In this document: piece after piece, positions 1 to 64,000 of the stretch
Numbering within the stretch: the first letter of the stretch is position 1
Layout of the letters: each line of letters opens with the position of its first letter
Source of the DNA: an uncultured Gemmatimonadales bacterium
GTDB taxonomy: Bacteria; Gemmatimonadota; Gemmatimonadetes; Gemmatimonadales; GWC2-71-9
Direction: 5' to 3'
Length of the DNA stretch: 64,000 nucleotides
NCBI GenBank assembly: GCA_963779755.1
Contig: CAVZZO010000001.1
Span: 192,001-256,000, forward strand
Made by a program: the position numbers and the translations under genes
Notes under the pieces: generated by a model
Database searches by the model: none
Told to the model about the DNA's origin: nothing
What the model saw: only the letters and a program-made list of their open reading frames with translations

Positions 1-1
1 G

Positions 2-700
2 CCCCAGATCCTCGAACGGGTTCGCCGCATGCGGGCCTTGCGCGACGCGCTGGCGGCCGCCGAGCGCGACCTGGTCAACGCCGAACGGCTCGCCGCCATC
101 GGCCAGATGACGGTCACCCTGCATCATGAGCTCAACAACCCGCTCATGGCGGCGGGAGCAGCGGTCGATCTTCTGCTGCGCCAGGCCGGCGGTCTGTCGG
201 CGATACAGCGCGAGTCGCTGGAGACGCTGCGCGACGCCTTGCACCGTATCGGTGCGACCCTGCGCAGGGCCGGGGAGCTGCACGCCGCCGAGCCGGTGGA
301 ATACATCGACGGCATTCAGATGATCGCTCTGGGGGAGACTCCCGCTCCCCGGCGGCCAGAGCAGCGGGGCGAGGCAGTGTTATGGATTCCCGATCGCGAC
401 CTGCAGCGGGTCGTGGCTCTCCTGTTGCGCCACGGCGGGTTCACCATCCGGGAGGTATCCCGGCCCGAGGAGATTCTCCCCACGGCCGGCCGGCTGGGGG
501 TCACTCTGGTGCTGGCGGCGCCGCCCGCCGGCGCCGGCATCGGCTTCAGCCCGCCCCGCGGCCGCCTCTGGCGGCTGGTGCTGCTCACCGGCCAGGACGA
601 TGCCGCCGGCCTCCGCGCCGCCGGCGCCGATGCGGTCATGCCCCTGCCGATCGATCCCGGCTCCTTCACCGGGGAGATCCTGCGGGTACTCGATGATTGA
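2..700 (+). CDS. Signal-transduction protein: HisKA dimerisation domain plus degenerate receiver-like domain (5' partial)
   Basis: Frame is open from the window edge. ERLAAIGQM..TLHHELNNPL H-box. No HATPase boxes. The C-terminus resembles a receiver fold (AAGADAVMPLP). Confidence 0.7.
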   Translation, partial: PQILERVRRMRALRDALAAAERDLVNAERLAAIGQMTVTLHHELNNPLMAAGAAVDLLLRQAGGLSAIQRESLETLRDALHRIGATLRRAGELHAAEPVEYIDGIQMIALGETPAPRRPEQRGEAVLWIPDRDLQRVVALLLRHGGFTIREVSRPEEILPTAGRLGVTLVLAAPPAGAGIGFSPPRGRLWRLVLLTGQDDAAGLRAAGADAVMPLPIDPGSFTGEILRVLDD

Positions 701-2209
701 TCAGTCGGGGCCGGTCGGGGCCGGGCGAGCGGGAGGTTCCGGGGTGCCGATATCCAGCTCCTCCCGGGTGGCGAGGCGGGGCAGCGTCCGGTCCGGCTCG
801 TGGGCCGGCGAAAATGCGACCACCGCCTCCGCCGGCAGCAGGTGGCGGATGCCATTGGCGTAATACTCCAGCAGAGGTCGCTGCTCCGGCAGCACCAGCA
901 GGGTCTCCCCCTCGGCCACGACCAGCCGGCGGAGATGGAACATCCGCCAGGCCCGGTCCCAGACGTCCGCGATGGGAATGTCTCCCCGAACCAGCCGCGC
1001 GTTGAGTGAGCGCAGGGTATCGCGCAGGTCGTCCATCCGCTCCAGCAGCCGGGAACGGCTGACGGCGCTGGAGCCGAACGAGAGTAGCGCCGCGGCGGCC
1101 AGCGGCACCGGGGTTACCGGCACGACCGCGCCGATTTCCCGCATCAGCAGTTCGCCCAGCCGTTGCACCCAGGGCAACCGCTCGGCGCGGGGCAGCGCCA
1201 GCACTCCGGCCGGTTGCCGTCCCACCCAGTCCCGGGCGGAGACGGGTGTTCCAAAAGTCACGGCCGCGCGCCCGTAGCGGCGCAGCCGCCCGGTGAGCAG
1301 GCGCGCGAGATTGGTCAGGAGATAGGCCGTGACCGTGGCAAGCTGCCGCGCCCGGCCCGGGAGACGCCCCCCCACGATCCGTTCCCGGATAAGGACACGG
1401 TCCTCCAGCACGCGGTCGTAGTTGATGCCGACGGGAATGAACCAGAGCCCGCGCTGAAAGGCCGGGTCGCGCAGACTGCCCAGCAGATAGTCCAGCAGCC
1501 CCAGCTTGGGCGGCCGCAGCGCGCCGTCGCGCGTGAGGCCGCCCTCCAGGAAGATCCCCTGTGTCACCCCGTTGCGGGTGATGAGCTGGACATACCGCTC
1601 CAGCACCGTGTGGTAGAGCGGTTCGCGGTAGCGCCGCCGCACGAAATAGCTGCCGAAGCTCTTGAAGACATACTCCAGCGGCCACACCCGCGCCCATTCT
1701 CCCACCGCATAGCTGATGCTCACCACCCGTGCCAGCACATAGGCCACGACTACGTAGTCGGCATTACTGCGGTGGTTCATGACGTAGACCACCACGTCCT
1801 CGCGGGGGATCCGCTCCAGCGCCTCGCGGTCTTCGTAGGCAATGGACGAGCGATACAGCAGGTTCAGGACCAGCCGGCTCAGGTTATAGCCCAGCCGGTA
1901 GTAGGAGAGCACGTTGAAGAAGGGGACGATCTCGTCGATATAGCGCACCACCCGGCGGCGAACCGCTTCCGGGGAGGTGCCGCTGGCCCGGGCACGTGCC
2001 GCGATGGCCTCGAGCACGGCGGAGTCGGCCAGCAGCTCGGCCTGGATATGCCGCCGGGCCACCAGCTTGTAGCGGTCCAGCCGGGCCCGGAACTGGCGCA
2101 CCGCGCGGCGGCCCATGCGCCGCAGCCTCCGCCGGAGCAGGCCGAGCGCCAGCAGACCCAGCACCAGGACCGCGCCGCCGGCCGCCAGCCAGCGCCAGGA
2201 ACCGGTCAC
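701..2209 (-). CDS. Glycerol-3-phosphate/lysophospholipid acyltransferase (PlsB/PlsC superfamily)
   Basis: NHRSNADY (HxxxxD) and FLEGGLTRDG motifs, plus an N-terminal TM helix. Confidence 0.85.
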   Translation of the reverse strand: MTGSWRWLAAGGAVLVLGLLALGLLRRRLRRMGRRAVRQFRARLDRYKLVARRHIQAELLADSAVLEAIAARARASGTSPEAVRRRVVRYIDEIVPFFNVLSYYRLGYNLSRLVLNLLYRSSIAYEDREALERIPREDVVVYVMNHRSNADYVVVAYVLARVVSISYAVGEWARVWPLEYVFKSFGSYFVRRRYREPLYHTVLERYVQLITRNGVTQGIFLEGGLTRDGALRPPKLGLLDYLLGSLRDPAFQRGLWFIPVGINYDRVLEDRVLIRERIVGGRLPGRARQLATVTAYLLTNLARLLTGRLRRYGRAAVTFGTPVSARDWVGRQPAGVLALPRAERLPWVQRLGELLMREIGAVVPVTPVPLAAAALLSFGSSAVSRSRLLERMDDLRDTLRSLNARLVRGDIPIADVWDRAWRMFHLRRLVVAEGETLLVLPEQRPLLEYYANGIRHLLPAEAVVAFSPAHEPDRTLPRLATREELDIGTPEPPARPAPTGPD

Positions 2210-3243
2210 CCCATGGCGCCCGCGGACGAGTTGAGCGCATTGCGCTTGGCTTCCTGGTAGGCCATGCCGCGCAGCCGCGCGATGCGCACCCGGGTCGGCG
2301 GGTGGGAGGCGAGAATATCGCCCAACCGGCCCTCACGGTCGGCGATGTGCCGGTCGCCCGGGTCCACGATGCAGAGGTGGGCCGCGCCCCGCTTGATTGT
2401 CCGGGTGGGATCCGCCGCCGCCTCGAGCTTGTCCAGCGCCGATGCCAGCGCCATCGGGTTCCGGGTAAACTGCGCGCCGGTGGCATCGGCCAGAAACTCG
2501 CGCTTGCGGCTCACCGCCATGGCCAGGATGCGGGAGATGAGCGGCGCCAGGATCAGCGTGACCAGCCAGAGCGCCAGCACCAGGAGGCCCAGGGGGTTAT
2601 TGCCGCCGCGCCGCCCGCCGGAGCTGCGGCCGCCACTCACCCGGACACCCCCGCGCAACACCCGGCCCAGCCCGTCGTGCATCAGCACGATGGCGCCCAC
2701 CATCGCCGCCAGCAGCGTCATCAGGCGGATGTCCAGATTGCCGATGTGCGCCATCTCATGCGCGATGACGCCCTGCAGCTCATCTCGATTGAGCGTGCGC
2801 AGCAACCCCTCGGTCACCGCGATATTCGCGTGCCCCGCGTCGAGGCCGGTAGCGAAGGCGTTGGGATCGGGATCGGGCACGATCCAGATGCGCGGCCGCG
2901 GCGTGCCCGAGGCGATGGCCATCTCCTCCACTACGTTCACCAGCTGTTGCTGCTCCGGGGTATCGGGAGTGATCAGCTCCCAGGCACCGGTGGACCAGAG
3001 TACCCGGCTGGCGCCCCGCTGCCAGGAATAGAGGCAGACCACGGCGGCCGCCGCGCTCAGTACCAGGCCGATGAAGGGAACGACATGGTGGTACGCACCG
3101 GGGGGCGCGTCGCGAGTCAGCAGATAGGCGGCGAGATCGCCACCAAATCCGACCCAGGCAAAAAAGAGGATAAAGCCGGCGACCAGCCAGACCGACCGGC
3201 GGCGATTGGACTCCTGTTGCGCGAAGAGATTGGGCGCCGTCAC
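2206..3243 (-). CDS. htpX: M48 zinc metalloprotease, HtpX-like
   Basis: PNAFATG, IAHEMAH, SRKREFLAD and ASHPP motifs. GTG start overlaps the lemA stop (GTGA). Confidence 0.9.
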   Translation of the reverse strand: MTAPNLFAQQESNRRRSVWLVAGFILFFAWVGFGGDLAAYLLTRDAPPGAYHHVVPFIGLVLSAAAAVVCLYSWQRGASRVLWSTGAWELITPDTPEQQQLVNVVEEMAIASGTPRPRIWIVPDPDPNAFATGLDAGHANIAVTEGLLRTLNRDELQGVIAHEMAHIGNLDIRLMTLLAAMVGAIVLMHDGLGRVLRGGVRVSGGRSSGGRRGGNNPLGLLVLALWLVTLILAPLISRILAMAVSRKREFLADATGAQFTRNPMALASALDKLEAAADPTRTIKRGAAHLCIVDPGDRHIADREGRLGDILASHPPTRVRIARLRGMAYQEAKRNALNSSAGAMG

Positions 3244-3812
3244 GCCTGCGGCTTGTTCATGGAGAGATCGACCTGCGGCACCGCCCGCTCGGCCGGCTCG
3301 TCGATTTCCCACAGCTCCGCCGGCGTCGCCCGGGCCATGCCCGCCACCAGATTGGTGGGGAACTGCATCTGCCGGGTGTTGTACTCGGTGGCGACGTCGT
3401 TGTAGAGCTGGCGCGCAAACCCCACCTTGTTCTCCGTGCTGGTGAGCTCTTCCTGCAGCTGCGCGATGTTCCCGGTGGCCTTGAGATCGGGGTAATTCTC
3501 TACCAGGGCAAAGAGCCGCCCCAGCGCCTGGGTCAGCTCACCCTCGGCCCGCGCCGTTTCCTTCACGCCGCTCGCCGCTACCGCCCGGTTCCGGGCGGCG
3601 ATAACCGCTTCCATCGTGTTGCGCTCGAACTGCATGGCGCCCTTCACCGTATTCACCAGGTTGGGAATCAGATCGTGCCGCCGCTTGAGCTGCACGTCGA
3701 TCTGCTTCCAGGCGTTCAGCACCCGGTTCTTCAGCGCGACGAGGACATTGTAGGTACGGATCAGCCAGACCACCAGCAGCGCGAAGGCGGCGAGGAGAAT
3801 GAAGCCGAGCAT
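3240..3812 (-). CDS. lemA: LemA family protein
   Basis: NAWKQIDVQLKRRHDLIPNLV, ENYPDLKA and ARQLYND motifs. Classic lemA-htpX pairing. Confidence 0.95.
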   Translation of the reverse strand: MLGFILLAAFALLVVWLIRTYNVLVALKNRVLNAWKQIDVQLKRRHDLIPNLVNTVKGAMQFERNTMEAVIAARNRAVAASGVKETARAEGELTQALGRLFALVENYPDLKATGNIAQLQEELTSTENKVGFARQLYNDVATEYNTRQMQFPTNLVAGMARATPAELWEIDEPAERAVPQVDLSMNKPQA

Positions 3813-3878
3813 GTCGATCTCCCGGACTGAGGAAAGGAGTACTGTACCGCAACGGCGCACGCCGGGGGGCGTGGCCGG

Positions 3879-4529
3879 TCAGGCGTCCTCTCCTTCCACC
3901 GCGCGCGCGATCGCGTCCCGAATGGCCTCGGCCAGCGCCTGCTCGCCGGCGGGGCGGTGGAAGAGCGGATGGCGCTCGTCGATCAGCAGCTCGAGTCCGG
4001 CGTCCAGCGGCAGCCGCCGGCAGGTGCTGGGCCGGGCAGGGCTCCCGGTCGCTTCGGCCGGCCGGGCCCAGCCGGCCATCACCCGCCCCACCTTGCCGCG
4101 GGGCACCTCCTGTGGCGGCAGCAGCAGACGGTCCGGCGGGGGGAGGCCTGCGCCCAGCGCGGCAGCCACCCGGCGCTCGACCACATCGCCGCCCTGGTCC
4201 TGGAGGTCGCGGGTAATGGCGCCCAGCGTGGCTCCCTCCATTTGGCGGAGCTTGATCGCCAGCACCTGGAGCAGGTGGCGGTAGGTGTAAATCGCGGCGG
4301 TACCGCGGCCCTCGGGCGGGCTCACCAGCCCCTGGGCTACGTAGAACCGGATGGTTCGTTCGGTGGGCCGGGCACGCGCGGCGGCATTGAGAGGAAACAC
4401 CCCGGAGGCACCGAGGATAGCCCCCGCGAGCGCACTCAGATCGCGCAGGCTCCAGGGCGCCAGCGCCCGGTATTCGCGCAGCACCGTAATGGGATCGGGC
4501 GATGCCGGATTGGGGCGGGCGGCGGTCAT
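3879..4529 (-). CDS. MerR-like HTH transcriptional regulator
   Basis: TERTIRFYVAQGLVSPPEGRG..YTYRHL winged HTH. ATG overlaps the upstream stop. Confidence 0.8.
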   Translation of the reverse strand: MTAARPNPASPDPITVLREYRALAPWSLRDLSALAGAILGASGVFPLNAAARARPTERTIRFYVAQGLVSPPEGRGTAAIYTYRHLLQVLAIKLRQMEGATLGAITRDLQDQGGDVVERRVAAALGAGLPPPDRLLLPPQEVPRGKVGRVMAGWARPAEATGSPARPSTCRRLPLDAGLELLIDERHPLFHRPAGEQALAEAIRDAIARAVEGEDA

Positions 4530-4933
4530 GCCGACCCGTTGCTCTGCCGCGGCAGAGACTCGGTCTGCGCCGACAGTACCGTGGCGATCAGCGATTCCAG
4601 TTCCTTGAGGGCAAACGGTTTGGCCAGCATGGGCCGGCGGCGCAGCTCCTCCGGCCATTCATCGCGGCAGTGTTCCGGGTCGCCGCTCATGAATACCACC
4701 CGGCCCCGCAGCCGGGGCCAGCGCCGCACCAGGGCAAGGTACAAGGTATCGCCCGTCATCTGGGGCATGCGGACGTCCAGCAGCACCAGATCCACGTCCG
4801 TCTCCGACAGCAGCTCGTAGGCGGAATCGGCGCCCGAGGCCAGCAGCACTTCGTACCCGCACCACCGGAGCGCCCGGTCCAGGGCGTGCCGGATGCTGGG
4901 CTCGTCATCGATCACCAGCAGCCGCGTGCTCAC
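4526..4933 (-). CDS. Single-domain response regulator (CheY-like)
   Basis: LLVIDDE, LLDVRMP, FMSG and LAKPF motifs. Confidence 0.9.
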   Translation of the reverse strand: MSTRLLVIDDEPSIRHALDRALRWCGYEVLLASGADSAYELLSETDVDLVLLDVRMPQMTGDTLYLALVRRWPRLRGRVVFMSGDPEHCRDEWPEELRRRPMLAKPFALKELESLIATVLSAQTESLPRQSNGSA

Positions 4934-5721
4934 GATACCGCCTCCCGGGCCTGCTCGAAATAGCGCGACGTCACGATGGCCAGCGCATCCTCGGCCGACA
5001 GGGAGAGGCGCAACTCCCCGGCGGTCAGCCCGAAGACTTCCTTGAGATGCATCTGCAGGCTCCTCGCCTTGCTGTAACCCAGCTTCATCGCCACGTCCTC
5101 TACCGTATAGCCCGGATCCAGCAGCAGCCGGTGCGCGTACAACAGCCGCGCCAGCATCAGTACCACCTTGGGCGACGGCAACCCGCTGCGGGCAAACCAG
5201 CGCTCGCAGGTGCGCCGCTGCAGGCTGGCCCGGTCCGCCAGCGCCGACACGGTGGCGGCATCGGTGGGCGTGTGCAGCATTGCCTCCAGTGCCCAGCGCA
5301 GCTGCGGCGGTAGCCCCTTCAGCAGCCCGACGATGGCCTGAATCACCTTGCGGGAAGCGGTCTGCTCCAGCTCCTCCCGCAGTGCCACCCGCAGGGCCGG
5401 CGGGGAGTCGTCGAACCGGGTGAACACCGCCCGGCGGATCCCGATCCGCCCCAACTCCAGCAGCACCCCCGCCGTATCGGGCGACAGGGTGGTGTAGACC
5501 AGCAGCGGCAGCGAGGGGAAGAGAACCCGAAGCCGTTCGATCTCATGCGTACGGGGCTGCCCGCTGAGCAGCGGGTCGGCCACGACCATCTCGATCGGCT
5601 GGCGCCGGATGATCTCGATCACCTCGGCCCAGGCGGGCACCGTGACGAACGCATAGCGATCGGGCTCCGCAGAGCGCAACCGCTGGACACGATCGTCGGG
5701 AACCGCGGCCAGGAGCAGCAT
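4930..5721 (-). CDS. AraC-family regulator with N-terminal receiver-like domain
   Basis: C-terminal TVEDVAMKLGYS..LQMHLKEVFGLT AraC signature. N-terminal VVADP..LPLLVYT is receiver-like. Confidence 0.85.
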   Translation of the reverse strand: MLLLAAVPDDRVQRLRSAEPDRYAFVTVPAWAEVIEIIRRQPIEMVVADPLLSGQPRTHEIERLRVLFPSLPLLVYTTLSPDTAGVLLELGRIGIRRAVFTRFDDSPPALRVALREELEQTASRKVIQAIVGLLKGLPPQLRWALEAMLHTPTDAATVSALADRASLQRRTCERWFARSGLPSPKVVLMLARLLYAHRLLLDPGYTVEDVAMKLGYSKARSLQMHLKEVFGLTAGELRLSLSAEDALAIVTSRYFEQAREAVS

Positions 5722-5723
5722 CG

Positions 5724-5760
5724 TGTCGCAAAAACGTCCCTTGCTGTCGCGAAACAGGCC
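5724..5760 (+). promoter_or_regulatory. Tandem direct repeats with 21-bp period, putative AraC-family binding site
   Basis: TGTCGCAAAAACGTCC at 5724 and TGTCGCGAAACAGGCC at 5745, between the AraC gene and the divergent peptide gene. Confidence 0.55.
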
Positions 5761-5832
5761 TAACAGGAAGTCGGCGTCGCCGCAATTTTGCGGCACCCCT
5801 GACGCCCTCCCTGCCGTTAAAGGAGTCGAGTC

Positions 5833-5973
5833 ATGCTTCTCAGCAAGCGCCTGGTCCTCGCCCTGCTCGTCGTCGCGATGTTCGGCGTGTCCGCCTGCTC
5901 CGACGCTACCGGCCCTCGTCCCGATAGCCAGCCGTGCGAGCAGCAGGGCACGGGTGGCAGAACCTGCCAGTGA
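5833..5973 (+). CDS. 46-aa secreted lipopeptide (not in ORF track)
   Basis: AAGGAG RBS. Sequence MLLSKRLVLALLVVAMFGVSACSDATGPRPDSQPCEQQGTGGRTCQ, with basic N-region, hydrophobic core and lipobox-like VSAC. Third codon positions are GC-rich. Confidence 0.75.
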   Translation: MLLSKRLVLALLVVAMFGVSACSDATGPRPDSQPCEQQGTGGRTCQ

Positions 5974-5974
5974 T

Positions 5975-7240
5975 CTAGACGCCTACCTGGGCAAGTTCCC
6001 GGATCCCCTCGGAAATCTGCACGACGGCCGGAGCCTGGACCGCTTCGGCCGTCTCGTTTCTGGTATGCCAGCTGTCGGGGCAGGGTTCGAGCCCGCGCAG
6101 CACCCGGTCGATCCGGAAATACCACTCGTTGAGGCCGTGCGTCTCGGCCAGGGTCAGCGCCTCGCGCATGACGGAGCGGGCGCGCTGTTCGCGCCCGAAG
6201 CGGGCCAGGCCCACCCCCATCTTGTAACGGTAGTCGATGGCCATGCTGGGCGGCATGCGATTTTCCACCAGGCGCGCCTCCTGCCGGAACCGCTCGTACG
6301 CCACCCGGTTCCCCACCGCCGACTCCAGATCCATCAGCTCAAGATAGACGTTGGCCCGGATAAGGAAGCCGGCATCACCCCGCAGCACCATTTCGAAGCA
6401 GTGCCGCGCCGCATCATAGGCCCCGACGGCCCGCAACGCGATGCCCAGGTCGCCCAGGACACGGCTGCGCTGGATGGGATCGCGCAGGCGCTTGAGGGCT
6501 TCGTACTTGGCGACCAGATCGCCGAAGATATCCCCCTGCACCGCCAGCACCACCGAGAGGTCGAACCAGGCACGGCCCTGCACCTCGAGCAGCGGCTTGC
6601 TGTCGCAGTCCTGGATGATCCGCTTCAGCGCCGCCTGGGCCGACGACAGGTTCCCCCGGCCCCGGAGCACGTTGGCCTGGCCGATCCGGGCCAGCATCAC
6701 CTCGTTCAGTTCGCCGCAGCGCTGCCCGGCCTGCTCCGCCATCCCGTAGGCTCGTCCGGCGGCATCCCAATGGGCCAGCGCCCGATGTATCCGCCCGATG
6801 AACAGGGCCAGGGTGGGCAGCTCACCCACGGGAATCCCGGACCCATACGTATGCGCGGCCAGCCCCAGCATGTCCAGCGCCTCTTCCAGGCGGCCCTCAT
6901 GCTCGAGGTAGTAGGCGAAGGCCAGGGCCGCCATCCGCATGATGGTGGCGCGGTGCCGTTCTTCGATGCAGACCGATTCGACGATGCCGAGCAGGTGGGC
7001 CGCTTCCGGCTGATCGGAGGGAAGCTCGCGGAGAAAGCGCTGGGTGCTCTGCAGCTGCCAGTTGAAGCCTTCGACCTCATCCGGCTCGCTGCTCAGCCGC
7101 AGCCGGCGGTCGAACAGGCGGGCGACAAGATAGGCTCCCAGCGCGGTGCGGGACCCCAGCTCATTGCCCTGTTCGCGCTCGGCGCGGGCGCGATCCAGAA
7201 AAGAGGAGAAGCCGACAAGATCCGCCGAAGGCGGTCTCAC
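5975..7240 (-). CDS. Tetratricopeptide-repeat protein
   Basis: Repeated TPR-like helices (YLEHEGRLEEALDML, LGIALRAVGAYDAARHCF, MGVGLARFG). Start uncertain: GTG 7240 chosen, the ORF extends to 7408. Confidence 0.75.
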   Translation of the reverse strand: MRPPSADLVGFSSFLDRARAEREQGNELGSRTALGAYLVARLFDRRLRLSSEPDEVEGFNWQLQSTQRFLRELPSDQPEAAHLLGIVESVCIEERHRATIMRMAALAFAYYLEHEGRLEEALDMLGLAAHTYGSGIPVGELPTLALFIGRIHRALAHWDAAGRAYGMAEQAGQRCGELNEVMLARIGQANVLRGRGNLSSAQAALKRIIQDCDSKPLLEVQGRAWFDLSVVLAVQGDIFGDLVAKYEALKRLRDPIQRSRVLGDLGIALRAVGAYDAARHCFEMVLRGDAGFLIRANVYLELMDLESAVGNRVAYERFRQEARLVENRMPPSMAIDYRYKMGVGLARFGREQRARSVMREALTLAETHGLNEWYFRIDRVLRGLEPCPDSWHTRNETAEAVQAPAVVQISEGIRELAQVGV

Positions 7241-7578
7241 CGCAAAGAGATCGTCGGGACAGAACACCCGGGCACTCCCGGAGTAGGCGTGGCTCAGCAC
7301 AGTCTGGCTAGTATGCCCTAACCCGCAGTGCGCGGCAAGCCCCGTTGGGGGAAGGGAGCCCGCCAGCCATCGCAACCGCTCTCTACGGTTGGCCCCTGCA
7401 AAACGCACGAAGTATGCCTCCTGCGACAGGGCTCCGCCATTAACAGCCAGCTGCTTGCCCCGGCGCGAGATAAGCCGGGAATCCCTGCGGCGGCACCCTG
7501 GCCCTGCTCGCGTTTCAGCGCCGCCTCCTGCAACAACCGGATGACGGACCGTCGCTCGCCGCCAGCGACATTGTCCCC

Positions 7579-8001
7579 ATGCGCCGTGGCACTACGCTGA
7601 CCGAGCTTCTGCTGGCCCTCGTCGTCCTGGCGGTTACGGCGGCCCTGGTCGTGCCGAAAGTTGCACCCTGGGTCGACCGTGCCGCGGTCGAACGCAGCGC
7701 CAGAGCCATCGCCAGCGCCCAGACCAGAGCTCGGCTGGAGGCCGCCGCGCGCGGAACCGTTCTCATCATGACGATCGGCACCGACAGTCTCCGACTCGAG
7801 GACCGGCTGGGCGCCAGGCTGTGGCAGGCGCCCGGTCCGGGGGCGGCGAACGTCGCGCTGGCACCGGCCGGTCACCAGGTCACCTACGCTCCCTCGGGAC
7901 TGGCCCTCGGTTTTTCGAATGTTACCCTGCGACTCTCCCGCGGATCGGCTCAGCGCCGGGTGGTCATCTCCCGGATGGGAAGAGTCCGGGTGCTGCCGTG
8001 A
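7579..8001 (+). CDS. Prepilin-type GspH/FimT-like minor pilin
   Basis: RRG|TTLTELLLALVVL type IV prepilin signal (E at +5). C-terminal VVISRMGRVR is typical of FimT/GspH. Confidence 0.85.
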   Translation: MRRGTTLTELLLALVVLAVTAALVVPKVAPWVDRAAVERSARAIASAQTRARLEAAARGTVLIMTIGTDSLRLEDRLGARLWQAPGPGAANVALAPAGHQVTYAPSGLALGFSNVTLRLSRGSAQRRVVISRMGRVRVLP

Positions 8002-8021
8002 GCCGGCCGCCCTGTCCCCGG

Positions 8022-8402
8022 TTATCGCACCGATTCAAGCCCATAGCGGCGGATCTTCGCCAGCAGAGTAGAGCGGGCGACCCCCAGCTGGAGTGCCGCC
8101 TGCCGGCGATTGCCCCCCGTGTACCGCAGCATGTCAGCGATGTGCCGGCGTTCCGCCTCTTCCAGCGACAGAGGCGCGGCGGGAAGGCGCGGCGCGAGTG
8201 CGGCTCGCAGTGCGGCAAGATCGACGTCGGGCAGGCCCGGGTCCAGGAGCACGAGGCGGAATGCGCCGCCGGCCACCGCCTGAGCGGCTTCGGCGCCGTC
8301 GTGGACGAGCATCGTCCGGTATCCGGCAGCCTCGAACATGGCTCGCAGTTGTTCCTGCCGGAGGGGGTCGCGCTCCAGCACCAGCACGGTCGCCTCGCTC
8401 AT
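8022..8402 (-). CDS. Short receiver fragment fused to Fis-type HTH
   Basis: LVLLDPGLP followed by LEEAERRHI..GGNRRQAALQLGVARSTLLAKIRRYGL. Confidence 0.85.
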   Translation of the reverse strand: MSEATVLVLERDPLRQEQLRAMFEAAGYRTMLVHDGAEAAQAVAGGAFRLVLLDPGLPDVDLAALRAALAPRLPAAPLSLEEAERRHIADMLRYTGGNRRQAALQLGVARSTLLAKIRRYGLESVR

Positions 8403-8463
8403 GGCACTTAGTATATCTTTGGGCGGGAGTCCCGCAACGCCGCCTCAGCCCACCGACACCGTC

Positions 8464-9441
8464 ATGGATATCATCGACCTCACCCGCCTCGAAGTCGGGC
8501 ACCGGCTGCAGGATCCGCTGCTGGTCCTGGAGATCGACCAGCGCGGTAGCGGGGAGGGCTCCTTTACCGTGCTCACCTTCGGCAACAGCACGGGGCGAAT
8601 CGCCAGCGCGCCCTTCTGGTTTGAAGAACAGCCGCGGGTCGCGGGCGTCGGCCGGGGCGATGTGGTCCAGGTCATCGGCGAGGTAACCACCTACCGCGAC
8701 CGGCGCCAGCTGAAAGTCACCTCGCTCCGCGTATTGCCGCGGGGCAACGTGGATTGGCGGTCCCTGCTCCCCTCGGTGGGCGATACCACCCGCTACTGGG
8801 AGGTGCTCGATCAGTGGCGCCGGGATATCGCCGGCGGCCGCCTGCGGGATACGCTCGCTCTCTTCTACGAGGACGACGACTTCCGCCGCCGGTACGGCGA
8901 ATGCCCCGCCAGCCTGAGCGGGCATCACGCCATGCTGGGCGGTCTGCTCAAGCACACCGCCGAGGTCGCCACCATCGGGCGGGCCATCGCCCGCACCATC
9001 CCGCGCGCCGATCCCGACCTGGTACTGGCCGGCGTGCTGCTGCACGATATCGGCAAGCTGGAATCCTACCGCTGGGAAGGGGTCTTCGAGATGACCGACC
9101 GCGGCGCCCTCTATGGCCACGTCGTGCTGGGCACCCTGATGCTCGAGCGCCGCATCCGGGACTGTCCCGCTCCCCCCTGTGAGCCCGCCGAACTCGATCT
9201 GCTGCACCACCTCATCCTGAGCCACCATGGGAAGCTGGAATTCGGGGCGCCGGTCTCCCCCATGACGCTCGAGGCGGAGATCCTCCATTTTGCCGACAAC
9301 GCCAGCGCCAAGACCACCAGCATGGCCGACGCCCTGGCCGACGGCGAGAATTTCACCGGCGACGGCCTGGTCAGCGCCCGGACCATCTGGCAGCTGGACC
9401 GCCGGAGAGCCTATCGCGGGACGAGCGACTGGGGCCGGTAG
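8464..9441 (+). CDS. yhaM: OB-fold/HD-domain 3'-5' exoribonuclease, YhaM-like
   Basis: HHAMLGGLLKHT, LLHDIGK, GHV, ILSHHG and EAEILHFAD motifs, with an N-terminal OB fold. Confidence 0.85.
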   Translation: MDIIDLTRLEVGHRLQDPLLVLEIDQRGSGEGSFTVLTFGNSTGRIASAPFWFEEQPRVAGVGRGDVVQVIGEVTTYRDRRQLKVTSLRVLPRGNVDWRSLLPSVGDTTRYWEVLDQWRRDIAGGRLRDTLALFYEDDDFRRRYGECPASLSGHHAMLGGLLKHTAEVATIGRAIARTIPRADPDLVLAGVLLHDIGKLESYRWEGVFEMTDRGALYGHVVLGTLMLERRIRDCPAPPCEPAELDLLHHLILSHHGKLEFGAPVSPMTLEAEILHFADNASAKTTSMADALADGENFTGDGLVSARTIWQLDRRRAYRGTSDWGR

Positions 9442-9450
9442 CGAATGCGC

Positions 9451-9539
9451 AAATGTGGATTCACATTCTCCACACGGGTGTGGACAGGGGGCCAAGCTGG
9501 CTTTCCGATCAGCACTTAGCGATCCACATTTCTTCCACT
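9451..9539. promoter_or_regulatory. Cluster of DnaA-box-like 9-mers
   Basis: TGTGGATTC 9454, TTCTCCACA 9466, TGTGGACAG 9479, CGATCCACA 9520, TCTTCCACT 9531. Each matches 7-8 of 9 positions of TTWTCCACA. Confidence 0.5.
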
Positions 9540-9716
9540 TCAAAGCAGCGTAACCCGAATAAATACAGGCACTTGCGCGTTTCCAGCGAGGCCCTATCTT
9601 AGGCTCACGCCGGACGAGATCGCGAGAAATGCCTCCGCGCATGATCGAATGAGCTTCTGGCGGGTCTGGGCGGGATATCGGAGGAGATTGCCGACGCAAC
9701 CAAGGGCTCAGGCAAT

Positions 9717-9983
9717 CGGTGATCCCGGTGGCCACTCCAGTCCAGACCGATAAGGCCAGTCGCGTGCCTTATCCACCCCGATTCAGCGCCTCGGGGTGCA
9801 GTGCGGAAAGTCGGTCCGCGACCCGATTGATCCGCAGCGCCCGCAGTGATGAACCAGGTGGGATGGCCATCCGGCCTGGGGATCGAAGCCGAGGCCTCTG
9901 CAGACCTTACCGCGAGCGTATCAGTTCACGGCGGCAGCAGAGAGAAGAACGGCAGCAAACGCTCCGACCTCGGGTAATCACTG
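9717..9983 (+). ncRNA. Candidate ~270-nt structured non-coding RNA (possibly raiA-motif-related)
   Basis: End-closing helix 9717-9727/9971-9983, hairpins 9749-9773, 9774-9798, 9802-9836 and 9854-9879, helix 9914-9919/9959-9964, and complementary loops GTCGCG/CGCGAC. Lies between convergent genes and is followed by a strong hairpin. Confidence 0.6.
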
Positions 9984-9986
9984 TGC

Positions 9987-10028
9987 GGGACGGCCGCCTA
10001 GTCTGAGGGCTAGGCGGCCGTTCCATTT
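9987..10028 (+). terminator. Strong hairpin, probable (bidirectional) terminator
   Basis: ACGGCCGCCTAG/CTAGGCGGCCGT perfect 12-bp stem followed by TCCATTT. Confidence 0.65.
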
Positions 10029-10057
10029 CCCCCTCCCCAGGCCTCGCCGCCGCGAGG

Positions 10058-10669
10058 CTATGGCCTTCCGGAATCCTCGCGGGTGGACCTGCGCTTCGGA
10101 GAGTCGAGACCTCCCGCCAGCGGATTGGGCCCGGCGCCGAGCGGCCGCAGGCGGATGTTGATCGCCCGTAATACGTCGTTGGCCGAGGCATCGTACCGGT
10201 GAATCGCGTCCGCCGTCTTGAGCGCGGTGGACACTCCGTAGCCCCGAAGCTCCTCCGACTTGTCCCGATCGGTCCAGGCCGTAAACTTCTGCTGGCACGC
10301 CTTGAGGGAAGTTTCCAGCGCATCCATGTGCCGCCGCAGCATCAGGCGCTGCGGTTCCGGCACGCTGTCCATCAGCGGGGAGCGCAGGAACGATTCCCGC
10401 GTGGAGGGGAGCGTGCGGGAAGCGGCTCCGCACCGCTCCTGCAGTATCCGCGCGCGGGAGGACAGCACGTAGGATGAACTCTGGGAAAGATCGCGCTGCA
10501 GCCGGGCGATCGAGGCGGTGACACCGGCCAGGCTGTCGCGCAGGATCAGGTAGCCGTCCCGGACCGCCGCATGCGGCGGATCGAGCGGCTTCTCCGGCAG
10601 CGCAATGGCCTGGGCGGACAGTGGAACGGGAAGGGCCAGCAGACCCAGCAACAGCAGACGGCGGATCAC
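10058..10669 (-). CDS. Hypothetical secreted helical protein
   Basis: Signal peptide MIRRLLLLGLLALPVPLSA|Q and two Cys. Coupled to the upstream gene by GTGA overlap. Confidence 0.65.
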   Translation of the reverse strand: MIRRLLLLGLLALPVPLSAQAIALPEKPLDPPHAAVRDGYLILRDSLAGVTASIARLQRDLSQSSSYVLSSRARILQERCGAASRTLPSTRESFLRSPLMDSVPEPQRLMLRRHMDALETSLKACQQKFTAWTDRDKSEELRGYGVSTALKTADAIHRYDASANDVLRAINIRLRPLGAGPNPLAGGLDSPKRRSTREDSGRP

Positions 10670-11277
10670 GATTCCAGTCCCACCTCGATATAGCGGAACG
10701 AAGTCTCTTCACTGCTGGAGGAAAACAGGCACCCCGCCGCACTGGCGGCAAACCAGCCCGCCATCAGGGGGCGCGGACCGTCCAGTTCCTGAACCACCGG
10801 CCCCAGCCACCGCCGGATATGGCGGATCTCCGGAGCCCGCCGGCCCAGCAGCGAAATCAGCGCGCCCGTGCCCGAGGTGGCCCGGAGGAAATGCGCCAGG
10901 CTGTGCGCACGCTGGCTGAACTCCACGACCTTTACGCCCGGCTCGTCGAAGATCACCGCGCCGTCCATGGCATCCATGGGCGGCGCATCCAGCCGCGGCC
11001 CGAGATAGAGGAAGCGGCGGCCGTCTTCTCCTTTGCGCTCGATGACGGCGGCAGCGGTTTCGCTGGTCAGCCGCGCGGCATGCAGCAGGTCGTCATCGAA
11101 CAGGGCTCCGACCGCGTTGGTCCATTCGAGGGCCGCCAGCGCAGTTTCGACCGGGCAGCCCAGTGCCTCGTCGAACGCAAGCAGCCGGGGCGCTTCGCCG
11201 GCACGGAGCAGAAAATGGCTCAGGGCCTCCGCACGGTCGAGCAGCGTCCGGACCACCAGGCTGTTGGGCTGGGTCAT
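10666..11277 (-). CDS. Hypothetical protein with internal repeat
   Basis: Coding-like ORF. Repeated RAEALSHFLLRA / RAHSLAHFLRA segments. Confidence 0.7.
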   Translation of the reverse strand: MTQPNSLVVRTLLDRAEALSHFLLRAGEAPRLLAFDEALGCPVETALAALEWTNAVGALFDDDLLHAARLTSETAAAVIERKGEDGRRFLYLGPRLDAPPMDAMDGAVIFDEPGVKVVEFSQRAHSLAHFLRATSGTGALISLLGRRAPEIRHIRRWLGPVVQELDGPRPLMAGWFAASAAGCLFSSSSEETSFRYIEVGLES

Positions 11278-11411
11278 AGGAAGGAACAATAAGGTCTCCG
11301 GTCCCCAGTCTCCAGTCTCCCCCTGCCCCCGTTCCATTCTGGAGCCCCACCCTCCCGCGTCCGGCGAGGGCGCTAACCTCTTAGATTCCACCAGGCTTCA
11401 CGAGGCTCGCC

Positions 11412-11933
11412 ATGAAGGTCGAATGGAACAGTTACCAGTCACCGCTGGGCCCGCTGGTGCTGGTGGAATCTCCCGCCGGACCGCTGGTGGTGGAGTATGC
11501 CCAGCGCGCCGCGCTGCCTGAAACGGATGACCTGTTACGGCGGCGCTTCCCCGGCCTGGAGCCGGCGCTGGGACCCTGCCGGGCCACCAGCGGCTGGCTC
11601 GATGCCTACTTCGGTGGTCAGCCGCTTGGCTTTCCCTACCCGGAATACCTGGAGCGCTATCTGCGGGTCACCCCCGCCGCCGCGGCGGTCTGGCGGGCCA
11701 TGTGCGATATCCCCTTCGGCGAAACCCGCACCTATCAGGCGTTGGGGCGCGCCACCGGACTGCATGCCCGCCTGGTGGGGAGGATGGCGGGGGCCAATCA
11801 CCTGGCCATCCTGATCCCCTGCCACCGGGTAGTCGGCAGCCGGGGCGATCTGGTGGGATATGGCGGTGGTATCGGTCGCAAGCGGCGGCTGCTGGCGCAT
11901 GAGCTTCGCAGCAGTGGCGTTCTGCTTCGCTGA
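11412..11933 (+). CDS. ogt: Methylated-DNA-protein-cysteine methyltransferase
   Basis: SPLGPL, IPFGETRTY and IPCHRVV..GYGGG motifs. Confidence 0.92.
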   Translation: MKVEWNSYQSPLGPLVLVESPAGPLVVEYAQRAALPETDDLLRRRFPGLEPALGPCRATSGWLDAYFGGQPLGFPYPEYLERYLRVTPAAAAVWRAMCDIPFGETRTYQALGRATGLHARLVGRMAGANHLAILIPCHRVVGSRGDLVGYGGGIGRKRRLLAHELRSSGVLLR

Positions 11934-11950
11934 GATTTTCAACGACCATC

Positions 11951-12529
11951 ATGCTTCGATCACTCTGGGCGGCGCTCTCTCTCCGCCGGACGGCCCGGCT
12001 GCCCGGCCGCCGCTCGCTCCTGCCGACGGCGCTGGCCATACTCCTCGGTCCTCCCCTGCTGGCGGCGCAGGCCCCCGCCCGAGCGCCCCTCGGCATCTTT
12101 GGCTTTGCGCCGGGAGACAGCCTGCGGCAGATCCGGGCCGCCCTGTCGGCCCGCCACGGATCGGGCTGGGTCTGCCGCGGCTCGCGGGCAGACGCCTCCG
12201 TCGTCGAATGCCGGGGCAGCTTTCCCGATCCGCTGCATCGGAATCCGGTCACATTGTGGCTGTCGGCGATCGACGGGCGGGCGGGCATCCTGACGCTGCA
12301 GGCGATGCTGACGCCCGCGGGGCTGGCGGAGTGGCAGGACGGCTTGTCGGCCAGCTACGGCCCGGCCCCCGCCGAACGGCGGGGCCCGCTCCGTATGATG
12401 CAGTGGATCCGCAGCGGACGGATGCTGCGCCTCACCTGGCACGCCGGCGCCCGGGGGATCGAAGCGTCGATCAGCCTGGTTGACGGCGGCATCCTCGACC
12501 GATGGGGACGGCCGCGGAGCGGGGGCTAA
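11951..12529 (+). CDS. Hypothetical secreted protein
   Basis: Signal-like LAILLGPPLLAA|Q and a Cys pair. Start uncertain. Confidence 0.55.
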   Translation: MLRSLWAALSLRRTARLPGRRSLLPTALAILLGPPLLAAQAPARAPLGIFGFAPGDSLRQIRAALSARHGSGWVCRGSRADASVVECRGSFPDPLHRNPVTLWLSAIDGRAGILTLQAMLTPAGLAEWQDGLSASYGPAPAERRGPLRMMQWIRSGRMLRLTWHAGARGIEASISLVDGGILDRWGRPRSGG

Positions 12530-12831
12530 CCCGCGAGCCGCACCAGAAAGCTTCCTTCGGTGTCTTCCAGCTGATAGTCCCGCACCACCTTCCCTTCCTC
12601 GGCCAGCCGGCGCAGCAGGGTCCGTACCCGGCTGCGGACCGGGGCCCGACCGCCCGAGCGCCCGCGGCCCGTAATGAGGCGCACGATGGCTCCCGGGCGC
12701 ACCCGGGCCTGGCTGCGGAGAAACTGCTCGGCGGAATGCGCGGCTTCGAGCACTCTCTGGCCGTGCAGATCGAATACCATGGCGGGCGGCCGGTCGGTCC
12801 AGTCGAGCATCGTGTCGCTCCGGGGATCCAT
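12526..12831 (-). CDS. Stand-alone Smr domain protein
   Basis: FDLHG, LITGRGR and GSFLVRL motifs. Confidence 0.85.
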   Translation of the reverse strand: MDPRSDTMLDWTDRPPAMVFDLHGQRVLEAAHSAEQFLRSQARVRPGAIVRLITGRGRSGGRAPVRSRVRTLLRRLAEEGKVVRDYQLEDTEGSFLVRLAG

Positions 12832-13003
12832 GGGGCGTCAGTAGTCGCCCCGATTGCGCGTGTCAGGAGAAACTACTAACCTAGGGGGCCCTGGGTCAGT
12901 ATCGACAATCCGACACCGCGCTCGATACGCAAGCGGCTGCATGCGCCTGCGCGGCGAACACCGGATCTCGATTATTCTGCTTCCCGACCTCAATTCCGTT
13001 CCG

Positions 13004-14119
13004 ATGCCACGCCGTCTCTTTCCGCTGGCGGTCCTGCTGGCTCTTGCTGCCTGCGGTCGCAGCCACAGGCCGATACAAATCGGCATTGCGGGGACGTTCA
13101 GCGATTCGCTGACGGTCTCCATGCGGCATGCCGCGGAGCTCGCCGCCGAGGAGATCAACGCGACCGGCGGGATCGGCGGCCGCCGGCTCGAGCTGGTGCT
13201 GCGCGATGACTACGGCAGCGTGGACTCGGCGGTCCGGGTGGCAACCGAGTTGTACCGGAGCGACGTGGTCGCCGTCATCGGTCACAGCTTTTCCGCGCCG
13301 ACGCTGGCAGCCGCCCCGGTCTATAACGGCGGCGCGCATCCCCTGGTACAGATCTCTCCCTCCGCCTCCTCGCCCGACATCAGCAACGCCGGCCGGTATA
13401 CCTTCCGCGTCTGCCCCAGCGACCTGGCGCACGGCAGCGTCCTGGCGCGCTGGGCACGCCAGCACCTGGGCTACGAGCGCGGTGCCATTCTGTATCTGAA
13501 CAACGGCTACGGCCGCGGCATCCGGCAGACCTTCTCCGGCGAATTTACCCGGCTGGGCGGGCAGGTCCTCTCGATGGATCCGTATCTCGGCGATACGCCC
13601 GAAGTGGATCCCTATCTCGACCGTATCGCGGCCCGGCAGCAGGCCCAGTTCATCCTCCTCGCCGGCTACCAGCCGGACGCCACCGTGGCCATTCGCGATG
13701 CGCGGGCGCGGGGCATCACGGTTCCGTTCCTGGGCGGCGACGGGCTGGAACAGATCTATCAGCTGGGTCCGCTGGCCGAAGGCACTTACGTAACCAACGC
13801 CTACTTCGAGAGCATCGCCACACCCGGCAACCGACAGTTTCTCCAGCGATACCACCGGCGCTTCCCGCGGGGAGCGACGCCCAACCAGTCGGCCATCGGG
13901 ACCTGGGACGCATTAATGCTGCTGCGCGAGGTCATCGCCCGAACCGGTACCGACCGTGCCGCCATCCGCGCCGGGGTCGCGGCCGTCGGCTCCACCCAGC
14001 CGGCCTACCAGGGGCTGACCCGCCGGATTGCGTTCGACCAGCACGGCGATCTGGCCGATCAGAATGTGTTCATCGGGATGGTGCGCGGAGGTCGTGTCAT
14101 TCCGGTGAGCACGCAATGA
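13004..14119 (+). CDS. LivJ/LivK-type periplasmic binding lipoprotein
   Basis: LAAC lipobox, AAEEINATGGIGGRRLEL, VIGH and YTFRVCPSD motifs. Confidence 0.9.
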   Translation: MPRRLFPLAVLLALAACGRSHRPIQIGIAGTFSDSLTVSMRHAAELAAEEINATGGIGGRRLELVLRDDYGSVDSAVRVATELYRSDVVAVIGHSFSAPTLAAAPVYNGGAHPLVQISPSASSPDISNAGRYTFRVCPSDLAHGSVLARWARQHLGYERGAILYLNNGYGRGIRQTFSGEFTRLGGQVLSMDPYLGDTPEVDPYLDRIAARQQAQFILLAGYQPDATVAIRDARARGITVPFLGGDGLEQIYQLGPLAEGTYVTNAYFESIATPGNRQFLQRYHRRFPRGATPNQSAIGTWDALMLLREVIARTGTDRAAIRAGVAAVGSTQPAYQGLTRRIAFDQHGDLADQNVFIGMVRGGRVIPVSTQ

Positions 14120-15240
14120 GGCTCCGCGAGCGCGCCGCCGCCGCGGGGCTCCTCCTTCTCGGCATTGCGGCGTGCCGGGGCGGCGACCGGACCGCCATTA
14201 CCATCGGCTGGGCGGGGCCGGCCACCGACTCGATCGGCGCGGGCTCGCTCCGGGCGGCACGGCTCGCGGTCGATGAAATCAACGCCGCCGGCGGCGTCGG
14301 TGGCCGGCAGTTCGTGCTGCTCGCCGCCGACGACGCGGGAGACGCCGACTCCGCGGTGCGGGTAGCGCAGATGCTGGCCGCCAGCCCGGCGGTGGCGGTC
14401 ATCGGCCATATCTACTCCAGCGCGACGCTGGCCGCGGCGCCGGTCTACAACGGGGCAAAGGATCCGGTGGTCGAGATCTCGCCCTCGTCTTCTTCCCCCG
14501 AGGTGAGTCTGGCGGGGCCTTACACGTTCCGGGTCTGTCCCAGCGACGATCAATACGGCGCGGCCCTGGCCCGCTGGACTTTCCAGCATCTGGGGCTGCT
14601 GCAGGGAGCGGTGGTCTACGTCAACGACGACTACGGCCGCGGCTTCCGCCAGACCTTTACCGGCGAATTCGAGCGCCTGGGAGGGACCGTGACCGAGATC
14701 GACCCGTTTCTGGCGGCATCGCCCGAAGCCGGGCCCTACCTCGACCGGATCGCCCAGTCGGGGGCGCAGTTTCTGGTCCTGGCCGCCAATATTGAGGAAG
14801 GAGAGAAGGTCCTGCGCCAGGTGCGCACCAGCGACGTGTCGCTGCCGCTCTTGGCGGGTGACGGGTTCGACGGCATCGAGGACGCGGGGGCCGTGGCCGA
14901 AGGGATCTTCGTGACCACCGGATATCTCGCCAGTGAGCCGTCGGCGGCCAACCGGCGGCTGGTGGAGGCCTACCACGCGCGATATCCCGACGCGGGGCCG
15001 CTGGATCAGCCCTCCGCCGCCACGTACGACATTGTTTATCTCCTGCGCCGGGTGCTGGCTCAGGCGGGCAGCGACCGCCAGGCCGTGCGCGACGCGCTGG
15101 CGCGGGTGGGGAGCGCCGATCCGGCCTTCGCCGGCGTCACCGGCAGGATCGCGTTCGACTCCCTGGGAGACGTTCCCTCCCTGGAGGTGCGCATGGGGGT
15201 GGTGCAGAACGGAGTTCTCCGGCCTGCGGAGGAGCAGTGA
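14116..15240 (+). CDS. LivJ/LivK-type periplasmic binding lipoprotein (tandem paralog)
   Basis: IAAC lipobox, [14 protein letters not shown] and YTFRVCPSD motifs. ATGA overlap. Confidence 0.9.
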
Positions 15241-16931
15241 AACTGTTCAAGGGTCTGACCGAGCGTATCTGGCTGCTGACCGCCGTGCTGCTGCTCCCCT
15301 TTTTCCTGATCACGGGGCTTGGCATCTGGGCGCTGCGCTCGGTGGGCCGGACGGCGAGTACCGAGCTGTCGGGGCTGGCCGTCGAAGCCGACGTGGGCAG
15401 CGGACTGGTCGGCTGGGTCATCGGAGAGATCCGGGCCGCCCAGCAGTATCTGCTCGCGCCCTCGTACCAACTGCGATTCCAGTTTATCGCGGCGGGCGAT
15501 TCGGCCTATGCCTACCAGCGCCGCTTCCGCGACCTGCCCTCTCTCACCAACGAAGAGCGGCTGGTGCTGAACCGCATCGCGGTGAAGCAATCCGAAATCG
15601 AAGTCGCCTACAGCCTGGCGCACGCGGAGGCCGATCTCGGCCGCACCGAGCAGGCCATGGCGCAGGCCGCCGCGGCCCAGGCCCCCGCCGATTCCCTGAT
15701 CGCCATGGTGCGGGGCCTCACCGCCTCGCAGGCCCGCGCGGCCCTGGCCCGGGCCGCCGTGCTGCGGCGGGAAGCCACCCGCAGCCAGTCCGTCATGGGC
15801 GTGGTATTCCTCGTGGTGCTGATCTTCGGGCTTATCATTGCCGTCTGGACCATTACCGCGATCGCCGAGCATCTCCGGCGGCTGGTGGGAGCCGCCGAAC
15901 GCTTCGGCTCCGGCGACCTCCGACCGGTCCAGCTGGGCCAGATGCCCACCGAACTGCAGCTGCTGGCCAGCACACTGGACAGTACCGGCGCCCGGCTCCG
16001 TACCGTCGTCGTCGAGGTCATCCGGGAAGCGGACCAGATCAGCACCAGTGCCGGCGAGTTCTCTGCCATGAGTCAGGAGCTGGCCGCAAGCGGACACGAG
16101 ATCTCCACCGCCATGGTCAAGGTGTCCACCAGCGCCGAAGGACAGGTGCAGGGAATGCGCCGGGCCGACGGCATGCTGGAACAGCTGCGCCAGGCCACCA
16201 CCACCAACGTCGAGGCGGCCAATCGGGTGGTCGGCCTGGGCGAGAACATCCGCGGGATCGCCGCGCAGCACCAGGCGGATGTCGATGCGGCCCGGCGGAC
16301 CCTGCTGGATGTGCGGGAGGTGGTCCGGACATCCTCGCAGCAGATCCGCCAGTTGGCGCAGCTGTCCGCTTCGATCACGGCATTCATCGATCTGATCAAG
16401 CAGATCTCCAGCCAGACCAACCTGTTGGCGCTCAACGCCGCCATCGAAGCGGCCCGGGCGGGCGAGCAGGGCCGCGGGTTTGCCGTGGTGGCCGAGGAGG
16501 TCCGCAATCTGGCCGACTCCAGCGCCCGGGCAGCCGAAGACGTCACCAAGACTGTCCAGCTCCTGCTGACGCAGGTGCGTGATGCCTCGAGCACCATGGA
16601 GGCCGGTAGCGGGAAAGTGGAGGGTATCGAGCACGTAGCGCACGCCGCAGCCCGGGGGCTGGAAGAGATCGCCCAGGCGGTCGCCGAGATTCAGGAGGCC
16701 GCTGCCCGGGTAAAGAGCGAAGCAGAGAAAAACCAGGCGGTAGTGGACAGCCTCGGGGATGTCACCGGCCAGGCGGCAGGGGCCGCCGCCGAACACGCCA
16801 CCTCAAGCGAAGCCGTGACCGCCGCGGCCGAAGAACAGAACGCTGCCACCGAGGAGATGGCGGCGGCGGCGAGCGAATTGCTTCATGGCGCCAACCGGCT
16901 GACCGGGCTGGTCTCCGACTTCAAGACCTGA
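15237..16931 (+). CDS. Methyl-accepting chemotaxis protein
   Basis: Two TM helices, HAMP region and [31 protein letters not shown] signalling tip. Confidence 0.95.
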
Positions 16932-16939
16932 CGCCCGGC

Positions 16940-17395
16940 CTAGCGCCGCTTGGACTTGGGCGCGGCCTTCTTGTGGGCGGCCCGGGCCTTGGGCTTCGCG
17001 GCGGCTTTGGGCTTGGGTTTCGCCTTGGGCTTGGCCTTGGGCTTGGCGGCGGCTTTGGCCTTGGGTTTCGGCTTGGCGGCCGCCTTGGCCTGGGTCGCGG
17101 GACGTGGCGGGGCCTTGCTCGTCTTGGTGCGCCGCTCTGCTGCCCGGTCGGCGCGCCGCTGGGCGGCGGCCTGGACCTCCTCCAGCAACCGCTCACCTTC
17201 CTCCGCCCCCAGCAGACTCCGCCGGACCGAGTAGCGGATAAGCTCTTCGGCATCGGCGGCATCGAAATCGGTCAGGCGGGCAGCGGCACGAATGACATTC
17301 ACGAGCGCATCGGCCACCGGACTCCGCAGCACCGTCGCAATCCCCGGGAGGGTCTCGAGCAGCGTTGAGATCTGAGAACCACCGAGATCAGTCAC
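16940..17395 (-). CDS. Protein with histone-H1-like Lys/Ala/Pro-rich tail
   Basis: AKPKPKAKAAAKPK repeats. AGGAGG RBS before a TTG/GTG start. Confidence 0.75.
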   Translation of the reverse strand: MTDLGGSQISTLLETLPGIATVLRSPVADALVNVIRAAARLTDFDAADAEELIRYSVRRSLLGAEEGERLLEEVQAAAQRRADRAAERRTKTSKAPPRPATQAKAAAKPKPKAKAAAKPKAKPKAKPKPKAAAKPKARAAHKKAAPKSKRR

Positions 17396-17786
17396 CAACG
17401 CTAACCCTCCTTTCGGGCCCCCCCAGTGAGCCCTGGTCAGTTGCCAAAAAACTTGACGGCAACGTAGCCGGGATGCACCAGACACGTCAAGGAGATGGCC
17501 CGAACATGCGAAAGCGTTGCGGCTACTGGTTTTGCTGCATTGGCTGTATGGCCAGTCTAACAACACATACCAAAACAGCCCGCCTGCGAGCAGCGGAAAC
17601 TTGATCGGGGCAGACTGCCTGACTGACCAGTCGCGCGCTTGGCCGATCTCGCGTCGAGTCGGACCCCTGGAACAAGCATCCAGCGCATGCACCTGCATGC
17701 AGCTTGGTCATAACACCTTGGTCTGGGGGATGGACCTGCCAATGTACGGGCGGATTTGCGGTCGGGCAACCACGAGCGGTCTTCGG

Positions 17787-18191
17787 CTACCGCCCTCTTT
17801 TGACCGTCAGGTCGATATGAGAATGCTGGTAGGCACGGTGGGTGGTGCAGAAGAGCTGGTAGGTCCCGTCCGGTACTTTGGGCACCACCAGAGAGTACTG
17901 ATCGCCCGCCTGCAGAAGGAGCGGACCCCGGAGTTCGCCTACCCGGTCGGGAAAGGCCCGGTTCCACGCGGCCGCCACCCGCGCATCGAGCCCGGCTGCC
18001 AGCATCCCGACGGCGTGCGGCGCGCCGCCCATCACCCGGAAGCGGAGGACATCGCCGGGACGAACCGTGAGCCGGGCGGGTTCCATGCGAGGGGAGCCGT
18101 CTGCGCCGGCATTGAGCGTCACCACCACCGGCCGCTGCGCTGCCAGTGGGGCGGCCAGCGCCAGCAGCAGGCCGGTAGCCAGAACGGACAA
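17787..18191 (-). CDS. Secreted cupredoxin (plastocyanin/azurin-like)
   Basis: EPARLTVRPGDVLRF, GAPHAV and GTYQLFCTTH motifs, with a signal peptide. TTG start is tentative. Confidence 0.75.
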   Translation of the reverse strand: MSVLATGLLLALAAPLAAQRPVVVTLNAGADGSPRMEPARLTVRPGDVLRFRVMGGAPHAVGMLAAGLDARVAAAWNRAFPDRVGELRGPLLLQAGDQYSLVVPKVPDGTYQLFCTTHRAYQHSHIDLTVKRGR

Positions 18192-18309
18192 GCGAAGTCT
18201 TCGGGCGATATTCGCGAGAGGTTTGCCGGTGTTCCTGACCGGACCTAGATTCGAAGAACGCGGCCAGCTGGCGACCGCGCCGGCCGCCAGGCCGCGGGAA
18301 GGAACTACC

Positions 18310-18573
18310 GTGGGACGACGAGGCATCAAGGAATACCGGGCCTCCGAGGCGCTGAACTTGATCGCGGCCGACCGCGACCGGGAAGCGCTCGTTTGCCCCA
18401 GTTGCGGGTCGACCGATATCGAACGTATCCCCAGGCGTCCCGCAAAACCAGGGCAGCGCGAAGCCGGCCGGGTCACCCTCCATTGCCAGAAGTGTGGCCG
18501 CTCGGCGGTATATCTTGCCGGGGCGGCCAGCCCCGAGCGCCCCCGGCCCGGGCACAACCAGCCGACCTCCTGA
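18310..18573 (+). CDS. Small zinc-ribbon protein
   Basis: CPSCG...CQKCG. Purine-rich RBS before the GTG start. Confidence 0.65.
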   Translation: MGRRGIKEYRASEALNLIAADRDREALVCPSCGSTDIERIPRRPAKPGQREAGRVTLHCQKCGRSAVYLAGAASPERPRPGHNQPTS

Positions 18574-18708
18574 CGCCCGGCAGCCGCCGGGCGTTTCTGC
18601 TGCGCGCCGCTGAACACTCTCGCCGCACTGGCCCTTGCGCCCTGACGCACTATATATCTCGGCCGCGTGCCGTCCAGGCGCGCGGTACCCGTTCCACCGG
18701 AGTAACGC

Positions 18709-19896
18709 ATGTCCGCACCGACGGAGCCCGCCGTCAGCCGTCGTCCCGCCATGGCGATTCTGTTTATCACGGTCGTCATCGATCTCATTGGATTCGGCAT
18801 CGTCCTGCCCCTGCTGCCCTCCTATGCCGCCGGGTTCCACGCGGGCGACATGGCCATCGGCCTGCTGGTGGCCAGCTTCTCACTGATGCAGTTCATTTTC
18901 GCTCCGCGCTGGGGTCGGCTGAGCGACCGCATCGGCCGGCGTCCCGTCCTGCTGATCGGCCTCTGCGGCAGCGCGGGGTCGTATCTGCTCTTCGCGCTGG
19001 CCGGTAACTACTGGGTCCTGTTACTCTCCCGGGTGCTGGCGGGCGGCATGGGGGCCACCGTCAACGTAGCCCAGGCCTATCTCGCCGACATCACCCCGCC
19101 CGAGCGCCGGTCGCATGCCATGGGCCTCATCGGTGCCGCGTTTGGCCTGGGCTTTGTGCTGGGGCCGGCCATCGCGGGCCTCACCGTCCGTTTCGGACAG
19201 GGCGTTCCCGGCTTCGTGGCGGCGGGTATCTCTGCCGGCGCTTTCCTGCTGGCGCTCATGCGCCTCCCCGAGACCCGGGTCCACCGCCCCAGCGAAGCCG
19301 CCGCCGGCCCGCTCCACTGGCGGTCGCTGGCCCCCAGCTACGGGGTCCTCTTCTTTGCCGTGCTGGCCTTTGCCGTCATCAGCGTGGCGCTGCCGCTCTA
19401 TACCACCCGCGATCTGGGCTATTCCGAAATGCAGACGGCCCATCTCTTCGTGCTCATGGGGCTGGCATCCGCGCTGGTACAGGGCTGGCTGGTGGGCAAG
19501 TTGTCGCGGCGGTTTCCCGAGCGCAGTCTCATCCGGGCGGGCACCACGCTGCTGGCGCTCGGCCTGGCGGGCATTCCGGTGAGCCACCTCTCCAGCGTTC
19601 CGTCCCCCTGGCATCTGCCGCTGATGCTCGTCTCCATCGTGGTCCTGGCAGCCGGCGTGGGGCTCAACGGCCCCAGCGTGACCGGCTACCTCAGCCGCAC
19701 GGTGGGACGGCATGAGCAGGGACGCGCCCTGGGCACGCTCCAGAGCGTGAATTCAATGGCGCGCATCCTGGGGCCGCCGGGGGCGGGGCTGGTGATGGCA
19801 ACGGCGGGGACGGCGATAACGTTTTTCGCCGCCGCCGCCATGGCCCTCATGGCCCTGCTGGTGAGCGTGGTCGGGATGGGTCCCGATGCGCTGTAA
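18709..19896 (+). CDS. MFS drug/H+ antiporter (TetA/DHA1-like)
   Basis: IDLIGFGIVLPLLP, WGRLSDRIGRRPVLL and GLGFVLGPAIAG motifs. Confidence 0.9.
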   Translation: MSAPTEPAVSRRPAMAILFITVVIDLIGFGIVLPLLPSYAAGFHAGDMAIGLLVASFSLMQFIFAPRWGRLSDRIGRRPVLLIGLCGSAGSYLLFALAGNYWVLLLSRVLAGGMGATVNVAQAYLADITPPERRSHAMGLIGAAFGLGFVLGPAIAGLTVRFGQGVPGFVAAGISAGAFLLALMRLPETRVHRPSEAAAGPLHWRSLAPSYGVLFFAVLAFAVISVALPLYTTRDLGYSEMQTAHLFVLMGLASALVQGWLVGKLSRRFPERSLIRAGTTLLALGLAGIPVSHLSSVPSPWHLPLMLVSIVVLAAGVGLNGPSVTGYLSRTVGRHEQGRALGTLQSVNSMARILGPPGAGLVMATAGTAITFFAAAAMALMALLVSVVGMGPDAL

Positions 19897-19902
19897 CGCG
19901 CC

Positions 19903-20670
19903 TCAGCGGGGCGTGCTGAACAGCCGGTGCCAGCGGACGGCGGAAAAGAAGGGCAGCGGCTTGTAACTGCTCGGGTCGTAGCTGAAGTAGATGACGATCG
20001 GACGCCCCCGCACGTTTTCCCGCGGCAGAAACCCCCAGTACCGGCTGTCGTAGGAACTGTCCCGGTTGTCCCCCATCACGAAGAACGAATCGGGCGGGAC
20101 CACGATGGGCCCCCAGTCGTGCAGGTCCGGCTCGTAGGTATCCGGATCACGGCCCACCAGATGTTTCAACTGCCAGTCCCGCATCCGGGCCCGCTGGAAG
20201 GGATCTTCGCCCCGGGTGGGATCGGTATGGATGGCCCAGGGTTCCTCCAGCCGCCGTCCGTTGCGGTAGAGATCGCCCCCTTCCATCCAGAGGGTATCGC
20301 CCGGTACGCCCACCAGCCGCTTCACCACCTTGAGGTCGGGGGTTTCCGGCTCCACCGAGTCGAAGACAATCACGTCTCCCCGCTTGGGCTCGCGGATCAC
20401 CGGCAGGTGGTAATGGGTAAACGGCACTTCGGCCCCGTAGAGGGCCTTGTTCACGAAGAGAAAGTCTCCGATCAGCAGCGTGTTTTCCATGCTGCCGGAA
20501 GGAATGCGGAAGGCTTCGATCAGAAAGGTCCGCAGCAGCAGCCAGATGACCAGAGCAACGCCGATGGACTTGGTCCAGTCCCAGAGCCAGGCGGAGAAGG
20601 TCCGTTCGGGGAGTGCAGGGGCGGGCTCGGGCTTTTCGGACGCGGGACGGGATTGAGAAGATCGGCTCAT
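19903..20670 (-). CDS. lepB: Signal peptidase I
   Basis: IPSGSMENTL, VKRLVGVPGD and MGDNRDSSYDSRYWG motifs. Confidence 0.95.
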   Translation of the reverse strand: MSRSSQSRPASEKPEPAPALPERTFSAWLWDWTKSIGVALVIWLLLRTFLIEAFRIPSGSMENTLLIGDFLFVNKALYGAEVPFTHYHLPVIREPKRGDVIVFDSVEPETPDLKVVKRLVGVPGDTLWMEGGDLYRNGRRLEEPWAIHTDPTRGEDPFQRARMRDWQLKHLVGRDPDTYEPDLHDWGPIVVPPDSFFVMGDNRDSSYDSRYWGFLPRENVRGRPIVIYFSYDPSSYKPLPFFSAVRWHRLFSTPR

Positions 20671-20773
20671 CGGCTCATCGGGCTGGGAAAGGGTCGCCCC
20701 GCGACGCGGGGGCGCCCGGAAACATAATCGCCGGGTGCCCGCTGTCGCGGGACGCGTACCCTCGGAGGCGGCG

Positions 20774-21865
20774 CTAGTTCACCCAGTCGGCGATGAACAG
20801 GTTGGTTTCGCCCGGATTGTCGGCGTGCCGGTTGCTGGCCCAGACCAGCTTCGACCCGTCGGGGCTCCACATGGGAAATCCGTCGAAATCGGGCGCCGTG
20901 GTGATCCGCTCCAGACCGGTGCCGTCCATGTTGATGACGTAGAGGTCGAAATGCCCGCTGTGCGGATCGGGGAAGTTGCTGGAGAAGATGATCCGCTTGC
21001 CGTCCGGATGCCAGAAGGGCGCGAAGTTGGCCCCGCCCAGATGCGTGATCTGACGGGGATTGCTCCCATCGGCATTGGCCACCCAGAGCTCGACCCTGGC
21101 CGGCCGCACCAGACGCTGGTGCAGCAGGGTGAGGTAGTCGGCGGAATCGGCCGCCGTCTGAGGATAGCCCGCGCGCCACACGATGTACTTGCCGTCGGGA
21201 GAAAAGAACGCGCCGCCGTCGTAGCCCACCCGGTGCGTGAGCCGCCGGAGGTTGCTCCCGTCGATGTTCATGGTGTAGAGCTCGAGGTCGCCGTCCATGG
21301 TGCTGGTGAAGATGATCTTCGTACCATCCTCCGACACCGTGGCCTCGGCGTTGTACGCGCCGTTGGAGGTCAGCGGCCTGAGCTCGCTGCCGTCGTCCCT
21401 GGCGGTGTAGATCTCCAGATGCGACAACGGCCACACGTACCCGTGGCTGCGGTCCGGCACCGGCGGACAAGCGGGAGAATACTGGAAGGTCGAGCTGTAG
21501 AGAATCCGGTGATCGTTATCGTAGAAATACCCGCAGGTCGTGCGGCCCTCGCCATTGGAAATGCGATGCAGGTTGGAGCCATCGGTGTTGATGATGTATT
21601 CCTGGTCGCATCCCTGGTCCAGCACCGGCTGGCGCTGGAAGATCAGCCGGGTGCCGTCCCGGGAGAAATACGCCTCGGCATTGTTACCGCTGAAGGTGAG
21701 CTGCCGGATCTGGCGCAGGTGCGTCTCCCCCGGCTCCGGCTGGACGTAGACGGTCGAGGGACCGTTCCCGGCGGCGCCGTCCGACGGGGTCTGGGCGGCG
21801 GCGCCCGCCACCAGGAGGGCCGGCAGCAGCCCGGCAGTCGCGGCGGCAAACAGGTGTCTGGTCAT
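20774..21865 (-). CDS. Secreted TolB-like PD40 beta-propeller protein
   Basis: Repeated FSPDGK/WHPDGKRIIFSS blades and a signal peptide. Confidence 0.85.
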   Translation of the reverse strand: MTRHLFAAATAGLLPALLVAGAAAQTPSDGAAGNGPSTVYVQPEPGETHLRQIRQLTFSGNNAEAYFSRDGTRLIFQRQPVLDQGCDQEYIINTDGSNLHRISNGEGRTTCGYFYDNDHRILYSSTFQYSPACPPVPDRSHGYVWPLSHLEIYTARDDGSELRPLTSNGAYNAEATVSEDGTKIIFTSTMDGDLELYTMNIDGSNLRRLTHRVGYDGGAFFSPDGKYIVWRAGYPQTAADSADYLTLLHQRLVRPARVELWVANADGSNPRQITHLGGANFAPFWHPDGKRIIFSSNFPDPHSGHFDLYVINMDGTGLERITTAPDFDGFPMWSPDGSKLVWASNRHADNPGETNLFIADWVN

Positions 21866-21922
21866 AGCGCTGAAAAATAGTGAAGGGGGTCGAGGCACCA
21901 TCCGTAGTAGTACGGACCGACC

Positions 21923-22399
21923 TCAGGAGGCAGCGGAGTCCCGCAGCGCCGCGAGAACCTGGGCGGCGTGGCCCCGCGGCTTCACTCTTTCGAAAATGCG
22001 AACGATTCGCCCGTCCGGGCCGATCAGCAAGGTGGTCCGCAGCACCCCCTGGTACTTGCGGCCATACATCGACTTCTCACCCCAGGCCCCATACCGCTCG
22101 GCCACGGCGTGATCCCGATCGCTCAGCAGGGGGAACGGCAGATCATGCTTGGCCCGGAACTTCTCGTGCGAACCGGTGGAATCGGGCGACACGCCGAGCA
22201 CCACGGCGCCGGTGGCCTGGACGTCGACCCAGGAATCGCGGAACTCGCAGGCCTCGATCGTGCATCCGCTGGTATCGTCCTTGGGATAGAAGTAGAGTAC
22301 CACGGATCGTCCCGCAAAATCCTTGAGCGATACCCGGCCTTCGTCGCTGTCGAGGGTGAAGGCGGGCGCCTTATCGCCCGGCGCCAGGGATGTAGTCAT
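21923..22399 (-). CDS. bcp: Thioredoxin-dependent peroxiredoxin Bcp/PrxQ
   Basis: YFYPKDDTSGCTIEAC motif. Confidence 0.95.
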   Translation of the reverse strand: MTTSLAPGDKAPAFTLDSDEGRVSLKDFAGRSVVLYFYPKDDTSGCTIEACEFRDSWVDVQATGAVVLGVSPDSTGSHEKFRAKHDLPFPLLSDRDHAVAERYGAWGEKSMYGRKYQGVLRTTLLIGPDGRIVRIFERVKPRGHAAQVLAALRDSAAS

Positions 22400-24347
22400 C
22401 AGTCGTGCTCCGGATGGGGGGGAGAATACGGGTGGCGGCCACCCGCACGGCGCCGTCCTCGATGGTGAATTCGATCTCCGGAATCAGCACATGCCGCTCG
22501 CGCTTCGGCAGCACCAGATCGGCCGATCGGCTCCGGGGCCAGCGCCGGCTCACCGCGGCATCGCCTGCCAGCGCGTCAGGATCCGCGCCCTGCGCAATCA
22601 GCCGCGCCAGGACCGCGCGCGGGCTGCCCAGAGACCGTGCCAGCACCCGGATCAGGTGATACCCCAGCACATGGGGATTGTTCGCGGCCAGGCTGGCCCG
22701 CTTCTCCGCCTCACCCAGCAGCAGCAGCGGCAGCCGCCGGGCCGCGGGCTGCAGCAGGCGCTCCGTTTCCCATTCTGCCAGGCCCTCGGCCAGAAAGGGA
22801 TCCAGTTCCGGCAGAAGAAGCCAGCCGCTGCGCTCCAGCGGACGGCCGGGACCGGCGCGCCAGCGGCGCTCGTGTTCGATGTGCAGCCACTCGTGGATCA
22901 GGGTGCCCACCGCGAACACCGGCTCATAGGACGGGTCCAGCAGAATCAGATCGTGCGGTTCCAGGAACCCGTTGAACGCTTCATCCGCATACCGTCCCGG
23001 GGAGAGGACGCGCCAGCTGCCCGCACGACTGTCCAGCGTCGTGGCTTCGCCGAAATCGGAGCTCAGCGCGTGCACCGAGACCAGCAGCGCGGCAACACCA
23101 TGGCGATCCAGCCACTGGCGGGCGGGAGCGTTTATCGGCGCCACCAGTTGCAGCGCCGAGCTGTCCGGCAGGCCGAAGCGGGCCGATCCCTCGGGATAGC
23201 CGAAGATCCTGATCGCCAGTTCGGGAGTGCGCGCCCCCGGCTCCGGCCACTGCACCTGCCGCATCAATCCGGCAACGCTCCTCGGGCCGTCGGACCCCGG
23301 TATCCAGTCGTCCTGGAGAAAGAACTCCATCACCCGCCGGTACCAGCCTTCGGCCGCCACATAGCCCCCGAGGAGGGACAGCGCCGCGGCTCCGGAGGCT
23401 GAATCGGCCCCGAGCAGGGTCGCGCGGTCTTCCTGCGATGCGACACTGTCCCGGGCCCAGCGGGCCAGCATGCGGTAAAGCGCGCCCGGGACATCACTCT
23501 CGCCGGCGTTAGCCGGCAGCAACTGCGCCGATTGCAGCGCGGGCAGCGCGGCCGCCCAGGTGATGCCGGGCGACCGGACCCGGGCGGCAACCAGTGCCGC
23601 ATCGTGGAGATCCACCTGCCAGCCGGAATCGGGGCGAAAGAGATAGTCGAACCGTGCCCGGGTGGAATCGCCGCGCAGCCCCGCGCGGATGGAAGCCAGA
23701 GCGTCAATCATGCGGGGGCGCAAGCGATCGCGCTGATACAGACCCATGGCACGATTCAGGACTTCGGCCCCCAGACTGTCCCGCGGGAGGGGCTCGAGTC
23801 CGGCCGCCCCCGCCAATCGGGCGTAGGCGCGATACAAACTGTCCGCGGTCTCACCGTCGCGCGCGGCGGCGGCCAGCCAGGCGCCGGGGATGTGATAGGA
23901 GGAATCGTCCTGGCCGATCAGGATTTCGCGCAGCAGAAAGCGCGGCGGGGCGGCATAGTACTCCTGCCCGGGGGATAACCGGAAGGCACGCCAGCGAGAG
24001 GAGGCTCCGCCGCTCAGCACCTCGCCCTCGAGCTGGTCGCCGGTTGCAGTTCCGTGGAACCGCCGGGGAGGAAGGGAGGCCGTCCGGAACCGGACCTCGT
24101 CTCCGCTCCAGGAGAGATCTTCCAGCGGCAGCCATGAGCTGTCGCGGTTCTCCAGCAGAAGCCGGCCGGTGAGGCCGGCGGTGCCGGAATCGATCCGCAG
24201 CTCGCCATGCAGATCGGCCGCACCCTGGCGGATGGTCAGGGCCCAGCGGGACGGTTGCTGGGCCCGTATTCCCTGCGGACAGAAAGTGAGCAGCAGGGCG
24301 AGCGCGATGCCGCCCCGGCCCCGGCTCGATGATGCGCCGGCAATCAT
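22371..24347 (-). CDS. Secreted hypothetical protein, putative gluzincin metallopeptidase
   Basis: TLIHEWLH with downstream LAEGLAE and a signal-like N-terminus. Start uncertain. Confidence 0.6.
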   Translation of the reverse strand: MIAGASSSRGRGGIALALLLTFCPQGIRAQQPSRWALTIRQGAADLHGELRIDSGTAGLTGRLLLENRDSSWLPLEDLSWSGDEVRFRTASLPPRRFHGTATGDQLEGEVLSGGASSRWRAFRLSPGQEYYAAPPRFLLREILIGQDDSSYHIPGAWLAAAARDGETADSLYRAYARLAGAAGLEPLPRDSLGAEVLNRAMGLYQRDRLRPRMIDALASIRAGLRGDSTRARFDYLFRPDSGWQVDLHDAALVAARVRSPGITWAAALPALQSAQLLPANAGESDVPGALYRMLARWARDSVASQEDRATLLGADSASGAAALSLLGGYVAAEGWYRRVMEFFLQDDWIPGSDGPRSVAGLMRQVQWPEPGARTPELAIRIFGYPEGSARFGLPDSSALQLVAPINAPARQWLDRHGVAALLVSVHALSSDFGEATTLDSRAGSWRVLSPGRYADEAFNGFLEPHDLILLDPSYEPVFAVGTLIHEWLHIEHERRWRAGPGRPLERSGWLLLPELDPFLAEGLAEWETERLLQPAARRLPLLLLGEAEKRASLAANNPHVLGYHLIRVLARSLGSPRAVLARLIAQGADPDALAGDAAVSRRWPRSRSADLVLPKRERHVLIPEIEFTIEDGAVRVAATRILPPIRSTTDDYIPGAGR

Positions 24348-24587
24348 GCCCCGCAATCTAGACCTGCCCCTGCGGAGGTGCCGCGGTGCCGCAGCCCGCG
24401 GCACAATGCCGCCCGGGGACTGGGGGCTCCGGCCGCTCTCCCTCAGGATCCGGCTCAGGCTGCGGTAGCACAACGGGATAGGATGCCTAAGCATGGGCAG
24501 GCGGGCGCAGGAAGAAGGAGGCCTGATTCTGGCTGCCATTGCGATTGCCTGCCCCGCTTGTGGCAGGGCGGCGCGCTCCGGACTGTA

Positions 24588-25682
24588 CTAGGGCTGAGAA
24601 CCGGCCGCTTCCTCGCTCCGCTGCACGGGCCGGCGATCGACCGGTTTCGCATTGACCGGCATGCCGTCCTGCAGCCGCTCCAGTCCCCCGGTAACCACCT
24701 GCTCCCCGCCATCCAGCCCGCTCCGGATCTCGACGAAGCCCGGGGTCCGGACACCGAGCCCCACCTGCCGCCGTACCGCTTTGCCCGAGTCCACCACCCA
24801 GACGAAGTTCGCGCCCCGAACCGGGAGAATCGCCTCCTCCGGCACCACGACGGCATCGGGACGCACGTCCGTCGCGAGGCGCGCTTCGATGAACATGCCC
24901 GCCTGCAGGCTCCGTCCCGGATTCGGCACCACCGCTTTCACCAGAATGGTCCGGGCGGGCAGCTGGACTACCGGGTCGACGAAGTCCACCCGCCCGGTGA
25001 ACTCCCGCGCCGGCAGGGCGGCGACCGTGAACCGCACCGTTTGTCCCACCTTCAGCTGTCCGGCATAGCGCTCGGGCACCCGCAGGACGGCTCGTTGGGG
25101 ATTCACCGTCTGCAGCATGATGAGCGGCGTGCTCGACGTGACGTAATCGCCCAGGCTGGCGAAGCGCTGCCCGGCGATCCCGGCAAAGGGGGCGCGCACC
25201 ACGGTCCGGGAGAGCCGCACCTGGGTCAGCTCCAGCTGGGCGCGGGCGCTGCGGGCGGCGGCTTGCGCCTGCTCCAGATCGGCCTGGGAGGCGGCCTTCT
25301 GCTCCAGCAGCGACCGGGTGCGGGTCAGAGCCTGTTCGGCCAGGTCGCGCTCGGCTTCGAGCCGCGCCACCTGGGCCTTCAGCTCGGCATCATCCACCTT
25401 GAAGAGCGCATCGCCCCTGGCCACCATCTGCCCTTCGCGCGCGTAGATCTCCACGAGGCGGCCGTCGATATCAGGGCGCAGCTCGGTGGACTGGAACGGC
25501 TCGATCTGGCCGGTGGCGCCGATGGCATCGACCACCGTGTCGCGGAAGGCCGCCGAAACCTCGACCGGCATGGCGAACCCGCCGCCCTCGCCGGCCGCGG
25601 GGGCGGCATCGCCCTTGCCGCAGCCGGCGAGAGCAGCCAGCAGGAGCAGCGGGGCGGCGGGGCGGCGGATCATGGCATTCAT
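24588..25682 (-). CDS. RND efflux membrane-fusion lipoprotein
   Basis: LAGC lipobox, VRAPFAG and LQAGMF motifs. Confidence 0.9.
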   Translation of the reverse strand: MNAMIRRPAAPLLLLAALAGCGKGDAAPAAGEGGGFAMPVEVSAAFRDTVVDAIGATGQIEPFQSTELRPDIDGRLVEIYAREGQMVARGDALFKVDDAELKAQVARLEAERDLAEQALTRTRSLLEQKAASQADLEQAQAAARSARAQLELTQVRLSRTVVRAPFAGIAGQRFASLGDYVTSSTPLIMLQTVNPQRAVLRVPERYAGQLKVGQTVRFTVAALPAREFTGRVDFVDPVVQLPARTILVKAVVPNPGRSLQAGMFIEARLATDVRPDAVVVPEEAILPVRGANFVWVVDSGKAVRRQVGLGVRTPGFVEIRSGLDGGEQVVTGGLERLQDGMPVNAKPVDRRPVQRSEEAAGSQP

Positions 25683-25731
25683 CGGTAACCGCTCGTGCAT
25701 AAGGTGAAGCCTCGTCGTCGTTCTCATCCTG

Positions 25732-27012
25732 TTACGGCGCGGGCGGCGCCGCAAACAGCCGCCGGCCCACGATTGCCTCGAGGCCGGCCAGCGCCAGCCG
25801 GGCGCTGAACCGCCCCTGCACCAGATCCGTTTCCGCCTGAGTGAGGCTGAACTGGGCGTTGAGCAGGTCCAGAATCGTGCTGGCCCCCGCCCGATAGCGC
25901 GCATCCTGGACCCGGTAGTTCTCCCGGGCTACGGTAATCGAGGCTTCGGAGGCCCGGATCGCCTCCCGGGCGTTGCTGTAGGCCAGATACGCCTGGGTCA
26001 CATCGACCCGGGCCGCCCGCTCCAGGTCGCCCCGGATGGCGCGGGCGACGTCGCGGTTGACCCGGGCCTGGCTCACCGCCAGCTCCCGCTGGGCATTGTT
26101 CCAGATGGGGATGGTAACGTTCAGCGCCACCGACGACACCACTCGGGCGTTGGGGAAGAACTGGGTGTCGAAGCGGGAGTGGCTGCCGGTCAGCGTCACC
26201 GTGGGCAGATAGTCGCCGTAGCGCCCCCGCAGTGTCGCCTGCGCCGCCCGCTCATTGGCCCGCGCCGCCCGGTACTGGGGCCCCTGATCCAACGCCTCCC
26301 TTACCGCGGCCCCGAGACCCAGGGGCAGCTCGGGCGCGGCGACGGCGGCCAGGGGGACGGCATCCACCGGACCGGCAGCGCCCACCCGGCGCCCCAGTTC
26401 CAGCCGGGAGACATCCAGCGCCGCCCGCTGCCGCAGCAGCTGGAGGTCGGCTTGGGTCAGCTCCAGCTGCAGCTGGAGCGAGTCGCTCTGCACCGCCGCG
26501 CCCGAGGTCACCCGGGCGCGGGCCACCGTCAGCGCTTCCCGGGCGCGTTGCACCCGCTCTTCCGCCAGCCGCACCAGCTCCTGATCGGCCAGCACGGCGT
26601 AGAAATCGGATTCCGTGAGCAGCGCCGCGGCGTAGCGGGCCTGCACCTCGGTCGCCTGGGCGCTTTCCAGCTCGGCGCCGGTGCGCGACAGATCGGTGAA
26701 CTTTCGCAGGCTGAAGAGCTCGTACCGCGCGTCGGCCCGGCCGATCACCGAGGTCTTCTGCAGCTGCCCGGTGCCGATGTTGAAGAAGGCCTCGGAGTAG
26801 CGGGTCACGTCCAGACTCACGCTGAGCGACGGCGCCACGAAGGCGAGGATGGATGCGCGGCGGCCCCACTCGGCGCTGGCCACCTGGCCCAGGGCGCGCA
26901 CATAATCGGGGTTGAGCCGGGATGCCTGCTGCAGGGCCTCCGGCAGGGTGACCGCGGGCAGACTGTCGGGCGGCGCCGCCAATTGCAGCGCCGCCAGCAG
27001 CGCGAGCATCAT
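25732..27012 (-). CDS. TolC-family outer-membrane protein
   Basis: Duplicated OEP repeats, RYRAGASTILDLLNAQ. Confidence 0.9.
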   Translation of the reverse strand: MMLALLAALQLAAPPDSLPAVTLPEALQQASRLNPDYVRALGQVASAEWGRRASILAFVAPSLSVSLDVTRYSEAFFNIGTGQLQKTSVIGRADARYELFSLRKFTDLSRTGAELESAQATEVQARYAAALLTESDFYAVLADQELVRLAEERVQRAREALTVARARVTSGAAVQSDSLQLQLELTQADLQLLRQRAALDVSRLELGRRVGAAGPVDAVPLAAVAAPELPLGLGAAVREALDQGPQYRAARANERAAQATLRGRYGDYLPTVTLTGSHSRFDTQFFPNARVVSSVALNVTIPIWNNAQRELAVSQARVNRDVARAIRGDLERAARVDVTQAYLAYSNAREAIRASEASITVARENYRVQDARYRAGASTILDLLNAQFSLTQAETDLVQGRFSARLALAGLEAIVGRRLFAAPPAP

Positions 27013-30000
27013 GGCGCCTCCGCCGGCCGGCGTTCGGCGGCGGGAGCCCGGCGCCGGGTCCGCTCCAGGGCAAGCTCGAAGAGCACCCAGACCACCGGCA
27101 CCAGGAACAGCGTCAGCGCCGTGGAGAAGAACACGCCGCCTACGATTCCGTAGCCCAGCGGCCGCCTGCTGGTGGAGCCGGCGCCCAGCCCCAGGGCGAT
27201 AGGCAGCCCGCCCATGATGGTCGCAAAGGAGGTCATCAGGATGGGACGGAGGCGGATGCGGCCCGACTCGCGCATGGCGGCCAGCGTGTCCAGGCCTCGG
27301 GCCTTGAGCTGGTTGGCGTATTCCACCAGCAGAATGGAGTTCTTGGTGACGATGCCGATCAGCAGGATCATGCCGATCTGGCTGTAGAGGTTCAGCGTGC
27401 TGCCCGTCAGCTTGAGCGTCAGCAGCGCTCCGGTGACGGCGAGCGGCACGGCCAGCAGCACGGTGAACGGGTGGATCAGCGACTCGAACTGCGAGGCCAG
27501 CACCATGAACACCACCACCAGCGCCAGCACGAAGGCGAAGTAGAGCGAGGAGCCGCTTTCTTCCAGCTCGCGTGACTCGCCCGCCAGCGCCGTGCTACTT
27601 CCGGTGGGCAGAACCTCCTGGGCGATGGCATGCAGCGAATCCAGCGCCACTCCCAGAGGGAAGCCCGGGGCCAGGCTGGCGGTGAGCGTGAAGGAGCGCA
27701 CCCGGTTGAAGTGGTTGAGCGACTGGGGAGCGACGCCCTCTTCGAGCCGGGTGACGGCGCTGAGCTGGACCAGCTCGCCCCCGCGGCCACGGACGTAGAG
27801 GCCGGAGACGTCGGAGGGCGTCAGCCGCTCTTCCGGGTTCAGCTGCACGATCACGTCGTAGAGCTTGTTGTTACGGGTGAACGTGCTGGTGCGCCGGCCG
27901 CCCAGCATGGTCTGCAGGGTCGCGGCCACGTCGCCGACCGGCACGCCCAGATCTTCGGCCCGGTCGCGGTCGAAGCTCACGGTAAGTTGCGGCTTGTTGA
28001 TGCGGAGATCGGTGTCCACGTTGAGCAGTCCCGGGATGGCACGGGCCCGCGCCGTCATGGTGTCCATGGCGGACGCCAGGCGGTCAAAATCGGGCTGCTG
28101 CACCACGAACTGTACCGGGCTGCCGAAGCCGAAGGCCGGAGGGTTCTGGGCAAAGGCCAGCACCCCGGGCACCGCAAAGAACTTCGGCTGAATCTCGCTC
28201 AGCACTTCCTGGACGCTCCGGTTCCGGTCGTGCCAGTCCTTGAGCCGGGTGAAGAGCATACCCCGGTTCACCCGGCCGCCGAAGCCGACCGCGCTGAAAT
28301 AGCTGACGACCTCGGGCGTGTGAGCCAGCACTTCCTCGATCTGCTTCTGGTACTGGTCGGTATACGCCACCGTGGAGCCCTCGGGCGCCAGCACGATGGT
28401 GAAGAACCAGCCGCGGTCTTCCGGCGGCACGAATTCGCGCTTGAGCGAGGTGAAGACCAGCACCGCCAGCGCCAGGGTGCCCGCGGCCCCCAGCAGCACG
28501 GTGCCGCGGTGCCGCATCGCCCAGTCGAGGCTGCGGGCGTAGAGGTCCGAGAGCCGGTTGAAGCCGCGCTCCAGCGCCTTGAAGACCGGCCCGTGTTCCT
28601 TCGGCACCCGCAGGACCTGGGCGCACAGCATGGGCGTCAGCGTGAGCGCCACGAAGCCGGAGAGCACCACCGCGCCCGCCAGCGCAAGCCCGAACTCGCT
28701 GAAGAGCCGCCCGGTGGTGCCGCGGAGAAAGGCCAGCGGCGTGAACACCGCCGCCAGGGAGATGGTCGTGGCGATGACCGCGAAGGCGATCTCGCGCGTC
28801 CCGTTGGTGGCGGCGTCCACCGGGGTTTCGCCCAGCTCCTCCTGGTGGCGGTAGGCATTTTCCAGCACGATGATGGCGTCGTCCACCACGATGCCGATGG
28901 CCAGCGTGAGCGCCAGCAGCGTCAGATTGTTGATGGAAAAGCCGAACGCATACATCAACGCGAAGGTGGCGACGATGCTGGCGGGAATGGCGAGGCCGGG
29001 AATGATGGTGGCCCGGAGGTTCCGCAGAAAGAGGAAGATGATCACCACCACCAGAGCGGCGGCGATCAGCAGGGTCTCCTCGGCCTCCTGGATCGAACGT
29101 CGCACGAAGATCGACTGGTCGAAGGCCACATCGATGGACACACCCGGCGGCAGCTGCTGGCGGATGGCGGGCAGCTCCCGGTAGATGGCATCCGCGACCT
29201 GGATCAGGTTGGCCTTACTCTGCCGGATCACCCCGACCGCCACCGCCGGCGTCTGGTTGTACCGGATGGCGCTGCGCTCGTCCTCCGGGCCCAGCTCGAC
29301 GCGGCCCACGTCCCGGAGCCGCACCAGCTGCCCGTTGCGGCTGTCCACCACCAGGTTGCCGAACTCCTGCGGGGTCTTGAGCTCGCCCAGCGACCGCACC
29401 GTGAACTCACGCTGCACCGACTCGATCCGCCCGCTGGGAATCTCCACGTTGCGCGAGCGGATGGCGCTCTCCACGTCCTGCACCGTCAGGTTCCGCGCCG
29501 CCAGTTCCGGCGCCGACAGCCAGACCCGCATGGAGTAGCGGCGCTCCCCGAACACCTGCGCGCGCCCCACGCCGGGGAGCGTCTGCAGGCGGGTCTTCAC
29601 GATCCGGTCGCCGATATCGGAGAGCTGGAGCAGATCGTAGCTGGTGCCCGAGAGCGCCAGCCAGAAGAAGGGGTTGGCATCCGCCTCCTGCTTGGCCACG
29701 ACCGGCTCCAGCACCTCTTCCGGCAGGCGTCCGCGCACCCGGGCGACCTTGTCGCGCACATCCTGCGCGGCCGCTTCGACGTCCCGGTCGAGATTGAATT
29801 CCAGGGTGATATTGCTGAACTGCTCCGCACTCGAACTGGTAAGCGTGCGTACCCCCGCGATGGTACTGAGCTCTTCCTCCAGGATGTCGGTGACGGCCGA
29901 TTCCACCACCTGGGGGTTTGCCCCCGGCAGGGTGGTGGACACCGAGATCACCGGCGGGTCGATATCGGGGAACTCGCGCACCGACAGGCGGGTGTAGCCC

Positions 30001-30080
30001 AGCACCCCGAACAGCACCAGGGCGACGCTGATCATACTGGCGAGGACCGGCCGCCGGATTGCGGTATCGGACAGCTTCAT
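27009..30080 (-). CDS. RND efflux permease (AcrB/AcrD/AcrF family)
   Basis: IRRPV, GIVVDDAIIVLEN, KNSILLVE and RLRPILMT motifs. Confidence 0.95.
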   Translation of the reverse strand: MKLSDTAIRRPVLASMISVALVLFGVLGYTRLSVREFPDIDPPVISVSTTLPGANPQVVESAVTDILEEELSTIAGVRTLTSSSAEQFSNITLEFNLDRDVEAAAQDVRDKVARVRGRLPEEVLEPVVAKQEADANPFFWLALSGTSYDLLQLSDIGDRIVKTRLQTLPGVGRAQVFGERRYSMRVWLSAPELAARNLTVQDVESAIRSRNVEIPSGRIESVQREFTVRSLGELKTPQEFGNLVVDSRNGQLVRLRDVGRVELGPEDERSAIRYNQTPAVAVGVIRQSKANLIQVADAIYRELPAIRQQLPPGVSIDVAFDQSIFVRRSIQEAEETLLIAAALVVVIIFLFLRNLRATIIPGLAIPASIVATFALMYAFGFSINNLTLLALTLAIGIVVDDAIIVLENAYRHQEELGETPVDAATNGTREIAFAVIATTISLAAVFTPLAFLRGTTGRLFSEFGLALAGAVVLSGFVALTLTPMLCAQVLRVPKEHGPVFKALERGFNRLSDLYARSLDWAMRHRGTVLLGAAGTLALAVLVFTSLKREFVPPEDRGWFFTIVLAPEGSTVAYTDQYQKQIEEVLAHTPEVVSYFSAVGFGGRVNRGMLFTRLKDWHDRNRSVQEVLSEIQPKFFAVPGVLAFAQNPPAFGFGSPVQFVVQQPDFDRLASAMDTMTARARAIPGLLNVDTDLRINKPQLTVSFDRDRAEDLGVPVGDVAATLQTMLGGRRTSTFTRNNKLYDVIVQLNPEERLTPSDVSGLYVRGRGGELVQLSAVTRLEEGVAPQSLNHFNRVRSFTLTASLAPGFPLGVALDSLHAIAQEVLPTGSSTALAGESRELEESGSSLYFAFVLALVVVFMVLASQFESLIHPFTVLLAVPLAVTGALLTLKLTGSTLNLYSQIGMILLIGIVTKNSILLVEYANQLKARGLDTLAAMRESGRIRLRPILMTSFATIMGGLPIALGLGAGSTSRRPLGYGIVGGVFFSTALTLFLVPVVWVLFELALERTRRRAPAAERRPAEAP

Positions 30081-30244
30081 GTCTGTGTGCGGCTGGAGGA
30101 TAGGGAACGGCCGTGCCAGAGCCTACGACCACCAGGGGGCGCAGGTTTCCGCCACGGCGAGCCCGTATGATACCGGGATGCGCCCCGGGAGCAAGGCAGC
30201 CGCCGGCTATGGCTGCGGGGGAGTCCGGCGCTTAGCTTGAGCGC

Positions 30245-30601
30245 ATGGGACTCAAGCTCAACAACCGGCAGCAGGTGCAGCTGGGATTTCTCGACGCGCA
30301 GGAGCCGAAGCTCCAGCGAGTCTATGCCCTGATCGAAAAACTGGGCACACCCTCCGAGGCCGAATCGGCCGCCCGGGCCGCCGCCCGGTCGTTCGACGAC
30401 ATCAAGGCCAACGCCACCGTGTCAGGGCTGCCCAAGCTGGCCGATGCCGCCGCCAGCATGGCCATGACCGCGCGGCGGGGGGTCAGCCCCCAGATCAAGC
30501 AACGGGCATTGCGGGAAGGATTCGTGATGCTGAAGCATCACTTCGAGGCGGCCCGGAAGGCCGCGACGACCCCGGAACCGGGGCCGGCGCCGGAGAGCTA
30601 G
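30245..30601 (+). CDS. Hpt-like helical protein lacking the phospho-His
   Basis: ARSFDDIKANATVSGLPKLADAAASM aligns by eye to the Hpt HxLKGxA..G..LxxxAxxLE pattern. Confidence 0.55.
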   Translation: MGLKLNNRQQVQLGFLDAQEPKLQRVYALIEKLGTPSEAESAARAAARSFDDIKANATVSGLPKLADAAASMAMTARRGVSPQIKQRALREGFVMLKHHFEAARKAATTPEPGPAPES

Positions 30602-30771
30602 GCGGTGGTGCGGGAGCGGCGGGCCAGCAGCGCGTCGATGGCGGTGCCCGAGATCAGAACGATCATCCCGTTGACCAGGGCGCCGATGAGCAGCGAAACG
30701 GTCAGCAGCGCACCCAGAATCAGGGCGACGCCAATGCCCGCGAAGATCCCACCCAGTACGTAGAGCAGCAC
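30598..30771 (-). CDS. 57-aa two-TM membrane protein (not in ORF track)
   Basis: GGAGAGG RBS and GTG start. Sequence MLLYVLGGIFAGIGVALILGALLTVSLLIGALVNGMIVLISGTAIDALLARRSRTTA. Confidence 0.6.
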   Translation of the reverse strand: MLLYVLGGIFAGIGVALILGALLTVSLLIGALVNGMIVLISGTAIDALLARRSRTTA

Positions 30772-30847
30772 ACGCCTCTCCCGGAAAAAATTCGATCCGC
30801 CGGTAGCTTAGCCCGCCCCGGGACGCGCCGCAAGGCGGAGCCGCCCG

Positions 30848-32287
30848 TCAGCCCTTGCGGCGCAGTGCCTCGATGGCCGCCGCCTTCACCACCCCGTCGG
30901 AGCGGCGCACCAGCGTGTCCAGCATGCGGCGGGCCGCCCGCGTTTCCGAGCCCGCCAGCGCCTCGACGATCGCCAGGCGGTCGGCCAGCGACCGGCGCCC
31001 GCGCAGCAGCACCGGGCGCTGCAGTACCAGCCCCAGCAGGACGCGGCCCGACTCATCGGAATCGACCTGCGCCAGCCCCTGGACCAGCGCGCGCCACACC
31101 CGGGGGTCGGATTCTTCATCCAGCGCTGCCGCCAGGGGCATCACCAGAGAGCCACTGTTGTACGCGGCCAGCGCCGCCGCCGCCGCGATCCGCACCTCGG
31201 GCGACGCCGACCGCAGCGCGCGGCGCAGCGGATCGACCCCTTCGGGCGCACCGAGCCGGCCCAGGGCCTCGACCGCCGCCAGCACCACCCGTTCCTCGGG
31301 ATGCGTGACGCAGACCCGGAGCGGGCCCACGCCTTCCGCCAGCCCCAGCCGGCCAAGCAGCTCGGCGCCATGCCGCGCTTCGTGCCAGAAGGCGCTGGTG
31401 GTCAGATGCGCCAGCAGTGGGAAGGCCTCGGGGATGCGCGCCAGCGCATCGTGGAGGAACCGGCGTATCCCCACGCTTTCCGATTGCCGGACATACTCCA
31501 CCATTCGCTCCGCCGCCGGGGCGCCCAGCCACTGCAGCACCTCGGCCGCCCGGTACTGCTCCTCGGTGACGCGCAACGCGTGCTCGATACACCCGTCCAC
31601 GACCGGCGGCGGAAATTCCCGCCGCACCGTGATGCCGAAGGAGCGCCGGTCGGCGTCGGGAATGCGCGGCGCCATCCGGACCAGCGCCTGCCCGGCCTGC
31701 AGCACCGCGCCCCAGTCGCCGGCCGCCGCCGCCTGCTGCAGCGCCGTTACCAGCGTCGTCAGATCGCGATCCAGACCCTGCGGCAGCCGCGCCGGCCGGG
31801 GTTCGGCCGGATCGCGCAGCAGCAGAAGATAGGAAGGGGGCTGGGTGCCCTCCGACGGCCGGACGGCACCAGTGTCCGGCCGGGCGTTGCGGATTGGAGT
31901 AGGCACCAGCGTCAGCCGGATATCGTCCGAGGCCGGGAAGTCACCCCCATCCGCCGCCAGCGACCGGGCCAGCGCCAGAAGGTCCGCCGCGGCCGCACCG
32001 GGCAGGAGGTCCACCGTATCCACCCGCCGGGCCAGCAGCCGGGCCTTGAGGCTCCGCTCGTCGGTTACCTCCGACGACTCCACCCCGGCCTCCAGCCGGA
32101 CCGCCCCCCGGCGCAGCGCCCGCAATGCCGAGCGCAGCGCGTCCTTCTGCCCCGGAATCTGCTCCGGCTCGTAGCGCAGCAACTCGACCAGCCGGCCGAA
32201 TGGAGCAGCGAAGCCGCTGGACGAGTTGGATACAGGCTGTTGCAGGGACACGTGACCGGGAGAGTCGGGAAGATCCGTGGATGTCAT
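30848..32287 (-). CDS. HEAT-repeat protein
   Basis: WHEARHGAELLGRLG, ERVVLAAVEALGRLG and PEVRIAAAAALA repeats. Confidence 0.85.
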   Translation of the reverse strand: MTSTDLPDSPGHVSLQQPVSNSSSGFAAPFGRLVELLRYEPEQIPGQKDALRSALRALRRGAVRLEAGVESSEVTDERSLKARLLARRVDTVDLLPGAAAADLLALARSLAADGGDFPASDDIRLTLVPTPIRNARPDTGAVRPSEGTQPPSYLLLLRDPAEPRPARLPQGLDRDLTTLVTALQQAAAAGDWGAVLQAGQALVRMAPRIPDADRRSFGITVRREFPPPVVDGCIEHALRVTEEQYRAAEVLQWLGAPAAERMVEYVRQSESVGIRRFLHDALARIPEAFPLLAHLTTSAFWHEARHGAELLGRLGLAEGVGPLRVCVTHPEERVVLAAVEALGRLGAPEGVDPLRRALRSASPEVRIAAAAALAAYNSGSLVMPLAAALDEESDPRVWRALVQGLAQVDSDESGRVLLGLVLQRPVLLRGRRSLADRLAIVEALAGSETRAARRMLDTLVRRSDGVVKAAAIEALRRKG

Positions 32288-32404
32288 GCTCGTCACCGTG
32301 CGGACTGTCCCGGGGCCGCAGATTCAGGCCACGCAACGCCGGGAATCGGACCGAACATTGTAACCCGGCAATATCATGCGACGCCAGACGCCCGTGAGGT
32401 GCCA

Positions 32405-33226
32405 ATGATTGCACGACGTACGATTCTTTCCACCCTTGTAGCGGTTCTGCTGCTGCTCCTGTCTGCGCACGGGCTGGGCGCGCAGATGGCCGCCGGCGCG
32501 GACGTGGCGCTGCAGAGCCAGAATATCTGGCGGGGGCTCACCTTCACCAATCGGCCGGTGCTGCAGCCCGATGCCTTTCTGGCCTATACCACGGGAAAGA
32601 CCACCCTCAGCGCCGGCACCTGGGGCAGCATCGAGCTGGGCCGATATGACGGATCCAGCGACCTGAGCCAGGGTGGAGGACGGTCGGCACTCGACCTGAC
32701 CGAACTCAACTGGTGGCTGGAGGGCCGCTATCGGCTGACGCTGTCGGACGTCACCTTCGGCATCACCGGCTATCAGTACCCCAATCCGGCGGGGATGACC
32801 AGTGCCGACAACTCGGTCGCACTCTATGCCCGGGTCGAGGCGGTGGATCCCCTCAATCCCCGGTTCGCTCTCTTCTATGACGTGGATGCCTACAATGGCC
32901 TCTACGGCGAGGTGGGAATCGGCCACCGGTTTGCGGTCTCCGGCGCCATCGGCATCAACCTGAACGCCCGTGTGGGCCTGGCGACCGGGCTCGATCCGTC
33001 CCCGGGCGATCTCTCGCGCTATGACGAGAACGGCATCACCCATCTCGACTTTTCCGCCTCGACCACCATTCCGGCGGCCGGCATCACCTGGATGCCCATC
33101 GTGCATCTCATCGTCGCCAGCGACCCGCGGGTCCGGATCACCGGCCCCGGCGAGACCAAGCACAACAAGATTCTGGTCGGGCTCCGGGGCAGCTGGTTCC
33201 ACGTCTTCCGGCCGGCAGGCCGCTGA
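32405..33226 (+). CDS. Putative outer-membrane beta-barrel protein
   Basis: Signal peptide, SQNIWRGLTFTNRPVLQPD and amphipathic beta-strands. Resembles TIGR02001/Gcw_chp-type proteins. Confidence 0.65.
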   Translation: MIARRTILSTLVAVLLLLLSAHGLGAQMAAGADVALQSQNIWRGLTFTNRPVLQPDAFLAYTTGKTTLSAGTWGSIELGRYDGSSDLSQGGGRSALDLTELNWWLEGRYRLTLSDVTFGITGYQYPNPAGMTSADNSVALYARVEAVDPLNPRFALFYDVDAYNGLYGEVGIGHRFAVSGAIGINLNARVGLATGLDPSPGDLSRYDENGITHLDFSASTTIPAAGITWMPIVHLIVASDPRVRITGPGETKHNKILVGLRGSWFHVFRPAGR

Positions 33227-33232
33227 CGCCGC

Positions 33233-34288
33233 TCAGGCGGCCTTGATCTCGGTCCAGATCCGGTCCCACACCTCGGTGGCCGCACCGAGGTCCTTCTCCC
33301 ATTCCAGCCGCGCCATCTCCTCGGGCGTGGGCAGCGCGACGGGGTTCCGGATCAGCGGCTGCGCCGCCGCATTGGGTGAGCCGAAGCGCGTAGCCTCGGC
33401 GATCCGTGCTGCGACTTCGGGCCGCAGGACATAATCGATGAAGGCGTGCGCCGCCCGCTTGTGAGGAGCGGAGGCCAGCACCACCAGGTTGTCGGTCCCG
33501 ACGATGGCCCCTTCCCGCGGCAACGTCCACTGGATGGCGGGCTGCTGGTCGGCGGCCTGCGCGGTGTCGCCGTTCCAGAGCTGCGCGATCCACACATCCC
33601 CCGCCACCAGCTGGTCCTTGACCGGCGCCGAGACGAAGGCCTTCAGGTTCCGCTTCGCCGCAATGGCGTCCCGCCGTGCCTGGGCCAGTTCCGCGGGATC
33701 GGTGCTGTTGATGGAGTGGCCCCGGTAGCGCAGCATGGCGCCGATCACCTCCCGAACATCGTCCAGCAGGGTGAGCTTTCCCGCCAGGGCCCCATCGAAG
33801 AAGACCTTCAGGCTGTGGGGCGGCGCGGGCACCAGGTCGCGCCGCCAGGCCAGCCCGCTCATGGCCCAGAGCCAGGGCACGGTGTAGCGCTGCCGGGGAT
33901 CGTAGGGCGGGGCGGAGAAGACCGGCGAGAGGTTCTTCCGATTGGGCAGGAGATCCTTCCGCAGCGGCAAGAGCAGATTGCTGTCGGCCAGCACCGGGAC
34001 GATATACCCGGTGGGGACCACCAGATCATACCCGGACGCGCCAGCCTGCAGCTTGGCCAGCATCTCCTCATTGCTCTCGTAGGTATCGTAAGTCACCCGC
34101 ACACCGAATTCCCGCTCGAAATCCGGAATGGTGCTGTCGGCGATATAGTCCGACCAGTTATAAATCGAGAGCCGGTCTTCCATCTGGCCGACGCCCTGCT
34201 CCCGCCGCCTGCCGCAGGCCTGGAGCAGCCCACCCGGTCCCAGCAGGGCCGCCGCGGCCAGCCGGCGCAGCGCCGCGCGGCGGTTCAT
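33233..34288 (-). CDS. potD: Spermidine/putrescine-binding protein
   Basis: IYNWSDYI, YESNEEMLAKL and GYDLVVPT motifs. Twin-Arg-like lipoprotein signal. Confidence 0.85.
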   Translation of the reverse strand: MNRRAALRRLAAAALLGPGGLLQACGRRREQGVGQMEDRLSIYNWSDYIADSTIPDFEREFGVRVTYDTYESNEEMLAKLQAGASGYDLVVPTGYIVPVLADSNLLLPLRKDLLPNRKNLSPVFSAPPYDPRQRYTVPWLWAMSGLAWRRDLVPAPPHSLKVFFDGALAGKLTLLDDVREVIGAMLRYRGHSINSTDPAELAQARRDAIAAKRNLKAFVSAPVKDQLVAGDVWIAQLWNGDTAQAADQQPAIQWTLPREGAIVGTDNLVVLASAPHKRAAHAFIDYVLRPEVAARIAEATRFGSPNAAAQPLIRNPVALPTPEEMARLEWEKDLGAATEVWDRIWTEIKAA

Positions 34289-35340
34289 GCGGCCTTGATC
34301 TCGGTCCAGAGGCGGTCGTAGACCGCCGTGGCGGCGCCCACGTCGGCGAAGTACTCCAGCCGGGCCCGCTCTTCGGCGGTGGGAAGCGGCGCCGGGTGCT
34401 GCAGCAGCGGCCGGGCGGCGCGGTTGGGACTGCCATAGTAGGTGTGGTCGGCGATGGCAGCGGCGACCGGCGGCCGGAGCATGTAGTCGAGGAACGCGCG
34501 GGCCGCCCGGGGGTGCGGCGCCCCGGACAGCAGCACCAGCGAATCCATCCAGATGGCGCTTCCCTCCCGCGGAATGGCATAGCGCAGCGATGGCCGGGCC
34601 TGGCGGCTGGGCGGGTCGACAAAGCCGCTCCACACCTGGGCGACGGCCACGTCGCCACTCACCAGCTGCGACTGCACCGGGATGTTGAGATAGCCCTTGA
34701 GATTGCGCCGGGCGGCAATGGCGTCCTGCCTGGCCTGGTGAAGCACATTGGGCGCGATGCTGTTGAGGGAATGCCCCCGGTACTTCAGCATGGCACCCAG
34801 TACTTCCCGGCCTACGTTCAGCATCGTCATGGCCCCGCGGTGAGCGGGATCGAGAAACACCCCCCAGGTGTCGACCGCCGGCGCCACCGCGCTGTCGTAG
34901 GCGATCCCGGTGGTGCCGAAGAGATAGGGAACCGAATAGGTATTGCCCGGATCGAACGGCGGGTCGAGGTAGGCGGGGTCGAGGTTGCTCCAGTTCTCCA
35001 GGCTGTCGTGATCGACCGGCGCCAGCTTCCCCAGCTTCTGGAGGACCGTCACGGTAGAATTGCTGGGCACCACGATGTCATAACCCGAGGCGCCGCCCTG
35101 CAATTTCCCCAGCAGCTCCTCGTTGCTCTGGTAGATGTCGTAGTTGACCTTGACCCCGAACTCCCGCTCGAAATTCGGGATGGTATCGTCCGCGACGTAG
35201 TCCCACCAGTTGAACACGTTGAGCTCGCCCTCGAGCCGCCCGGCCTTGCCGGCGCGGTCCGGCCGGCCGCAGCCCGTCGACAGGCCTGCCACCGCCGCCC
35301 CCAGGGCGGAAGCCTGGCGCAGAAATTCCCGGCGCCTCAT
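34285..35340 (-). CDS. potD: Spermidine/putrescine-binding protein (paralog)
   Basis: MRRREFL Tat signal, FNWWDYV, YSVPYLFGTTGI and IPREGSAIWMD motifs. Confidence 0.85.
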   Translation of the reverse strand: MRRREFLRQASALGAAVAGLSTGCGRPDRAGKAGRLEGELNVFNWWDYVADDTIPNFEREFGVKVNYDIYQSNEELLGKLQGGASGYDIVVPSNSTVTVLQKLGKLAPVDHDSLENWSNLDPAYLDPPFDPGNTYSVPYLFGTTGIAYDSAVAPAVDTWGVFLDPAHRGAMTMLNVGREVLGAMLKYRGHSLNSIAPNVLHQARQDAIAARRNLKGYLNIPVQSQLVSGDVAVAQVWSGFVDPPSRQARPSLRYAIPREGSAIWMDSLVLLSGAPHPRAARAFLDYMLRPPVAAAIADHTYYGSPNRAARPLLQHPAPLPTAEERARLEYFADVGAATAVYDRLWTEIKAA

Positions 35341-36128
35341 GCCCGCCGGTCGGCCGCCGCCGGCCGCCGCCGGACCAGCCGGTCGGCGGCCAGAATGGTC
35401 AGCGTGGTGATCACCAGGATGATCGTGCTGATGGCATTGATGCTGGGCTCGATGCTCTTCCGGACCATGGAATAGACCAGCAGCGGAAGGGTGGTGGAAC
35501 CGACGCCGGCCACGAAAAAAGTGATGACAAAATCGTCGAAGCTGAGCGTGAAGGCGAGGAGCGCGGCCGCCAGAATGCCGGGCCAGAGCTGCGGTAGCGT
35601 CACCCGGCGGAAGGTGGTGAGCTCGTCGGCGCCGAGGTTCAGGGCCGCCTCCTCCAGCGTGCGGTCCATCCCCTGCAGGCGGGCCCGGACCACCACGATC
35701 ACGAACGACAGATTGAACGCCACATGCGCCACGATGATGGTGCCCAGGCCCAGCACCACGCCGGCGGCGGCGAAAAACACCAGCAGCGAGATCCCCACCA
35801 CGATCTCCGGCGTGACCATGGGAAGATAGAGCAGGCCCTCCAGCAGGGTACGGCCCCGGAAACGGAACCGGCCCAGCGCGACGGCGACCAGCGTTCCCAG
35901 CACCGTGGCAGTGATGGTGGACACCACCGCCACGATGAGACTGGCCTGCAGCGCGCGCAGAATGTCGGGGCGCTCCAGCAGCCGCCGGTACCACCCCAGG
36001 GTGAAACCGGTCCAGCTCGAGGTGAAGCGCGAGGCGTTGAACGAGAACACCACCAGCACCAGCACCGGCAGGTGCAGCAGCAGGTAGCAGACGGCGACGA
36101 ACGCCACCAGGGGCCGCGGCAGGCGCAT
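35337..36128 (-). CDS. potC: Polyamine ABC permease
   Basis: VFSFNAS, PEIVVGISLL, LEEAALNLGA and SFDDFVITFF motifs. Confidence 0.9.
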   Translation of the reverse strand: MRLPRPLVAFVAVCYLLLHLPVLVLVVFSFNASRFTSSWTGFTLGWYRRLLERPDILRALQASLIVAVVSTITATVLGTLVAVALGRFRFRGRTLLEGLLYLPMVTPEIVVGISLLVFFAAAGVVLGLGTIIVAHVAFNLSFVIVVVRARLQGMDRTLEEAALNLGADELTTFRRVTLPQLWPGILAAALLAFTLSFDDFVITFFVAGVGSTTLPLLVYSMVRKSIEPSINAISTIILVITTLTILAADRLVRRRPAAADRRA

Positions 36129-37009
36129 CAGGCCTCCTCCGCCAGGGGGCCGCCCCGCCGGCGCAGATAGACCAGCACCACCAGCAGCACGCACGCCATC
36201 AGCACGAACGACGCCGCGGAGCCGAACGGCCAGTTGCGCGCGGCAGTGAACTGATTCTGCACCAGGTTGCCGATCATCACCTGCTTGGCGCCGCCCAGCA
36301 GATCCGGCGTGAGAAACGCCCCCAGCGCCGGGATGAACACCAGCAGGCAGCCCGCAACGACGCCCGGGAGCGACAAGGGCAGCGTCACCCGGAGGAAGCG
36401 CGCTGCCGGCCGCGCCCCCAGCCCCGCCGCCGCCTCCAGCAGGGCGGGATCCAGCTTCTCCAGCGAGGCGTAGACCGGCAGCACCATGAACGGCAGATAA
36501 CCGTAAACCAGCCCCGCCAGCACCGCGCCCGGAGTGTAGAGCAGCGTCAGGGGCTCGGCAATGAAATGCAGGCGGAGCAGCCAGGCATTGATGAGGCCGG
36601 AGTCGCGCAGCAGGAAGATCAGGGCGTAGGTCCGCACCAGGAAGCTGGTCCAGAAGGGGAGCACCACCAGAAAGAGCAGCAGATGCTTCCAGCGCGGGCT
36701 CCGGGCGATGACATACGCCATGGGATACCCCACCAGCAGGCACAGCAGGGTGCAGGAGATGGCCAGCAGCGCGGTCTGGAGCAGGATTCTGAGGTAGAGC
36801 GGTTCGAAAAACCGGCGATAATGCTGCAGGGTGAAGCCGGGTTCCACTCCGCCGTAGATACCCCGTTGCATCATGCTGTAGGCGAACATGATGAGCATGG
36901 GCACGGCGAAGAATACCAGCAGCCAGAATACGCCGGGGCCCAGCAGGGCCGTGGCCGATGCCCCCGGGCGGCGGGCGAGCCAGCCCAGCAGCCGGCGGCG
37001 GACGCTCAC
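36128..37009 (-). CDS. potB: Polyamine ABC permease
   Basis: LPFWTSFLVRTYA, LLEAAAGLGA and RNWPFGSA motifs. Confidence 0.9.
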   Translation of the reverse strand: MSVRRRLLGWLARRPGASATALLGPGVFWLLVFFAVPMLIMFAYSMMQRGIYGGVEPGFTLQHYRRFFEPLYLRILLQTALLAISCTLLCLLVGYPMAYVIARSPRWKHLLLFLVVLPFWTSFLVRTYALIFLLRDSGLINAWLLRLHFIAEPLTLLYTPGAVLAGLVYGYLPFMVLPVYASLEKLDPALLEAAAGLGARPAARFLRVTLPLSLPGVVAGCLLVFIPALGAFLTPDLLGGAKQVMIGNLVQNQFTAARNWPFGSAASFVLMACVLLVVLVYLRRRGGPLAEEA

Positions 37010-38142
37010 GCCCGGGCCTCCGCCACAGGCAGCACCCGCCCATCCTCGGGACGCCAGATCACCTCTACCGGCTGGCCCGCCGTCCAGACGACGGGCGGGC
37101 GGCTGCCGTCGTTCCGCAGCGCCACAGTGACCTCGCCGCCCGCCCCGAGCCGCACCTGCACCTGGACCGTGCTGCCGTGGTAGAACACCTCCGACACCAC
37201 GCCCGCCAGCCGGTTCGCGCCGGTGCCCGCCTCCCCCGCCCCCAGTTCCATCCGCTCGGGGCGCACCACCACCTCCACCGCCGTCCCCGGCGGAATCGGC
37301 TTAGCCGAGCCGACCTCGAAACTGTGCCCGTCCGCCAGCGCGACCGTGAGCCGGCCCCCCGAGGCCGCGGAGACCCGGCCCGTCAGCAGGTTGGACGCGC
37401 CGATGAACGAGGCGACGAAGGACGACCGCGGACGCTCGTAGATCTCGGCCGGCGTACCGATCTGGGCTACCCGCGATCGTTCCATGACGGCAATGCGATC
37501 CGACATGGCCAGCGCTTCGTCCTGATCGTGCGTGACATAGATGAATGTGATGCCCAGCTCGCGGTTCAGCGCCCGTAGCTCCCCTTGCATGTCCTTCCGC
37601 AACCGGAGGTCGAGGGCTCCCAGCGGCTCGTCCAGCAGGAGGATGGCCGGCTCCAGCACCAGGGCCCGGGCCAGCGCCACCCGCTGCCGCTGCCCGCCGG
37701 AGAGCCGGAGCGGCATCCGGCGGGCAAAATCCGCCGGATTCAGCCGGACCGTGACCAGCGCCTGCTCGACCCGGTCACGGATTGCCGGTCGGGGCACCCG
37801 GCGCTGCTCCAGCCCGAAGGCGATGTTCCGCTCCACCGAGAGGTGGGGGAAGAGGGCATAGCTCTGAAAGACCATGGCGACGTCGCGCTCGTAGGGGCGC
37901 CGCCCGTTTACCACCTCGCCGCCGATCAGGACCCGGCCCCCGTCCGGATCGGGGTCCTCAAAGCCCGCCAGCAGGCGCAGCGTCGTGGTCTTGCCGCAGC
38001 CGGAAGGGCCCAGGATGGAGAAAAACTCGCCGCGCCGCACCGCGAAGGAGACCCCCTCCACCGCCTTGCCGCCGCCGAAGGTCTTGCTCACCCGCCGGAA
38101 CTCGGCGACGATATCGGGATCTTGAGGGGGAGGGAGTGACAA
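37006..38142 (-). CDS. potA: Polyamine ABC ATPase
   Basis: GPSGCGKT, LSGGQRQR and LLLDEPLGALD motifs with a TOBE tail. GGAGGAG RBS before TTG. Confidence 0.92.
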   Translation of the reverse strand: MSLPPPQDPDIVAEFRRVSKTFGGGKAVEGVSFAVRRGEFFSILGPSGCGKTTTLRLLAGFEDPDPDGGRVLIGGEVVNGRRPYERDVAMVFQSYALFPHLSVERNIAFGLEQRRVPRPAIRDRVEQALVTVRLNPADFARRMPLRLSGGQRQRVALARALVLEPAILLLDEPLGALDLRLRKDMQGELRALNRELGITFIYVTHDQDEALAMSDRIAVMERSRVAQIGTPAEIYERPRSSFVASFIGASNLLTGRVSAASGGRLTVALADGHSFEVGSAKPIPPGTAVEVVVRPERMELGAGEAGTGANRLAGVVSEVFYHGSTVQVQVRLGAGGEVTVALRNDGSRPPVVWTAGQPVEVIWRPEDGRVLPVAEARA

Positions 38143-38376
38143 ACCGGCTCCTCCGGAGCTTGAGCGGCAGCGCGACGGGGCGGGGGACGGGCGCGACGGC
38201 GAAACGTAGGCCGCTCCCCGCGCCGCTGTCGAGGGATCCCCGCTTGACAGACCGGGGCGATGACCACAGCCTATTCCATCGTTTGCGGCGGCCGGCGGAG
38301 CGGCCGCCGCCTGGAGCAGGGTCGGGCCGGCCGTCGCCGTCCCCAGACACGCGTACAACAGCCGGAGCACGGAACG

Positions 38377-38613
38377 ATGGTATACATCTACAACTCCACC
38401 ACCGGCGACGAGATCGCCGAGATCACCGAAACGCAGCTGCAGGACCTGGTGGCGGAGCTGGAACTGGATCCCCTGGAAGAGGAAGAATACTCGCTGGACC
38501 CCGAGGCGCTGTCCGTCCTGGAGGACGACGGCCTCGACCCCGAGTTGGTGGAGGCACTGCGGCACGCCATGGGCGAGCAGGAAGAGCTGGAGATTCGCTG
38601 GTCCCGCCTCTAA
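38377..38613 (+). CDS. Small, very acidic hypothetical protein (78 aa)
   Basis: MVYIYNSTTGDEIAEITETQLQDLVAELELDPLEEEEY..; coding-like codon usage, followed by a hairpin. Confidence 0.75.
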   Translation: MVYIYNSTTGDEIAEITETQLQDLVAELELDPLEEEEYSLDPEALSVLEDDGLDPELVEALRHAMGEQEELEIRWSRL

Positions 38614-38615
38614 GT

Positions 38616-38655
38616 AAAACGGCGGTGAGCGGGGCGCCCGCCCCGCTCACCGCCG
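38616..38655. terminator. Long inverted repeat between convergent genes
   Basis: CGGCGGTGAGCGGGGCG/CGCCCCGCTCACCGCCG (17 bp). AAAA on the left gives a U-tract for the minus-strand Hsp20 transcript. Confidence 0.75.
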
Positions 38656-38676
38656 CCCGGCCGGAACCAGACCGGA

Positions 38677-39111
38677 TTACTTCACGTTCACGGGAATCTC
38701 CCGCGGACGGGCGCGCTCCGACTTGGGAAGCGTCACGGTCAGCAGACCGTTGTCGTAGCCGGCCTGGATGTTCTCGGCATCCACCGTGCTGGGCAGCGTA
38801 AAGCGCCGTTCGAAGTTGCCGTACGAACGCTCATAGCGATGCACCCGCTCCGTCTTCTCCTCCGCCTCCTGCCGCTTCTCGCCCCGGATCGTCAGCGTGT
38901 TGTTCTCCAGGGAAATCTTCACGTCCTTCGGATTCACGCCGGGTAGCTCCAGTACCAGCTTGAGCTGGTTCTGATCCTCGAAGATGTCGCACGCCGGCGT
39001 CCAGCCGCTGGTCAGCTCGCCCTCCTGGAAGGGCTGCCACGCATCCTCCAGCATCCGGTTCAGTCTGCGCAGCCCCCACAGCTCGGGAGCCCGCCGGGTC
39101 AGGCCGTTCAT
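38677..39111 (-). CDS. Hsp20/alpha-crystallin small heat-shock protein
   Basis: ELPGV, LTIRGEK, ERSYGNFERRFTLP and YDNGLLTVTLPK motifs. AAGGAGG RBS. Confidence 0.95.
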   Translation of the reverse strand: MNGLTRRAPELWGLRRLNRMLEDAWQPFQEGELTSGWTPACDIFEDQNQLKLVLELPGVNPKDVKISLENNTLTIRGEKRQEAEEKTERVHRYERSYGNFERRFTLPSTVDAENIQAGYDNGLLTVTLPKSERARPREIPVNVK

Positions 39112-39181
39112 GAGTTTTTCCTCCTTCTGAATACGGTACACATCGGGCCAAGGCTCGCCTGCCCACCCGGCGGCCTTACAG

Positions 39182-39196
39182 GCACCCGGCGTGCCA
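39182..39196 (-). promoter_or_regulatory. Putative sigma54 -24/-12 promoter for the Hsp20 gene
   Basis: TGGCACG-CCGG-GTGC on the minus strand with correct GG..GC spacing, about 70 nt upstream of the ATG. Confidence 0.5.
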
Positions 39197-39275
39197 CCGT
39201 AGCGGCCCGTCCGTCGGCCACTCTGACATCCGGCTTGCCACTTTTGCCGAAGATCTGCCCGCCCGGCAACCCCGG

Positions 39276-40724
39276 TCAGGAGCGGCCCGCCACTTCGGCC
39301 TCGGGGAATTCGACCGGGTAGCCGTTCCGTTCCCAGGCGGCGAAACCGCCCAGCAGATTCACCACGTTGCGATAGCCCCGGGCCTGGAGCAGGCTGGCGG
39401 CGATATGTGACCGGCTCCCGCTCTGGCACTGCAGGACCACCGTCCCCTCCCGGGGAATCTCCGTGAGCCGGTCGGTCAGGTAGCCCAGCGGGATGTGGCG
39501 GGCCCCGGGAAGGTGGCCACTCCGCCATTCCGTTTCGCCCCGGACATCGACGATGGTGACCGCCTCCCGCGGCTGTTCTCTGAGCTCCGCCGGGCCAGTC
39601 TGATGCAGCGTATCGAAAGCCCGACCCTGTTCCTGCCATACGCCCAGCGCTCCGCTGCCGAAGTAGCCGGCAATGCGGTCGAGCCCGATCAGGGCCAGAT
39701 CACGGATGGCCCCGTCCAGCGCGTCGTGTCGCCGGCTGTCGACCAGGAGATAGACGTCACGGTCGTAGGCCAGGAGCCATCCGGCCCAAGTGGTGAAGCT
39801 CCGGTCGAAGGGAATGCTGATGGTGCCCGGAACATGAGCGGCCGCGTAATCCGCCCCGTCCCGGGTGTCGACGACCACCGCCCCTTCCGCGATGAGCCGG
39901 TCCAGCCGGTCGTCGGGCATGCGGGGCGGCGGATGGATCCCGCCCAGCGGCCGCGGGCCGTCGCGGTTGATGCGCTTCATCGTGGCGAAGTAGCGCGGCG
40001 GCTCGGGCTGGCCTTCCAGCACCCGGCGAACGAAGGTCTCCTCGTCCATCGGCTGGAGCGCCCAGTTGAAGAGCCGCTCGTACCCCAGGGTCGACTGGGG
40101 CATGGTGCTCATGCCCTTGCCGCAGGCGGATCCGGCGCCGTGGCCGGGCCAGACCTGCAGATAGTCCGGCAATTCCTTCAGCCGCCCCAGGCTGTGAAAG
40201 AGAAGCCGGGCCGCCACGTCGGCGGAGCCGGCTATTCTGGCGGCCTTCTCCAGCAGATCCGGCCGGCCCACGTCCCGCGCGAAGAGAAAATCTCCGGACA
40301 GGAGGCCCATGGGGCGGTCGCCGGCCGCCCGGTCGGTCACCAGAAAGACGACATGCTCCGGTGTATGCCCGGGCGTGTGGAGCGCCTGGAACGCCACGTT
40401 GCCGATGCGGAAGCCGAAGCCGTCGCTCAGCAGGATAGCGCCGGATTCGGCGGCAAAGCCGTATTCCCAGCCGGGGCCGCCCAGCCCCGACAGGTAGAGC
40501 GTTGCACCGGTGCGCTGGGCCAGCTCCCGACTGCCGGACACGAAGTCCGCGTGGATGTGGGTCTCCGTCACCGCGGTGATCTTGAGTCCCCGGGCCTCGG
40601 CCGCTTCCAGGTACTGGTCGATATCCCGGTTGGGATCCACCACGACCGCCTCCCCGCAGGCCGCGCATCCGACCAGGTAGCTCGCCTGCGCCAGGCTCTC
40701 GTCGTAGATGCGGTCGAAAATCAT
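39276..40724 (-). CDS. MBL-fold persulfide dioxygenase-rhodanese fusion (CstB-like)
   Basis: ETHIHADFVSG, HTPGHTPEH and PGHGAGSACG motifs. Two rhodanese domains, the last with QCQSGSRS. Confidence 0.9.
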   Translation of the reverse strand: MIFDRIYDESLAQASYLVGCAACGEAVVVDPNRDIDQYLEAAEARGLKITAVTETHIHADFVSGSRELAQRTGATLYLSGLGGPGWEYGFAAESGAILLSDGFGFRIGNVAFQALHTPGHTPEHVVFLVTDRAAGDRPMGLLSGDFLFARDVGRPDLLEKAARIAGSADVAARLLFHSLGRLKELPDYLQVWPGHGAGSACGKGMSTMPQSTLGYERLFNWALQPMDEETFVRRVLEGQPEPPRYFATMKRINRDGPRPLGGIHPPPRMPDDRLDRLIAEGAVVVDTRDGADYAAAHVPGTISIPFDRSFTTWAGWLLAYDRDVYLLVDSRRHDALDGAIRDLALIGLDRIAGYFGSGALGVWQEQGRAFDTLHQTGPAELREQPREAVTIVDVRGETEWRSGHLPGARHIPLGYLTDRLTEIPREGTVVLQCQSGSRSHIAASLLQARGYRNVVNLLGGFAAWERNGYPVEFPEAEVAGRS

Positions 40725-40728
40725 GCGC

Positions 40729-41532
40729 TCATTCTCCCGTTTCCGCCGCCGGCGCCGGGCCGGCATGGCGTTCTGGTTTGACCCTGCCCTTGACCAGCAC
40801 AAAGATGCCCATGACGATCAGGAAGACGGCAAATCCGCGCCGGAGCTGGTCCTGGGAGATGTATCGCACCATCCAGGTACCCAGTGCCACGCCGACAAAG
40901 GCTACCAGGCTGAACTCGCCCAGGAGCATCCAGTCCATTGGCACCCGGCCCAGATAGCCCGCCACCCCCGACGCGCAGTTCAGCGCGATCACGATGAGCG
41001 AAGTGCCGACCGCCTGCTTCATGGGGAGCGCCGCCAGCAGCACCAGCGCCGGCACGATCAGAAAACCGCCGCCCACTCCGAGCAGGCCGGTGAGGACGCC
41101 CACCCCGGCACCCACCAGCGCCACCGTGGCCGCGCCCTTCCCCCGTTCACCCTCCCCGGCCATTCGGGCGGCAATCGAGCGGGCGCCGGTAAACATGAAG
41201 ACCGCCGCCGCCAGCATGATGATGGCGAACAGGGCCAGCTGGAGGGACTCGCCCACATGAAGCGCCAGGCGCGCACCGAAGAAAGTGCCGATCATGGCGA
41301 CCGGGGTAAAGACCACCGCCGCGCGGAGATTGGTGTTGCCCGCTCTCCAGTGCCCCACCGCCCCCACCGCGCTGGTGAGGCCCACTACCACCAGGCTCAT
41401 GGCGATGGACTCCCTCACCCCGTAGCGCAGGACATAGACGAAGATCGGCACCGTCAGGATGGAGCCGCCGCCTCCCAGAATGCCGAGCGAGAGGCCGATA
41501 AGCACGGCGAGCGCGAGTCCGAGCAGGAGCAT
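40729..41532 (-). CDS. TauE/SafE sulfite exporter
   Basis: [14 protein letters not shown] and [14 protein letters not shown] repeats. Confidence 0.92.
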
Positions 41533-41596
41533 GGCGGCCGGGGGAAAGGGGATGCCTGAAGGGAAGCAGGAGAGGCCCGCGGGGACAACTGCCCGC

Positions 41597-41626
41597 TTGT
41601 CAACCAATCAACCATGTAGTTATATT
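41597..41626. promoter_or_regulatory. Divergent promoter with putative ArsR operator
   Basis: TTGACA on the minus strand (41598-41603). ATGTAGTTATAT (41614-41625) is 11/12 identical to the motif at 48236-48247. Confidence 0.55.
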
Positions 41627-41651
41627 TACGAGGTACCCCCGGGGAGCCGGC

Positions 41652-41972
41652 ATGCGACAGTTCAATGACGATACCGCCGATCTGGTCGCCGAGCGCTTTC
41701 AGGCGCTGGCCGAGCCCATGCGGCTCCGCCTGCTGAACGCGCTGCGGGGCGGCGAACGCACGGTGGGCGAGCTGGTCGAACGGGTGGAAGCCGGCCAGGC
41801 AAACGTCTCCAAACACCTGCAACTCCTCTTCCGCCACGGATTTGTAGAGCGCAGGAAAGAAGGCGTCAACACGTTCTATCGTATCGCCGATCCCAAGGTG
41901 TTCGAGCTGTGCGACCTGGTCTGCGGCGGGCTGCAGAAGGAGCTGGACCAGAAGCGGAAACTGTTCCGGTAG
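41652..41972 (+). CDS. ArsR/SmtB-family repressor
   Basis: FQALAEPMRLRLL, TVGELVE, QANVSKHL and YRIADP motifs, with C-terminal LCDLVC. Confidence 0.92.
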   Translation: MRQFNDDTADLVAERFQALAEPMRLRLLNALRGGERTVGELVERVEAGQANVSKHLQLLFRHGFVERRKEGVNTFYRIADPKVFELCDLVCGGLQKELDQKRKLFR

Positions 41973-41975
41973 GAC

Positions 41976-42084
41976 CGTGAGGCGTAAGGGGTCAGGCGTG
42001 ATCGGCCCGCTCACGCCTCACGCCTCACGCCTCACGCCTCACGCCTCACGCCTCACGCCTCACGCCTCACGCCTCACGCCTCAC
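41976..42084. repeat. Heptamer tandem repeat (CTCACGC)x10 with degenerate inverted copies
   Basis: Ten exact copies at 42010-42079 plus a partial one. CGTGAGGCGT..GGCGTGA at 41976-42000 can pair with them. Confidence 0.95.
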
Positions 42085-42102
42085 CAAGCTAAATCGTCCT
42101 GA

Positions 42103-42315
42103 TTACGGCTTCCCCGCCGCCGGCTCGCACCCGAATATTTTTCCTGCCCCCAGCAGCCGCTCCAGCAGGCACCAGTGGGTGAAGCTGGACTGCAGCAGAT
42201 TCAGGCCGACGAACGCGGTAAACAAGAGCCACCAGGGGCTTACCCACCAGGCCAGCGCGAGCGACACCAGGACGAACGTTCCGGCGAACCGGCGAATGAT
42301 CTTGTCTGGACACAT
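42103..42315 (-). CDS. DUF2892/YgaP-like small membrane protein
   Basis: IRRFAG, WLLFTAFVGLNLLQSSFTHWC and GAGGAG RBS. Confidence 0.85.
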   Translation of the reverse strand: MCPDKIIRRFAGTFVLVSLALAWWVSPWWLLFTAFVGLNLLQSSFTHWCLLERLLGAGKIFGCEPAAGKP

Positions 42316-42327
42316 CGGGCATTCTCC

Positions 42328-42618
42328 TCAGTAGAACTGTTCGATAGGCAGAACGGCCGCATGCAGGCGCTCACCGGCCGGCATCGCCTCCGCCTGATTC
42401 CTGAGCCGTGCCATCAGCGGGTCCACCCGGTCCTGGGGGACGATGCTGAAGAACACGGCGCTTTCGCCCGGCCAGGCCCGGCTGCCTTCGCGCCGGCCGG
42501 TGGTGCCGACTCCGTGGGCCCGGTCCAACTCGGTATAGCCCACCGCCGCGGCGGCATCGAGCAGATCGCGCACCAGGCCGGGGTTCGACCCGCTGTAGGT
42601 AATGACCACCATGCGCAT
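42328..42618 (-). CDS. PII-like transporter-associated protein
   Basis: GYTELDRAHGVGTTG..G..AWPG pattern. Coupled to the RND stop codon. Confidence 0.7.
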   Translation of the reverse strand: MRMVVITYSGSNPGLVRDLLDAAAAVGYTELDRAHGVGTTGRREGSRAWPGESAVFFSIVPQDRVDPLMARLRNQAEAMPAGERLHAAVLPIEQFY

Positions 42619-45600
42619 CAGGCCACCGTCCTTTCACGCCGCCGCAACTCCCAGTAGAGCAGCGGGACCACGACCATGGTGAGCAGCGTCGCCACCACGG
42701 CGCCGCTGATGAGCGCCACCGCCAGTCCCTGGAAGATCGGGTCGAGCACCATCACCAGCCCGCCCACCACCACCGCCGCCGCCGTGAGGGCGATGGGCCG
42801 GAACCGCACGGCGCCGGCCTCGAGCACCGCCTCGCTCAGCGTGCGGCCGCGCGCCAGCGCCAGCTCGATGAAATCCACCAGCAGGATCGAGTTGCGGACG
42901 ATGATGCCGGCCAGCGCGATCATGCCGATCATGCTGGTCGCGGTGAAGAAGGCCCCGGTGAGGGCATGGCCGGGCAGAATGCCGATCAGGGTGAGCGGAA
43001 TCGGCGCCATGATTACCAGCGGGATCTTGAACGACTGGAACCAGCCGACCACCAGGACATAGATGAGGACCAGCACCGCGGCGAAGGCCAGCCCCAGATC
43101 CCGGAAGACCTCGATGGTGATCTGCCACTCGCCGTCCCATTTCATGGCCGTTTCGTCCAGCCGGTCCGGCTGCACGGCGTTGTAACGGTGGATCGAGGCT
43201 CCCCGCACCCGCACGGTGTCGAGCGCGCGGTTCATCGCCAGGATCGCATACACCGGCGATTCGATCGTCCCGGCGACATCGCCCGTCACGTAGATCACCG
43301 GCCGCAGGTTCTTGCGATAGCGGCTGGGGGCCTGGGAGGTGGAGTCCATCCGTACGAACCGGCCCAGGGGCGCCGGGCCGCTGGCGGTCGCCACCGGAAG
43401 CGCCAGCAGCGCCTCGACGCTGCTCCGCTGGTCCAGGGGCAGCCGCGGCACCAGGGCCACGCCTTCCCGGGCGGTGGGCTGGCTCACCAGCCCGGCGCCT
43501 CCGCCGGACAGCGCCAGCGCGACCGTCTGGCTGATCTGCTCCACATCGGCCCCGGCGCGGGCGGCCAGCACCCGGTCCACCTCGAGCGACTCCTTGGGCT
43601 GGGGCGCCTCGACCGTCCAGTCGACGTCCACCACGCCGGGTGTCTGCTCGAAGACCGCCTTCACCCGGCGCGCGGCCTCCAGCCGGGTCGAGTCGTCCGC
43701 GGCGTAGACCTCCGCCACCAGCGTGGACAGCACCGGCGGGCCGGGAGGGATCTCGGCGATCTTGGCGCTGGCGCGGTAGCGACGGGCGATGGAATCCACC
43801 CCGGGCCGCACCGCGAGCGCGATCGCGTGGCTCTGGCGGCGGCGGTCGCCCTTGGCCAGCAGATTCACCTGCAGATCGGCGACCGCGGGGCCCCGGCGGA
43901 GGAAATAGTGCCGCACCAGACCGTTGAAGTTGAACGGCGCCGCGGTGCCGGCGTAGGTCTGTACGCTCTGCACCTCGGGCACGGTGCGCAGGTAGGTGGC
44001 GATTTCCCGGGCGGCGGCATTGCCCATCTCCAGGGTAGTGCCTTCGGGGAAATCCAGCACCACCTGGAACTCGCTCTTGTTGTCGAAGGGCAGCATCTTC
44101 ACCTGGACGATGCGGAGCCCCAGGAGGCCCACCGACAGCAGGAGCAATACACCGACGCCCGCATAGAACCCGTAGCGCCGCCGCGGCCGTTCCATGAGCG
44201 GCTGCATGACCCCGGCATACAGACGGGCAAACCGTCCCTGCTCTTCGGGCTCATGCACACGGTCGGGCCGGGGATGCGATTTGCGTACATGTCCCCGGAG
44301 CAGGCGCAGGGCCAGATACGGAGTGATGATGAACGCCACGGCCAGCGAGGCCAGCATCGCCGCCGAGGCTCCGATGGGAATGGGCCGCATGTAGGGGCCC
44401 ATCAGTCCCGAGACGAACGCCATCGGCAGGATGGCCGCAATGACCGTAAAGGTGGCCAGGATGGTGGGATTCCCCACCTCGTCCACCCCTTCGACCGCGG
44501 CTTCTTCCGGGGTACGGTCCCCCATCTGGAGATGGCGATAGATGTTCTCCACCACCACGATGGCGTCGTCCACCAGGATGCCTATCGAGAAGATCAGCGC
44601 AAAGAGCGTGATCCGGTTGAGCGTGTACCCCAGGGCATAGTAGACGAACAGCGTGAGTGCCAGCGTGACCGGGACCGCCACCAGCACCACCAGCGCCTCC
44701 CGCCACCCCAGGAAGATCCCGATCAGCAGCGTCACCGAAAGGGTTGCGATCAGCAGGTGCAGGATCAGCTCGTTGGCCTTGTCGCTCGCCGTCTCGCCGT
44801 AGTCGCGCGTGACCTCCATGTGCACATCGGCCGGCAGCAGCCTGGTCCGGGCCTGCTCGACCCGCCCCAGCACCGCGTGTGCGACGACCGTCGCGTTGGC
44901 CCCGTGGCGCTTGGAGACGGCGATTACCACTGCGTTGTCGTGCCCCGCCCCGGTGCCCTGGTGCGTCACATAGCTGGTCCGGTCGCCGAAACCGTCGCTG
45001 ATGCGCGCCACGTCGCGCAGGTATACCGGGGCGCCGGAGCGGGTGCTGACCACCACCTCACCGACGTCGCCGGCGGTCTGGAGCGGCGCGCCCACGCTCA
45101 CCAGCACGACATGGTTGGCCTCCGCCACATCCCCTGCCGGCAGCCGGGCGTTCGCTCCCTTGAGCGCCATGACCACCTCGCCCGGGGTGACGCCGCTGGC
45201 CGCCAGGCGGGCCGGCTCCAGATCCACCCGCATCACCCGCGGCTCGCCCCCGACCACGAAGGTCTGCGCCACATCGGGAATGGTACGGATCTCGTCTTCC
45301 AGGTGGGCAGCCACCTGCCGGAGTTCGTTCGAGCCGTAGTCGGACGAGTGCAGTGTCAGCGTGAGGATGGGCACGTCGTCGATGGAATGCGGCTTCACCA
45401 GCGGCGGCGTGGCGCCGGGCGGCGCCTGATCCATGGCGGCGAACAGCTTGGCGTGTACCTTGGTGACGCTCACTTCCTGGTCCTCGCCCACCTTGAAACG
45501 GACGGTGACCAGCGTCATGCCCTCCCCCGCCATGCTGTACACGTACTCCACCCCGGGGATCTCCCACATCCGGCGCTCGATAGGCCGGGTGAGCAGATTT

Positions 45601-45788
45601 TCCACCTCCGTGGGTGAGGCGCCCGGCAGGGCCACGATCACGTCGATCATGGGCACCGAAATCTGCGGCTCCTCCTCCCGCGGCGTCGCGATGATCGCCA
45701 GGGCGCCGGCCGCGAGCGACGCGAGCGTCACCAGCGGCGTCAGCTTGGAGCGCAGAAAGGCGTGGGCGACGCGTCCCGCAATACCCAT
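42618..45788 (-). CDS. RND permease
   Basis: SKLTPL..TPREEEPQISVP, GILVDDAIVVVEN, KMLPFDNKSEFQ and RFRPIALT motifs. Confidence 0.93.
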   Translation of the reverse strand: MGIAGRVAHAFLRSKLTPLVTLASLAAGALAIIATPREEEPQISVPMIDVIVALPGASPTEVENLLTRPIERRMWEIPGVEYVYSMAGEGMTLVTVRFKVGEDQEVSVTKVHAKLFAAMDQAPPGATPPLVKPHSIDDVPILTLTLHSSDYGSNELRQVAAHLEDEIRTIPDVAQTFVVGGEPRVMRVDLEPARLAASGVTPGEVVMALKGANARLPAGDVAEANHVVLVSVGAPLQTAGDVGEVVVSTRSGAPVYLRDVARISDGFGDRTSYVTHQGTGAGHDNAVVIAVSKRHGANATVVAHAVLGRVEQARTRLLPADVHMEVTRDYGETASDKANELILHLLIATLSVTLLIGIFLGWREALVVLVAVPVTLALTLFVYYALGYTLNRITLFALIFSIGILVDDAIVVVENIYRHLQMGDRTPEEAAVEGVDEVGNPTILATFTVIAAILPMAFVSGLMGPYMRPIPIGASAAMLASLAVAFIITPYLALRLLRGHVRKSHPRPDRVHEPEEQGRFARLYAGVMQPLMERPRRRYGFYAGVGVLLLLSVGLLGLRIVQVKMLPFDNKSEFQVVLDFPEGTTLEMGNAAAREIATYLRTVPEVQSVQTYAGTAAPFNFNGLVRHYFLRRGPAVADLQVNLLAKGDRRRQSHAIALAVRPGVDSIARRYRASAKIAEIPPGPPVLSTLVAEVYAADDSTRLEAARRVKAVFEQTPGVVDVDWTVEAPQPKESLEVDRVLAARAGADVEQISQTVALALSGGGAGLVSQPTAREGVALVPRLPLDQRSSVEALLALPVATASGPAPLGRFVRMDSTSQAPSRYRKNLRPVIYVTGDVAGTIESPVYAILAMNRALDTVRVRGASIHRYNAVQPDRLDETAMKWDGEWQITIEVFRDLGLAFAAVLVLIYVLVVGWFQSFKIPLVIMAPIPLTLIGILPGHALTGAFFTATSMIGMIALAGIIVRNSILLVDFIELALARGRTLSEAVLEAGAVRFRPIALTAAAVVVGGLVMVLDPIFQGLAVALISGAVVATLLTMVVVPLLYWELRRRERTVA

Positions 45789-45790
45789 GA

Positions 45791-46831
45791 TTACCGCCCT
45801 CCCCCCAGATCGGCCTGCGGGATGATCACCCGGTCGCCTGCGGCCAGTCCGGCGGCCACCTCCACCAGATTCCCCGCCGGCTGCCCCAGCCGGACCCATC
45901 GGAGCTCATTGCCCGCCGGGGTGACGAGATACACGCCGGTGAGGTCGCCCTGCCGGACAATGGCATCCTGGGGAACCAGCACCGCCGCGCGCCGGCCCCG
46001 CACCAGCAGGAGCGTCGCCGCGGCGCCGCTCGGCAGGCCCCGCCCCGGGTTGGGGACCAGGGCGTTCACCTGCACCAGGTTGCCCCGGCCGGCCGGAACG
46101 ATGCCTTCGATGGTGGCCGCCACGGCGGAGTCCTCGACCGTTGCCCGGATGGAGTCGCCCGCGTGATACCCGCGCACCGCCTCCGGGGCGGCCCAGGCGG
46201 AGAGACGAAGCCGGGAGGCGTCCTCGACCGTCACCAGGGGCGCGCCGGGGGCGGCGAAGGCGCCCGCATCTACAAACCGGCGGGTCAGGCGGCCGCTGAA
46301 GGGCGCGCGCACTTCGGAGTAGCCGGCCACCGCTTCCAGTTCCTGTCCTGCCGCCCGCGCCGCCTCCATACCCGCCTCCGCCCGGGCGAGCCCGGTCTCG
46401 GCCGCGTCGAGCTGCGCCTTGGGCGCGGCGCTGTCGGCGTACAGCGATCGCAGGCGCGCTGCCTGCACCCGGGCGTCCTGTAACACCGCCTCGGCGGCGG
46501 CCTGGGAGGCCTGTACCTGGGCACGCTTGGCGTTCAGCTCGCGGGCATCGATCCGCACCAGCACCTGCCCCGCCTGCACCGGCGCCCCTTCCACTGCCGT
46601 CACCGCCACCACGGTCCCCATGATCTTGGTGCTGAGCGTCGACTGCTGCACCGCCTGGGCGACGCCGGAGACCGGGAGCACCTGGTCGATCATCGTATCG
46701 GGCACCACGAACACCGAGCCCGTGACCCGGGCGCCCGCCTCGGTGTGGCGCACGTCCTCGCCCCGGCCGCAGGCCGCCGGTCCCGCCACCAGCAGCAACA
46801 CCCCGAGCCCTCTTATGAAAAGCGATCGCAT
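45791..46831 (-). CDS. RND membrane-fusion lipoprotein
   Basis: AACG lipobox-like sequence and YSEVRAPFSG. Confidence 0.9.
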   Translation of the reverse strand: MRSLFIRGLGVLLLVAGPAACGRGEDVRHTEAGARVTGSVFVVPDTMIDQVLPVSGVAQAVQQSTLSTKIMGTVVAVTAVEGAPVQAGQVLVRIDARELNAKRAQVQASQAAAEAVLQDARVQAARLRSLYADSAAPKAQLDAAETGLARAEAGMEAARAAGQELEAVAGYSEVRAPFSGRLTRRFVDAGAFAAPGAPLVTVEDASRLRLSAWAAPEAVRGYHAGDSIRATVEDSAVAATIEGIVPAGRGNLVQVNALVPNPGRGLPSGAAATLLLVRGRRAAVLVPQDAIVRQGDLTGVYLVTPAGNELRWVRLGQPAGNLVEVAAGLAAGDRVIIPQADLGGGR

Positions 46832-46838
46832 CCTTGCC

Positions 46839-48200
46839 TCATTCCGAAAGAACGGTACGCGCCGGATCGGGCCGACCCTGCGCCTGACGCAGCGCCACCG
46901 CGGCGACCAGCACCTGATAGCGTGCGTCCGCCAGCCGCAGCTGCTGCTGGGTGGTGGTGGCGTCGGCGCCCAGCAGCTCTACCACCGTCGCCAGGCCGCC
47001 GGCGTACTTTTTCGCCACGATGCGCGCCGCTTCGGCACTCTGGCTCACTGCGCCGCTGGCGATGTCGAGACGGGCCAGCGCGACATCGAGATCGCTCCGG
47101 CGCTGCGCCAGCTCCAGCTCCGCCTGTGCCCGCGCCCCTTCGGCTTGCGCCCGGGCGACATCCAGCTGTCCACCCGCACGCTGCACCTCCGAAAGCTGCC
47201 GGCCCCCGCTCCAGAGTGACCAACTGGCCATCAGGCCCACCGTCCAGCTCCGGCTGCCCTGGAAGGGACCGCCGGCGGCGTTCCAGTCGTACCGGGCGAA
47301 CGAGTTGAGACGGGGCAGGTAGGCCGCGCGAGCGCGCGCCACGTTCCGGCTCGCGGCCGCGGCACCGAGCTCGGCGGCCCGTACATCGCTCCGGTCCTGC
47401 AGCGCGGACGAGTCGTCCTCGCCGGCCAGCGCCCGGAGCCGGGCGGCCGGCGGCAGATCGGCGGGAAGGGTGAATGCGGTGTCCGCGGGGGAACCCAGCA
47501 GGACCGCCAGCTGCCGCCGGGCAATCCGCGCATTACTCCGTGCCGCGATGAGGCTGGCCTCGACGTCACCGGCCCGGACCTGGGCCTGGAGCACATCGGA
47601 GTGCGTGACCAGTCCGTTCCGCGCCAAGGATTCGGCTTGGCGCGCGTGCTCCTGCGCGGCGCGCAGACCCGCTTCCAGAGTCTGGACCTGCAGACCGGCC
47701 AGCACCGCCCCGTAATAGGCGCGCACCACCTCCACCTGCACCGACCCGTGGGTCCAGTCCCGAGCGGCATCCTCGGCTCCGGCCGCGCGCGCCGCCGCCG
47801 ACCGCCCCAACCAGGCATCCACATTGATGAGCGGCTGCTCCACGACCAGGCCGCCGCCGTAATTGTCGATGGCGGCCGGGTCGTTGAGGCGGCTGGGATC
47901 GAAGGCGGCCTGGGTGACGGCCCGCTGCTTCAGCAACAGTCCGAAGGCGGTCAGCGGTTCGGTGCTGCGGACGTACCCCGCCTCGGCATGCACCGACGGC
48001 AGGAACCCCGCCAGGGCGGCGGTACGGTCGGCGGCGCGCACCCGGACGGCCCCGTCGGCCATGCGGTTGGCATAGGCCGACTGCTCGGCTCGACGCAACG
48101 CCTCCCGCAGCGTGAGCTGCCCCTCCTGCGCCGAGAGCGGCACCAGCGGGGGCAGCACCAGCGCGAGGACCAGCCATCGGACTGCGGAAACCCGTCTCAC
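46839..48200 (-). CDS. TolC-family outer-membrane protein
   Basis: Signal peptide, OEP repeats, KYAGGLATVVELLGA. Confidence 0.9.
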   Translation of the reverse strand: MRRVSAVRWLVLALVLPPLVPLSAQEGQLTLREALRRAEQSAYANRMADGAVRVRAADRTAALAGFLPSVHAEAGYVRSTEPLTAFGLLLKQRAVTQAAFDPSRLNDPAAIDNYGGGLVVEQPLINVDAWLGRSAAARAAGAEDAARDWTHGSVQVEVVRAYYGAVLAGLQVQTLEAGLRAAQEHARQAESLARNGLVTHSDVLQAQVRAGDVEASLIAARSNARIARRQLAVLLGSPADTAFTLPADLPPAARLRALAGEDDSSALQDRSDVRAAELGAAAASRNVARARAAYLPRLNSFARYDWNAAGGPFQGSRSWTVGLMASWSLWSGGRQLSEVQRAGGQLDVARAQAEGARAQAELELAQRRSDLDVALARLDIASGAVSQSAEAARIVAKKYAGGLATVVELLGADATTTQQQLRLADARYQVLVAAVALRQAQGRPDPARTVLSE

Positions 48201-48221
48201 GTGCGCTCCAGGGGCATGCGA

Positions 48222-48260
48222 ATTATGACATAACTATATAACTATATGTTAATATGTCAA
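48222..48260 (-). promoter_or_regulatory. AT-rich sigma70-type promoter with putative ArsR operator
   Basis: TTGACA (48260-48255), 16 nt, TATAGT. ATATAGTTATAT motif shared with the tauE/arsR intergenic region. Confidence 0.65.
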
Positions 48261-48334
48261 CGGCCCGTATGGAACGCAAGGAGGGGCGGCCGCCGGCCGC
48301 CCCCGCTTGGTTGGTGCCGAGGTGCGCCGGGTCG

Positions 48335-49261
48335 CTACGGCACGCGCCAGAACTCCACGGTGTTGCCGGTAAAGATGGGCACGCCCAGCAGCCCGGTCTC
48401 CCTGTCCAGACCAATATCGGCCGGAGAGGCGACGCCATGGATGAGGGGCACGACCCGGCCGCTGTCCACTACGTCCACCGTACTGTCCGCCCAGCTGGAG
48501 ACCAGGATACGGCCGTTCTTCTCCAGCGCGACGCCGTCGAAGGTGCCCGGGCCGCTGGCCAGCACCGTCGGCGCCTGTCCCGGGGTCCAGGACAGGATGC
48601 GGGAGCCGGTGAGCTGCACCACGAGAAAGCGGTCCTGCCCCGCGTCCCAGGCAATACCGTTGGGCCCCCCCAGGGAATCGCCTTCCACCGCGACCCGCAC
48701 CGAATGATCCGGGGCGATGGCATAGATCCGGTCCGGTCCAGGATGCGACATCTGGCCCAGGCTGTCGAATTCGATGCCGGTGTCGGTCACGTAGAGGGTA
48801 TCGCCGGGGCCGGCCACGACATCATTGAGAAATTGGGCGCCCGGCAGCGGGATGGACGCCACCGCCGCGGCCGACCGGCGGTTGAAGCCGCGCAGGGCGT
48901 CAATGTCGGCGACCCAGAGCGTATCGCCGATCAGGGCCATGCCCTTGGGTGCGTTCAGGGTGATACCGCCGCGCCCGCCTTCGATGTACTTCAGCGAATC
49001 CACCTGGCCGGCACGATTCAGGACGCTGATGAACCCGTTGTTGTCTTTCGCGCTGGGGTTGCCGTTGATATTGCTGACGTACCACACGCCTTCCCCCGGC
49101 GCCCACATCACCGATTCGGGCGTCTGAAAGCCCTCGATCGTGGCGGCGCGCGCGGGAGTACTGGCGCTGTCGCTCTGCGCCTGGTGGTTGGGTTCGCGTC
49201 CCTGGCCGCACGCGGCCAGAGTGAGCAGTACCGTGCCGAGCAGGAGTCTCTGGTGCTGCAT
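48335..49261 (-). CDS. SMP-30/gluconolactonase-like beta-propeller lipoprotein
   Basis: LAAC lipobox, GFQTPESV, LNAPKGM, FLNDV, GPNGI and FDGV motifs. Confidence 0.8.
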   Translation of the reverse strand: MQHQRLLLGTVLLTLAACGQGREPNHQAQSDSASTPARAATIEGFQTPESVMWAPGEGVWYVSNINGNPSAKDNNGFISVLNRAGQVDSLKYIEGGRGGITLNAPKGMALIGDTLWVADIDALRGFNRRSAAAVASIPLPGAQFLNDVVAGPGDTLYVTDTGIEFDSLGQMSHPGPDRIYAIAPDHSVRVAVEGDSLGGPNGIAWDAGQDRFLVVQLTGSRILSWTPGQAPTVLASGPGTFDGVALEKNGRILVSSWADSTVDVVDSGRVVPLIHGVASPADIGLDRETGLLGVPIFTGNTVEFWRVP

Positions 49262-49317
49262 CCGTCCGCCTCCTTGGGAAAAGGGTCCAGGAGATTCTGC
49301 GTTCGGCGCCGCGCGAC

Positions 49318-50715
49318 TCAACCCACCGGCGCCACCTGATACTGCTCCAGCTTGCCATCGGGCATCTGGAAGGTCCAGGCGCGCAGGAGCTTGCCGTCCG
49401 GAAAACCGATCCGGAAGACGCGAAGGACCATGCCGCCCCGGAGGCCCTGGGAGGCCTGAACGAACGAACTCGGCGCGCCCAGAGGCCCGAGGCTCGAGGC
49501 AAAGTCGCTCAGGGCCTGCTGGTTGAAATAGAAGTTGGCATCCTCGGTAAGGAGTGACCGGTCGATGCGGCCCTGCTGGAGCCCCTCGAAGATCCGGCGC
49601 GCCTGGGCCGTACGCATCTCGGTGGCAGAGTCCTGGACCGCAAAAAGAGCCCGGGCCACCGCTCCACCGATCGCGCCGGCGGCCGGAGCCGCGTCCTGGT
49701 TGGTCAGAACAATGACGGCAGTACTGTCATCCGGGAATACCAGGTTCTCGGCGGTGAAGCCGGAAACCTCGCCGCTGTGCTCGATCAGCCGCCGTCCCCC
49801 CTGCATCTGCACGAAGACGCCGAGGCCGTATCCGCTCCCCACGCCGCTGTTGAGGCGCACCTCCGTTTCCATCGCCCGGTAGGAGGCCGGCTCCAGCAGG
49901 CTCTGCTTGATCATCGCGATATCCCACTTGGCCAGGTCGCTCGGGGTCATCGCCAGCTCACCGGCCGCGAAGAGCCACCCCTTCCCTTCCTTGGGGGCGG
50001 GGTGCAGCGGGCCGAGGGCATATCGCATGTACCCGGTGGGATCGGACTGGGTGAGCCGCCCGGTATTGATGTCGAGCACGCTATGCATCGCGAGCGGCGC
50101 CAGGATGTGCTGCCGCACGAACTCCATGAACGGCGTGCCGCTCACCTTTTCCACGATGGCACCGGCGATCACGAAATTGGTATTGCTGTACTGCCACTTG
50201 CTGCCCGGCTCGAAATCGAGCGGCTTTCCGGCCCACCGGTCCATGATCTGCCGTGCGGTGGTCGGCTGCAGCATGTCGGGCGGCACGTAATCCTGCGGCC
50301 AGTAGTCCTGATAGCCCGAGGTATGCGAGAGCAGCTGGCGGATGGTGACCGCGTCGGCGCGCGTGAGGTCGGGGAAATACTTGGCGACCTTGTCGTCCAG
50401 CGACAACTTGCCCTGCTGCTGCAGCAGCAGGATGGACGCGGCCGCGAACTGCTTGCTGATCGACCCGATGCTGTAGCGCATGCCGGGCGTGGCGGGGGTC
50501 TTTGGCTCCAGCGTGGCGTCACCGTAGGCCTGGGCGTAGACCAGCTGGCCGTGGCGGACGACAGCCACCGAGGCACTGGGGACGCCGGTCTTCTGCAGCA
50601 CTTCGCGGGATACCGAATCGATCCGGGCGTTGAGGCCGGTGTCGGCCGCCTGCGCTGCGGCCCCGCTTGCAGCACCGGTGACCAGCCCGAGCACCAGCAG
50701 AAAACAACGGCGCAC
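49318..50715 (-). CDS. Secreted serine hydrolase, beta-lactamase class C/AmpC-like family
   Basis: SISK, LLSHTSG, YSN and HSG motifs. AAGGAG RBS before GTG. Confidence 0.9.
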   Translation of the reverse strand: MRRCFLLVLGLVTGAASGAAAQAADTGLNARIDSVSREVLQKTGVPSASVAVVRHGQLVYAQAYGDATLEPKTPATPGMRYSIGSISKQFAAASILLLQQQGKLSLDDKVAKYFPDLTRADAVTIRQLLSHTSGYQDYWPQDYVPPDMLQPTTARQIMDRWAGKPLDFEPGSKWQYSNTNFVIAGAIVEKVSGTPFMEFVRQHILAPLAMHSVLDINTGRLTQSDPTGYMRYALGPLHPAPKEGKGWLFAAGELAMTPSDLAKWDIAMIKQSLLEPASYRAMETEVRLNSGVGSGYGLGVFVQMQGGRRLIEHSGEVSGFTAENLVFPDDSTAVIVLTNQDAAPAAGAIGGAVARALFAVQDSATEMRTAQARRIFEGLQQGRIDRSLLTEDANFYFNQQALSDFASSLGPLGAPSSFVQASQGLRGGMVLRVFRIGFPDGKLLRAWTFQMPDGKLEQYQVAPVG

Positions 50716-50834
50716 AGGAATTCTCCTTGGTTGAAGTGTCGCCGGCGGACCACTCGCATGCAGGGTCCGGAATGCGGCAAGGGGGTGACGGGGTCTGGTA
50801 GCGGCTACCATACCATATACTCGAACGGAGCTGA

Positions 50835-50883
50835 GCCTGGCACCCTGAGCGCAGCGAAAAGGTCGCCTTGGGCATGGCCAGGC
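50835..50883. repeat. Degenerate REP-like palindromic element
   Basis: GCCTGGC..GCCAGGC arms flank CACCCTGAGCGCAGCGAA, which resembles the widespread GTCATCCTGAGCGCAGCGAAGG extragenic repeats. Confidence 0.4.
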
Positions 50884-50907
50884 CGGGCCCGATGACCGGG
50901 GCCGAGG

Positions 50908-52677
<1,770 letters not shown>

Positions 52678-52693
52678 TTACCTGCTCGGTCGT

Positions 52694-52803
52694 CGCCGCG
52701 CTCCCTCCGCCGGTGTGAGCCGGATCAGGTTCCAAGGGTACATTCTCAATCCAGCCTGCGGAGGCGGGAATCTCCCGACCCTCGGCGTGGATGCCCCTGG
52801 CGG
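52694..52803 (-). promoter_or_regulatory. TPP riboswitch
   Basis: Minus strand AGGGG..TGAGA..ACCCTT.GAACCTGATCCGG..CACACCGGCGGAGGGA, directly upstream of thiC. Confidence 0.93.
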
Positions 52804-52880
52804 CATCCGCGAATAGTAAAGATGGCCGCGAAGCGGGGTCAATAGTGATATTCCAGCGTCTCTTCGCGGATGCGCCTTTC

Positions 52881-53360
52881 ATGGCACGAGATACCGCCGC
52901 TCCCGGCGCCCGGCTGCTCCGGCTCTGGCGCCGACTGGCTCCCCTGCCGGGGGGCAACCGGCTCTTCGGCCTGCTGCTCGGGTGGATGGTGCCCTATACC
53001 GGGTCTATCCGGCCCCTCGTCCTCTCGCTCGAGCCGGGCCGCACCCGGGTCGCGCTGCGCGACCGCCGCGCCGTCCGCAACCACCTTGGCTCCATCCACG
53101 CCATAGCCCTGGCCAATCTGGGCGAGGTTACCAGCGGGCTGGCGCTGCTCACCGCCCTGCCACCGGGAGTCCGCGGCATCGTCACCGGCATTTCCATTCA
53201 GTACCTCAAGAAAGCGCGCGGCCTGCTGGTGGCGGAATGTTCCGCCGAGGCTCCAGCGCTGGCGGAGCCGGGGGAACACACGGTAGAGGCCCGGATCATC
53301 GACGCCACCGGAGATCCGGTTGCCGTGCTCATGGCGCGCTGGCGGCTCAGCCCGCCGTGA
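52881..53360 (+). CDS. Hotdog-fold thioesterase (PaaI/DUF4442-like)
   Basis: [24 protein letters not shown] and YLKKARG motifs. Confidence 0.85.
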
Positions 53361-54346
53361 GCCTGCTGCTGACGCCGCTGGCGCGGCAGGCAGGGATCGA
53401 CGTGCCCCTCATCTGCGGGGCGATGTACCCCTGCAGCAATCCCGAACTGGTGGCGGCCGTCTCCGAGGCCGGCGGGATCGGTATCGTCCAGCCCATCTCG
53501 CTCACCTACGTTCACGGCCACGAATTCCGCGCCGGACTGCAGTATATCCGCCGTCTCACCGCCCGGCCCGTCGGGATGAACGCGCTGATCGAGCAGTCCT
53601 CGCGCGCCTATCGCCGCCGGATGGAACGATGGATCGACCTGGCCCTGGAGGAGGGCATCCGCTTCTTTGTGACCTCGCTGGGGAACCCCCGCTGGGTGGT
53701 CGAGCGGGTGCGGCCCCTCGGCGGCATCGTCTACCACGACGTGACGGAACTGAAATGGGGGCGCAAGGGGGCCGATGCCGGCGTGGACGGGCTCATCGCG
53801 GTAAACCGGCGCGCCGGCGGACATGCCGGCGACCGTTCGCCGCAGGCGCTTTTCGAAGAGCTCCAGCCGCTGGGGCTCCCGCTGGTGTGCGCCGGAGGCA
53901 TCGGAACCGCCGCCGAGTTCGTCGCCGCCCTCCAGACCGGCTACGCCGGCGCCCAGCTCGGCACCCGGTTCATCGCCACACCGGAGTGCCGGGCCAGCGA
54001 CGCCTACAAGACGGCGATCGTTCAGGCGCGCGAAGCTGATATCGTCCTCACCGAGCGGATCACCGGCGTACCGGTCTCGGTCATCCGGACTCCCTACATC
54101 GAGCGTATGGGCCTGCGCGCGGGCCCTCTGGCGCGCCGGCTGCTGCGGGGGCGCCGGACCAAGCACCTCATGCGGACCGTTTACGCCCTGCGCTCGCTCT
54201 GGCAACTCAAACGGGCATCGCTGGATGAGAGCGGGACGCGTGACTACTGGCAGGCGGGCCGCAGCGTCGAAGGCATCACCGCCATCGAGCCGGCTGCCGA
54301 TATTGTACGGCGCTATGCCGGGGCGGCCCAGGCGGCCCCGGGTTGA
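53357..54346 (+). CDS. Nitronate monooxygenase/FabK-like flavoenzyme
   Basis: [29 protein letters not shown] and [11 protein letters not shown] motifs. Confidence 0.88.
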
Positions 54347-54759
54347 TGCCGCGGCTCACCCGCTGGTTCCTGCGCGCCGGGCTGCTGTATCTGGTGGCCG
54401 CACTGGCGCTGGGTGTGGCGCAGAGGTGGCCCGGCCGCGGGCCGGCGATTCTGGCCGCGACCTGGCCGGTCTACATCCATGCGCTGGTGGTCGGCTGGCT
54501 CACCCAGCTGGTCTTCGGCGTCGCCTGGTGGATGTTCCCCCGGGCGCCCGGTCCCCGGCCCCGGGGCAGCGCCCGGGCAGGCTGGATCGTCTTCGTCGCA
54601 CTGAACGCAGGGCTGCTCCTGCGCCTGGGTGCGGAACCGGCCGCGGCGGTGCACTCCAGCACCGCAATCCGCTGGGCCCTGGCCGCCGCCGCCGTCCTTC
54701 AGCTGCTGGCCGGCTGGCTGTTTGTCGTCAGCATCTGGCCGCGGGTCAGGGGCCGCTGA
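54346..54759 (+). CDS. Four-TM membrane protein with conserved His (heme-copper-oxidase-fragment/NnrS-like)
   Basis: HALVVGWLTQLVFGVAWWMFPR motif. Confidence 0.7.
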   Translation: MPRLTRWFLRAGLLYLVAALALGVAQRWPGRGPAILAATWPVYIHALVVGWLTQLVFGVAWWMFPRAPGPRPRGSARAGWIVFVALNAGLLLRLGAEPAAAVHSSTAIRWALAAAAVLQLLAGWLFVVSIWPRVRGR

Positions 54760-54760
54760 G

Positions 54761-55186
54761 ATGCCCCAGTGGTCTATCCGCCTGGTACGCACCGGGCTGC
54801 TCTACCTGGCCGCGGGATTTCTCTTCGGCGCCCTACTCCTGGTGCAGAAAGCAGGGTGGAACATCACGGGCGGCCTGGCCCTGCTGCCGCTGCATACCGA
54901 GTGCGTCCTCATCGGCTGGTTCGTACAAACCACCATGGGGGTGGCCTACTGGATCCTCCCCCGCTATCCCACCCATCCGGAACGGGGCCCCGACTGGCAC
55001 ATGGCCGGAGCCTTCGTGCTCATCAATGTGGGCATCCTGACGACGGCAGCCGGCCTGGCCTGGTCACCTGCCACCGCCGTGCCGCTCGCCGGACGACTGG
55101 CCCAGAGCGGCGCGATACTGCTCTTCGGACTCCATGCCTGGCCCAGGGTACGGCCATTTCTTGCGCCCGGGCCATCACGTCCCTGA
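54761..55186 (+). CDS. Paralogous four-TM membrane protein
   Basis: HTECVLIGWFVQTTMGVAYWILPR, with the same WPRV ending as its neighbour. Confidence 0.7.
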   Translation: MPQWSIRLVRTGLLYLAAGFLFGALLLVQKAGWNITGGLALLPLHTECVLIGWFVQTTMGVAYWILPRYPTHPERGPDWHMAGAFVLINVGILTTAAGLAWSPATAVPLAGRLAQSGAILLFGLHAWPRVRPFLAPGPSRP

Positions 55187-55285
55187 ACCGTCCCACTTCT
55201 TGGCAGCCTCGGCGCAATGACCAACCGGCTGCACCTCCGTATTCTTCCCCTTTTTCGCATCCCACCTATAACGGAGTGTGCGGGC

Positions 55286-55331
55286 TGTAACGTTACATGC
55301 CATTCAGGGTAGAGTGTGACCAGGATCACAC
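55286..55331. promoter_or_regulatory. Palindromic operators upstream of the cytochrome operon
   Basis: TGTAACGTTACA (55286-55297) and a perfect CRP-type TGTGA-N6-TCACA (55315-55330) in a lower-GC spacer. Confidence 0.6.
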
Positions 55332-55585
55332 GCGCCAACTCGTTTGTGCACATGGCATTCCGTTATACGATAGATGATTTGTAAGGGCGTAGTTCTTGCG
55401 AATCCAGGTGACCGGGTCCAGCGGTCCCGAGTTGACCAATGGGAAAGGCAGCCCGGAACAAGTCCCGTTGCCCTGCCAGAAAACTGCCGGAAACACCAGC
55501 CAGACTCTCCGATTTGTACATAGTTGTGCATGCAATTGCGCGTCTCCTTGCGTGCCAAAGTCTATTCATTAAAGGAGCAGGTTGG

Positions 55586-56575
55586 ATGGCACGATCGAGT
55601 GCTGCGCTGCGGGCGACGGCCCCGGCCCAAGCCCCAATCACAACCCCACCGGCCACCCCAGGCCGGACCCCGCCGCGCCCCAGGCCGGCCCGCGCTGCCC
55701 CTTCATCGCGCCAGACGCCGAGTCAGCTGCCGTTGATCGTGGTGTTGTCGTCTCTGGCGGTGCTCAACCTGCTGGGTGTGCCGTACTACCTGCTGCCGAT
55801 GAGCGACCGGGTTCGCAGCCCGTTGCATGCCTGGTTCAAACCTTCCGGCTATATCGGCCAGCCGGCAGGTATCCTGGCCTTCACCATCTTCGGGTTCCTC
55901 TGGCTCTACCCGCTGCGCAAGAAGTTCCGCTGGCTGGCCTTCACCGGTTCGGTCGGCCGCTGGCTCGACGTGCACGTCCTCTCGGCCCTGGCGCTGCCGA
56001 TGCTGTTGGCGATTCATGCCAGCTGGCGGTTCGACGGGCTGATCGGCCTGGGCTATGCCGCCATTCTCGTGGTCTGCCTGAGCGGGATCATCGGCCGCTA
56101 TGTGTACGTGCGCATTCCGCGCAGCCGCTCCGGCCTCGAGCTGTCCCTGGAGGAAATCGCGGGCCAGCGCAAGGCGCTGCTGCAGACCATCGCCGAGGCC
56201 ATCGGGCAGGATCCGGACACCGTCGAGCGCATTCTCCAGACCGACCCTGCCTCGTGTGAGGGGCTGGGTGTGGCACACACCGTCGGACGCATGTTCACCG
56301 ACGACATCCGCCGCTGGCGGGCTGCGGCCGAACTGCGGCGGCGCTGGCGGAATTCCGCCAACGGTGCCCGGCTGGACCGGCAGACGCTGCGCCAGGTCCT
56401 GGGGCTGGCTAATCGGGAAATGAAGCTCACCCAGCAGGTCCGGATGCTCTCGGCCACTCACCGGGTTTTCCGCTACTGGCATGTGGCCCACCGCCCGGTG
56501 GCGCTCACGGCGCTGGTTGCGGTGATCGTCCATGTCGCGGTGGTCGTGGCGCTGGGCGCCACCTGGTTCTGGTAG
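55586..56575 (+). CDS. Inner-membrane protein, putative di-heme cytochrome b
   Basis: Several TM helices. Two His pairs 14 residues apart (WLDVH..AIH and WHVAH..IVH). Confidence 0.7.
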   Translation: MARSSAALRATAPAQAPITTPPATPGRTPPRPRPARAAPSSRQTPSQLPLIVVLSSLAVLNLLGVPYYLLPMSDRVRSPLHAWFKPSGYIGQPAGILAFTIFGFLWLYPLRKKFRWLAFTGSVGRWLDVHVLSALALPMLLAIHASWRFDGLIGLGYAAILVVCLSGIIGRYVYVRIPRSRSGLELSLEEIAGQRKALLQTIAEAIGQDPDTVERILQTDPASCEGLGVAHTVGRMFTDDIRRWRAAAELRRRWRNSANGARLDRQTLRQVLGLANREMKLTQQVRMLSATHRVFRYWHVAHRPVALTALVAVIVHVAVVVALGATWFW

Positions 56576-56581
56576 CCAGCC

Positions 56582-58033
56582 ATGGAAGCGCTCTACACCA
56601 CCCTGGGCTTCTTCGCTCTGACCGCCGTGTCCATCTGGCTGCACCTGCGGCGGAGCGGGGGGAGCGCCAAGCCGGCCGCGGCCCGGCCGGCCGCCCCGGG
56701 ACGCCCCTGCCCCCGCTGCAGGGCCGGGGTGCCTTCGGGGGCAACCTTCTGCCCCGCCTGCGGCGTGCCGCAGCAGATCTACGAGGTCGTCGCGGCCCCC
56801 ACCGTCACCCGCACCGAATCGGACGGGGAGGAGCGGGTGCATGCCGTTGTGCGGGCGGACATGTGCGTCGGCTGCGGCACCTGTGTCGCGGCCTGCCCGG
56901 AACCCGGTGCCATCGCCCTGCAGGGCAAGCTGGCGGTGGTGGAGCAGGCCGTCTGTGCCGGCCATGGCCAATGCGCCTCGGCCTGCCCCGTGGGCGCCAT
57001 CCTGCTGACCACCGGAGCGGCGGTACACCGGGTCGAAGTGCCTGAGGTCGGCGCCGATTTCCAGACCAACATTCCCGGCATCTACATCGTGGGGGAGCTG
57101 GGCGGCCGCGGCCTGATCAAGAACGCGATCAACGAAGGGAAGATTGCCATCGAGCATATCGCGCTGGAGTTGCCGCCGGGTGAGACGCGGCTGGACGGCG
57201 AAGCCGAAGCGTTTGATGTGGTGATCGTCGGCTCGGGCCCCGCGGGGCTGAGTGCCGGCCTCGAAGCACACCGCCGCGGGTTGCGCTATGTGGTGGTGGA
57301 ACAGGGCTCCCTCTCCGACACCGTGCGTAAGTACCCCCGTCACAAGATTCTCTTCGCCGAGCCGCTGTCGATCCCGCTGTACGGCGATCTCTGGATAGCG
57401 GACGCCTCCAAGGAGACACTGCTCCAGGTCTGGGAAACGATCGTCGCCAACACCGGGCTCGAGGTACGAACCAACCAGCGCATTCAGCAGGTGGCACGCG
57501 TGGACGGCCTGTTCGAGGTCGCCTCCGAAGCCGAGCGATTCCGGACCCGCCGGGTCGTTCTGGCGATGGGGCGCCGGGGCACGCCCCGGCGTCTGGGCGT
57601 TCCCGGAGAAGAGCTGGCGAAGGTGGTCTATGACATCGCCGAGATGGAGGATTTTCGGGGCCGGAAGGTCCTGGTGGTGGGCGGCGGCGACAGCGCCATC
57701 GAGTCGGTGCTCGGCCTGGCCAACCAGGAGGGTACCTCCGCCACCCTGAGCTACCGGGGCGAAGACTTTACCCGCGTGAAGGAACGGAACCGGGCCAAGC
57801 TGGATGCCGCCGTCGAGGCCGGCAGGGTGGGGGTGCAGCTGCGCAGCACGGTGCGGGAGATCCGGCCGGACCGCGTCGTGCTCGATGTCGCCGGCGAGAG
57901 CGCCATCCTTCTCAACGACGATGTCATTGTCCGCATCGGTGGCGACGCGCCCTACGCGTTCCTCGAGCGCCTGGGCATTCGCATCGTGCAGAAAGATGTG
58001 CCGCTCCCCTCCGAGGCCGCGCGCGCCAGTTGA
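56582..58033 (+). CDS. Membrane-anchored Zn-ribbon/ferredoxin/NAD(P)H flavoprotein (TrxB/YpdA-like fold)
   Basis: N-terminal TM, CPRC..CPAC, CVGCGTCVAACP, CAGHGQCASACP, GSGPAG (FAD) and GGGDSA..SYR (NADPH). Confidence 0.88.
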   Translation: MEALYTTLGFFALTAVSIWLHLRRSGGSAKPAAARPAAPGRPCPRCRAGVPSGATFCPACGVPQQIYEVVAAPTVTRTESDGEERVHAVVRADMCVGCGTCVAACPEPGAIALQGKLAVVEQAVCAGHGQCASACPVGAILLTTGAAVHRVEVPEVGADFQTNIPGIYIVGELGGRGLIKNAINEGKIAIEHIALELPPGETRLDGEAEAFDVVIVGSGPAGLSAGLEAHRRGLRYVVVEQGSLSDTVRKYPRHKILFAEPLSIPLYGDLWIADASKETLLQVWETIVANTGLEVRTNQRIQQVARVDGLFEVASEAERFRTRRVVLAMGRRGTPRRLGVPGEELAKVVYDIAEMEDFRGRKVLVVGGGDSAIESVLGLANQEGTSATLSYRGEDFTRVKERNRAKLDAAVEAGRVGVQLRSTVREIRPDRVVLDVAGESAILLNDDVIVRIGGDAPYAFLERLGIRIVQKDVPLPSEAARAS

Positions 58034-60045
58034 TGCGGGGCGCGGCGGGGGGACTCGCGCTGCTGGCGGCGCTCCTGCTGGCGGCTACTGCACCGCTGGC
58101 GGGACAGATCTCGCCGGGCAAACTGGCCCGGCCGCACGCAGCCCTGGAGGGCCCGCTCAACTGCACCAGGTGCCACGGCGGCCGCGGGACGGAAATGAAG
58201 ACCCGCTGTCTGGCCTGTCACAAGGAAATCGCCTGGCTGATGGAGCGGGGACGGGGCTTCCATGCCACCGATCCCGCGGTGCCCTGCGAGAGCTGTCATC
58301 CGGATCACGCAGGCGAGGATTTCGCCCTGATCAAGTGGCCGGACGGCTCCCGCGACCGGTTTGACCACCGGAGAGCGGGCTGGGCGCTCGAGGGGGCGCA
58401 TGCCGAGGTGAAGTGCGAGGACTGCCACCAGGCCAGGAACCGCAGCGGCCCAGCGGCCCGGCTTTCACCCGGCAAGAGCGGAGCCGGCTGGGTGGGCCTG
58501 GAGCAGGACTGTCTGAGCTGCCACGAAGACGCGCATAACGGGTCGCTGGGCAAGGATTGCACGGCGTGCCACGACATCGGGAAATGGACCTTCGCGGCGC
58601 GGTTCGATCACGCCAGGTCCGATTACCCACTGACCGGGAAGCACCAGGATGTGAAGTGCAACGCGTGCCACCTGCCGGAGGGGCGGCCGGTGCGCCGGAA
58701 CGCCAGGGGAGAGCCGGTGCCCATCTACACGCCGCTCGCGCATGCCCAATGCTCCGACTGCCACCGCGACCCGCACCAGGGCCGTTTCGGGGCCAAGTGC
58801 GCGGACTGCCATCAGACGAGCGGCTTCAAGCTCATCCGGAAGAGCGGCTTCGACCACGACCGCACCCGCTATCCCCTGCGCGGGAAACATGCATCGGTGG
58901 CCTGCGAGAAATGCCACGATCCGAAATCGCCGAGCGGGTTCAAGGTGGCCTTTGCCACCTGCGGCGCCTGTCACCACGACGCCCACGCGGGCCAGGCCAC
59001 GCTGGCGGACAAGCCGGCCGACTGCGCCGACTGTCATACGGTCGACGGGTTCGACGTGCCGGCCTTCACGGTGGCGCGGCACGCCCGCACCCGCTATCCG
59101 CTCCAGGGCAGGCACGCGCGCGCGACATGCACCGCCTGCCACCGGGAACGGCCGGCGGGGGTTCCCGCGGCCAAACTGGGCTCGGCGGGGATTCTGATGC
59201 GGCCCGCCTTTACCCGCTGCCGCGATTGTCATGAAGACGATCACGACGGCCAGCTGGCAGAGCGGCCCGGCGCCGGCGCCTGCGAAGGCTGCCACACGCC
59301 GGAGGGCTGGTCACCGAGCACCTTTACCGCGGCGCGGCACGATTCCCTGCGTCTGACGCTGGTCGGACGGCATCGCGCCATCGCCTGCGCCGCCTGCCAC
59401 GGCCCCGACCGGCCGCGCCTGCCCGCCCTCCCGGCACAGGGGCTGGGGAAGGCGGGCGTGGCGTTGACCATGCTGTCCGCGACCTGCACCAGCTGCCATC
59501 AGGACCCCCATCTGGGACGATTCGAGCCGGCGGGCAAGCAGCCGGTAGCCGGCGGGTGCGAAGCGTGCCACGACTATCAGGGCTTCCGTCCCTCGGCGGT
59601 GGACGTCGAGCGCCACGGCAAGCTGGGTTTCGCGCTGGACGGCGCCCACCGGGCCATTCCCTGCGTGGCGTGCCACGACCAGATGCACTCGCGCACGGCC
59701 GGCAGCACCCTGACGGGGGCGCCCCATCTGCAGGCGGTCTCGCTGGCGGTAAAGGGCTCGAAATGCGCCGACTGCCATACCGATCCGCACGGCGGGCAGT
59801 TTGCCTCCCGCCCCGGCGGGGGCGCCTGCGAGAGCTGCCATACGACCGACGCCTTCCGGCCCGCCGGCCGGTTCGATCACGATCGCGATACGAAGTTCAC
59901 GTTGCGCGGAGCGCACGAGCATGTCGCCTGCGAGGCGTGTCACCACCCCGCGGCGCCGGCCCGGGGGGCCCGGGGGCCCGCGCCGCTCCGATATCGTCCT
60001 CTATCCAGTGCCTGCGAGAGCTGTCACGCGGGAGGGAAGCCATGA
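58030..60045 (+). CDS. Multiheme cytochrome c, 23 CxxCH
   Basis: Signal peptide. 23 CxxCH counted, in three-heme FDH..YPL.G.H modules. Confidence 0.95.
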   Translation: MMRGAAGGLALLAALLLAATAPLAGQISPGKLARPHAALEGPLNCTRCHGGRGTEMKTRCLACHKEIAWLMERGRGFHATDPAVPCESCHPDHAGEDFALIKWPDGSRDRFDHRRAGWALEGAHAEVKCEDCHQARNRSGPAARLSPGKSGAGWVGLEQDCLSCHEDAHNGSLGKDCTACHDIGKWTFAARFDHARSDYPLTGKHQDVKCNACHLPEGRPVRRNARGEPVPIYTPLAHAQCSDCHRDPHQGRFGAKCADCHQTSGFKLIRKSGFDHDRTRYPLRGKHASVACEKCHDPKSPSGFKVAFATCGACHHDAHAGQATLADKPADCADCHTVDGFDVPAFTVARHARTRYPLQGRHARATCTACHRERPAGVPAAKLGSAGILMRPAFTRCRDCHEDDHDGQLAERPGAGACEGCHTPEGWSPSTFTAARHDSLRLTLVGRHRAIACAACHGPDRPRLPALPAQGLGKAGVALTMLSATCTSCHQDPHLGRFEPAGKQPVAGGCEACHDYQGFRPSAVDVERHGKLGFALDGAHRAIPCVACHDQMHSRTAGSTLTGAPHLQAVSLAVKGSKCADCHTDPHGGQFASRPGGGACESCHTTDAFRPAGRFDHDRDTKFTLRGAHEHVACEACHHPAAPARGARGPAPLRYRPLSSACESCHAGGKP

Positions 60046-61532
60046 TGCGAATGCCGCGATGGATGCTGCCGGCCTGCGCCCTGCTGTGCCTGCTGGGCGT
60101 GCCGGCCCTCCAGGGGCAGGAGGTGACCCAGTCCCCGCACGGGCAGCTGAAAGAGGCCTGCGCCGACTGCCATTCCTCCTCCGGGTGGACGCCGGCCCAC
60201 ATCAGCCGGGCGTTCGATCACGGCAAGTCCGGCTTCGCCCTGACCGGGGCGCACGCCCAGACCGCCTGCCGTTCCTGCCATGCCTCGCTCACGTTCACGG
60301 GCGCGCCGAAGGACTGCGTCAACTGCCACAAGGACGTGCACGGCGGCGAGCTGGGGGTGGACTGCGCCCGCTGCCATACGCCGCGGTCGTTCGTCGACCG
60401 GGCCCGCATGGTGCAGATGCACCAGGCGACGCGCTTCCCGCTGACGGGGACGCATGCCGTGGCCGATTGCGAGGCCTGCCATGAGGCCAGGGGCCAGGGC
60501 GGCCTCACCTGGGTGAACCGCCCCACGCAGTGTCAGGACTGCCACATTTCCAGCTACCTGGCGACCACCAATCCCGATCACCAGGCCAGCGGCTTCCCGC
60601 GCACCTGCGACCAGTGCCATGCCTCCAGTGTCTGGAACCGGGCACGCTTCAATCATGATGCCTCGGGCTTCCCGTTGACCGGGGCACACCGCAGCACCGC
60701 GTGCGACCAGTGCCACGGCGACGGCGTCTACACAGGCAAGCCGACCGCCTGCGTGGCCTGCCACCAGCAGGACTACAACGGAACCACGAACCCGAACCAT
60801 CAGCAGTCCGGCTTCCCGACCAGCTGCACCGACTGCCACACCACCACCAGCTGGCAGGGCGCCACCTTTGATCACAATACGACGCAGTTCCCGCTCACCG
60901 GATCGCATAAGGCAGTGCCCTGCGACCAGTGCCACGGGGACGGCGTGTACAAGGGCAAGCCGACCGCCTGCGTGGCCTGCCACCAGCAGGACTACAACGG
61001 AACCACGAACCCGAACCACCAGCAGTCCGGTTTCCCGACCAGCTGCACCGACTGCCACACCACCACCAGCTGGCAGGGCGCCACCTTTGATCACAATTCG
61101 ACGCAGTTCCCGCTCACCGGATCGCATAAGGCAGTGCCCTGCGACCAGTGCCACGGCGACGGCGTCTACGCCGGCAAGCCGACTGCCTGCGTCGCCTGCC
61201 ATCAGACGGACTACAACGGCACGACCAACCCGCCGCATCAGGCCTCGGGGTTCCCGACGACCTGCGCCGACTGCCATACCACCAGCGGGTGGACGGGCGC
61301 CACGTTCAACCACGACGGGCCCTACTTCCCCATCTACTCGGGGACCCACCTCGGCCGCTGGATCTCGTGTGCGGACTGCCACACCAATCCGAGCGCGTAT
61401 TCGCAGTTCAGCTGCATTACCTGCCACGACCACAGCCAGTCGAATACCGACGGGCATCACACCGGCGTATCGGGCTACCAGTACAACAGCCAGGCATGCT
61501 ACAGCTGCCATCCCACGGGGAGGGCCGGATGA
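60042..61532 (+). CDS. Multiheme cytochrome c, 19 CxxCH
   Basis: Signal peptide. 19 CxxCH counted. ATGA overlap with the upstream gene. Confidence 0.95.
   Translation: MMRMPRWMLPACALLCLLGVPALQGQEVTQSPHGQLKEACADCHSSSGWTPAHISRAFDHGKSGFALTGAHAQTACRSCHASLTFTGAPKDCVNCHKDVHGGELGVDCARCHTPRSFVDRARMVQMHQATRFPLTGTHAVADCEACHEARGQGGLTWVNRPTQCQDCHISSYLATTNPDHQASGFPRTCDQCHASSVWNRARFNHDASGFPLTGAHRSTACDQCHGDGVYTGKPTACVACHQQDYNGTTNPNHQQSGFPTSCTDCHTTTSWQGATFDHNTTQFPLTGSHKAVPCDQCHGDGVYKGKPTACVACHQQDYNGTTNPNHQQSGFPTSCTDCHTTTSWQGATFDHNSTQFPLTGSHKAVPCDQCHGDGVYAGKPTACVACHQTDYNGTTNPPHQASGFPTTCADCHTTSGWTGATFNHDGPYFPIYSGTHLGRWISCADCHTNPSAYSQFSCITCHDHSQSNTDGHHTGVSGYQYNSQACYSCHPTGRAG
60648..61314 (+). repeat. Intragenic 219-bp tandem repeat (~3 copies, 73 aa, 3 hemes each)
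   Basis: CCGACYGCCTGCGT anchor at 60741, 60960 and 61179. Confidence 0.9.
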
Positions 61533-63118
61533 TCCGCATACCACTCGCTGTCCCGGTCCTCCTGGCGCTCATGCTGGGCCCGCTCCGCAGCGCGGCGGCG
61601 CAGGACTCTACCCGCACAGACTCTACCCGCTCGGCGCGGATAACCTACCTTACCGCCGACGCCGTGTATCTCGATGCCGGTCGGGAGGAGGGCCTGGAAG
61701 AAGGCGCCAGAGTGGACCTGCTGCATGGCGGCCAGGTGACTGGGGAGCTGCGGGTACGCTATCTCTCGTCCCACCGCGCCTCCTGCGAAGTGGTCCGGGC
61801 CGACCCCACCCCGGCGGTGGGCGACTCGGTCCGCTTTATCCCTGCGGAGAAGCAGCCGGCCGCCGCCGCCGTGAAACCGGCGGGTGAGAACCGCGAGTCC
61901 TTTCGCCGGCGTCCGCGGAGCGTGCGCGGCCGGGTGGGACTGCGCTATCTCGTCATCCGCCAGAAGGACCTGGGCAGCGCGGGCGTGAGCCAGCCCGCGC
62001 TGGACGTGCGCATGGACGGCGCGGGGCTGGGGGGCTCGCCCGTCGGGGTGACCGTCGACGTGCGCGCCCGGCGGACCACGAGCACGCAAGTGGACGGCAG
62101 CCAGTCGAGCAACGATCGCTACCGGGTCTACCAGCTGGCTCTCAACTGGAATACCCCGGGTTCGCCCCTGCGGATGACGCTGGGCCGCCAGTTTTCGGCT
62201 CCGCTCGCTACGGTCAGCTTCTTCGACGGCCTGACGGCGGAGTACAACCGGCCCTCCTGGAGCTTCGGCCTCTTCGGCGGCACCCAGCCGGATGCGATCG
62301 ATTTCGGCTACTCCAACGATATCCGTGAGCTGGGCGGATACCTCCAGCTTCATAACCGCCCGGCCGGATCCCGGCTCTGGACGCTGACCCTCGGCGGGGT
62401 GGGGTCGTACGGGGCCGTGGCGACCAACCGCGAGTTCGCCTTCCTCTCCGCCAGCTACAGCGACCGGCATTTCTCGTTCTACGGGACGCAGGAGGTCGAC
62501 TACAACCGGCCCTGGAAAGTGGCGCAGGGCGATCCCACCGTCAGCCCGACCAGCACCTTCCTGACGGCGTCGTATCGCGTCGGGTCCGGTTTCTCTTTCC
62601 ATGGCGGCTTCGACAACCGGCGCAACGTGCGGCTCTATCGTGACCTGATCAATCCGGAAACCCGGTTCGACGATTCCTACCGGCAGGGGATCTATGGGGG
62701 CCTGTCCCTGGCCTTCGGCGGCCGCTACCGCCTGGGGCTCGATGCCCGCTCCAGCCGCGGCGGCACCGCCGGGCCGGCGAATGCCTATACCGTCTCACTC
62801 GGGGCTGATCGCCTGACCTCACTGAACCTGGGTCTGCACACCCGGACCACCCGCTATACCACACCTGCGCTGACCGGCTGGCTGCATTCGGCCGACGTGG
62901 CGCTCATCGGCGGCCCCGCCCGCCTCGAGCTCAACGGCGGGCTGCGGCTGGAACACAACCCGCTCGACGATCCGCCCGACAGCCGGCTCACCTGGCTGGG
63001 GGCAGACCTGGACCTGAGCCTGAGCCGGGCCTGGTATTTCCTGCTGTCGGTGCGGCGGGAACGCGGCGGGATCGACGCGAACGACCAGTTGTACGGGGGG
63101 ATCAGCTGGCGCTTCTGA
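61529..63118 (+). CDS. Outer-membrane beta-barrel (porin) of the cytochrome cluster
   Basis: Signal peptide, many amphipathic strands and a C-terminal YGGISWRF beta-signal. ATGA overlap. Confidence 0.8.
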   Translation: MIRIPLAVPVLLALMLGPLRSAAAQDSTRTDSTRSARITYLTADAVYLDAGREEGLEEGARVDLLHGGQVTGELRVRYLSSHRASCEVVRADPTPAVGDSVRFIPAEKQPAAAAVKPAGENRESFRRRPRSVRGRVGLRYLVIRQKDLGSAGVSQPALDVRMDGAGLGGSPVGVTVDVRARRTTSTQVDGSQSSNDRYRVYQLALNWNTPGSPLRMTLGRQFSAPLATVSFFDGLTAEYNRPSWSFGLFGGTQPDAIDFGYSNDIRELGGYLQLHNRPAGSRLWTLTLGGVGSYGAVATNREFAFLSASYSDRHFSFYGTQEVDYNRPWKVAQGDPTVSPTSTFLTASYRVGSGFSFHGGFDNRRNVRLYRDLINPETRFDDSYRQGIYGGLSLAFGGRYRLGLDARSSRGGTAGPANAYTVSLGADRLTSLNLGLHTRTTRYTTPALTGWLHSADVALIGGPARLELNGGLRLEHNPLDDPPDSRLTWLGADLDLSLSRAWYFLLSVRRERGGIDANDQLYGGISWRF

Positions 63119-63120
63119 TC

Positions 63121-63196
63121 CACAGATGGCGCAGATGACACCGATGGCACCGATGGCACCGATGGCACCGATGTCTGTGCCATCGGTGTCATCTGT
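63121..63196. repeat. Nonamer tandem repeat (CACCGATGG) forming a hairpin between convergent genes
   Basis: Six 9-mer units at 63121-63174. 63179-63195 is the exact reverse complement of 63132-63148. Confidence 0.9.
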
Positions 63197-63199
63197 AGA

Positions 63200-63985
63200 T
63201 CACAGATCTTTCCTCTCGAATCTGCGGAGCCCGAGCCACAGCGGCACCGCCGTCCAGACCAGCAGGGCCGCCACGGAAAGCAGAGTGCCCAGCGCGCTCC
63301 CGAAGAAGCGCTCGAAAACGGCGCCGGTGTAACCCATCATCGCCGCGATATCGAACCGCAGCAACAGCAGGATGCGGCCCAGATCCACCGGGTTGAGCAG
63401 CGTGAGTACCAGCAACGGCCGCTCCAGGGGATAATCCCCGAACGAGGTGACCGCCACCAGCAGGATACCGTCGTACAGCACCGTCATCGCCAGCCACAGC
63501 AGGATGGCGGCGCCCAGCCCGCGCGCCCGGTCCTCGAACAGCAGCGCCGCCAGGAAGGCCACTCCGGTAAAGACGGCAGTCAGCAGTACGCCGGTGCCGA
63601 TCAGCGTCGCCAGGGTGAGCGCCACATCCGGTCCGCCATGCCAGAAAAAGGGAAGCGCCACCCCCAGCGCGAAGGCCGAGGCCAGGGGCAGGACCAGCCC
63701 GCCATAGAGCCCGGCGTAGAGCGCCCGCCGGCCTACCGGTTGGGCCAGCAGCAGCTCGATGAACTCCCGCGCGTTGTAGAGATACATCGTGCCGAACACC
63801 ACGCTCACCAGCGGGACGAACACCAGCACGACATTGGACAGGCTGAGCACCGCCCGCGGGCCCCCACCTCCGAAGCGGAGCAGGGCGTCGGTGAGGAGGA
63901 GGAGCAGCAGGCCGTAGCCCAGGATCCAGCGGCTGCGCCGCACATTCTGCAGCTCATAGTGCAGCACCTTCATGGTGGCGTTCAT
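63200..63985 (-). CDS. nosY: NosY-type ABC permease (N2O reductase maturation)
   Basis: VPLVSVVFGTMYLYNAREFIELLLAQP, LNPVDLGR and AAMMGYTGA, as in clade-II NosY. Confidence 0.8.
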   Translation of the reverse strand: MNATMKVLHYELQNVRRSRWILGYGLLLLLLTDALLRFGGGGPRAVLSLSNVVLVFVPLVSVVFGTMYLYNAREFIELLLAQPVGRRALYAGLYGGLVLPLASAFALGVALPFFWHGGPDVALTLATLIGTGVLLTAVFTGVAFLAALLFEDRARGLGAAILLWLAMTVLYDGILLVAVTSFGDYPLERPLLVLTLLNPVDLGRILLLLRFDIAAMMGYTGAVFERFFGSALGTLLSVAALLVWTAVPLWLGLRRFERKDL

Positions 63986-64000
63986 GCGGCGCCTCCCCGC

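Follow-up and report, generated by a model that had tools for sequence, protein, structure and literature searches.

A conserved cassette of an AraC-type regulator, a lipoprotein-type peptide and a TPR protein in Gemmatimonadales, and its possible role in peptide signalling

An uncultured Gemmatimonadales bacterium (genome of 4.2 Mb, 68.6% GC) carries a gene for a 46 aa lipoprotein-type peptide between the genes for an AraC-type regulator and a TPR protein, and comparison with related genomes supports the view that these three genes are one conserved functional unit. We assign a probability of roughly 0.45 to the reading that this cassette is, throughout the Gemmatimonadales, an autoinducing peptide circuit, similar to RRNPP or Rap-Phr systems, in a diderm phylum. 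If this is true, peptide quorum sensing would be extended across the outer-membrane divide to an abundant soil phylum, with a new wiring that combines a separate receiver/AraC DNA-binding partner with a lipoprotein-type precursor. Whether or not the TPR protein is the receptor, an unnamed family of small proteins and a TPR family are defined by the cassette. No published description of the cassette was found in an abstract-level literature search, which included RRNPP systems in Gram-negatives. The following features lie in the window, by which we mean the whole stretch of 64,000 nucleotides that was analysed:

3879..4658, minus strand: MerR-type HTH gene (Pfam MerR_1, E 3.7e-08); in the window's own family (f1), conservation of the araC-side operon ends with it
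4526..4933, minus strand: single-domain CheY-like receiver (Pfam Response_reg, 61.1 bits), its start overlapping the AraC stop by 4 nt
4930..5721, minus strand: regulator of 263 aa with a divergent receiver-fold N-terminal domain (residues 1-118) and an AraC-type HTH_18 C-terminal domain (Pfam, AF2, Foldseek)
5724..5744, no strand assigned: putative operator repeat 1, TGTCGCAAAA..., abutting the start codon of the regulator
5745..5765, no strand assigned: putative operator repeat 2, TGTCGCGAAA..., 21 bp past repeat 1; family consensus ATGTCGCAAAaCgGcCCCTattTGTCGCAAAangGcCCTaaa
5781..5792, plus strand: promoter-like element, here GCAATTTTGCGG, at a conserved position; low confidence
5820..5825, plus strand: Shine-Dalgarno sequence AAGGAG, 7 nt ahead of the ATG; GGAG- or AAAGG-type motifs at the same place in relatives
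5833..5973, plus strand: propeptide gene, 46 aa; conserved ORF with coding-type substitutions and peptide-profile matches
5833..5898, plus strand: predicted signal peptide (residues 1-21; n-region with K/R, hydrophobic core) and invariant Cys22, lipobox V-S-A-C22; the Cys directly follows the h-region in 96/96 peptides
5935..5967, plus strand: Cys35-EQQGTGGRT-Cys45 loop of the tail C35-EQQGTGGRT-C45-Q, homologous by alignment to the C-terminal ExQGxNN unit of relatives; presumed active part
5975..7267, minus strand: TPR solenoid protein of 430 aa, cytoplasmic, its gene running towards the peptide gene; longest ORF 5975-7408
6023..6053, plus strand: terminator-like hairpin for the peptide transcript, inside the 3′ coding region of the TPR gene

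The first-pass annotation had described the small gene with a good ribosome binding site, a lipobox-like signal and a Cys-flanked tail, divergent from an AraC regulator and ending 1 bp from the stop of a convergent TPR gene, and all of this is seen in the sequence. It had also proposed a search for small ORFs beside TPR homologues in related genomes. Such a search found a lipobox-bearing ORF equivalent to the 46-aa ORF between AraC-type and TPR genes at 97 of 103 Gemmatimonadales loci, and at 21 of 27 loci of the Gemmatimonadaceae, the remaining six being loci without upstream flank. The order of the module in the Gemmatimonadales is receiver-AraC regulator (minus), peptide gene (plus) and TPR gene (minus). 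The stops of the peptide and TPR genes are separated by 1 nt here; the gap is at most 10 nt in 57/96 loci, and the genes overlap by 4 nt in 40/96. In close relatives the wider neighbourhood is likewise syntenic, and in a distant family (f2) the REC-AraC/peptide/TPR core is kept with different flanking genes. A second locus of the same genome has peptide and TPR genes paired without an AraC gene, and two relatives (G007 and G024) have kept the TPR gene with AraC and peptide genes absent. The gene for the CheY-like receiver adjoins the AraC gene in most loci, also in 3 of the 5 f2 cassette loci with wide flanks, and it is part of the cassette unit, an addition to the first reading. The conserved core comprises only receiver, AraC, peptide and TPR genes and lacks a kinase gene. 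The araC-side operon of the window's family runs on into MerR-like, LemA and M48 peptidase genes; in most of the loci L021-L103 the MerR-type gene has tblastn matches downstream of the receiver gene, and it was not found near the cassette in f2.

The substitution pattern of the peptide ORF is that of a coding sequence, as judged from the alignments. Single-nucleotide codon differences were synonymous in 43367 and non-synonymous in 24448 cases when counted in frame, compared with 12915/46275 and 5780/53610 in the two shifted frames, i.e., a synonymous share of 64% versus 22% and 10%. The codon-position entropy of the gene was 1.09/0.84/1.41. By these comparisons the 46-aa ORF is a genuine conserved gene. 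The peptides of relatives have 40-73 aa, and 871 small database proteins, none of them named, match the peptide profile. A Sec signal with a small-residue cleavage site ahead of the invariant Cys was present in 96/96 peptides as judged by pattern, and the genome has two LspA genes (Peptidase_A8). The peptide thus looks like a lipoprotein-type precursor, putatively lipidated at Cys22. The start C-x-D-x-TGP after the lipobox recurs in the same genome, on 31 of its 323 large lipobox ORFs, and is a generic lipoprotein N-terminus here, so that only the last ~12 residues of the peptide are specific. An NCBIfam assignment to the PG1828 lipoprotein was rejected, since it reached 16.7 bits (cut-off 50) and covered the signal peptide alone.

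The selected and specific part of the peptide is its last ~8-12, hydrophilic residues, which form an ExQGxNN unit in most relatives, in 1-4 copies at the end of the peptide, and a Cys-flanked E-x-Q-G loop in the window. Twelve precursors have 2-4 ExQGSNN units. When the copies within a gene were compared for 11 of these 12 and for one two-copy Cys-loop precursor (L003), 52 codon differences were found, of which 52 were synonymous and 0 non-synonymous. Residue x of ExQGxNN is identical across the copies of one gene and different between genes. In one gene, the Ser codons of the two copies are TCC and AGT, which argues against gene conversion as the source of copy identity. The copy comparison is unusually clear evidence for the 7-residue unit as the selected product; multiple, synonymously diverged units argue for a released short peptide, and by analogy they resemble a multi-copy pheromone precursor. 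The Cys loop was found in both deep branches and may be ancestral.

The first-pass annotation had reported direct repeats with a 21-bp period upstream of the peptide gene. They were confirmed at 5724 and 5745. The tandem repeat TGTCGCAAA-N12-TGTCGCAAA is conserved among relatives, some 110 nt ahead of the start codon of the peptide gene: the strict form was present in 78/96 upstream regions and a relaxed form in 87/96, compared with 0.085 per 96 in shuffles. Across the 4.2 Mb of the genome, only two strict tandem sites were found, one in the cassette and the other a remnant beside an IS30 transposase. A degenerate copy of the repeat lies 109 nt upstream of a paralogous peptide gene, and distant relatives have retained the 21-bp period with a different sequence. 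This supports a role of the repeats as a conserved operator for the promoter of the peptide gene, i.e., as a putative binding site. At the promoter-like element, AGATTG is found ~50 nt before the ATG in 57/96 relatives; a sigma-70 consensus scan gave 0 sites.

The regulator, which had been called an AraC regulator, has the AraC-type HTH (HTH_18, 53.1 bits versus a Pfam cut-off of 33.6) and is not a plain AraC protein but a receiver-fold/AraC hybrid. Its longest ORF is 4930-5796. The true start is probably the ATG at 5721, because the long ORF is matched only from residues 25-28 onwards in 36 of the 45 tblastn HSPs listed; among the loci with a long HSP, such starts were found at 45 of 93. The AF2 model (pLDDT 92) has (beta-alpha)5 topology in the receiver-fold domain, and Foldseek matched it to FixJ, PorX, RcsB and the HupR receiver and to the AraC-type DNA-binding domain 3oio, while Pfam gave no Response_reg match in the N-terminal domain. 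All 42 sequences compared have D49, at the end of beta3, and nearly all have T77; R102 seems to occupy the place of the usual Lys, the residue roles being a reading of the model. A paralogous receiver/AraC gene (C1:314604-315515) has no TPR or peptide neighbour.

The coding extent of the TPR gene is probably 5975-7267, in line with relatives of 428-434 aa. The AF2 model of the protein (pLDDT 90) is an all-helical solenoid of 22 helices and ~10 repeats. TPR_12 (Pfam) was found in 40/45 family members, the window's own protein being just below the Pfam cut-offs; there is no signal peptide by family consensus, and no HTH by Pfam. The family comprises 308 clusters at E ≤ 1e-30. Every one of the top 150 representatives is a stand-alone protein, and fused longer forms (829-2365 aa) were not found at E ≤ 1e-5, which is weak evidence. 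In VIA-align fold comparisons the protein matched Rap of pLS20 with Z 21.6 (326 residues, N-terminal helices included), Rap of phi105 with peptide with 20.7, NprR with 20.3, RapH-Spo0F with 19.7 and AimR with 15.4. LGN (22.4), MalT domain III (20.7) and many generic TPR proteins (17-20) score about equally, and the match of the model to the Rap/NprR fold is therefore unspecific.

Mean pairwise distances of 0.45 for the TPR protein and 0.26 for the regulator show that the former evolves faster. A close pair with peptides that differ at x shares 91% identity in TPR and 98% in AraC. The partial Mantel correlation of peptide core with TPR given AraC was r 0.265 (reached in 0 of 2000 permutations), and with AraC given TPR it was r 0.247 (18 of 2000 permutations). 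For the linear class alone, r was 0.21 (TPR) and 0.075 (AraC). The data set included one mis-extracted core (L029), and related genomes are not independent. In these sequence comparisons, peptide-core distance tracks TPR and AraC about equally, so that covariation does not favour TPR over AraC as the partner. With only 27-28% identity, the two TPR paralogues of the genome nonetheless lie beside nearly identical mature peptides, contrary to what orthogonal receptor-ligand pairs would predict. No closer orthologues of the paralogous TPR gene were found in 40 relatives.

In the signalling circuit that we favour, two regulator molecules would bind the tandem repeats. Since the second repeat site would reach the -35 region, we propose that binding activates the peptide promoter, and because the repeats lie in the leader of the regulator's own operon, it may also autoregulate this operon. 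Export of the propeptide would go through Sec, followed by lipid modification at Cys22 and LspA cleavage; the C-terminal unit would then be clipped off, with multi-copy relatives yielding several identical heptapeptides. The short peptide would accumulate, be taken up again and be bound by the Rap/NprR-like TPR protein, and this binding would alter the hold of the TPR protein on one or both of two partners, namely the receiver-fold domain of the AraC regulator and the adjacent CheY-like receiver, closing an autoinducing loop. Four SBP_bac_5 genes are present in the genome, a presence that by itself does not link them to the cassette peptide. A peptide that is anchored by a lipid and probably looped by a disulfide, in a cell with an outer membrane, would be harder to release and re-import than the signals of Firmicutes. 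More tentatively, we suggest a Gemmatimonadales pheromone system, independent of or anciently diverged from Firmicutes RRNPP, in which 1-4 heptapeptide copies (or a disulfide-loop version) per lipoprotein-type precursor would be released, re-imported and read by a TPR receptor controlling the receiver-fold/AraC activator and the CheY-like receiver, with x in ExQGxNN defining species-specific 'pherotypes'. Four small components, a putative operator of a defined 42 bp and a heptapeptide make the module amenable to direct tests.

According to PMC10075063, the RRNPP signature consists of a propeptide of 10-100 aa with a Sec signal and a TPR receptor of 250-500 aa, encoded as direct neighbours; the cassette has all five features as given there, with the SPII-type (lipoprotein) signal placed in the 'relaxed' tier. 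The same paper assigns the known systems to Firmicutes and their mobile elements. Of the RRNPP-like module that the first-pass annotation had suggested, the conserved three-gene unit and this formal signature stand, whereas a sequence-level link of the TPR protein to the RRNPP families (Rap, NprR, PlcR, PrgX, Rgg, AimR) was not found and the fold match lacks specificity. The five-point signature in PMC10075063 is shared with the HTH-bearing systems (PlcR-PapR, NprR-NprX, PrgX, Rgg-SHP, AimR-AimP); NprR and AimR are among the fold matches, with the lack of specificity just named, and autoinduction of the signal gene is plausible here too; unlike in these systems, DNA binding resides on a separate AraC-family protein and the TPR protein has no HTH. 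Rap-Phr cassettes of Bacillus resemble the cassette in their small Sec-exported propeptide, whose short C-terminal unit would be the signal, and in a cytoplasmic TPR protein (~380-430 aa) that is encoded next to it and has no DNA-binding domain itself. Rap structures are also among the best fold matches, with the N-terminal helices aligned. Rap acts on Spo0F and ComA, and candidate targets with receiver domains are likewise encoded in the cassette, as the CheY-like receiver and the receiver-fold/AraC regulator. In contrast to Rap-Phr, the cassette has no detectable sequence homology to it, a diderm host and a lipobox signal peptide with invariant Cys; its peptide and TPR genes are convergent instead of co-directional, its signal gene has its own tandem-repeat operator, and the window's peptide has a Cys-flanked loop, while known RRNPP signals are linear. 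Enterococcal sex pheromones are also cut from lipoprotein precursors, but there the signal comes from the signal peptide itself, whereas in the cassette peptide the selected part is found at the C-terminus of the mature chain. AraC/XylS activators with tandem direct half-sites (AraC I1-I2, RhaS, XylS) resemble the regulator in HTH_18 and in two 21-bp direct repeats upstream of a promoter, within the leader of the divergent regulator; their N-terminal domain is a cupin/sugar-binding domain instead of a receiver fold.

An alternative that we regard as rather doubtful, though worth weighing, is that the lipopeptide is an output: an intracellular or phosphorelay cue would act through the TPR protein on the receiver/AraC regulator, which would switch on a small lipid-anchored envelope or surface peptide (adhesive, protective, for contact display or antimicrobial), and the TPR protein would never meet the peptide. 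An operator found at peptide genes only within the genome fits a dedicated effector gene too, and the generic lipoprotein start of the N-terminal half, the TPR genes that persist without peptide in G007 and G024, the envelope theme of the MerR-like, LemA and M48 peptidase genes and the covariation result are all in line with this. However, a structural peptide on a tether would hardly account for 2-4 tandem heptapeptides whose identity is kept only at the amino acid level. In addition, the genes for peptide and TPR protein move together, and the specific mature part has only 8-12 hydrophilic residues.

Unlikely is a secretion-coupled partner switch, in which the TPR protein would chaperone unexported propeptide in the cytoplasm and export would free it to co-activate or release the AraC regulator. 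TPR chaperones are paired with AraC-type activators of type III secretion in MxiE-IpgC and InvF-SicA, and the cassette likewise has neighbouring genes for an AraC-family regulator and a cytoplasmic TPR protein without signal peptide, with a small exported partner in between; re-import would be unnecessary. Yet the TPR protein (430 aa, ~10 repeats) is ~2.5 times larger than, and does not correspond to, the type III chaperone type of ~160 aa with three TPRs in a secretion locus, the peptide uses Sec, secretion-system genes are absent nearby, and the monitoring of a substrate needs no multi-copy identical C-terminal units. That the small gene specifies a leader and a repeated core, as the precursor of a ribosomal natural product or bacteriocin, with neighbours that only regulate it, would agree with the repeated core units and the Cys-loop class, but is very improbable given a conserved core without modifying enzyme, dedicated exporter or immunity gene, a 'leader' that is an ordinary Sec/lipoprotein signal peptide, and cores of 7 hydrophilic residues. 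GC-rich genomes hold many spurious ORFs, and close relatives show synteny of the flanks, but a chance ORF in a GC-rich intergenic region, conserved through synteny alone, is hardly credible, being contradicted by the frame-specific synonymous bias and by within-gene copies with synonymous differences only, and opposed by the conserved start, Shine-Dalgarno sequence, signal peptide and invariant Cys, the gene's presence in the distant family with different flanks and the 871 profile matches.

Database scans added the following observations. Rfam gave 0 matches at E ≤ 1 over positions 4500-7600, and the PADLOC defence families gave nothing for the AraC, peptide, TPR and MerR-like proteins. Single-protein scans for a cultured carrier returned MAG titles only, apart from one unrelated Sulfobacillus match. 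The terminator-like hairpin was rejected as a family feature; a comparable hairpin was present in 11/96 loci, compared with 1/96 control windows.

The first-pass annotation had described a small peptide ORF with a good ribosome binding site, lying between a divergent AraC gene and a convergent TPR gene and preceded by direct repeats of 21-bp period. The sequence from 4700 to 7500, the ORF list and a repeat finder bore out this arrangement:

2206-3860: LemA and M48 (HtpX-like) peptidase genes, downstream of the MerR-like gene; conserved flank in the window's family
4526-4933: CheY-like receiver gene, overlapping the AraC stop by 4 nt, followed by the MerR-type gene
Start most likely at 5721, - strand: AraC-type regulator gene, divergent from the peptide gene; product matches Pfam HTH_18 (53.1 bits, cut-off 33.6)
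5724 and 5745: direct repeats TGTCGCAAAA and TGTCGCGAAA
5786-5796: inverted partial copy of the repeat
5833-5973, + strand: peptide gene, 46 aa, AAGGAG 7 nt before the ATG
Start probably at 7267: TPR gene, convergent with the peptide gene, stops 1 nt apart
7579-8402: lone GspH-like pseudopilin gene and short REC-Fis regulator gene, divergent from the TPR gene; conserved flank in the window's family

The peptide consists of MLLSKRLVLALLVVAMFGVSA, C22, SDATGPRPDSQP, C35, EQQGTGGRT, C45 and a final Q. LemA, M48 peptidase and acyltransferase genes follow farther downstream of the MerR-type gene on the same strand. We place the regulator's most likely start at the ATG at 5721, giving 263 aa, since AraC tblastn HSPs first align around residues 25-28 of the long ORF (in 36 of the 45 listed, and in 45 of the 93 loci where the HSP is long) and, in our reading of the aligned upstream regions, the frame is closed in relatives by a stop within the repeat. 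For the TPR gene, the length of its relatives (428-434 aa) points to the GTG at 7267 as the start of a 430-aa protein.

A search of related genomes for small ORFs beside TPR homologues, named as a check in the first-pass annotation, found such an ORF in 97 of 103 loci (20 from the related-genome search, 3 with AraC and 80 with the TPR profile as query). The automated scan accounts for 96 of these, each with a lipobox-type ORF (40-73 aa) located between AraC and TPR, and the 97th was spotted by eye in L021. Among the loci without it, the TPR gene lies at a contig end in L067 and L101, the 4-kb contig of L023 ends short of the site, and no peptide was detectable in the very distant pair L014/L109. 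In L007 and L012 the receiver, AraC and peptide genes are absent, and the TPR gene stands immediately before the MerR-like gene. A separate Gemmatimonadaceae set had the ORF in 21 of 27 loci; the other six have less than 360 nt upstream of AraC. Over 95 distinct nucleotide sequences, entropy at the three codon positions was 1.09, 0.84 and 1.41 bits. Single-nucleotide codon differences were 43367 synonymous and 24448 non-synonymous in frame, versus 12915/46275 and 5780/53610 when the frame was shifted; related genomes do not form independent pairs, but the contrast between frames does not depend on independence. Judged by this coding pattern of substitutions, the small ORF is a gene. Its profile matched 871 small proteins at E ≤ 0.01 in a large protein collection, none with a Pfam domain, and those that are named are all called 'hypothetical protein'. 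In L021, from a long-read MAG, the peptide and AraC genes are whole and the TPR gene is broken into two overlapping ORFs (1885-3248), which we attribute to a frameshift or sequencing error.

Adjacency in close relatives proves little, because the wider block is syntenic there too (GspH-like pseudopilin at 90 loci, REC-Fis at 83, LemA at 76, HD protein at 39). In eight loci of the distant family Gemmatimonadaceae with 10-14 kb of context, none of the genes that flank the cassette in the window's own family was nearby; AraC, peptide and TPR genes remained together, and the receiver gene was present in three. One genome of this family has two full cassettes, whose TPR proteins are 65% and AraC proteins 82% identical. 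AraC orthologues (> 200 bits) and TPR matches co-occurred in 16 of 41 genomes, and G033 has an AraC-like gene (138 bits) beside a TPR match; the exceptions are G019, with the AraC gene at a contig start, and G007 and G024, with the TPR gene only. Our comparisons demonstrate a conserved four-gene core of receiver, AraC, peptide and TPR genes.

The loci of G007 and G024 that lack the other core genes (L012 and L007, respectively) have the TPR gene directly before MerR-like and LemA genes, a gene order that might point to the MerR-like protein as a further partner of the TPR protein. The window's own genome (G000) contains a second peptide-TPR pair without an AraC gene (L020, C3:537335-541303; peptide 1330-1473, TPR ORF 1294-2697). 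There the TPR ORF no longer ends at the usual stop position and extends for 180 nt across the peptide gene in antisense. The mature peptides of the two loci are nearly identical, with about 80% identity in DNA and many synonymous changes, whereas the TPR proteins share only 27-28% identity. Overall the TPR protein diverges faster than AraC, with a mean pairwise distance of 0.45 versus 0.26.

Upstream regions aligned at the peptide start contain a tandem unit with the consensus ATGTCGCAAAaCgGcCCCTattTGTCGCAAAangGcCCTaaa. AraC-family monomers bound in tandem use two 21-bp direct repeats (AraC I1-I2). The strict pattern TGTCGC-N15-TGTCGC was found in 78 of 96 loci and a relaxed form in 87, against 0.085 per 96 in shuffles, which upholds the 21-bp-period repeats as a conserved putative operator. 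The first copy begins 91-122 nt before the peptide ATG (median 110, window 109 nt). It adjoins the regulator's start codon and thus lies within the regulator's own leader. Judged from AGATTG, which 57 of 96 loci have roughly 50 nt ahead of the ATG, the second copy would occupy the presumed -35 region; a sigma-70 consensus scan found no site at the locus. Lower-GC relatives retain the 21-bp period with different sequence, e.g., three GATAGGAAAA-like units or TGTCATAAA/TGTCACAAA, and the paralogous peptide gene on contig C3 has a degenerate repeat, TGTCGCAAT-N12-TGTCGTAAA, 109 nt upstream. In the 4.2 Mb of G000 the strict tandem pattern occurs at two sites only, the window cassette and C1:13507-13536 (TGTCGCAAATCGGTCCTTCGGTGTCGCAAA, - strand). 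The latter is flanked by an IS30-type transposase gene (12419-13372) on one side and a short truncated AraC-like start (MPQKALLVSVPRH followed by a stop) on the other, so that C1:13300-13700 looks like a third cassette disrupted by an insertion sequence.

The peptide gene and the TPR gene converge closely (5971-5977 in the window): of 96 loci, 40 show a 4-nt overlap of the two 3′ ends, 57 have a spacing of no more than 10 nt, and only 11 have a terminator-like hairpin. The two transcripts must therefore often overlap, and antisense interference between them is possible.

In the model of the regulator (pLDDT 92.2), the N-domain (residues 1-118) has a (beta-alpha)5 topology and precedes a seven-helix AraC domain. 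Foldseek matched the model best to response regulators, namely FixJ, PorX and RcsB, together with the HupR receiver (TM 0.77 on target). Pfam Response_reg gave no match in the regulator. D49 (end of beta3) does not vary among 42 sequences and T77 hardly does, and R102 takes the position of the receiver Lys, roles that are a reading of the model. We read the N-domain as a divergent, possibly phosphorylation-independent receiver. A paralogous receiver-fold/AraC regulator (C1:314604-315515; about 110-130 bits to the profile), which has no TPR or peptide neighbour in G000, was present in all 41 genomes searched, so this architecture forms a wider Gemmatimonadales family.

The cytoplasmic TPR protein is modelled as an all-helical solenoid of 22 helices (pLDDT 90.0, pTM 0.84), and sequence and domain analysis found neither a signal peptide nor an HTH. 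Foldseek returned generic TPR matches together with Rap of pLS20, NprR and RapJ. An independent search gave LGN (Z 22.4), Rap of pLS20 (Z 21.6 over 326 residues, model 40-380), MalT domain III and phi105 Rap with peptide (both Z 20.7), NprR (Z 20.3), RapI (Z 19.9) and RapH-Spo0F (Z 19.7). Since generic TPR proteins score alike (Z 17-20), the predicted fold is compatible with a Rap-like receptor and not diagnostic of one; sequence profiles matched generic TPRs only.

In all 96 peptides a Cys immediately follows the hydrophobic core and is preceded by small residues (e.g., STA, SAA, TTA, VSA). The residues after it are C-[AS]-D-x-T-G-P in the window and C-T-R-[TS]-D-A-T-G-P-S in most relatives. 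We rejected this motif as peptide-specific: among lipobox-type ORFs of at least 120 aa in G000, 31 of 323 have T[GA]P or [ST]GP within 12 residues of the Cys (e.g., CSDSTGP..., CSSDKTGPS...). The sharing supports lipoprotein-type handling of the peptide, and two LspA genes are present in G000. Since the motif is common to large lipobox ORFs, the specific information of the peptide should lie in its tail. For about a tenth of these large ORFs the mature chain begins C-(x)-[SA]-D-x-[ST]-[GA]-P, which may be a lineage-specific sorting or linker signal of Gemmatimonadales lipoproteins; we know of no description of such a motif.

The tails fall into two mutually alignable classes. Linear tails (n = 72) end in [FL]-E-x-Q-G-[SAG]-N-N and contain one QG-type unit in 60 cases, two in 9, three in 2 and four in 1. 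Cys-flanked loops (n = 24) read C-E-x-Q-G-[ST]-G-G-R-(x)-C in the window's clade, C-P-[VI]-x-x-G-S-[SQ]-x-C in Gemmatimonadaceae and C-[ED]-x-x-N-x-x-T-C in others. The loop may be the older form, because it is found in both deep branches.

We consider a Rap-Phr-like signalling loop, with a probability of about 0.45, as the main reading of the cassette. The regulator would activate the peptide promoter via the repeats and regulate its own gene; the peptide would be exported, lipidated, trimmed and released; a short unit would re-enter the cytoplasm, where the TPR protein would bind it and thereby modulate the receiver-fold regulator and/or the CheY-like receiver. As a speculation, the membrane M48 peptidase, transcribed in the same direction, is a candidate processing enzyme. 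The RRNPP-analogous module proposed earlier held in part: the locus shows the five-point RRNPP signature of PMC10075063, with no detectable sequence homology to RRNPP receptors. Host envelope, signal-peptide type and gene orientation also differ from RRNPP systems, as does the separate AraC partner. Counted against the signalling loop are the unspecific TPR fold match, the survival of TPR genes without peptide in two genomes, the occurrence of near-identical peptides next to TPR paralogues that differ greatly, and a peptide covariation test that singled out neither TPR nor AraC.

In the main alternative, which we regard as less likely, the lipopeptide would be an output at the envelope or surface, and the TPR protein would sense a different cue. 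The copies of E-x-Q-G-S-N-[NT] within single genes, which are kept identical in amino acids, make the strongest case against a lipopeptide with a purely structural role. We compared 12 multi-copy genes, i.e., 11 of the 12 linear multi-copy precursors and the two-copy Cys-loop precursor L003; L051 was left out, and the unit pattern matched nothing in L009. All 52 codon differences between copies were synonymous and none was non-synonymous. Residue x (S, N or T) varies by gene and is constant across the copies of one gene. In L043 and L048, x is N versus S in both copies, with the remainder of the peptide shared and AraC 98% and TPR 91% identical. Gene conversion does not explain the identity, because the Ser codons of the two copies in L048 are TCC and AGT, which no synonymous step interconverts. 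Such a pattern is expected where one precursor is cleaved into multiple identical short peptides; by its substitutions the heptapeptide unit is the selected product, and strong selection acts on the C-terminal unit of this exported lipobox peptide.

Within the portions of the literature reached by our search, the cassette was found described nowhere, and single-protein scans with the cassette proteins found no cultured carrier. The TPR query matched 19 of 41 genomes with G000 counted (12 of 24 in the window's family, 6 of 8 in Gemmatimonadaceae, 0 of 8 in the third family). One of these 19, the unpublished G014 (loci L010 and L144), supplies a single peptide to the set of 96 and a single row to the peptide family alignment (A3), and no conclusion rests on it. 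The TPR family gave 444 matches at E ≤ 1e-3 among 8000 scored candidates, and 4432, 963 and 308 clusters at E ≤ 1e-3, 1e-10 and 1e-30 in a 50%-identity representative library; each of the best 150 representatives is a stand-alone protein of at most 447 aa. In a protein atlas it falls in Gemmatimonadota-only clusters labelled no further than 'TPR'. Going by record titles, the related loci come from MAGs of Gemmatimonadales, Gemmatimonadaceae or Gemmatimonadota, except for one 3.4-kb contig binned as Thermoanaerobaculia (L082). This contig carries a whole cassette of typical Gemmatimonadales type, and its assignment is probably a binning error, not gene transfer.

What the first reader, a model, noticed from the sequence alone, without database searches (positions are those of the whole stretch)
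9650..10028. Unannotated ~270-nt structured RNA with kissing loops, possibly a divergent raiA-motif-like RNA
Seen: a ~615-bp gap between convergent genes with no convincing ORF. It holds an end-closing helix, two abutting perfect 8-bp hairpins (9749-9773, 9774-9798) and a third hairpin whose loop CGCGAC (9817-9822) is exactly complementary to the first loop GTCGCG (9759-9764). Further helices and a strong hairpin follow. With no same-strand gene downstream it is unlikely to be a cis riboswitch. Inference from memory only: the ordered words CCAGTCGC, ATCCAC, GGTGC..AAGT..GTCC, GCAGTGA, GCGAG and GACC recall the raiA motif RNA of Bacillota/Actinomycetota. It could be a range extension of that family or a new RNA class.
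Basis: partly seen in the sequence, partly recalled or inferred. Interest (0 to 1): 0.85.

Follow-up and report, generated by a model that had tools for sequence, protein, structure and literature searches.

The report
New large RNA with partner protein
The gap holds a real, highly expressed, intricately folded RNA gene of about 430 bases from uncultured soil Gemmatimonadales; it matches no known RNA family and always sits beside one orphan protein gene, so it is probably a new RNA-protein particle whose job is still unknown.

Summary
The RNA is larger than reported: about 430 nt (window ~9601-10030, + strand). It has its own conserved promoter and a terminator hairpin. On 30 sequences, 108 pairs in 17 helices are 93.3% paired and 78 pairs show compensatory changes (0 of 500 shuffles reach this). 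Two pseudoknots lock an almost invariant 93-nt core. No Rfam 15 family matches, and raiA is not supported. RNase P, tmRNA and SRP RNA lie elsewhere in the genome.

Metatranscriptome contigs from four studies cover only the RNA. One 400-nt contig ends at both predicted ends.

The RNA occurs in two Gemmatimonadales families (72 of 73 sampled genomes) and in 0 of 77 other genomes of the phylum.

The new point here is a 203-aa orphan protein (window 10669-11277, - strand). It occurs in exactly the same 73 of 151 genomes. In 72 of 73 it lies within 1.6 kb of an RNA copy, in three different gene arrangements.

My best reading is a new ribonucleoprotein of unknown biochemical function.

This scan found the same RNA class twice before on other DNA. 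Three literature searches found no paper describing it.

The parts
9454..9529 (.). Cluster of TGTGGA/TCCACA hexamers (DnaA-box-like words) 75-150 nt upstream of the promoter; probable binding sites for a transcription factor
   Evidence: 4 exact hexamers here. This is one of only 3 clusters of 4 or more within 150 bp in the 4.23-Mb genome; the other two are tandem repeats. 27 of 30 extracts have 2 or more within 135 nt upstream of the -35. Similar words precede the extra RNA copies. Binding by DnaA is inferred only.
9549..9572 (+). Conserved A-rich block just upstream of the -35 (GTAACCCGAAtAAA..GGCAC); UP-element-like
   Evidence: The most conserved part of the upstream region in blastn (up to 100% over 29 nt) and in the alignment. 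The combined word is unique in the genome.
9573..9600 (+). Sigma-70-type promoter: -35 TTGCGC (9573-9578), 16-nt spacer, -10 TATCTT (9595-9600)
   Evidence: CTTGCG and TA..(A/T)T are aligned in nearly all relatives. The simple promoter scan did not call it.
9601..10030 (+). The RNA gene, about 430 nt (5' end inferred between 9601 and 9616)
   Evidence: The length from -10 box to terminator is 419-448 nt in 27 of 29 relatives. There are 108 pairs in 17 helices. RNA-library contigs cover 9606-10015 only.
9625..9747 (+). Variable 5' domain: hairpin 9625-9647 and a branched stem 9664-9747 that holds hairpin 9686-9717 with a conserved loop
   Evidence: Helices 1-4 have compensatory changes in 27 of 28 pairs. 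The domain is missing in L012, partly missing in L009, and absent from some extra copies.
9749..9841 (+). Near-invariant double-pseudoknot core: H1 9749-9773, H2 9774-9798, H3 9804-9834; PK1 9759-9764 with 9817-9822; PK2 9786-9789 (9785 in relatives) with 9837-9840 (9841)
   Evidence: PK1 outer pair is GC 22 / AU 7. PK2 pair 9787:9839 is CG 23 / UA 7. The stretch around the core that was modelled (window 9748-9896) is 148-151 nt long in all 30 sequences.
9842..9985 (+). 3' domain closed by the 9-bp helix 9842-9850/9977-9985; contains hairpin 9854-9879, a three-way region and conserved strands (GGGGAUsGAAGCC, GAGAAGAAC)
   Evidence: All 9 closing pairs have compensatory changes (helix 11). Helices 12-16 covary. 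Conservation is shown.
9987..10024 (+). Terminator hairpin (17 bp, loop UGAG) followed by AUUU
   Evidence: The stem covaries and a T-run follows it in relatives. The simple terminator scan did not call it.
10666..11277 (-). Gene of the candidate partner protein (203 aa from the ATG at 11277; stop at 10666-10668); an orphan family
   Evidence: Found next to the RNA in 28 of 29 relatives' loci. Present in the same 73 of 151 genomes as the RNA. Within 314-1577 nt of an RNA copy in 72 of 73. No Pfam, NCBIfam or PDB match. The AF2 model has pLDDT 85.2.
10058..10669 (-). Intervening ORF (203 aa, signal-peptide-like N-terminus); not part of the conserved pair
   Evidence: Found in 6 of 29 relatives' loci. 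No family.
8338..9441 (+). YhaM-like OB+HD gene; a frequent neighbour but not co-distributed with the RNA
   Evidence: NF010007 E 2.9e-34 over its full length, 118.6 bits against a cut-off of 460. Present in 14 of 29 loci. Phylum sample: f1 39/71, f2 16/31, f10 13/13.

Best explanation
Window ~9601-10030 (+) is a free-standing gene for an abundant, stable, roughly 430-nt structured RNA. It is transcribed from its own sigma-70-type promoter, which has an A-rich upstream block and, further upstream, repeated TGTGGA/TCCACA sites. Transcription ends at a long hairpin.

The RNA folds into three parts: a variable 5' domain, a nearly invariant core of three hairpins locked by two pseudoknots, and a 3' domain closed by a long-range helix.

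I propose that it acts in trans as the RNA subunit of a particle formed with the 203-aa orphan protein encoded next door (window 10669-11277, -). The core and 3' domain would be the protein-binding or active part, and the 5' domain an accessory.

Shown: the gene, the fold, expression, taxonomic range, and linkage to the protein gene. Inferred: physical binding. Unknown: the biochemical activity. Roughly 0.97 that this is a real structured ncRNA of a family absent from Rfam 15, and roughly 0.55 that it works together with the neighbouring protein.
For: Conservation:
- blastn of the gap hits 22/24 family-f1 and 8/8 family-f3 relatives at 66-78% identity.

Fold:
- RNAalifold predicts 100 pairs, 77 with compensatory changes.
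- With both pseudoknots added, 108 pairs are 93.3% paired, against 38-45% when partners are slid. 78 pairs carry double changes, against 28-42 slid and 50.7 +/- 3.1 shuffled, with 0/500 shuffles as high.
- Both pseudoknots carry a compensatory pair.

Transcription unit:
- The promoter and the terminator hairpin align across relatives.

Expression:
- 10 metatranscriptome runs hold the conserved part.
- In 4 runs from 4 studies, contigs cover 9606-10015 and almost none of the flanks (only a trace, depth 0.7-1.4, at 9300-9367 in run X10).
- No listed contig (the longest are shown) exceeds 400 nt, although these runs have contigs of 4-8 kb.
- One 400-nt contig spans about 9616-10015.

Not a known RNA:
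-.

Protein link:
- The partner gene lies beside the RNA in 28/29 loci, in three arrangements. It is upstream on the same strand in 20. It is downstream and convergent in 8. In this window it is also convergent, but the HD gene lies on the other side of the RNA.
- In a sample of 150 genomes of the phylum plus G000, RNA and protein are found in the identical 73 genomes: f1 70/71, f3 2/2, others 0/77.
- They are 314-1577 nt apart in 72/73. The exception has the RNA 615 nt from a contig end.
- G001, missed by blastn, has both. G022 has neither.
- The protein family is narrow: 133 representatives among 1.84 billion proteins.
- It folds confidently (pLDDT 85.2, pTM 0.83).
Against: - No binding was tested.
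- The protein is acidic (pI 5.0-6.3 in all 29) and has no recognisable RNA-binding domain.
- Related genomes are not independent. The phyletic match amounts to about one gain and one loss. Because the genes are adjacent, one deletion or an assembly gap could remove both in G022, which also lacks the HD gene.
- 17 of the 20 additional RNA-copy loci that I fetched have no partner gene within 4 kb.
- L009 has the RNA, but no partner gene was found in its locus.
- Contigs cannot show strand or level, and the flanks may be uncovered only because relatives' flanks are too diverged to be laid.
- The simple scans called neither the promoter nor the terminator in this window.
Confidence: 0.55

Rival explanations
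1. The RNA works without the neighbouring protein, as a ribozyme, an RNA-only assembly, or a sponge or scaffold for other factors. Adjacency to the 203-aa gene would then be inherited gene order only.
For: Extra RNA copies stand alone: 17 of 20 fetched loci have no partner gene. The protein is acidic with no RNA-binding domain. The phyletic match reduces to few events. Large ornate bacterial RNAs can assemble without protein (PMC12286853; search listing and start of abstract only).
Against: Adjacency survives an inversion of the RNA module, insertion of another gene, and loss or movement of the HD gene. It holds across two families whose partner proteins are only 40-44% identical. The frequent HD neighbour did not stay co-distributed.
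Confidence: 0.27
2. It is a functional analogue of 6S RNA (or of mycobacterial Ms1, recalled): an abundant RNA that binds RNA polymerase and tunes transcription with growth state.
For: The Rfam 6S model finds nothing in G000 or in 0/71 f1 and 0/2 f3 genomes. The RNA is abundant in RNA libraries. Its promoter architecture resembles that of a stable RNA.
Against: 6S is also not found in 0/31 f2 genomes, which lack this RNA, so there is no complementary distribution. The fold is a multi-domain double pseudoknot, not a rod with a central bubble. The size is 430 nt, against a 187-position 6S model.
Confidence: 0.08
3. It is a cis-acting element (leader, 3' UTR or antisense RNA) of a neighbouring gene.
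For: In 20 of 29 loci the partner gene is upstream on the same strand.
Against: It has its own conserved promoter and terminator. In 8 loci and in this window the partner gene is convergent. Every flanking gene identified downstream (HD in 14 loci, partner gene in 8) is on the opposite strand. Unlinked extra copies carry their own promoter and terminator. RNA contigs are bounded by the RNA ends.
Confidence: 0.03
4. It is a divergent member of the raiA motif family or of another Rfam family.
Against: No gathering-level match. There is no raiA row even at E up to 10 with relaxed filters on 721 nt. All 80 listed pattern matches are Gemmatimonad MAGs.
Confidence: 0.01

Closest known systems
OLE RNA with its Oap proteins (Bacillota)
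   Same: A large, highly conserved, abundant structured ncRNA of unknown biochemistry that forms a ribonucleoprotein complex with dedicated partner proteins (search listing and abstract starts only: PMC3413148, PMC7936274, PMC12265935).
   Different: No sequence or structure match. About 430 nt rather than about 600. A different phylum. The candidate partner is a soluble-looking acidic 203-aa orphan protein with no Pfam or NCBIfam family, so not an Oap-type match there. Binding was not shown here.
raiA motif RNA (Bacillota/Actinomycetota)
   Same: A free-standing, widespread structured ncRNA whose biochemical role is unsettled (abstract starts of PMC10861870 and PMC11706538).
   Different: No match to any Rfam model at relaxed thresholds. 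A different phylum. About twice the raiA size as I recall it. A different fold with two pseudoknots.
ROOL and GOLLD RNAs
   Same: Ornate large bacterial RNAs without a known function (abstract start of PMC12286853).
   Different: No model match. The main copy sits at a conserved chromosomal locus. Self-assembly was not tested.
6S RNA / Ms1 and Y RNA-Ro particles (recalled, no call)
   Same: Abundant trans-acting RNAs that work by binding one protein or enzyme. Several RNA paralogues can serve one protein, as here, where 18 of 73 genomes have 2-3 RNA copies and 1 protein gene.
   Different: No 6S fold and no 6S model match. No Ro-like protein was identified. The partner has no known family.

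Membership tests
raiA motif RNA (Rfam) | Significant score against the family's covariance model | tested here: not met
   No gathering match. At E up to 10 on 9400-10120 there are only 4 rows, none of them raiA.
raiA motif RNA (Rfam) | Occurrence in Bacillota/Actinomycetota | tested here: not met
   All 80 listed genome matches are Gemmatimonad MAGs.
6S RNA (RF00013) | Covariance-model match | tested here: not met
   No match in the window or in the whole genome.
6S RNA (RF00013) | Single long irregular helix with a large central bubble, about 185 nt | tested here: not met
   The consensus has 17 helices in three domains with two pseudoknots, about 430 nt.
RNase P RNA, tmRNA, SRP RNA | Covariance-model match at this locus; one copy per genome | tested here: not met
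   No match here. Full-score copies lie elsewhere in G000: C1:310843 (263.8 bits), C1:2132714 (138.9 bits), C3:588093 (45 bits).
OLE RNA (Rfam) | Covariance-model match | tested here: not met
Free-standing ncRNA gene | Own promoter, own terminator, discrete transcript | tested here: met
   The promoter and hairpin+T-run align in relatives. RNA contigs are bounded at about 9616 and 10015. Strand and exact ends are not shown by contigs.
Conserved RNA secondary structure | Compensatory base-pair changes above controls | tested here: met
   78 of 108 pairs, 0/500 shuffles, slid controls 28-42. R-scape itself was not run.
Ribonucleoprotein with the 203-aa neighbour | Physical binding of protein to RNA | not testable with these tools
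   Only linkage and co-occurrence are available.
YhaM 3'-5' exoribonuclease (NF010007), for the HD gene | Full-length match over the curated cut-off | tested here: inconclusive
   Full-length alignment (5-310 of 314), E 2.9e-34, but 118.6 bits against a cut-off of 460. HD domain plus a weak OB match.
CYTH/TTM tunnel, PCNA-like, WGR or SUKH folds, for the partner protein | Clear structural or feature match | tested here: inconclusive
   Foldseek found no E<=0.001 and TM about 0.2. VIA best Z was 5.5 (wide) and 5.1 (second look). Atlas score 0.85.
DnaA-box cluster, for the upstream hexamers | Several 9-mers close to the recalled consensus; binding by DnaA | tested here: inconclusive
   4 boxes with 1-2 mismatches in 70 bp, the third densest cluster in the genome. 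The dnaA/GC-skew-minimum region shows no such cluster. Binding is not testable here.

The most novel reading that the evidence does not exclude
The RNA is the catalytic or ligand-sensing subunit of a previously unseen ribonucleoprotein enzyme. The invariant double-pseudoknot core would be the active site and the 203-aa orphan protein an obligate cofactor. Its synthesis would be tied to replication or growth state through the DnaA-box-like sites upstream.
Probability: 0.12. Interest if true: 0.95.

Novelty: categorically new. Interest (0 to 1): 0.8.

Why it matters
Large, highly conserved structured RNAs are rare in bacteria, and the known ones with solved functions (ribosome, RNase P, tmRNA, SRP) carry out core biochemistry. 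Each new class is therefore a candidate for unknown chemistry or regulation.

This one is present in nearly every sampled genome of two families of Gemmatimonadales. Its conserved part turns up in soil, sediment, mangrove and salt-marsh metatranscriptome runs; contigs from mangrove, sediment and soil runs were laid on it here.

Its tight linkage to a single orphan protein of confident fold gives a concrete, testable two-component system. Both parts can be made recombinantly, which opens a route to function in a lineage with no cultured member carrying it.

Tried and rejected
- **Simple promoter/terminator scan of 9300-10200:** 0 sites of either kind.
- **Origin of replication:** dnaA is at C1:305 kb and the GC-skew minimum at C1:310 kb, about 105 kb from the RNA. 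That region has no hexamer cluster.
- **Promoter words elsewhere in the genome:** the combined upstream block plus -35 context is unique to this locus.
- **YhaM-like gene as partner:** rejected because it is not co-distributed (f1 39/71, f2 16/31, f10 13/13).
- **6S replacement:** no complementary distribution.
- **Shared neighbours of extra RNA copies:** only spurious ORFs over the RNA itself, plus a phosphoribosyltransferase next to 3 copies. That protein is unrelated to the partner (hhalign probability 0.1).
- **Partner protein family and fold:**
  - Pfam, NCBIfam and PDB sequence searches found nothing below E 0.1.
  - Foldseek PDB gave no E<=0.001; weak rows were mostly CYTH/TTM and PCNA.
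  - VIA wide gave best Z 5.5 (AP2, WGR; residues 43-139 only).
  - VIA second look gave best Z 5.1 (PCNA).
  - ESM Atlas gave 0.85 to SUKH-4/SMI1 clusters, below its own reliability mark.
  - The profile search of 1.84 billion representatives found only the family itself and fragments.
  - Longer hits carry no Pfam domain, and sources name the protein 'hypothetical protein'.
- **Weak homologues in the sister family f2:** best 22.5 bits, E 0.05, in 5 near-complete genomes.
- **All-against-all mutual information on 52 sequences:** recovered the helices and pointed to PK2. Otherwise it was dominated by clade signal.
- **Habitat from small word shares in runs that I did not lay**: not used as evidence.
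- **Not run:** Complex prediction, the second structure job and the metagenome scan. None would have tested RNA-protein binding.

Full report
**What is in the sequence**

The stretch 9442-10057 lies between a + strand ORF (8338-9441) and a - strand ORF (10058-10669). The + ORF is HD-domain and YhaM-like: NF010007 E 2.9e-34 over its full length, but below the curated cut-off. The + strand of 9650-10028 folds at -190.5 kcal/mol, z -5.56 against 100 shuffles. The - strand reaches only z -2.61.

**Not a known RNA**

All 4227 Rfam 15 models gave one gathering-level hit in the window, a TPP riboswitch at 52684-52808. A relaxed scan of 9400-10120 (E up to 10) gave four chance-level rows and no raiA, 6S, OLE, RNase P, tmRNA or SRP. 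In the window's genome, RNase P RNA, tmRNA and SRP RNA are found elsewhere at full score. The 6S model finds nothing anywhere in the genome.

**Conservation and boundaries**

blastn of 9440-10060 against 40 relatives hit 22/24 genomes of the same family (f1) and 8/8 of a second family (f3), but 0/8 of a third (f2). Identity was 66-78%, which is very high for intergenic DNA between genera. I used the 29 loci that the tool returned; G007's weak hit got no locus.

The alignment shows three conserved upstream features:
- a cluster of TGTGGA/TCCACA words
- an A-rich block
- a -35/-10 pair (window TTGCGC 9573-9578 and TATCTT 9595-9600)

About 430 nt downstream lies a GC-rich hairpin, followed in relatives by a T-run. 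The distance from the -10 box to the end of the terminator is 419-448 nt in 27 of 29 relatives. L012 (296 nt) and L009 (374 nt) lack all or part of the 5' domain. So the RNA is about 430 nt, not about 270, and starts near 9601-9616.

**Fold**

- RNAalifold on the 30 sequences predicts 100 pairs, 77 with compensatory changes.
- I dropped two spurious end pairs and one pair that clashes with a pseudoknot, and added the two pseudoknots. That gives 108 pairs in 17 helices, 93.3% of cells paired. When partners are slid by 1-3 columns, 38-45% are paired.
- 78 pairs carry double changes, against 28-42 when slid and 50.7 +/- 3.1 in shuffles; 0 of 500 shuffles reach the observed values.
- Caveat: the nested structure was derived from this same alignment, and related sequences can exceed shuffles without any structure. 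The slid controls are therefore the fairer comparison.

The architecture in window coordinates:
- 5' hairpin 9625-9647
- branched 5' domain 9664-9747
- core hairpins H1 9749-9773, H2 9774-9798 and H3 9804-9834
- 3' domain closed by 9842-9850/9977-9985
- terminator 9987-10024

Its outer pair is G-C in 22 sequences and A-U in 7.

A second pseudoknot was suggested by a mutual-information scan on 52 sequences. It pairs the H2 loop (9786-9789) with the strand just 3' of H3 (9837-9840). It is 99.3% paired, and pair 9787:9839 is C-G in 23 and U-A in 7. In each pseudoknot the switch probably reflects a single evolutionary event in one clade.

The stretch that I modelled around the core (window 9748-9896) is 148-151 nt long in all 30 sequences.

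**Not coding**

The window's 95-codon ORF (9719-10006) has an earlier stop in its counterpart in 43 of 51 relatives. The counterpart's length varies between 273 and 309 nt, out of frame. Variability is flat over codon positions.

**Expression**

An index search found 20 runs that hold part of the stretch. Ten are on record as metatranscriptomes, and all ten hold small shares of the sampled words. I laid four of them, from four studies, at 80% likeness.
- Contigs cover 9606-10015 and almost none of the flanks; the only exception is a trace (depth 0.7-1.4) at 9300-9367 in one run.
- Among the pieces listed (the longest are kept), none belongs to a contig longer than 400 nt, although the runs contain contigs of 4-8 kb.
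- One 400-nt contig aligns from 9628 to 10015 with 12 further letters at its 5' end.

This fits a discrete, abundant transcript with the predicted ends. Two limits apply. Contigs cannot show strand or level. The flanks of relatives may simply be too diverged to be laid.

**Range**

A covariance model of the modelled stretch (R1, 150 positions, 33 pairs) found the RNA in 73 of 151 genomes of the phylum sample, G000 included:

| Family | Genomes with the RNA |
|---|---|
| f1 | 70/71 |
| f3 | 2/2 |
| f2 | 0/31 |
| nine other families | 0/46 |

Five near-complete f2 genomes, searched at E up to 1, gave at best 22.5 bits, against 45-172 bits for true hits.

All 80 listed titles are MAGs labelled Gemmatimonadales, Gemmatimonadota, Gemmatimonadetes or Gemmatimonadaceae. 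None of the listed titles names a cultured isolate.

55 genomes have one RNA copy, 16 have two and 2 have three. The extra copies carry the core, the 3' domain, a terminator and, where recognisable, their own promoter preceded by similar TGTGGA-type words. Some have a roughly 60-nt leader instead of the 5' domain.

**The partner gene**

tblastn with the window's flanking proteins showed that the ORF at 10666-11391 (-) is present in 28 of 29 relatives' loci. Its conserved part begins at the ATG at 11277. There are three arrangements:
- upstream of the RNA on the same strand in 20 loci, sometimes with another small gene in between
- downstream and convergent in all 8 f3 loci
- in this window, convergent, but with the HD gene on the other side, so the RNA module is inverted relative to most f1 relatives

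A profile of 29 of these proteins (A2) found the gene in exactly the same 73 of 151 genomes as the RNA, always once. In 72 of 73 it lies 314-1577 nt from an RNA copy on the same contig. The exception has its RNA 615 nt from a contig end. G001, which blastn had missed, has both. G022 (97% complete) has neither.

By contrast, the YhaM-like gene is a neighbour in only 14 of 29 loci. It is found in 39/71 f1 genomes, 16/31 f2 and 13/13 f10, so it is not tied to the RNA.

What is known about the partner protein:
- It has no Pfam, NCBIfam or PDB relative.
- It has only 133 representatives, many of them fragments, among 1.84 billion proteins.
- Sources call it 'hypothetical protein'.
- It folds confidently as an alpha/beta protein (pLDDT 85.2, pTM 0.83).
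- It has no clear structural neighbour (best Z 5.5).
- It is acidic (pI 5.0-6.3) with an arginine-rich helix near residues 146-157.

**Interpretation**

The gene, its fold, its expression and its range are shown. Partnership with the protein is inferred from linkage that has survived rearrangement across two families whose partner proteins are only 40-44% identical, and from identical presence and absence.

Several points weaken that inference:
- Related genomes are not independent.
- Adjacent genes are lost together by one deletion or one assembly gap; G022 also lacks the HD gene.
- The extra RNA copies have no partner gene nearby.
- The protein does not look like a classical RNA binder.

I put the RNP reading at about 0.55 and an RNA-alone role at about 0.27. 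A 6S- or Ms1-like role gets about 0.08, because the 6S model also finds nothing in the f2 family, which lacks this RNA, and because the fold is not rod-like.

The upstream hexamers resemble DnaA boxes (four 9-mers with 1-2 mismatches to the recalled consensus) and form the third densest such cluster in the genome. They are conserved. The locus is not the origin of replication, and binding is untested.

**Prior knowledge**

Two earlier notes of this scan (e1-4773820 and e1-3608568) describe the same RNA class on other Gemmatimonadota DNA as a roughly 425-430-nt unclassified RNA of unknown function. I reached the same description independently from this window.

Three full-text searches found no paper that links Gemmatimonadota with a large structured RNA. 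For all papers I saw only listings and the starts of abstracts. Supplements of RNA-discovery papers were not examined and could list this motif.

**Unpublished genomes**

G014 is one of the 29 relatives in A1-A3 and in model R1. G082 is counted. G119 is counted.

Noticed in passing
window 52684-52808 (-): TPP riboswitch, RF00059, 57.6 bits against a gathering score of 54.3.
   Followed up: no
window 9454-9529: Four DnaA-box-like 9-mers (1-2 mismatches to the recalled consensus) upstream of the RNA promoter. This is the third densest such cluster in the genome. The words are conserved in relatives and echoed upstream of unlinked extra RNA copies.
   Followed up: partly
window 8338-11391 compared with L003-L031: The promoter-RNA-terminator module is inverted in this genome relative to most relatives of the same family, while the same two flanking genes are kept.
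   Followed up: partly
L075-L093 (extra copies in other genomes): 18 of 73 genomes carry 2-3 copies of the RNA but a single partner gene. Some extra copies replace the 5' domain with a roughly 60-nt leader. Three lie next to a phosphoribosyltransferase gene.
   Followed up: partly
G000 C3:596690-596930 (outside the window): Seven DnaA-box-like 9-mers, including one perfect match to the recalled consensus. This is denser than anything near dnaA (C1:305 kb), where the GC-skew minimum lies.
   Followed up: no
G000 C3:264361-265938 (outside the window): One open frame of 1006 aa with two separate Bac_DnaA domain matches.
   Followed up: no
window 10058-10669 (-): ORF of 203 aa with a signal-peptide-like N-terminus and no family. 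It is wedged between the partner gene and the RNA here and in 6 of 29 relatives.
   Followed up: partly
G000 C3:1380432-1380500 and C1:2173108-2173350 (outside the window): Tandem repeats that contain the word TCCACAGATTACG.
   Followed up: no
window 11412-11933 (+): Methylguanine-DNA methyltransferase-like gene (PF01035, E 2.3e-25), divergent from the partner gene.
   Followed up: no

Follow-up and report, generated by a model that had tools for sequence, protein, structure and literature searches.

A five-gene porin–cytochrome set with a conserved membrane-anchored ferredoxin-flavoprotein in Gemmatimonadota, apparently a variant of the predicted PCC3 conduit

Do five neighbouring genes of a Gemmatimonadota genome form one electron route from cytoplasmic NAD(P)H to the cell exterior, and does their ferredoxin-flavoprotein belong to that route? 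The genes, g1 to g5, lie co-directionally at 55586–63118 (plus strand) of the window, that is, the whole 64,000-nucleotide stretch analyzed, and judged from sequence the set looks built as a variant of the predicted PCC3 conduit and widely conserved. ORF listing, start-codon inspection and translation bear out the tight packing described in the original prediction: g1 and g2 are separated by 6 bp, g2 and g3 have one base in common (TGATG), and the g3/g4 and g4/g5 junctions are ATGA overlaps. The gene content is also as described there, namely a His-pair membrane protein, a ferredoxin-flavoprotein, 23- and 19-haem cytochromes and a barrel ending in Phe. The features are as follows.

55187..55585, plus strand, presumed promoter region of the operon (intergenic, upstream of g1; presumption only)
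55586..56575, plus strand, g1, inner-membrane protein of 329 aa, PCC3/PCC4 "IMP" type (motifs, AF2 model)
55952..56023, plus strand, g1 TM3 with the first His pair, H130 and H144 (sequence, AF2 model, alignment)
56468..56554, plus strand, g1 TM5 with the second His pair, H302 and H316 (sequence, AF2 model, alignment)
56582..58033, plus strand, g2, membrane-anchored ferredoxin-flavoprotein of 483 aa (Pfam, sequence)
56597..56647, plus strand, g2 N-terminal TM anchor (sequence; conserved across phyla)
56708..56761, plus strand, g2 zinc-ribbon insert CPRC...CPAC (Pfam DZR/Zn_Ribbon_1, below cut-off)
56843..57001, plus strand, g2 ferredoxin domain, 2x[4Fe-4S]-type (Pfam Fer4_21/Fer4_10)
57215..58006, plus strand, g2 FAD/NAD(P)-binding two-dinucleotide-fold domain (Pyr_redox_3, residues 214–475)
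58033..60045, plus strand, g3, exported 23-haem cytochrome c of 670 aa, the conserved "first" cytochrome (CXXCH count, signal peptide)
60042..61532, plus strand, g4, exported 19-haem cytochrome c of 496 aa, the variable "second" cytochrome (CXXCH count, signal peptide)
61529..63118, plus strand, g5, outer-membrane protein of 529 aa with terminal Phe, ...SWRF (AF2, structure comparison)

An AAGGAG-like site lies upstream of g1. The GC content of the presumed promoter region drops to ~0.63, compared to 0.66–0.73 around it; the region holds no long conserved ORF, and scanning it for a sigma-70 consensus site found none.

The g1 translation contains the motifs W-x3-H130-x13-H144 and W-x3-H302-x13-H316, as well as SGIIG, and its AF2 model (pLDDT 70.8) has five TM helices and a cytoplasmic helical insert at approximately residues 188–290. 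All 47 aligned rows have H130, H144 and H302, and 46 have H316, the remaining row being a gap; both WX3HX13H motifs are retained in 86 out of 99 full-length representatives of the g1 family. Of the 47 rows, 41 also share a histidine of the periplasmic loop, H81. As no Pfam family reaches its gathering score in g1, and structure comparison of this model yields generic helical matches only, haem b binding rests on the motifs, and we describe g1 as a putative di-haem b electron gate. Sub-threshold Pfam matches among 52 members of the g1 family are to DUF4405 (42 members), Ferric_reduct (30) and Ni_hydr_CYTB (24). Though weak, the repeated matches to di-haem b families speak for the gate reading.

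The hydrophobic N-terminal helix of g2 is followed by HLRR, hence by the positive-inside rule the catalytic C-terminal part is predicted to face the cytoplasm; a TM helix followed by a Lys/Arg-rich stretch is present in every printed homologue with a callable N-terminus. Comparison of g2 N-termini places the zinc-ribbon insert only in the co-directional subtype (the window, locus L003 and the Eisenbacteria loci). The first ferredoxin motif is CxxCxxCxxxCP, and in the second, CxxHxxCxxxCP, His replaces the second Cys. This second set (C125, H128, C131, C135) is kept in 47/47 rows, while the second Cys of the first motif varies (C in 33 rows, S in nine, T in five). In the flavin domain (Pyr_redox_3, E 1.3e-41), both GxGxxG motifs and the residues Y391, R392 and K400 do not vary across the 47 rows. 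The flavin domain of the window's own g2 contains no Cys, and a disulfide reductase function is therefore unlikely. The closest solved relatives are YpdA/Bdr (7a7b, 1.1e-30), which are NADPH flavoenzymes, and ferredoxin-NADP reductases of the TrxR type (about 1e-15), though g2 falls far under the NCBIfam cut-offs (YpdA, 169 bits vs. 339.9). By analogy with these relatives, g2 probably uses NAD(P)H and may prefer NADPH.

The two cytochromes contain 23 and 19 CXXCH motifs, 42 in total, at a density of 29 aa (g3) and 26 aa (g4) per haem; a search of both translations for the CX3-4CH motif found none in either. With 52 His in g3 and 41 in g4, there are enough for bis-His ligation of every haem. 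Cytochrome_C7 repeats (Pfam) are found in g3, whose orthologues have 17, 20 or 23 CXXCH motifs, that is, steps of three haems, and whose mature N-terminus, ...QISPG.L...H..LEG..C..CH, is found again in FCB loci. In g4 we observe three 73-aa three-haem repeats with a repeated CXXCH spacing of 32-16-25, and its counterparts carry from 7 to 70 motifs. Stepwise change in one cytochrome and wide variation in the other is the pattern reported, in the available text of He 2017 (PMC5566968) and Hoover 2023 (PMC9900912), for periplasmic and extracellular PCC3 cytochromes, respectively, and supports a conduit. Presumably g3 spans the periplasm and g4, by analogy with PCC3, is inserted in the barrel or surface-exposed. 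The signal peptides of both are plain, with neither a lipobox or lipoprotein signal nor a secretion signal in the sequence; for g4 this counts against a conduit, the crossing of the outer membrane being conjectural.

According to the AF2 model (pLDDT 81.6, 31-row alignment), the signal peptide of g5 is followed by a small beta domain (34–103), a disordered linker and a barrel (133–528) in which 22 strands are counted. Comparison with Pfam and NCBIfam gives no match, including none to a TonB-dependent-receptor family of Pfam. VIA-align matches g5 best to TonB-dependent barrels of 22 strands (5t3r_D, Z 16.8, rmsd 4.3, 366 aligned), and MtrB also aligns (6r2q_B, Z 12.9, rmsd 5.3, 343 aligned). 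The barrel is hence TonB-receptor-sized, and the original reading of the last gene as a barrel is not refuted. The nearness to TonB-dependent transporters, a small N-terminal domain that in the model could be a plug, the plain signal peptides and the existence of porin-less relatives (He 2017, PMC5566968, as far as its available text goes) would all suit cytochromes serving as a periplasmic electron store, or as a reductase for a periplasmic or outer-membrane substrate, with g5 as a channel or anchor rather than a cytochrome sheath. We consider such an arrangement very improbable, given that 71 of the 72 complete loci keep the barrel gene beside the cytochromes, that a second cytochrome of as many as 70 haems is hard to explain in the periplasm, and that g5 has no TonB-receptor Pfam match.

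Conservation was assessed in 121 related loci, of which 72 extend at least 8 kb downstream of g1; g5 homologues were called by a g5-family profile, and an ORF with six or more CXXCH motifs was counted as a cytochrome. The g2 gene is found in 114 of the 121 loci, and in all seven misses the sequence after g1 is shorter than 2.4 kb. All 72 loci with full flanks contain g2, and 71 of them also contain at least one cytochrome ORF and a g5 homologue; as the whole gene set is conserved in related loci, a chance assembly is excluded, and the predicted co-occurrence of the five genes is confirmed. The exception, L066, has g1 and g2, yet no cytochrome or barrel within 10 kb. The position of g2 relative to the set varies (divergent upstream in 34 loci, adjacent downstream in 63, after the porin in ten, upstream co-directional in six, other in one), and the g1–g2 link survives these changes of gene order. 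Loci with the module span Gemmatimonadota, Eisenbacteria, Acidobacteriota and FCB phyla; within Gemmatimonadota the distribution is patchy (45 of 201 sampled genomes).

Moreover, Planctomycetota carry the flavoprotein and the membrane protein as a single polypeptide of ~740 aa. Protein P0314 (743 aa, from a Planctomycetes MAG according to NCBI) combines a TM anchor, ferredoxin, flavoprotein and g1-like domain, and is 39% identical to g2 (3e-81) and 34% to g1 (2e-16). A search with its g1-like part retrieved 435 proteins; among the 120 matches listed, 112 are at least 700 aa long, and each of these 112 has two or more HX13H motifs within its C-terminal part. The flavoprotein thus does belong to the module, as originally predicted; judged from these sequences, it is an ancestral, conserved member of a family spread over many phyla, and the claim that this operon "adds its own" module did not hold, while gene content and PCC3 likeness did. 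Similar membrane proteins occur with small cytochromes and no porin in Table S6 of He 2017 (PMC5566968), and the g1–g2 pair is therefore, to the extent of that table, not tied to outer-membrane conduits alone.

The same linkage bears on the published PCC3 model, where g1 would be a quinol-oxidising or quinone-reducing cytochrome b connecting the quinone pool with the cytochromes, and g2 an accessory, such as a redox sensor, an additional input or a reductase for repair or priming. He 2017 (PMC5566968) proposes a quinone-linked role of the inner-membrane protein, in agreement with the conserved H81 and with the weak matches to Ni_hydr_CYTB, a family of quinone-reactive cytochromes b. We find this unlikely: near-obligate linkage to a flavoprotein, let alone fusion with it, is unexpected for a simple quinol dehydrogenase, and no quinone site can be named in g1. 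A second multihaem cluster in the same genome, with a canonical cytochrome b, suits that job.

With little better than even confidence, we favour g1–g5 as a single PCC3-like trans-envelope conduit that has a dedicated input on the cytoplasmic side and, in the manner of NOX, takes electrons from NAD(P)H to acceptors outside the cell independently of quinones. Held to the membrane by a single helix and lying mostly in the cytoplasm, g2 would oxidise NAD(P)H at FAD and pass electrons through two Fe-S clusters. They would then cross the inner membrane in g1 via two bis-His b haems between TM3 and TM5, a step we liken to NOX and ferric-reductase domains, and traverse the periplasm along the 23 haems of g3. 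Sitting inside the 22-strand g5 or docked on it, the 19-haem g4 would deliver them to an extracellular acceptor, candidates being Fe(III)/Mn(IV) minerals or humics. Quinones would be bypassed, and export would be aided by the membrane potential with no energy conserved at this step; the route would therefore act as a vent for reducing power or a tool for reduction and not as a coupling site. An outward NAD(P)H-fed route wastes energy relative to complex I together with a quinol dehydrogenase. The other multihaem/cytochrome b cluster of the genome, the patchy spread, L066 and the porin-less relatives also count against this reading.

Known proteins with ferric-reductase domains move electrons outward, and taxa bearing the module are mostly heterotrophs, judging by their names in the records; both favour the outward direction. 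Uptake in the opposite sense, from extracellular Fe(II), minerals, cathodes or partner cells through g5, g4 and g3 to g1 and via g2 to a cytoplasmic acceptor, would run contrary to both, and would drive electrons against the membrane potential, Fe(II) to NAD(P)+ being strongly uphill by established bioenergetics. Multihaem wires are reversible in principle. PCC3 came to light in Fe(II) oxidisers and was depicted with electrons flowing into the cell (He 2017, PMC5566968, including the Figure 6 legend, in the part available); we nevertheless regard uptake as distinctly unlikely.

The comparison with PCC3 holds as far as the published description extends. PCC3, itself only predicted and known from Proteobacteria, is described as a four-gene cluster exchanging electrons with quinones; it has a porin, a conserved large periplasmic cytochrome (21, 24 or 27 haems), a variable repeat-rich one (10–35, up to 85) and a five-helix inner-membrane protein of ~300 aa that bears SGxxG on TM4 and, on both TM3 and TM5, WX3HX13H (He 2017, PMC5566968; Hoover 2023, PMC9900912). 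Our set shares the porin, a conserved and a variable cytochrome, and an inner-membrane protein with exactly these motifs. It differs in the fifth gene, the conserved anchored ferredoxin-flavoprotein, in the haem numbers of the first cytochrome (17/20/23) and in its lineages (Gemmatimonadota and FCB phyla).

PCC4 (He 2017, PMC5566968), equal to the ptdABCDEFG operon (bioRxiv 10.1101/2023.11.21.568154) and known from Proteobacteria, Nitrospirales and Planctomycetes, likewise joins a porin and multihaem cytochromes to a 2x[4Fe-4S] protein, an oxidoreductase that binds FAD/NAD(P), and a membrane protein resembling ferric reductases and sharing the His motifs of g1. For a flavin/Fe-S input next to porin–cytochrome genes there is therefore a printed precedent, which also counts against the wording "adds its own"; in the available portions of these sources, PCC4/Ptd and porin-less clusters are the only ones for which such a partner is published. 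Ptd cytochromes have five, four and ten haems, with no extracellular giant as described there, two distinct genes encode its flavoprotein and its Fe-S protein, which belong to other families (cNMP-binding Fe-S protein; Fer4_11), and the PCC3 and PCC4 membrane proteins show no significant sequence similarity according to He 2017 (PMC5566968).

MtrCAB of Shewanella (PDB 6R2Q) is similar in principle, with a barrel-sheathed haem chain and a second cytochrome outside, as we suppose for this set. Matches of g4 to Mtrc-MtrF_II-IV_dom (Pfam) provide a further link. The MtrB barrel has 26 strands, compared to 22 in g5, and Mtr input comes from the quinol oxidase CymA, in our reading replaced by g1 and g2. 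Unlike MtrCAB, the set has no decahaem MtrA or MtrC (DmsE-family TIGR03508, 27.7 bits vs. a cut-off of 192.2), and g4 has no lipoprotein signal.

In NADPH oxidases and ferric reductases (NOX, FRE, bacterial NOX-like proteins) and in MsrQ, a cytoplasmic FAD/NAD(P)H module feeds haems and electrons move outward. The haems are two b haems held between His pairs on TM3 and TM5 (He 2017, PMC5566968, in its available text), as the g1 pairs are placed, and the Planctomycetota fusions reproduce the single-chain layout (Pfam Ferric_reduct PF01794, below cut-off in g1). Unlike NOX, g1 has five helices and a ~100-aa cytoplasmic insert, the dehydrogenase is a separate anchored subunit (N-terminal in the fusions) of the TrxR/YpdA two-dinucleotide-fold type with two Fe-S clusters rather than an FNR-type domain, and the acceptor is a cytochrome c wire. 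Finally, the g2 flavin domain resembles YpdA/Bdr bacillithiol-disulfide reductase and TrxR-type ferredoxin-NADP+ reductases (PDB 7a7b, 5ygq, 3ab1), from which g2 differs by its own ferredoxin domain, its membrane anchor and its Cys-free flavin domain; in the TrxR-type reductases NADPH and an Fe-S ferredoxin exchange electrons, the very reaction proposed to take place inside g2.

The operon comprises five genes, whose boundaries were set by ORF listing, inspection of start codons, and translation.

55586–56575 (+), g1, 329 aa, putative di-haem b inner-membrane protein
56582–58033 (+), g2, 483 aa, membrane-anchored ferredoxin-flavoprotein
58033–60045 (+), g3, 670 aa, 23-haem exported cytochrome c
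60042–61532 (+), g4, 496 aa, 19-haem exported cytochrome c
61529–63118 (+), g5, 529 aa, predicted outer-membrane barrel

Neighboring genes are separated by a 6 bp gap (g1/g2), share one base (g2/g3), or overlap by ATGA (g3/g4 and g4/g5); the original prediction of this five-gene set proved right in every detail checked. The GC content of the operon stretch is 0.63–0.73. The window is part of a 2.37-Mb contig; its genome (4.23 Mb in four contigs, 97% complete) has a single g1 copy, and the closest relatives of the window proteins are named Gemmatimonadales or Gemmatimonadota. Among public sequencing runs, none of RNA was listed as a match, and one, of soil DNA, contained 0.11 of the sampled words.

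The flanking genes, encoding a DUF4442 protein, a nitronate monooxygenase, two small COX1-like proteins and an ABC-2 permease, do not co-travel with the five genes in related loci, and were excluded from the module for this reason. The COX1-like proteins are small membrane proteins encoded in tandem directly upstream of the operon (54343–54759 and 54755–55186, both on the + strand, 138 and 143 aa). They resemble haem-copper oxidase subunit I in its N-terminal part, weakly and below threshold (PF00115, E 1.6e-3 and 9.9e-5), and were not seen beside the module in the other loci examined. A TPP riboswitch is found at 52684–52808 on the – strand (Rfam RF00059, 57.6 bits vs the gathering score of 54.3), upstream of a long ORF (50908–52611, –), a candidate ThiC by reading of its translation.

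For comparative analysis, 41 loci were collected from close g1 relatives in one-genome-per-species contigs, and at least 575 confirmed loci from a subset of distant g1-family members in species-representative genomes, the best 80 of which were kept. By record titles, these best 80 come from Gemmatimonadota, Eisenbacteria, Acidobacteriota, Fidelibacterota/Neomarinimicrobiota, KSB1, Calditrichota, Ignavibacteriota, Krumholzibacteriia, and many Bacteroidota. The resulting 121 loci were searched with the g1, g2 and g5 profiles, and ORFs with at least six CXXCH motifs were counted. A g2 homologue is present in 114 of 121 loci, and all seven misses have less than 2.4 kb downstream of g1. Where at least 8 kb is available downstream (72 loci), g2 is found in 72/72, and a cytochrome and a g5 homologue also in 71/72. 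The sole exception is a locus of an Ignavibacteriales MAG (L066, g1 at approximately 4387–5259), where g1 adjoins g2, and neither an ORF with at least six CXXCH nor a g5 homologue is found within 10 kb downstream; the g1–g2 pair may also serve other partners.

The position of g2 differs between the loci. Of the 41 Gemmatimonadota-type loci, 34 have g2 upstream of g1 in divergent orientation; in the window, one further locus (L003) and four Eisenbacteria loci, g2 sits between g1 and g3. In the FCB set it is adjacent downstream (58 loci), placed after the porin (10) or upstream and co-directional (6). Four Gemmatimonadales loci (L018, L039, L040, L042) are rearranged: g1 is followed by a cytochrome with 20–23 CXXCH and, after some 2 kb, by two more that have 20 and 13 CXXCH, with the barrel last; many other Gemmatimonadales loci have a 0.4–1 kb gap between the second cytochrome and the barrel. 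A g1 homologue has been identified in 45 of 201 sampled Gemmatimonadota genomes, from 26 of 98 genera. The original prediction read the five genes as a conduit from cytoplasmic NAD(P)H to the cell exterior, and this holds in part: the comparative evidence speaks well for a conduit and for the flavoprotein as a member of the module, and we infer the donor, the direction and the surface exposure.

The g1 protein of the window has no match in Pfam or NCBIfam. It contains the motifs W-x3-H130-x13-H144, SGIIG and W-x3-H302-x13-H316, with two His pairs 13 residues apart on two transmembrane helices, a feature of di-haem cytochromes b. The AF2 model (34-row alignment, pLDDT 70.8) has five long membrane helices, of which helices 3 and 5 carry the His pairs and helix 4 carries SGIIG; some 100 residues between helices 4 and 5 form a helical insert. 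This insert and the N-terminus are probably cytoplasmic, as judged from the positive-inside rule. All 47 rows of an alignment covering several phyla keep H130, H144, H299 and H302, and H316 is kept in 46 rows, the remaining row having a gap. His81 (window 55826–55828), in the predicted periplasmic TM1–TM2 loop (...SPLH.W.KPSG...), is kept in 41 of 47 rows; it is absent from the motif set given for the PCC3/PCC4 inner-membrane protein in the published descriptions available.

The g1-family profile retrieves 2,742 representatives (E <= 0.001) among 1.84 billion proteins, and both WX3HX13H motifs are kept by 86 of 99 full-length representatives. At a loose Pfam threshold, 52 diverse members yield sub-threshold matches to DUF4405 (42 members, best 5.7e-6), Ferric_reduct, PF01794 (30 members, best 1.5e-4) and Ni_hydr_CYTB (24 members, best 1.1e-4). 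The profile found nothing below E 0.5 among PDB sequences, Foldseek comparison of the model with PDB nothing at E <= 0.001, and the wide VIA-align search only generic helical matches (ABC-exporter helices, Z approximately 8–10); the protein atlas places g1 in unnamed clusters only.

The order of elements in g2 is a hydrophobic helix, HLRR, a zinc ribbon, a two-cluster ferredoxin domain and a Pyr_redox_3 domain (Pfam), and homologues of every phylum displayed share the anchor helix and a Lys/Arg-rich stretch behind it, where the N-terminus is callable. The closest solved relatives are YpdA/Bdr (E 1.1e-30) and ferredoxin-NADP reductases of the thioredoxin-reductase type (about 1e-15); the cut-off of the YpdA model (NCBIfam TIGR04018) is not reached (169.1 bits vs 339.9). 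Unlike the soluble disulfide reductase YpdA/Bdr, g2 has an extra anchor and an extra ferredoxin domain; the flavin domain of the window protein is free of Cys, and hence disulfide chemistry is not expected. Both GxGxxG motifs are invariant in 47 rows, as are Y391, R392 and K400 after the second one, which would resemble the Arg motif that binds the NADPH phosphate in thioredoxin reductases. All 47 rows have CxxHxxCxxxCP as their second Fe-S motif, and the second Cys position of the first motif is occupied by Cys (33 rows), Ser (9) or Thr (5).

In another phylum g1 and g2 are parts of one polypeptide, as seen in a 743-aa protein from a Planctomycetes MAG by NCBI name (P0314), found in a search for longer proteins with a g1-like part, and in its relatives. 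It consists of an anchor helix, a ferredoxin domain, a flavoprotein and a membrane domain resembling g1, in which SGxxG and both WX3HX13H motifs are present, and aligns with g2 at 39% identity over 388 residues (E 3e-81) and with g1 at 34% over 128 residues (E 2e-16). The search with its membrane part among proteins of 408–1301 residues found 435; among the 120 listed, 112 have at least 700 residues, each of these 112 with at least two HX13H in the C-terminal part, and the source names seen are Planctomycetota or Planctomycetes. Taken together, conserved linkage and fusion are the strongest evidence here for direct electron exchange between g2 and g1. The complex prediction for g1 (residues 40–329) and g2 with two haems and two 4Fe-4S clusters scored 0.07 vs the mark of 0.32 and has no bearing either way.

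Three apparent g1–g2 fusions from Gemmatimonadota metagenome contigs (P0149, P0133, P0138) were discarded as frameshift or gene-calling artefacts, having out-of-frame filler between the parts and the g2 start still visible. One more protein, P0313, is an apparent join of g1 and a cytochrome, and in the 705-aa metagenomic P0315 an Fe-S domain of the Fer4_11 type is linked to a membrane part like that of g1, similar to the joint annotation mentioned for a PCC4 cluster in the available text of He 2017 (PMC5566968).

The cytochromes g3 and g4 have 23 and 19 CXXCH motifs, respectively, and CX3-4CH is present in neither; they are made of cytochrome-c7-like three-haem units (Pfam), with 29 and 26 residues per haem and 52 and 41 His residues in total, sufficient for bis-His ligation. 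Three 73-residue repeats are seen in g4. Across related loci the first cytochrome has 17, 20 or 23 motifs and the second, from 7 to 70, and most of the 27 FCB loci displayed share the mature N-termini ...QISPG... (first) and ...SPHG... (second). Second cytochromes with 70 CXXCH in about 1,700 residues are encoded in a Prolixibacteraceae MAG (L071, 13785–18890) and a Melioribacteraceae MAG (L081, 13916–19084).

The g5 protein starts with a signal peptide and ends with Phe. Its AF2 model (31-row alignment, pLDDT 81.6) has a small beta domain (34–103), a disordered linker and a barrel (133–528) with 22 strands by our own count. The top VIA-align matches among 48,161 chains are 22-strand TonB-dependent transporter barrels (5t3r_D, Z 16.8; FyuA, 15.7; Cir, 15.5; BtuB, 15.4), followed by the 24-strand usher PapC (14.7) and MtrB (6r2q_B, 12.9, 343 residues aligned), while Foldseek yields generic large barrels only, with TM of approximately 0.4, and no MtrB-family match was obtained in Pfam or NCBIfam. 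TonB-dependent transporter barrels of 22 strands enclose a plug domain of about 150 residues, and the match therefore suggests a barrel of plug-holding size; thus the modelled barrel does not appear too narrow for a cytochrome, in line with the original prediction. A less probable rival explanation is that the system is periplasmic, with both cytochromes remaining inside the outer membrane: in its favour, g3 and g4 have ordinary signal peptides without a lipobox; against it, the barrel gene is kept beside the cytochromes in 71 of 72 loci.

Fourteen stop-to-stop ORFs with at least three CXXCH are present in the window's genome (G000). A second multihaem cluster (L125, G000:C3:769232-781198) contains ORFs with 8, 9, 21, 11 and 16 CXXCH, a canonical cytochrome b (PF00033, 4.9e-48), a Pyr_redox_2 protein and a 742-aa protein without a Pfam match, and adjoins V/A-type ATPase genes. 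In a third one (L124, G000:C1:711511-723722), ORFs with 8, 9 and 16 CXXCH are on one strand, and ORFs with 4 and 5 CXXCH beside a molybdopterin oxidoreductase, on the other.

Based on gene content, motifs, predicted folds, linkage and fusion, we infer a route in which electrons would pass from NAD(P)H to FAD and then to two Fe-S clusters, all in g2 at the cytoplasmic face, from these clusters to the two b haems of g1 across the inner membrane, then through the periplasm via the 23-haem g3, and further, via the 19-haem g4 placed inside or on the barrel formed by g5, to an external acceptor. Another, less probable explanation is a quinol-fed conduit, as published for PCC3; against it, g2 accompanies g1 in the complete loci, and quinol-linked transfer in this genome could be handled by the second multihaem cluster with its cytochrome b. 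An NAD(P)H-fed route would conserve zero energy at this step, and hence a redox-venting or reductive role would be expected rather than a main respiratory one. As for direction, outward flow is favoured over inward electron uptake, since ferric-reductase-type domains move electrons outward, inward transfer works against the membrane potential and is uphill to NAD(P)+, and the carriers are mostly heterotrophs by record titles.

We tentatively suggest reading the module as a "split NOX" spanning two membranes, which we consider possible, if somewhat doubtful. It would oxidise NAD(P)H with extracellular acceptors independently of quinones, an anchored g2-type Fe-S flavoprotein and a g1-type di-haem b protein, separate here and fused in Planctomycetota, feeding cytoplasmic electrons directly into a 40- to 90-haem wire ending outside. 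To our knowledge, the routes of extracellular electron transfer described so far, namely Mtr, Geobacter Pcc and PCC3 as modelled in print, begin at the quinone pool; a conserved route starting from NAD(P)H would differ in its bioenergetic design, being non-energy-conserving and aided by the membrane potential, and would suit the balancing of redox state or the mobilisation of iron by reduction. Under the split-NOX reading, reducing power could be vented to minerals, humics or partner cells by many heterotrophs of soils, sediments and the sea that are not counted as electroactive, including Gemmatimonadota, Bacteroidota, Ignavibacteriota, Marinimicrobia and KSB1, with no recourse to their respiratory chain; the spread of the module would add to the candidate electroactive bacteria of soils and sediments, and the quinone-based PCC3 model would need revising. 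The g1–g2 pair or the Planctomycetota single chain offers a compact two- or one-protein system for testing the hypothesis.

In the literature search, with its partial journal coverage, no published description of the five-gene Gemmatimonadota/FCB version was found. Compared to known conduits, the module differs from MtrCAB, with its MtrB-family barrel, decahaem MtrA and lipoprotein MtrC, in that g5 has no MtrB-family match, the DmsE/MtrA model scores 27.7 bits vs the cut-off of 192.2, and g4 is free of a lipobox. The Geobacter-type Pcc cluster of Ignavibacterium, with a 14-haem periplasmic cytochrome as described in the available text (Shi 2014), is a different cluster.

For PCC4 (He 2017, PMC5566968), the cluster named ptdABCDEFG in a 2024 preprint (bioRxiv 10.1101/2023.11.21.568154), a ferric-reductase-like membrane protein with a flavin and Fe-S input next to it has already been described. 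As far as the preprint text available goes, Ptd has cytochromes of 5, 4 and 10 haems, and its redox proteins are separate genes of other families. By these descriptions, the PCC4/Ptd cytochromes are periplasmic, without an extracellular one, compared to 23 and 19 haems here, and the predicted functions of the FAD/NAD(P) oxidoreductase and the 2x[4Fe-4S] protein may have their counterpart in one fused, anchored g2 of another family. Clusters that lack a porin are tabulated in He 2017 as well (Table S6); they combine a small cytochrome with a membrane protein bearing His pairs and an "other redox protein" of 412–805 aa, unnamed there.

The closest likeness is to PCC3, with which the cytochrome-porin part and g1 match feature by feature, the likeness being set by the published descriptions (He 2017, PMC5566968; Hoover 2023, PMC9900912) as far as available. 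The PCC3 barrel gene adjoins multihaem cytochrome genes, and here g5, with its predicted 22-strand barrel, overlaps the g4 stop; the two large PCC3 cytochromes, with few residues per haem, one conserved and one variable and repeat-rich, are fitted by g3 and g4; and the inner-membrane protein, described with the same features for predicted PCC3 and PCC4 (about 300 aa, five TM helices, SGxxG on TM4, WX3HX13H on TM3 and TM5) and likened there to a ferric-reductase domain holding two b haems, is fitted by g1. The difference is in the input: in the available text PCC3 has four genes, is linked to quinones and comes without a dedicated cytoplasmic redox enzyme (He 2017, PMC5566968), whereas in the module described here a fifth gene, g2, is conserved, being found in each of the 72 complete loci.
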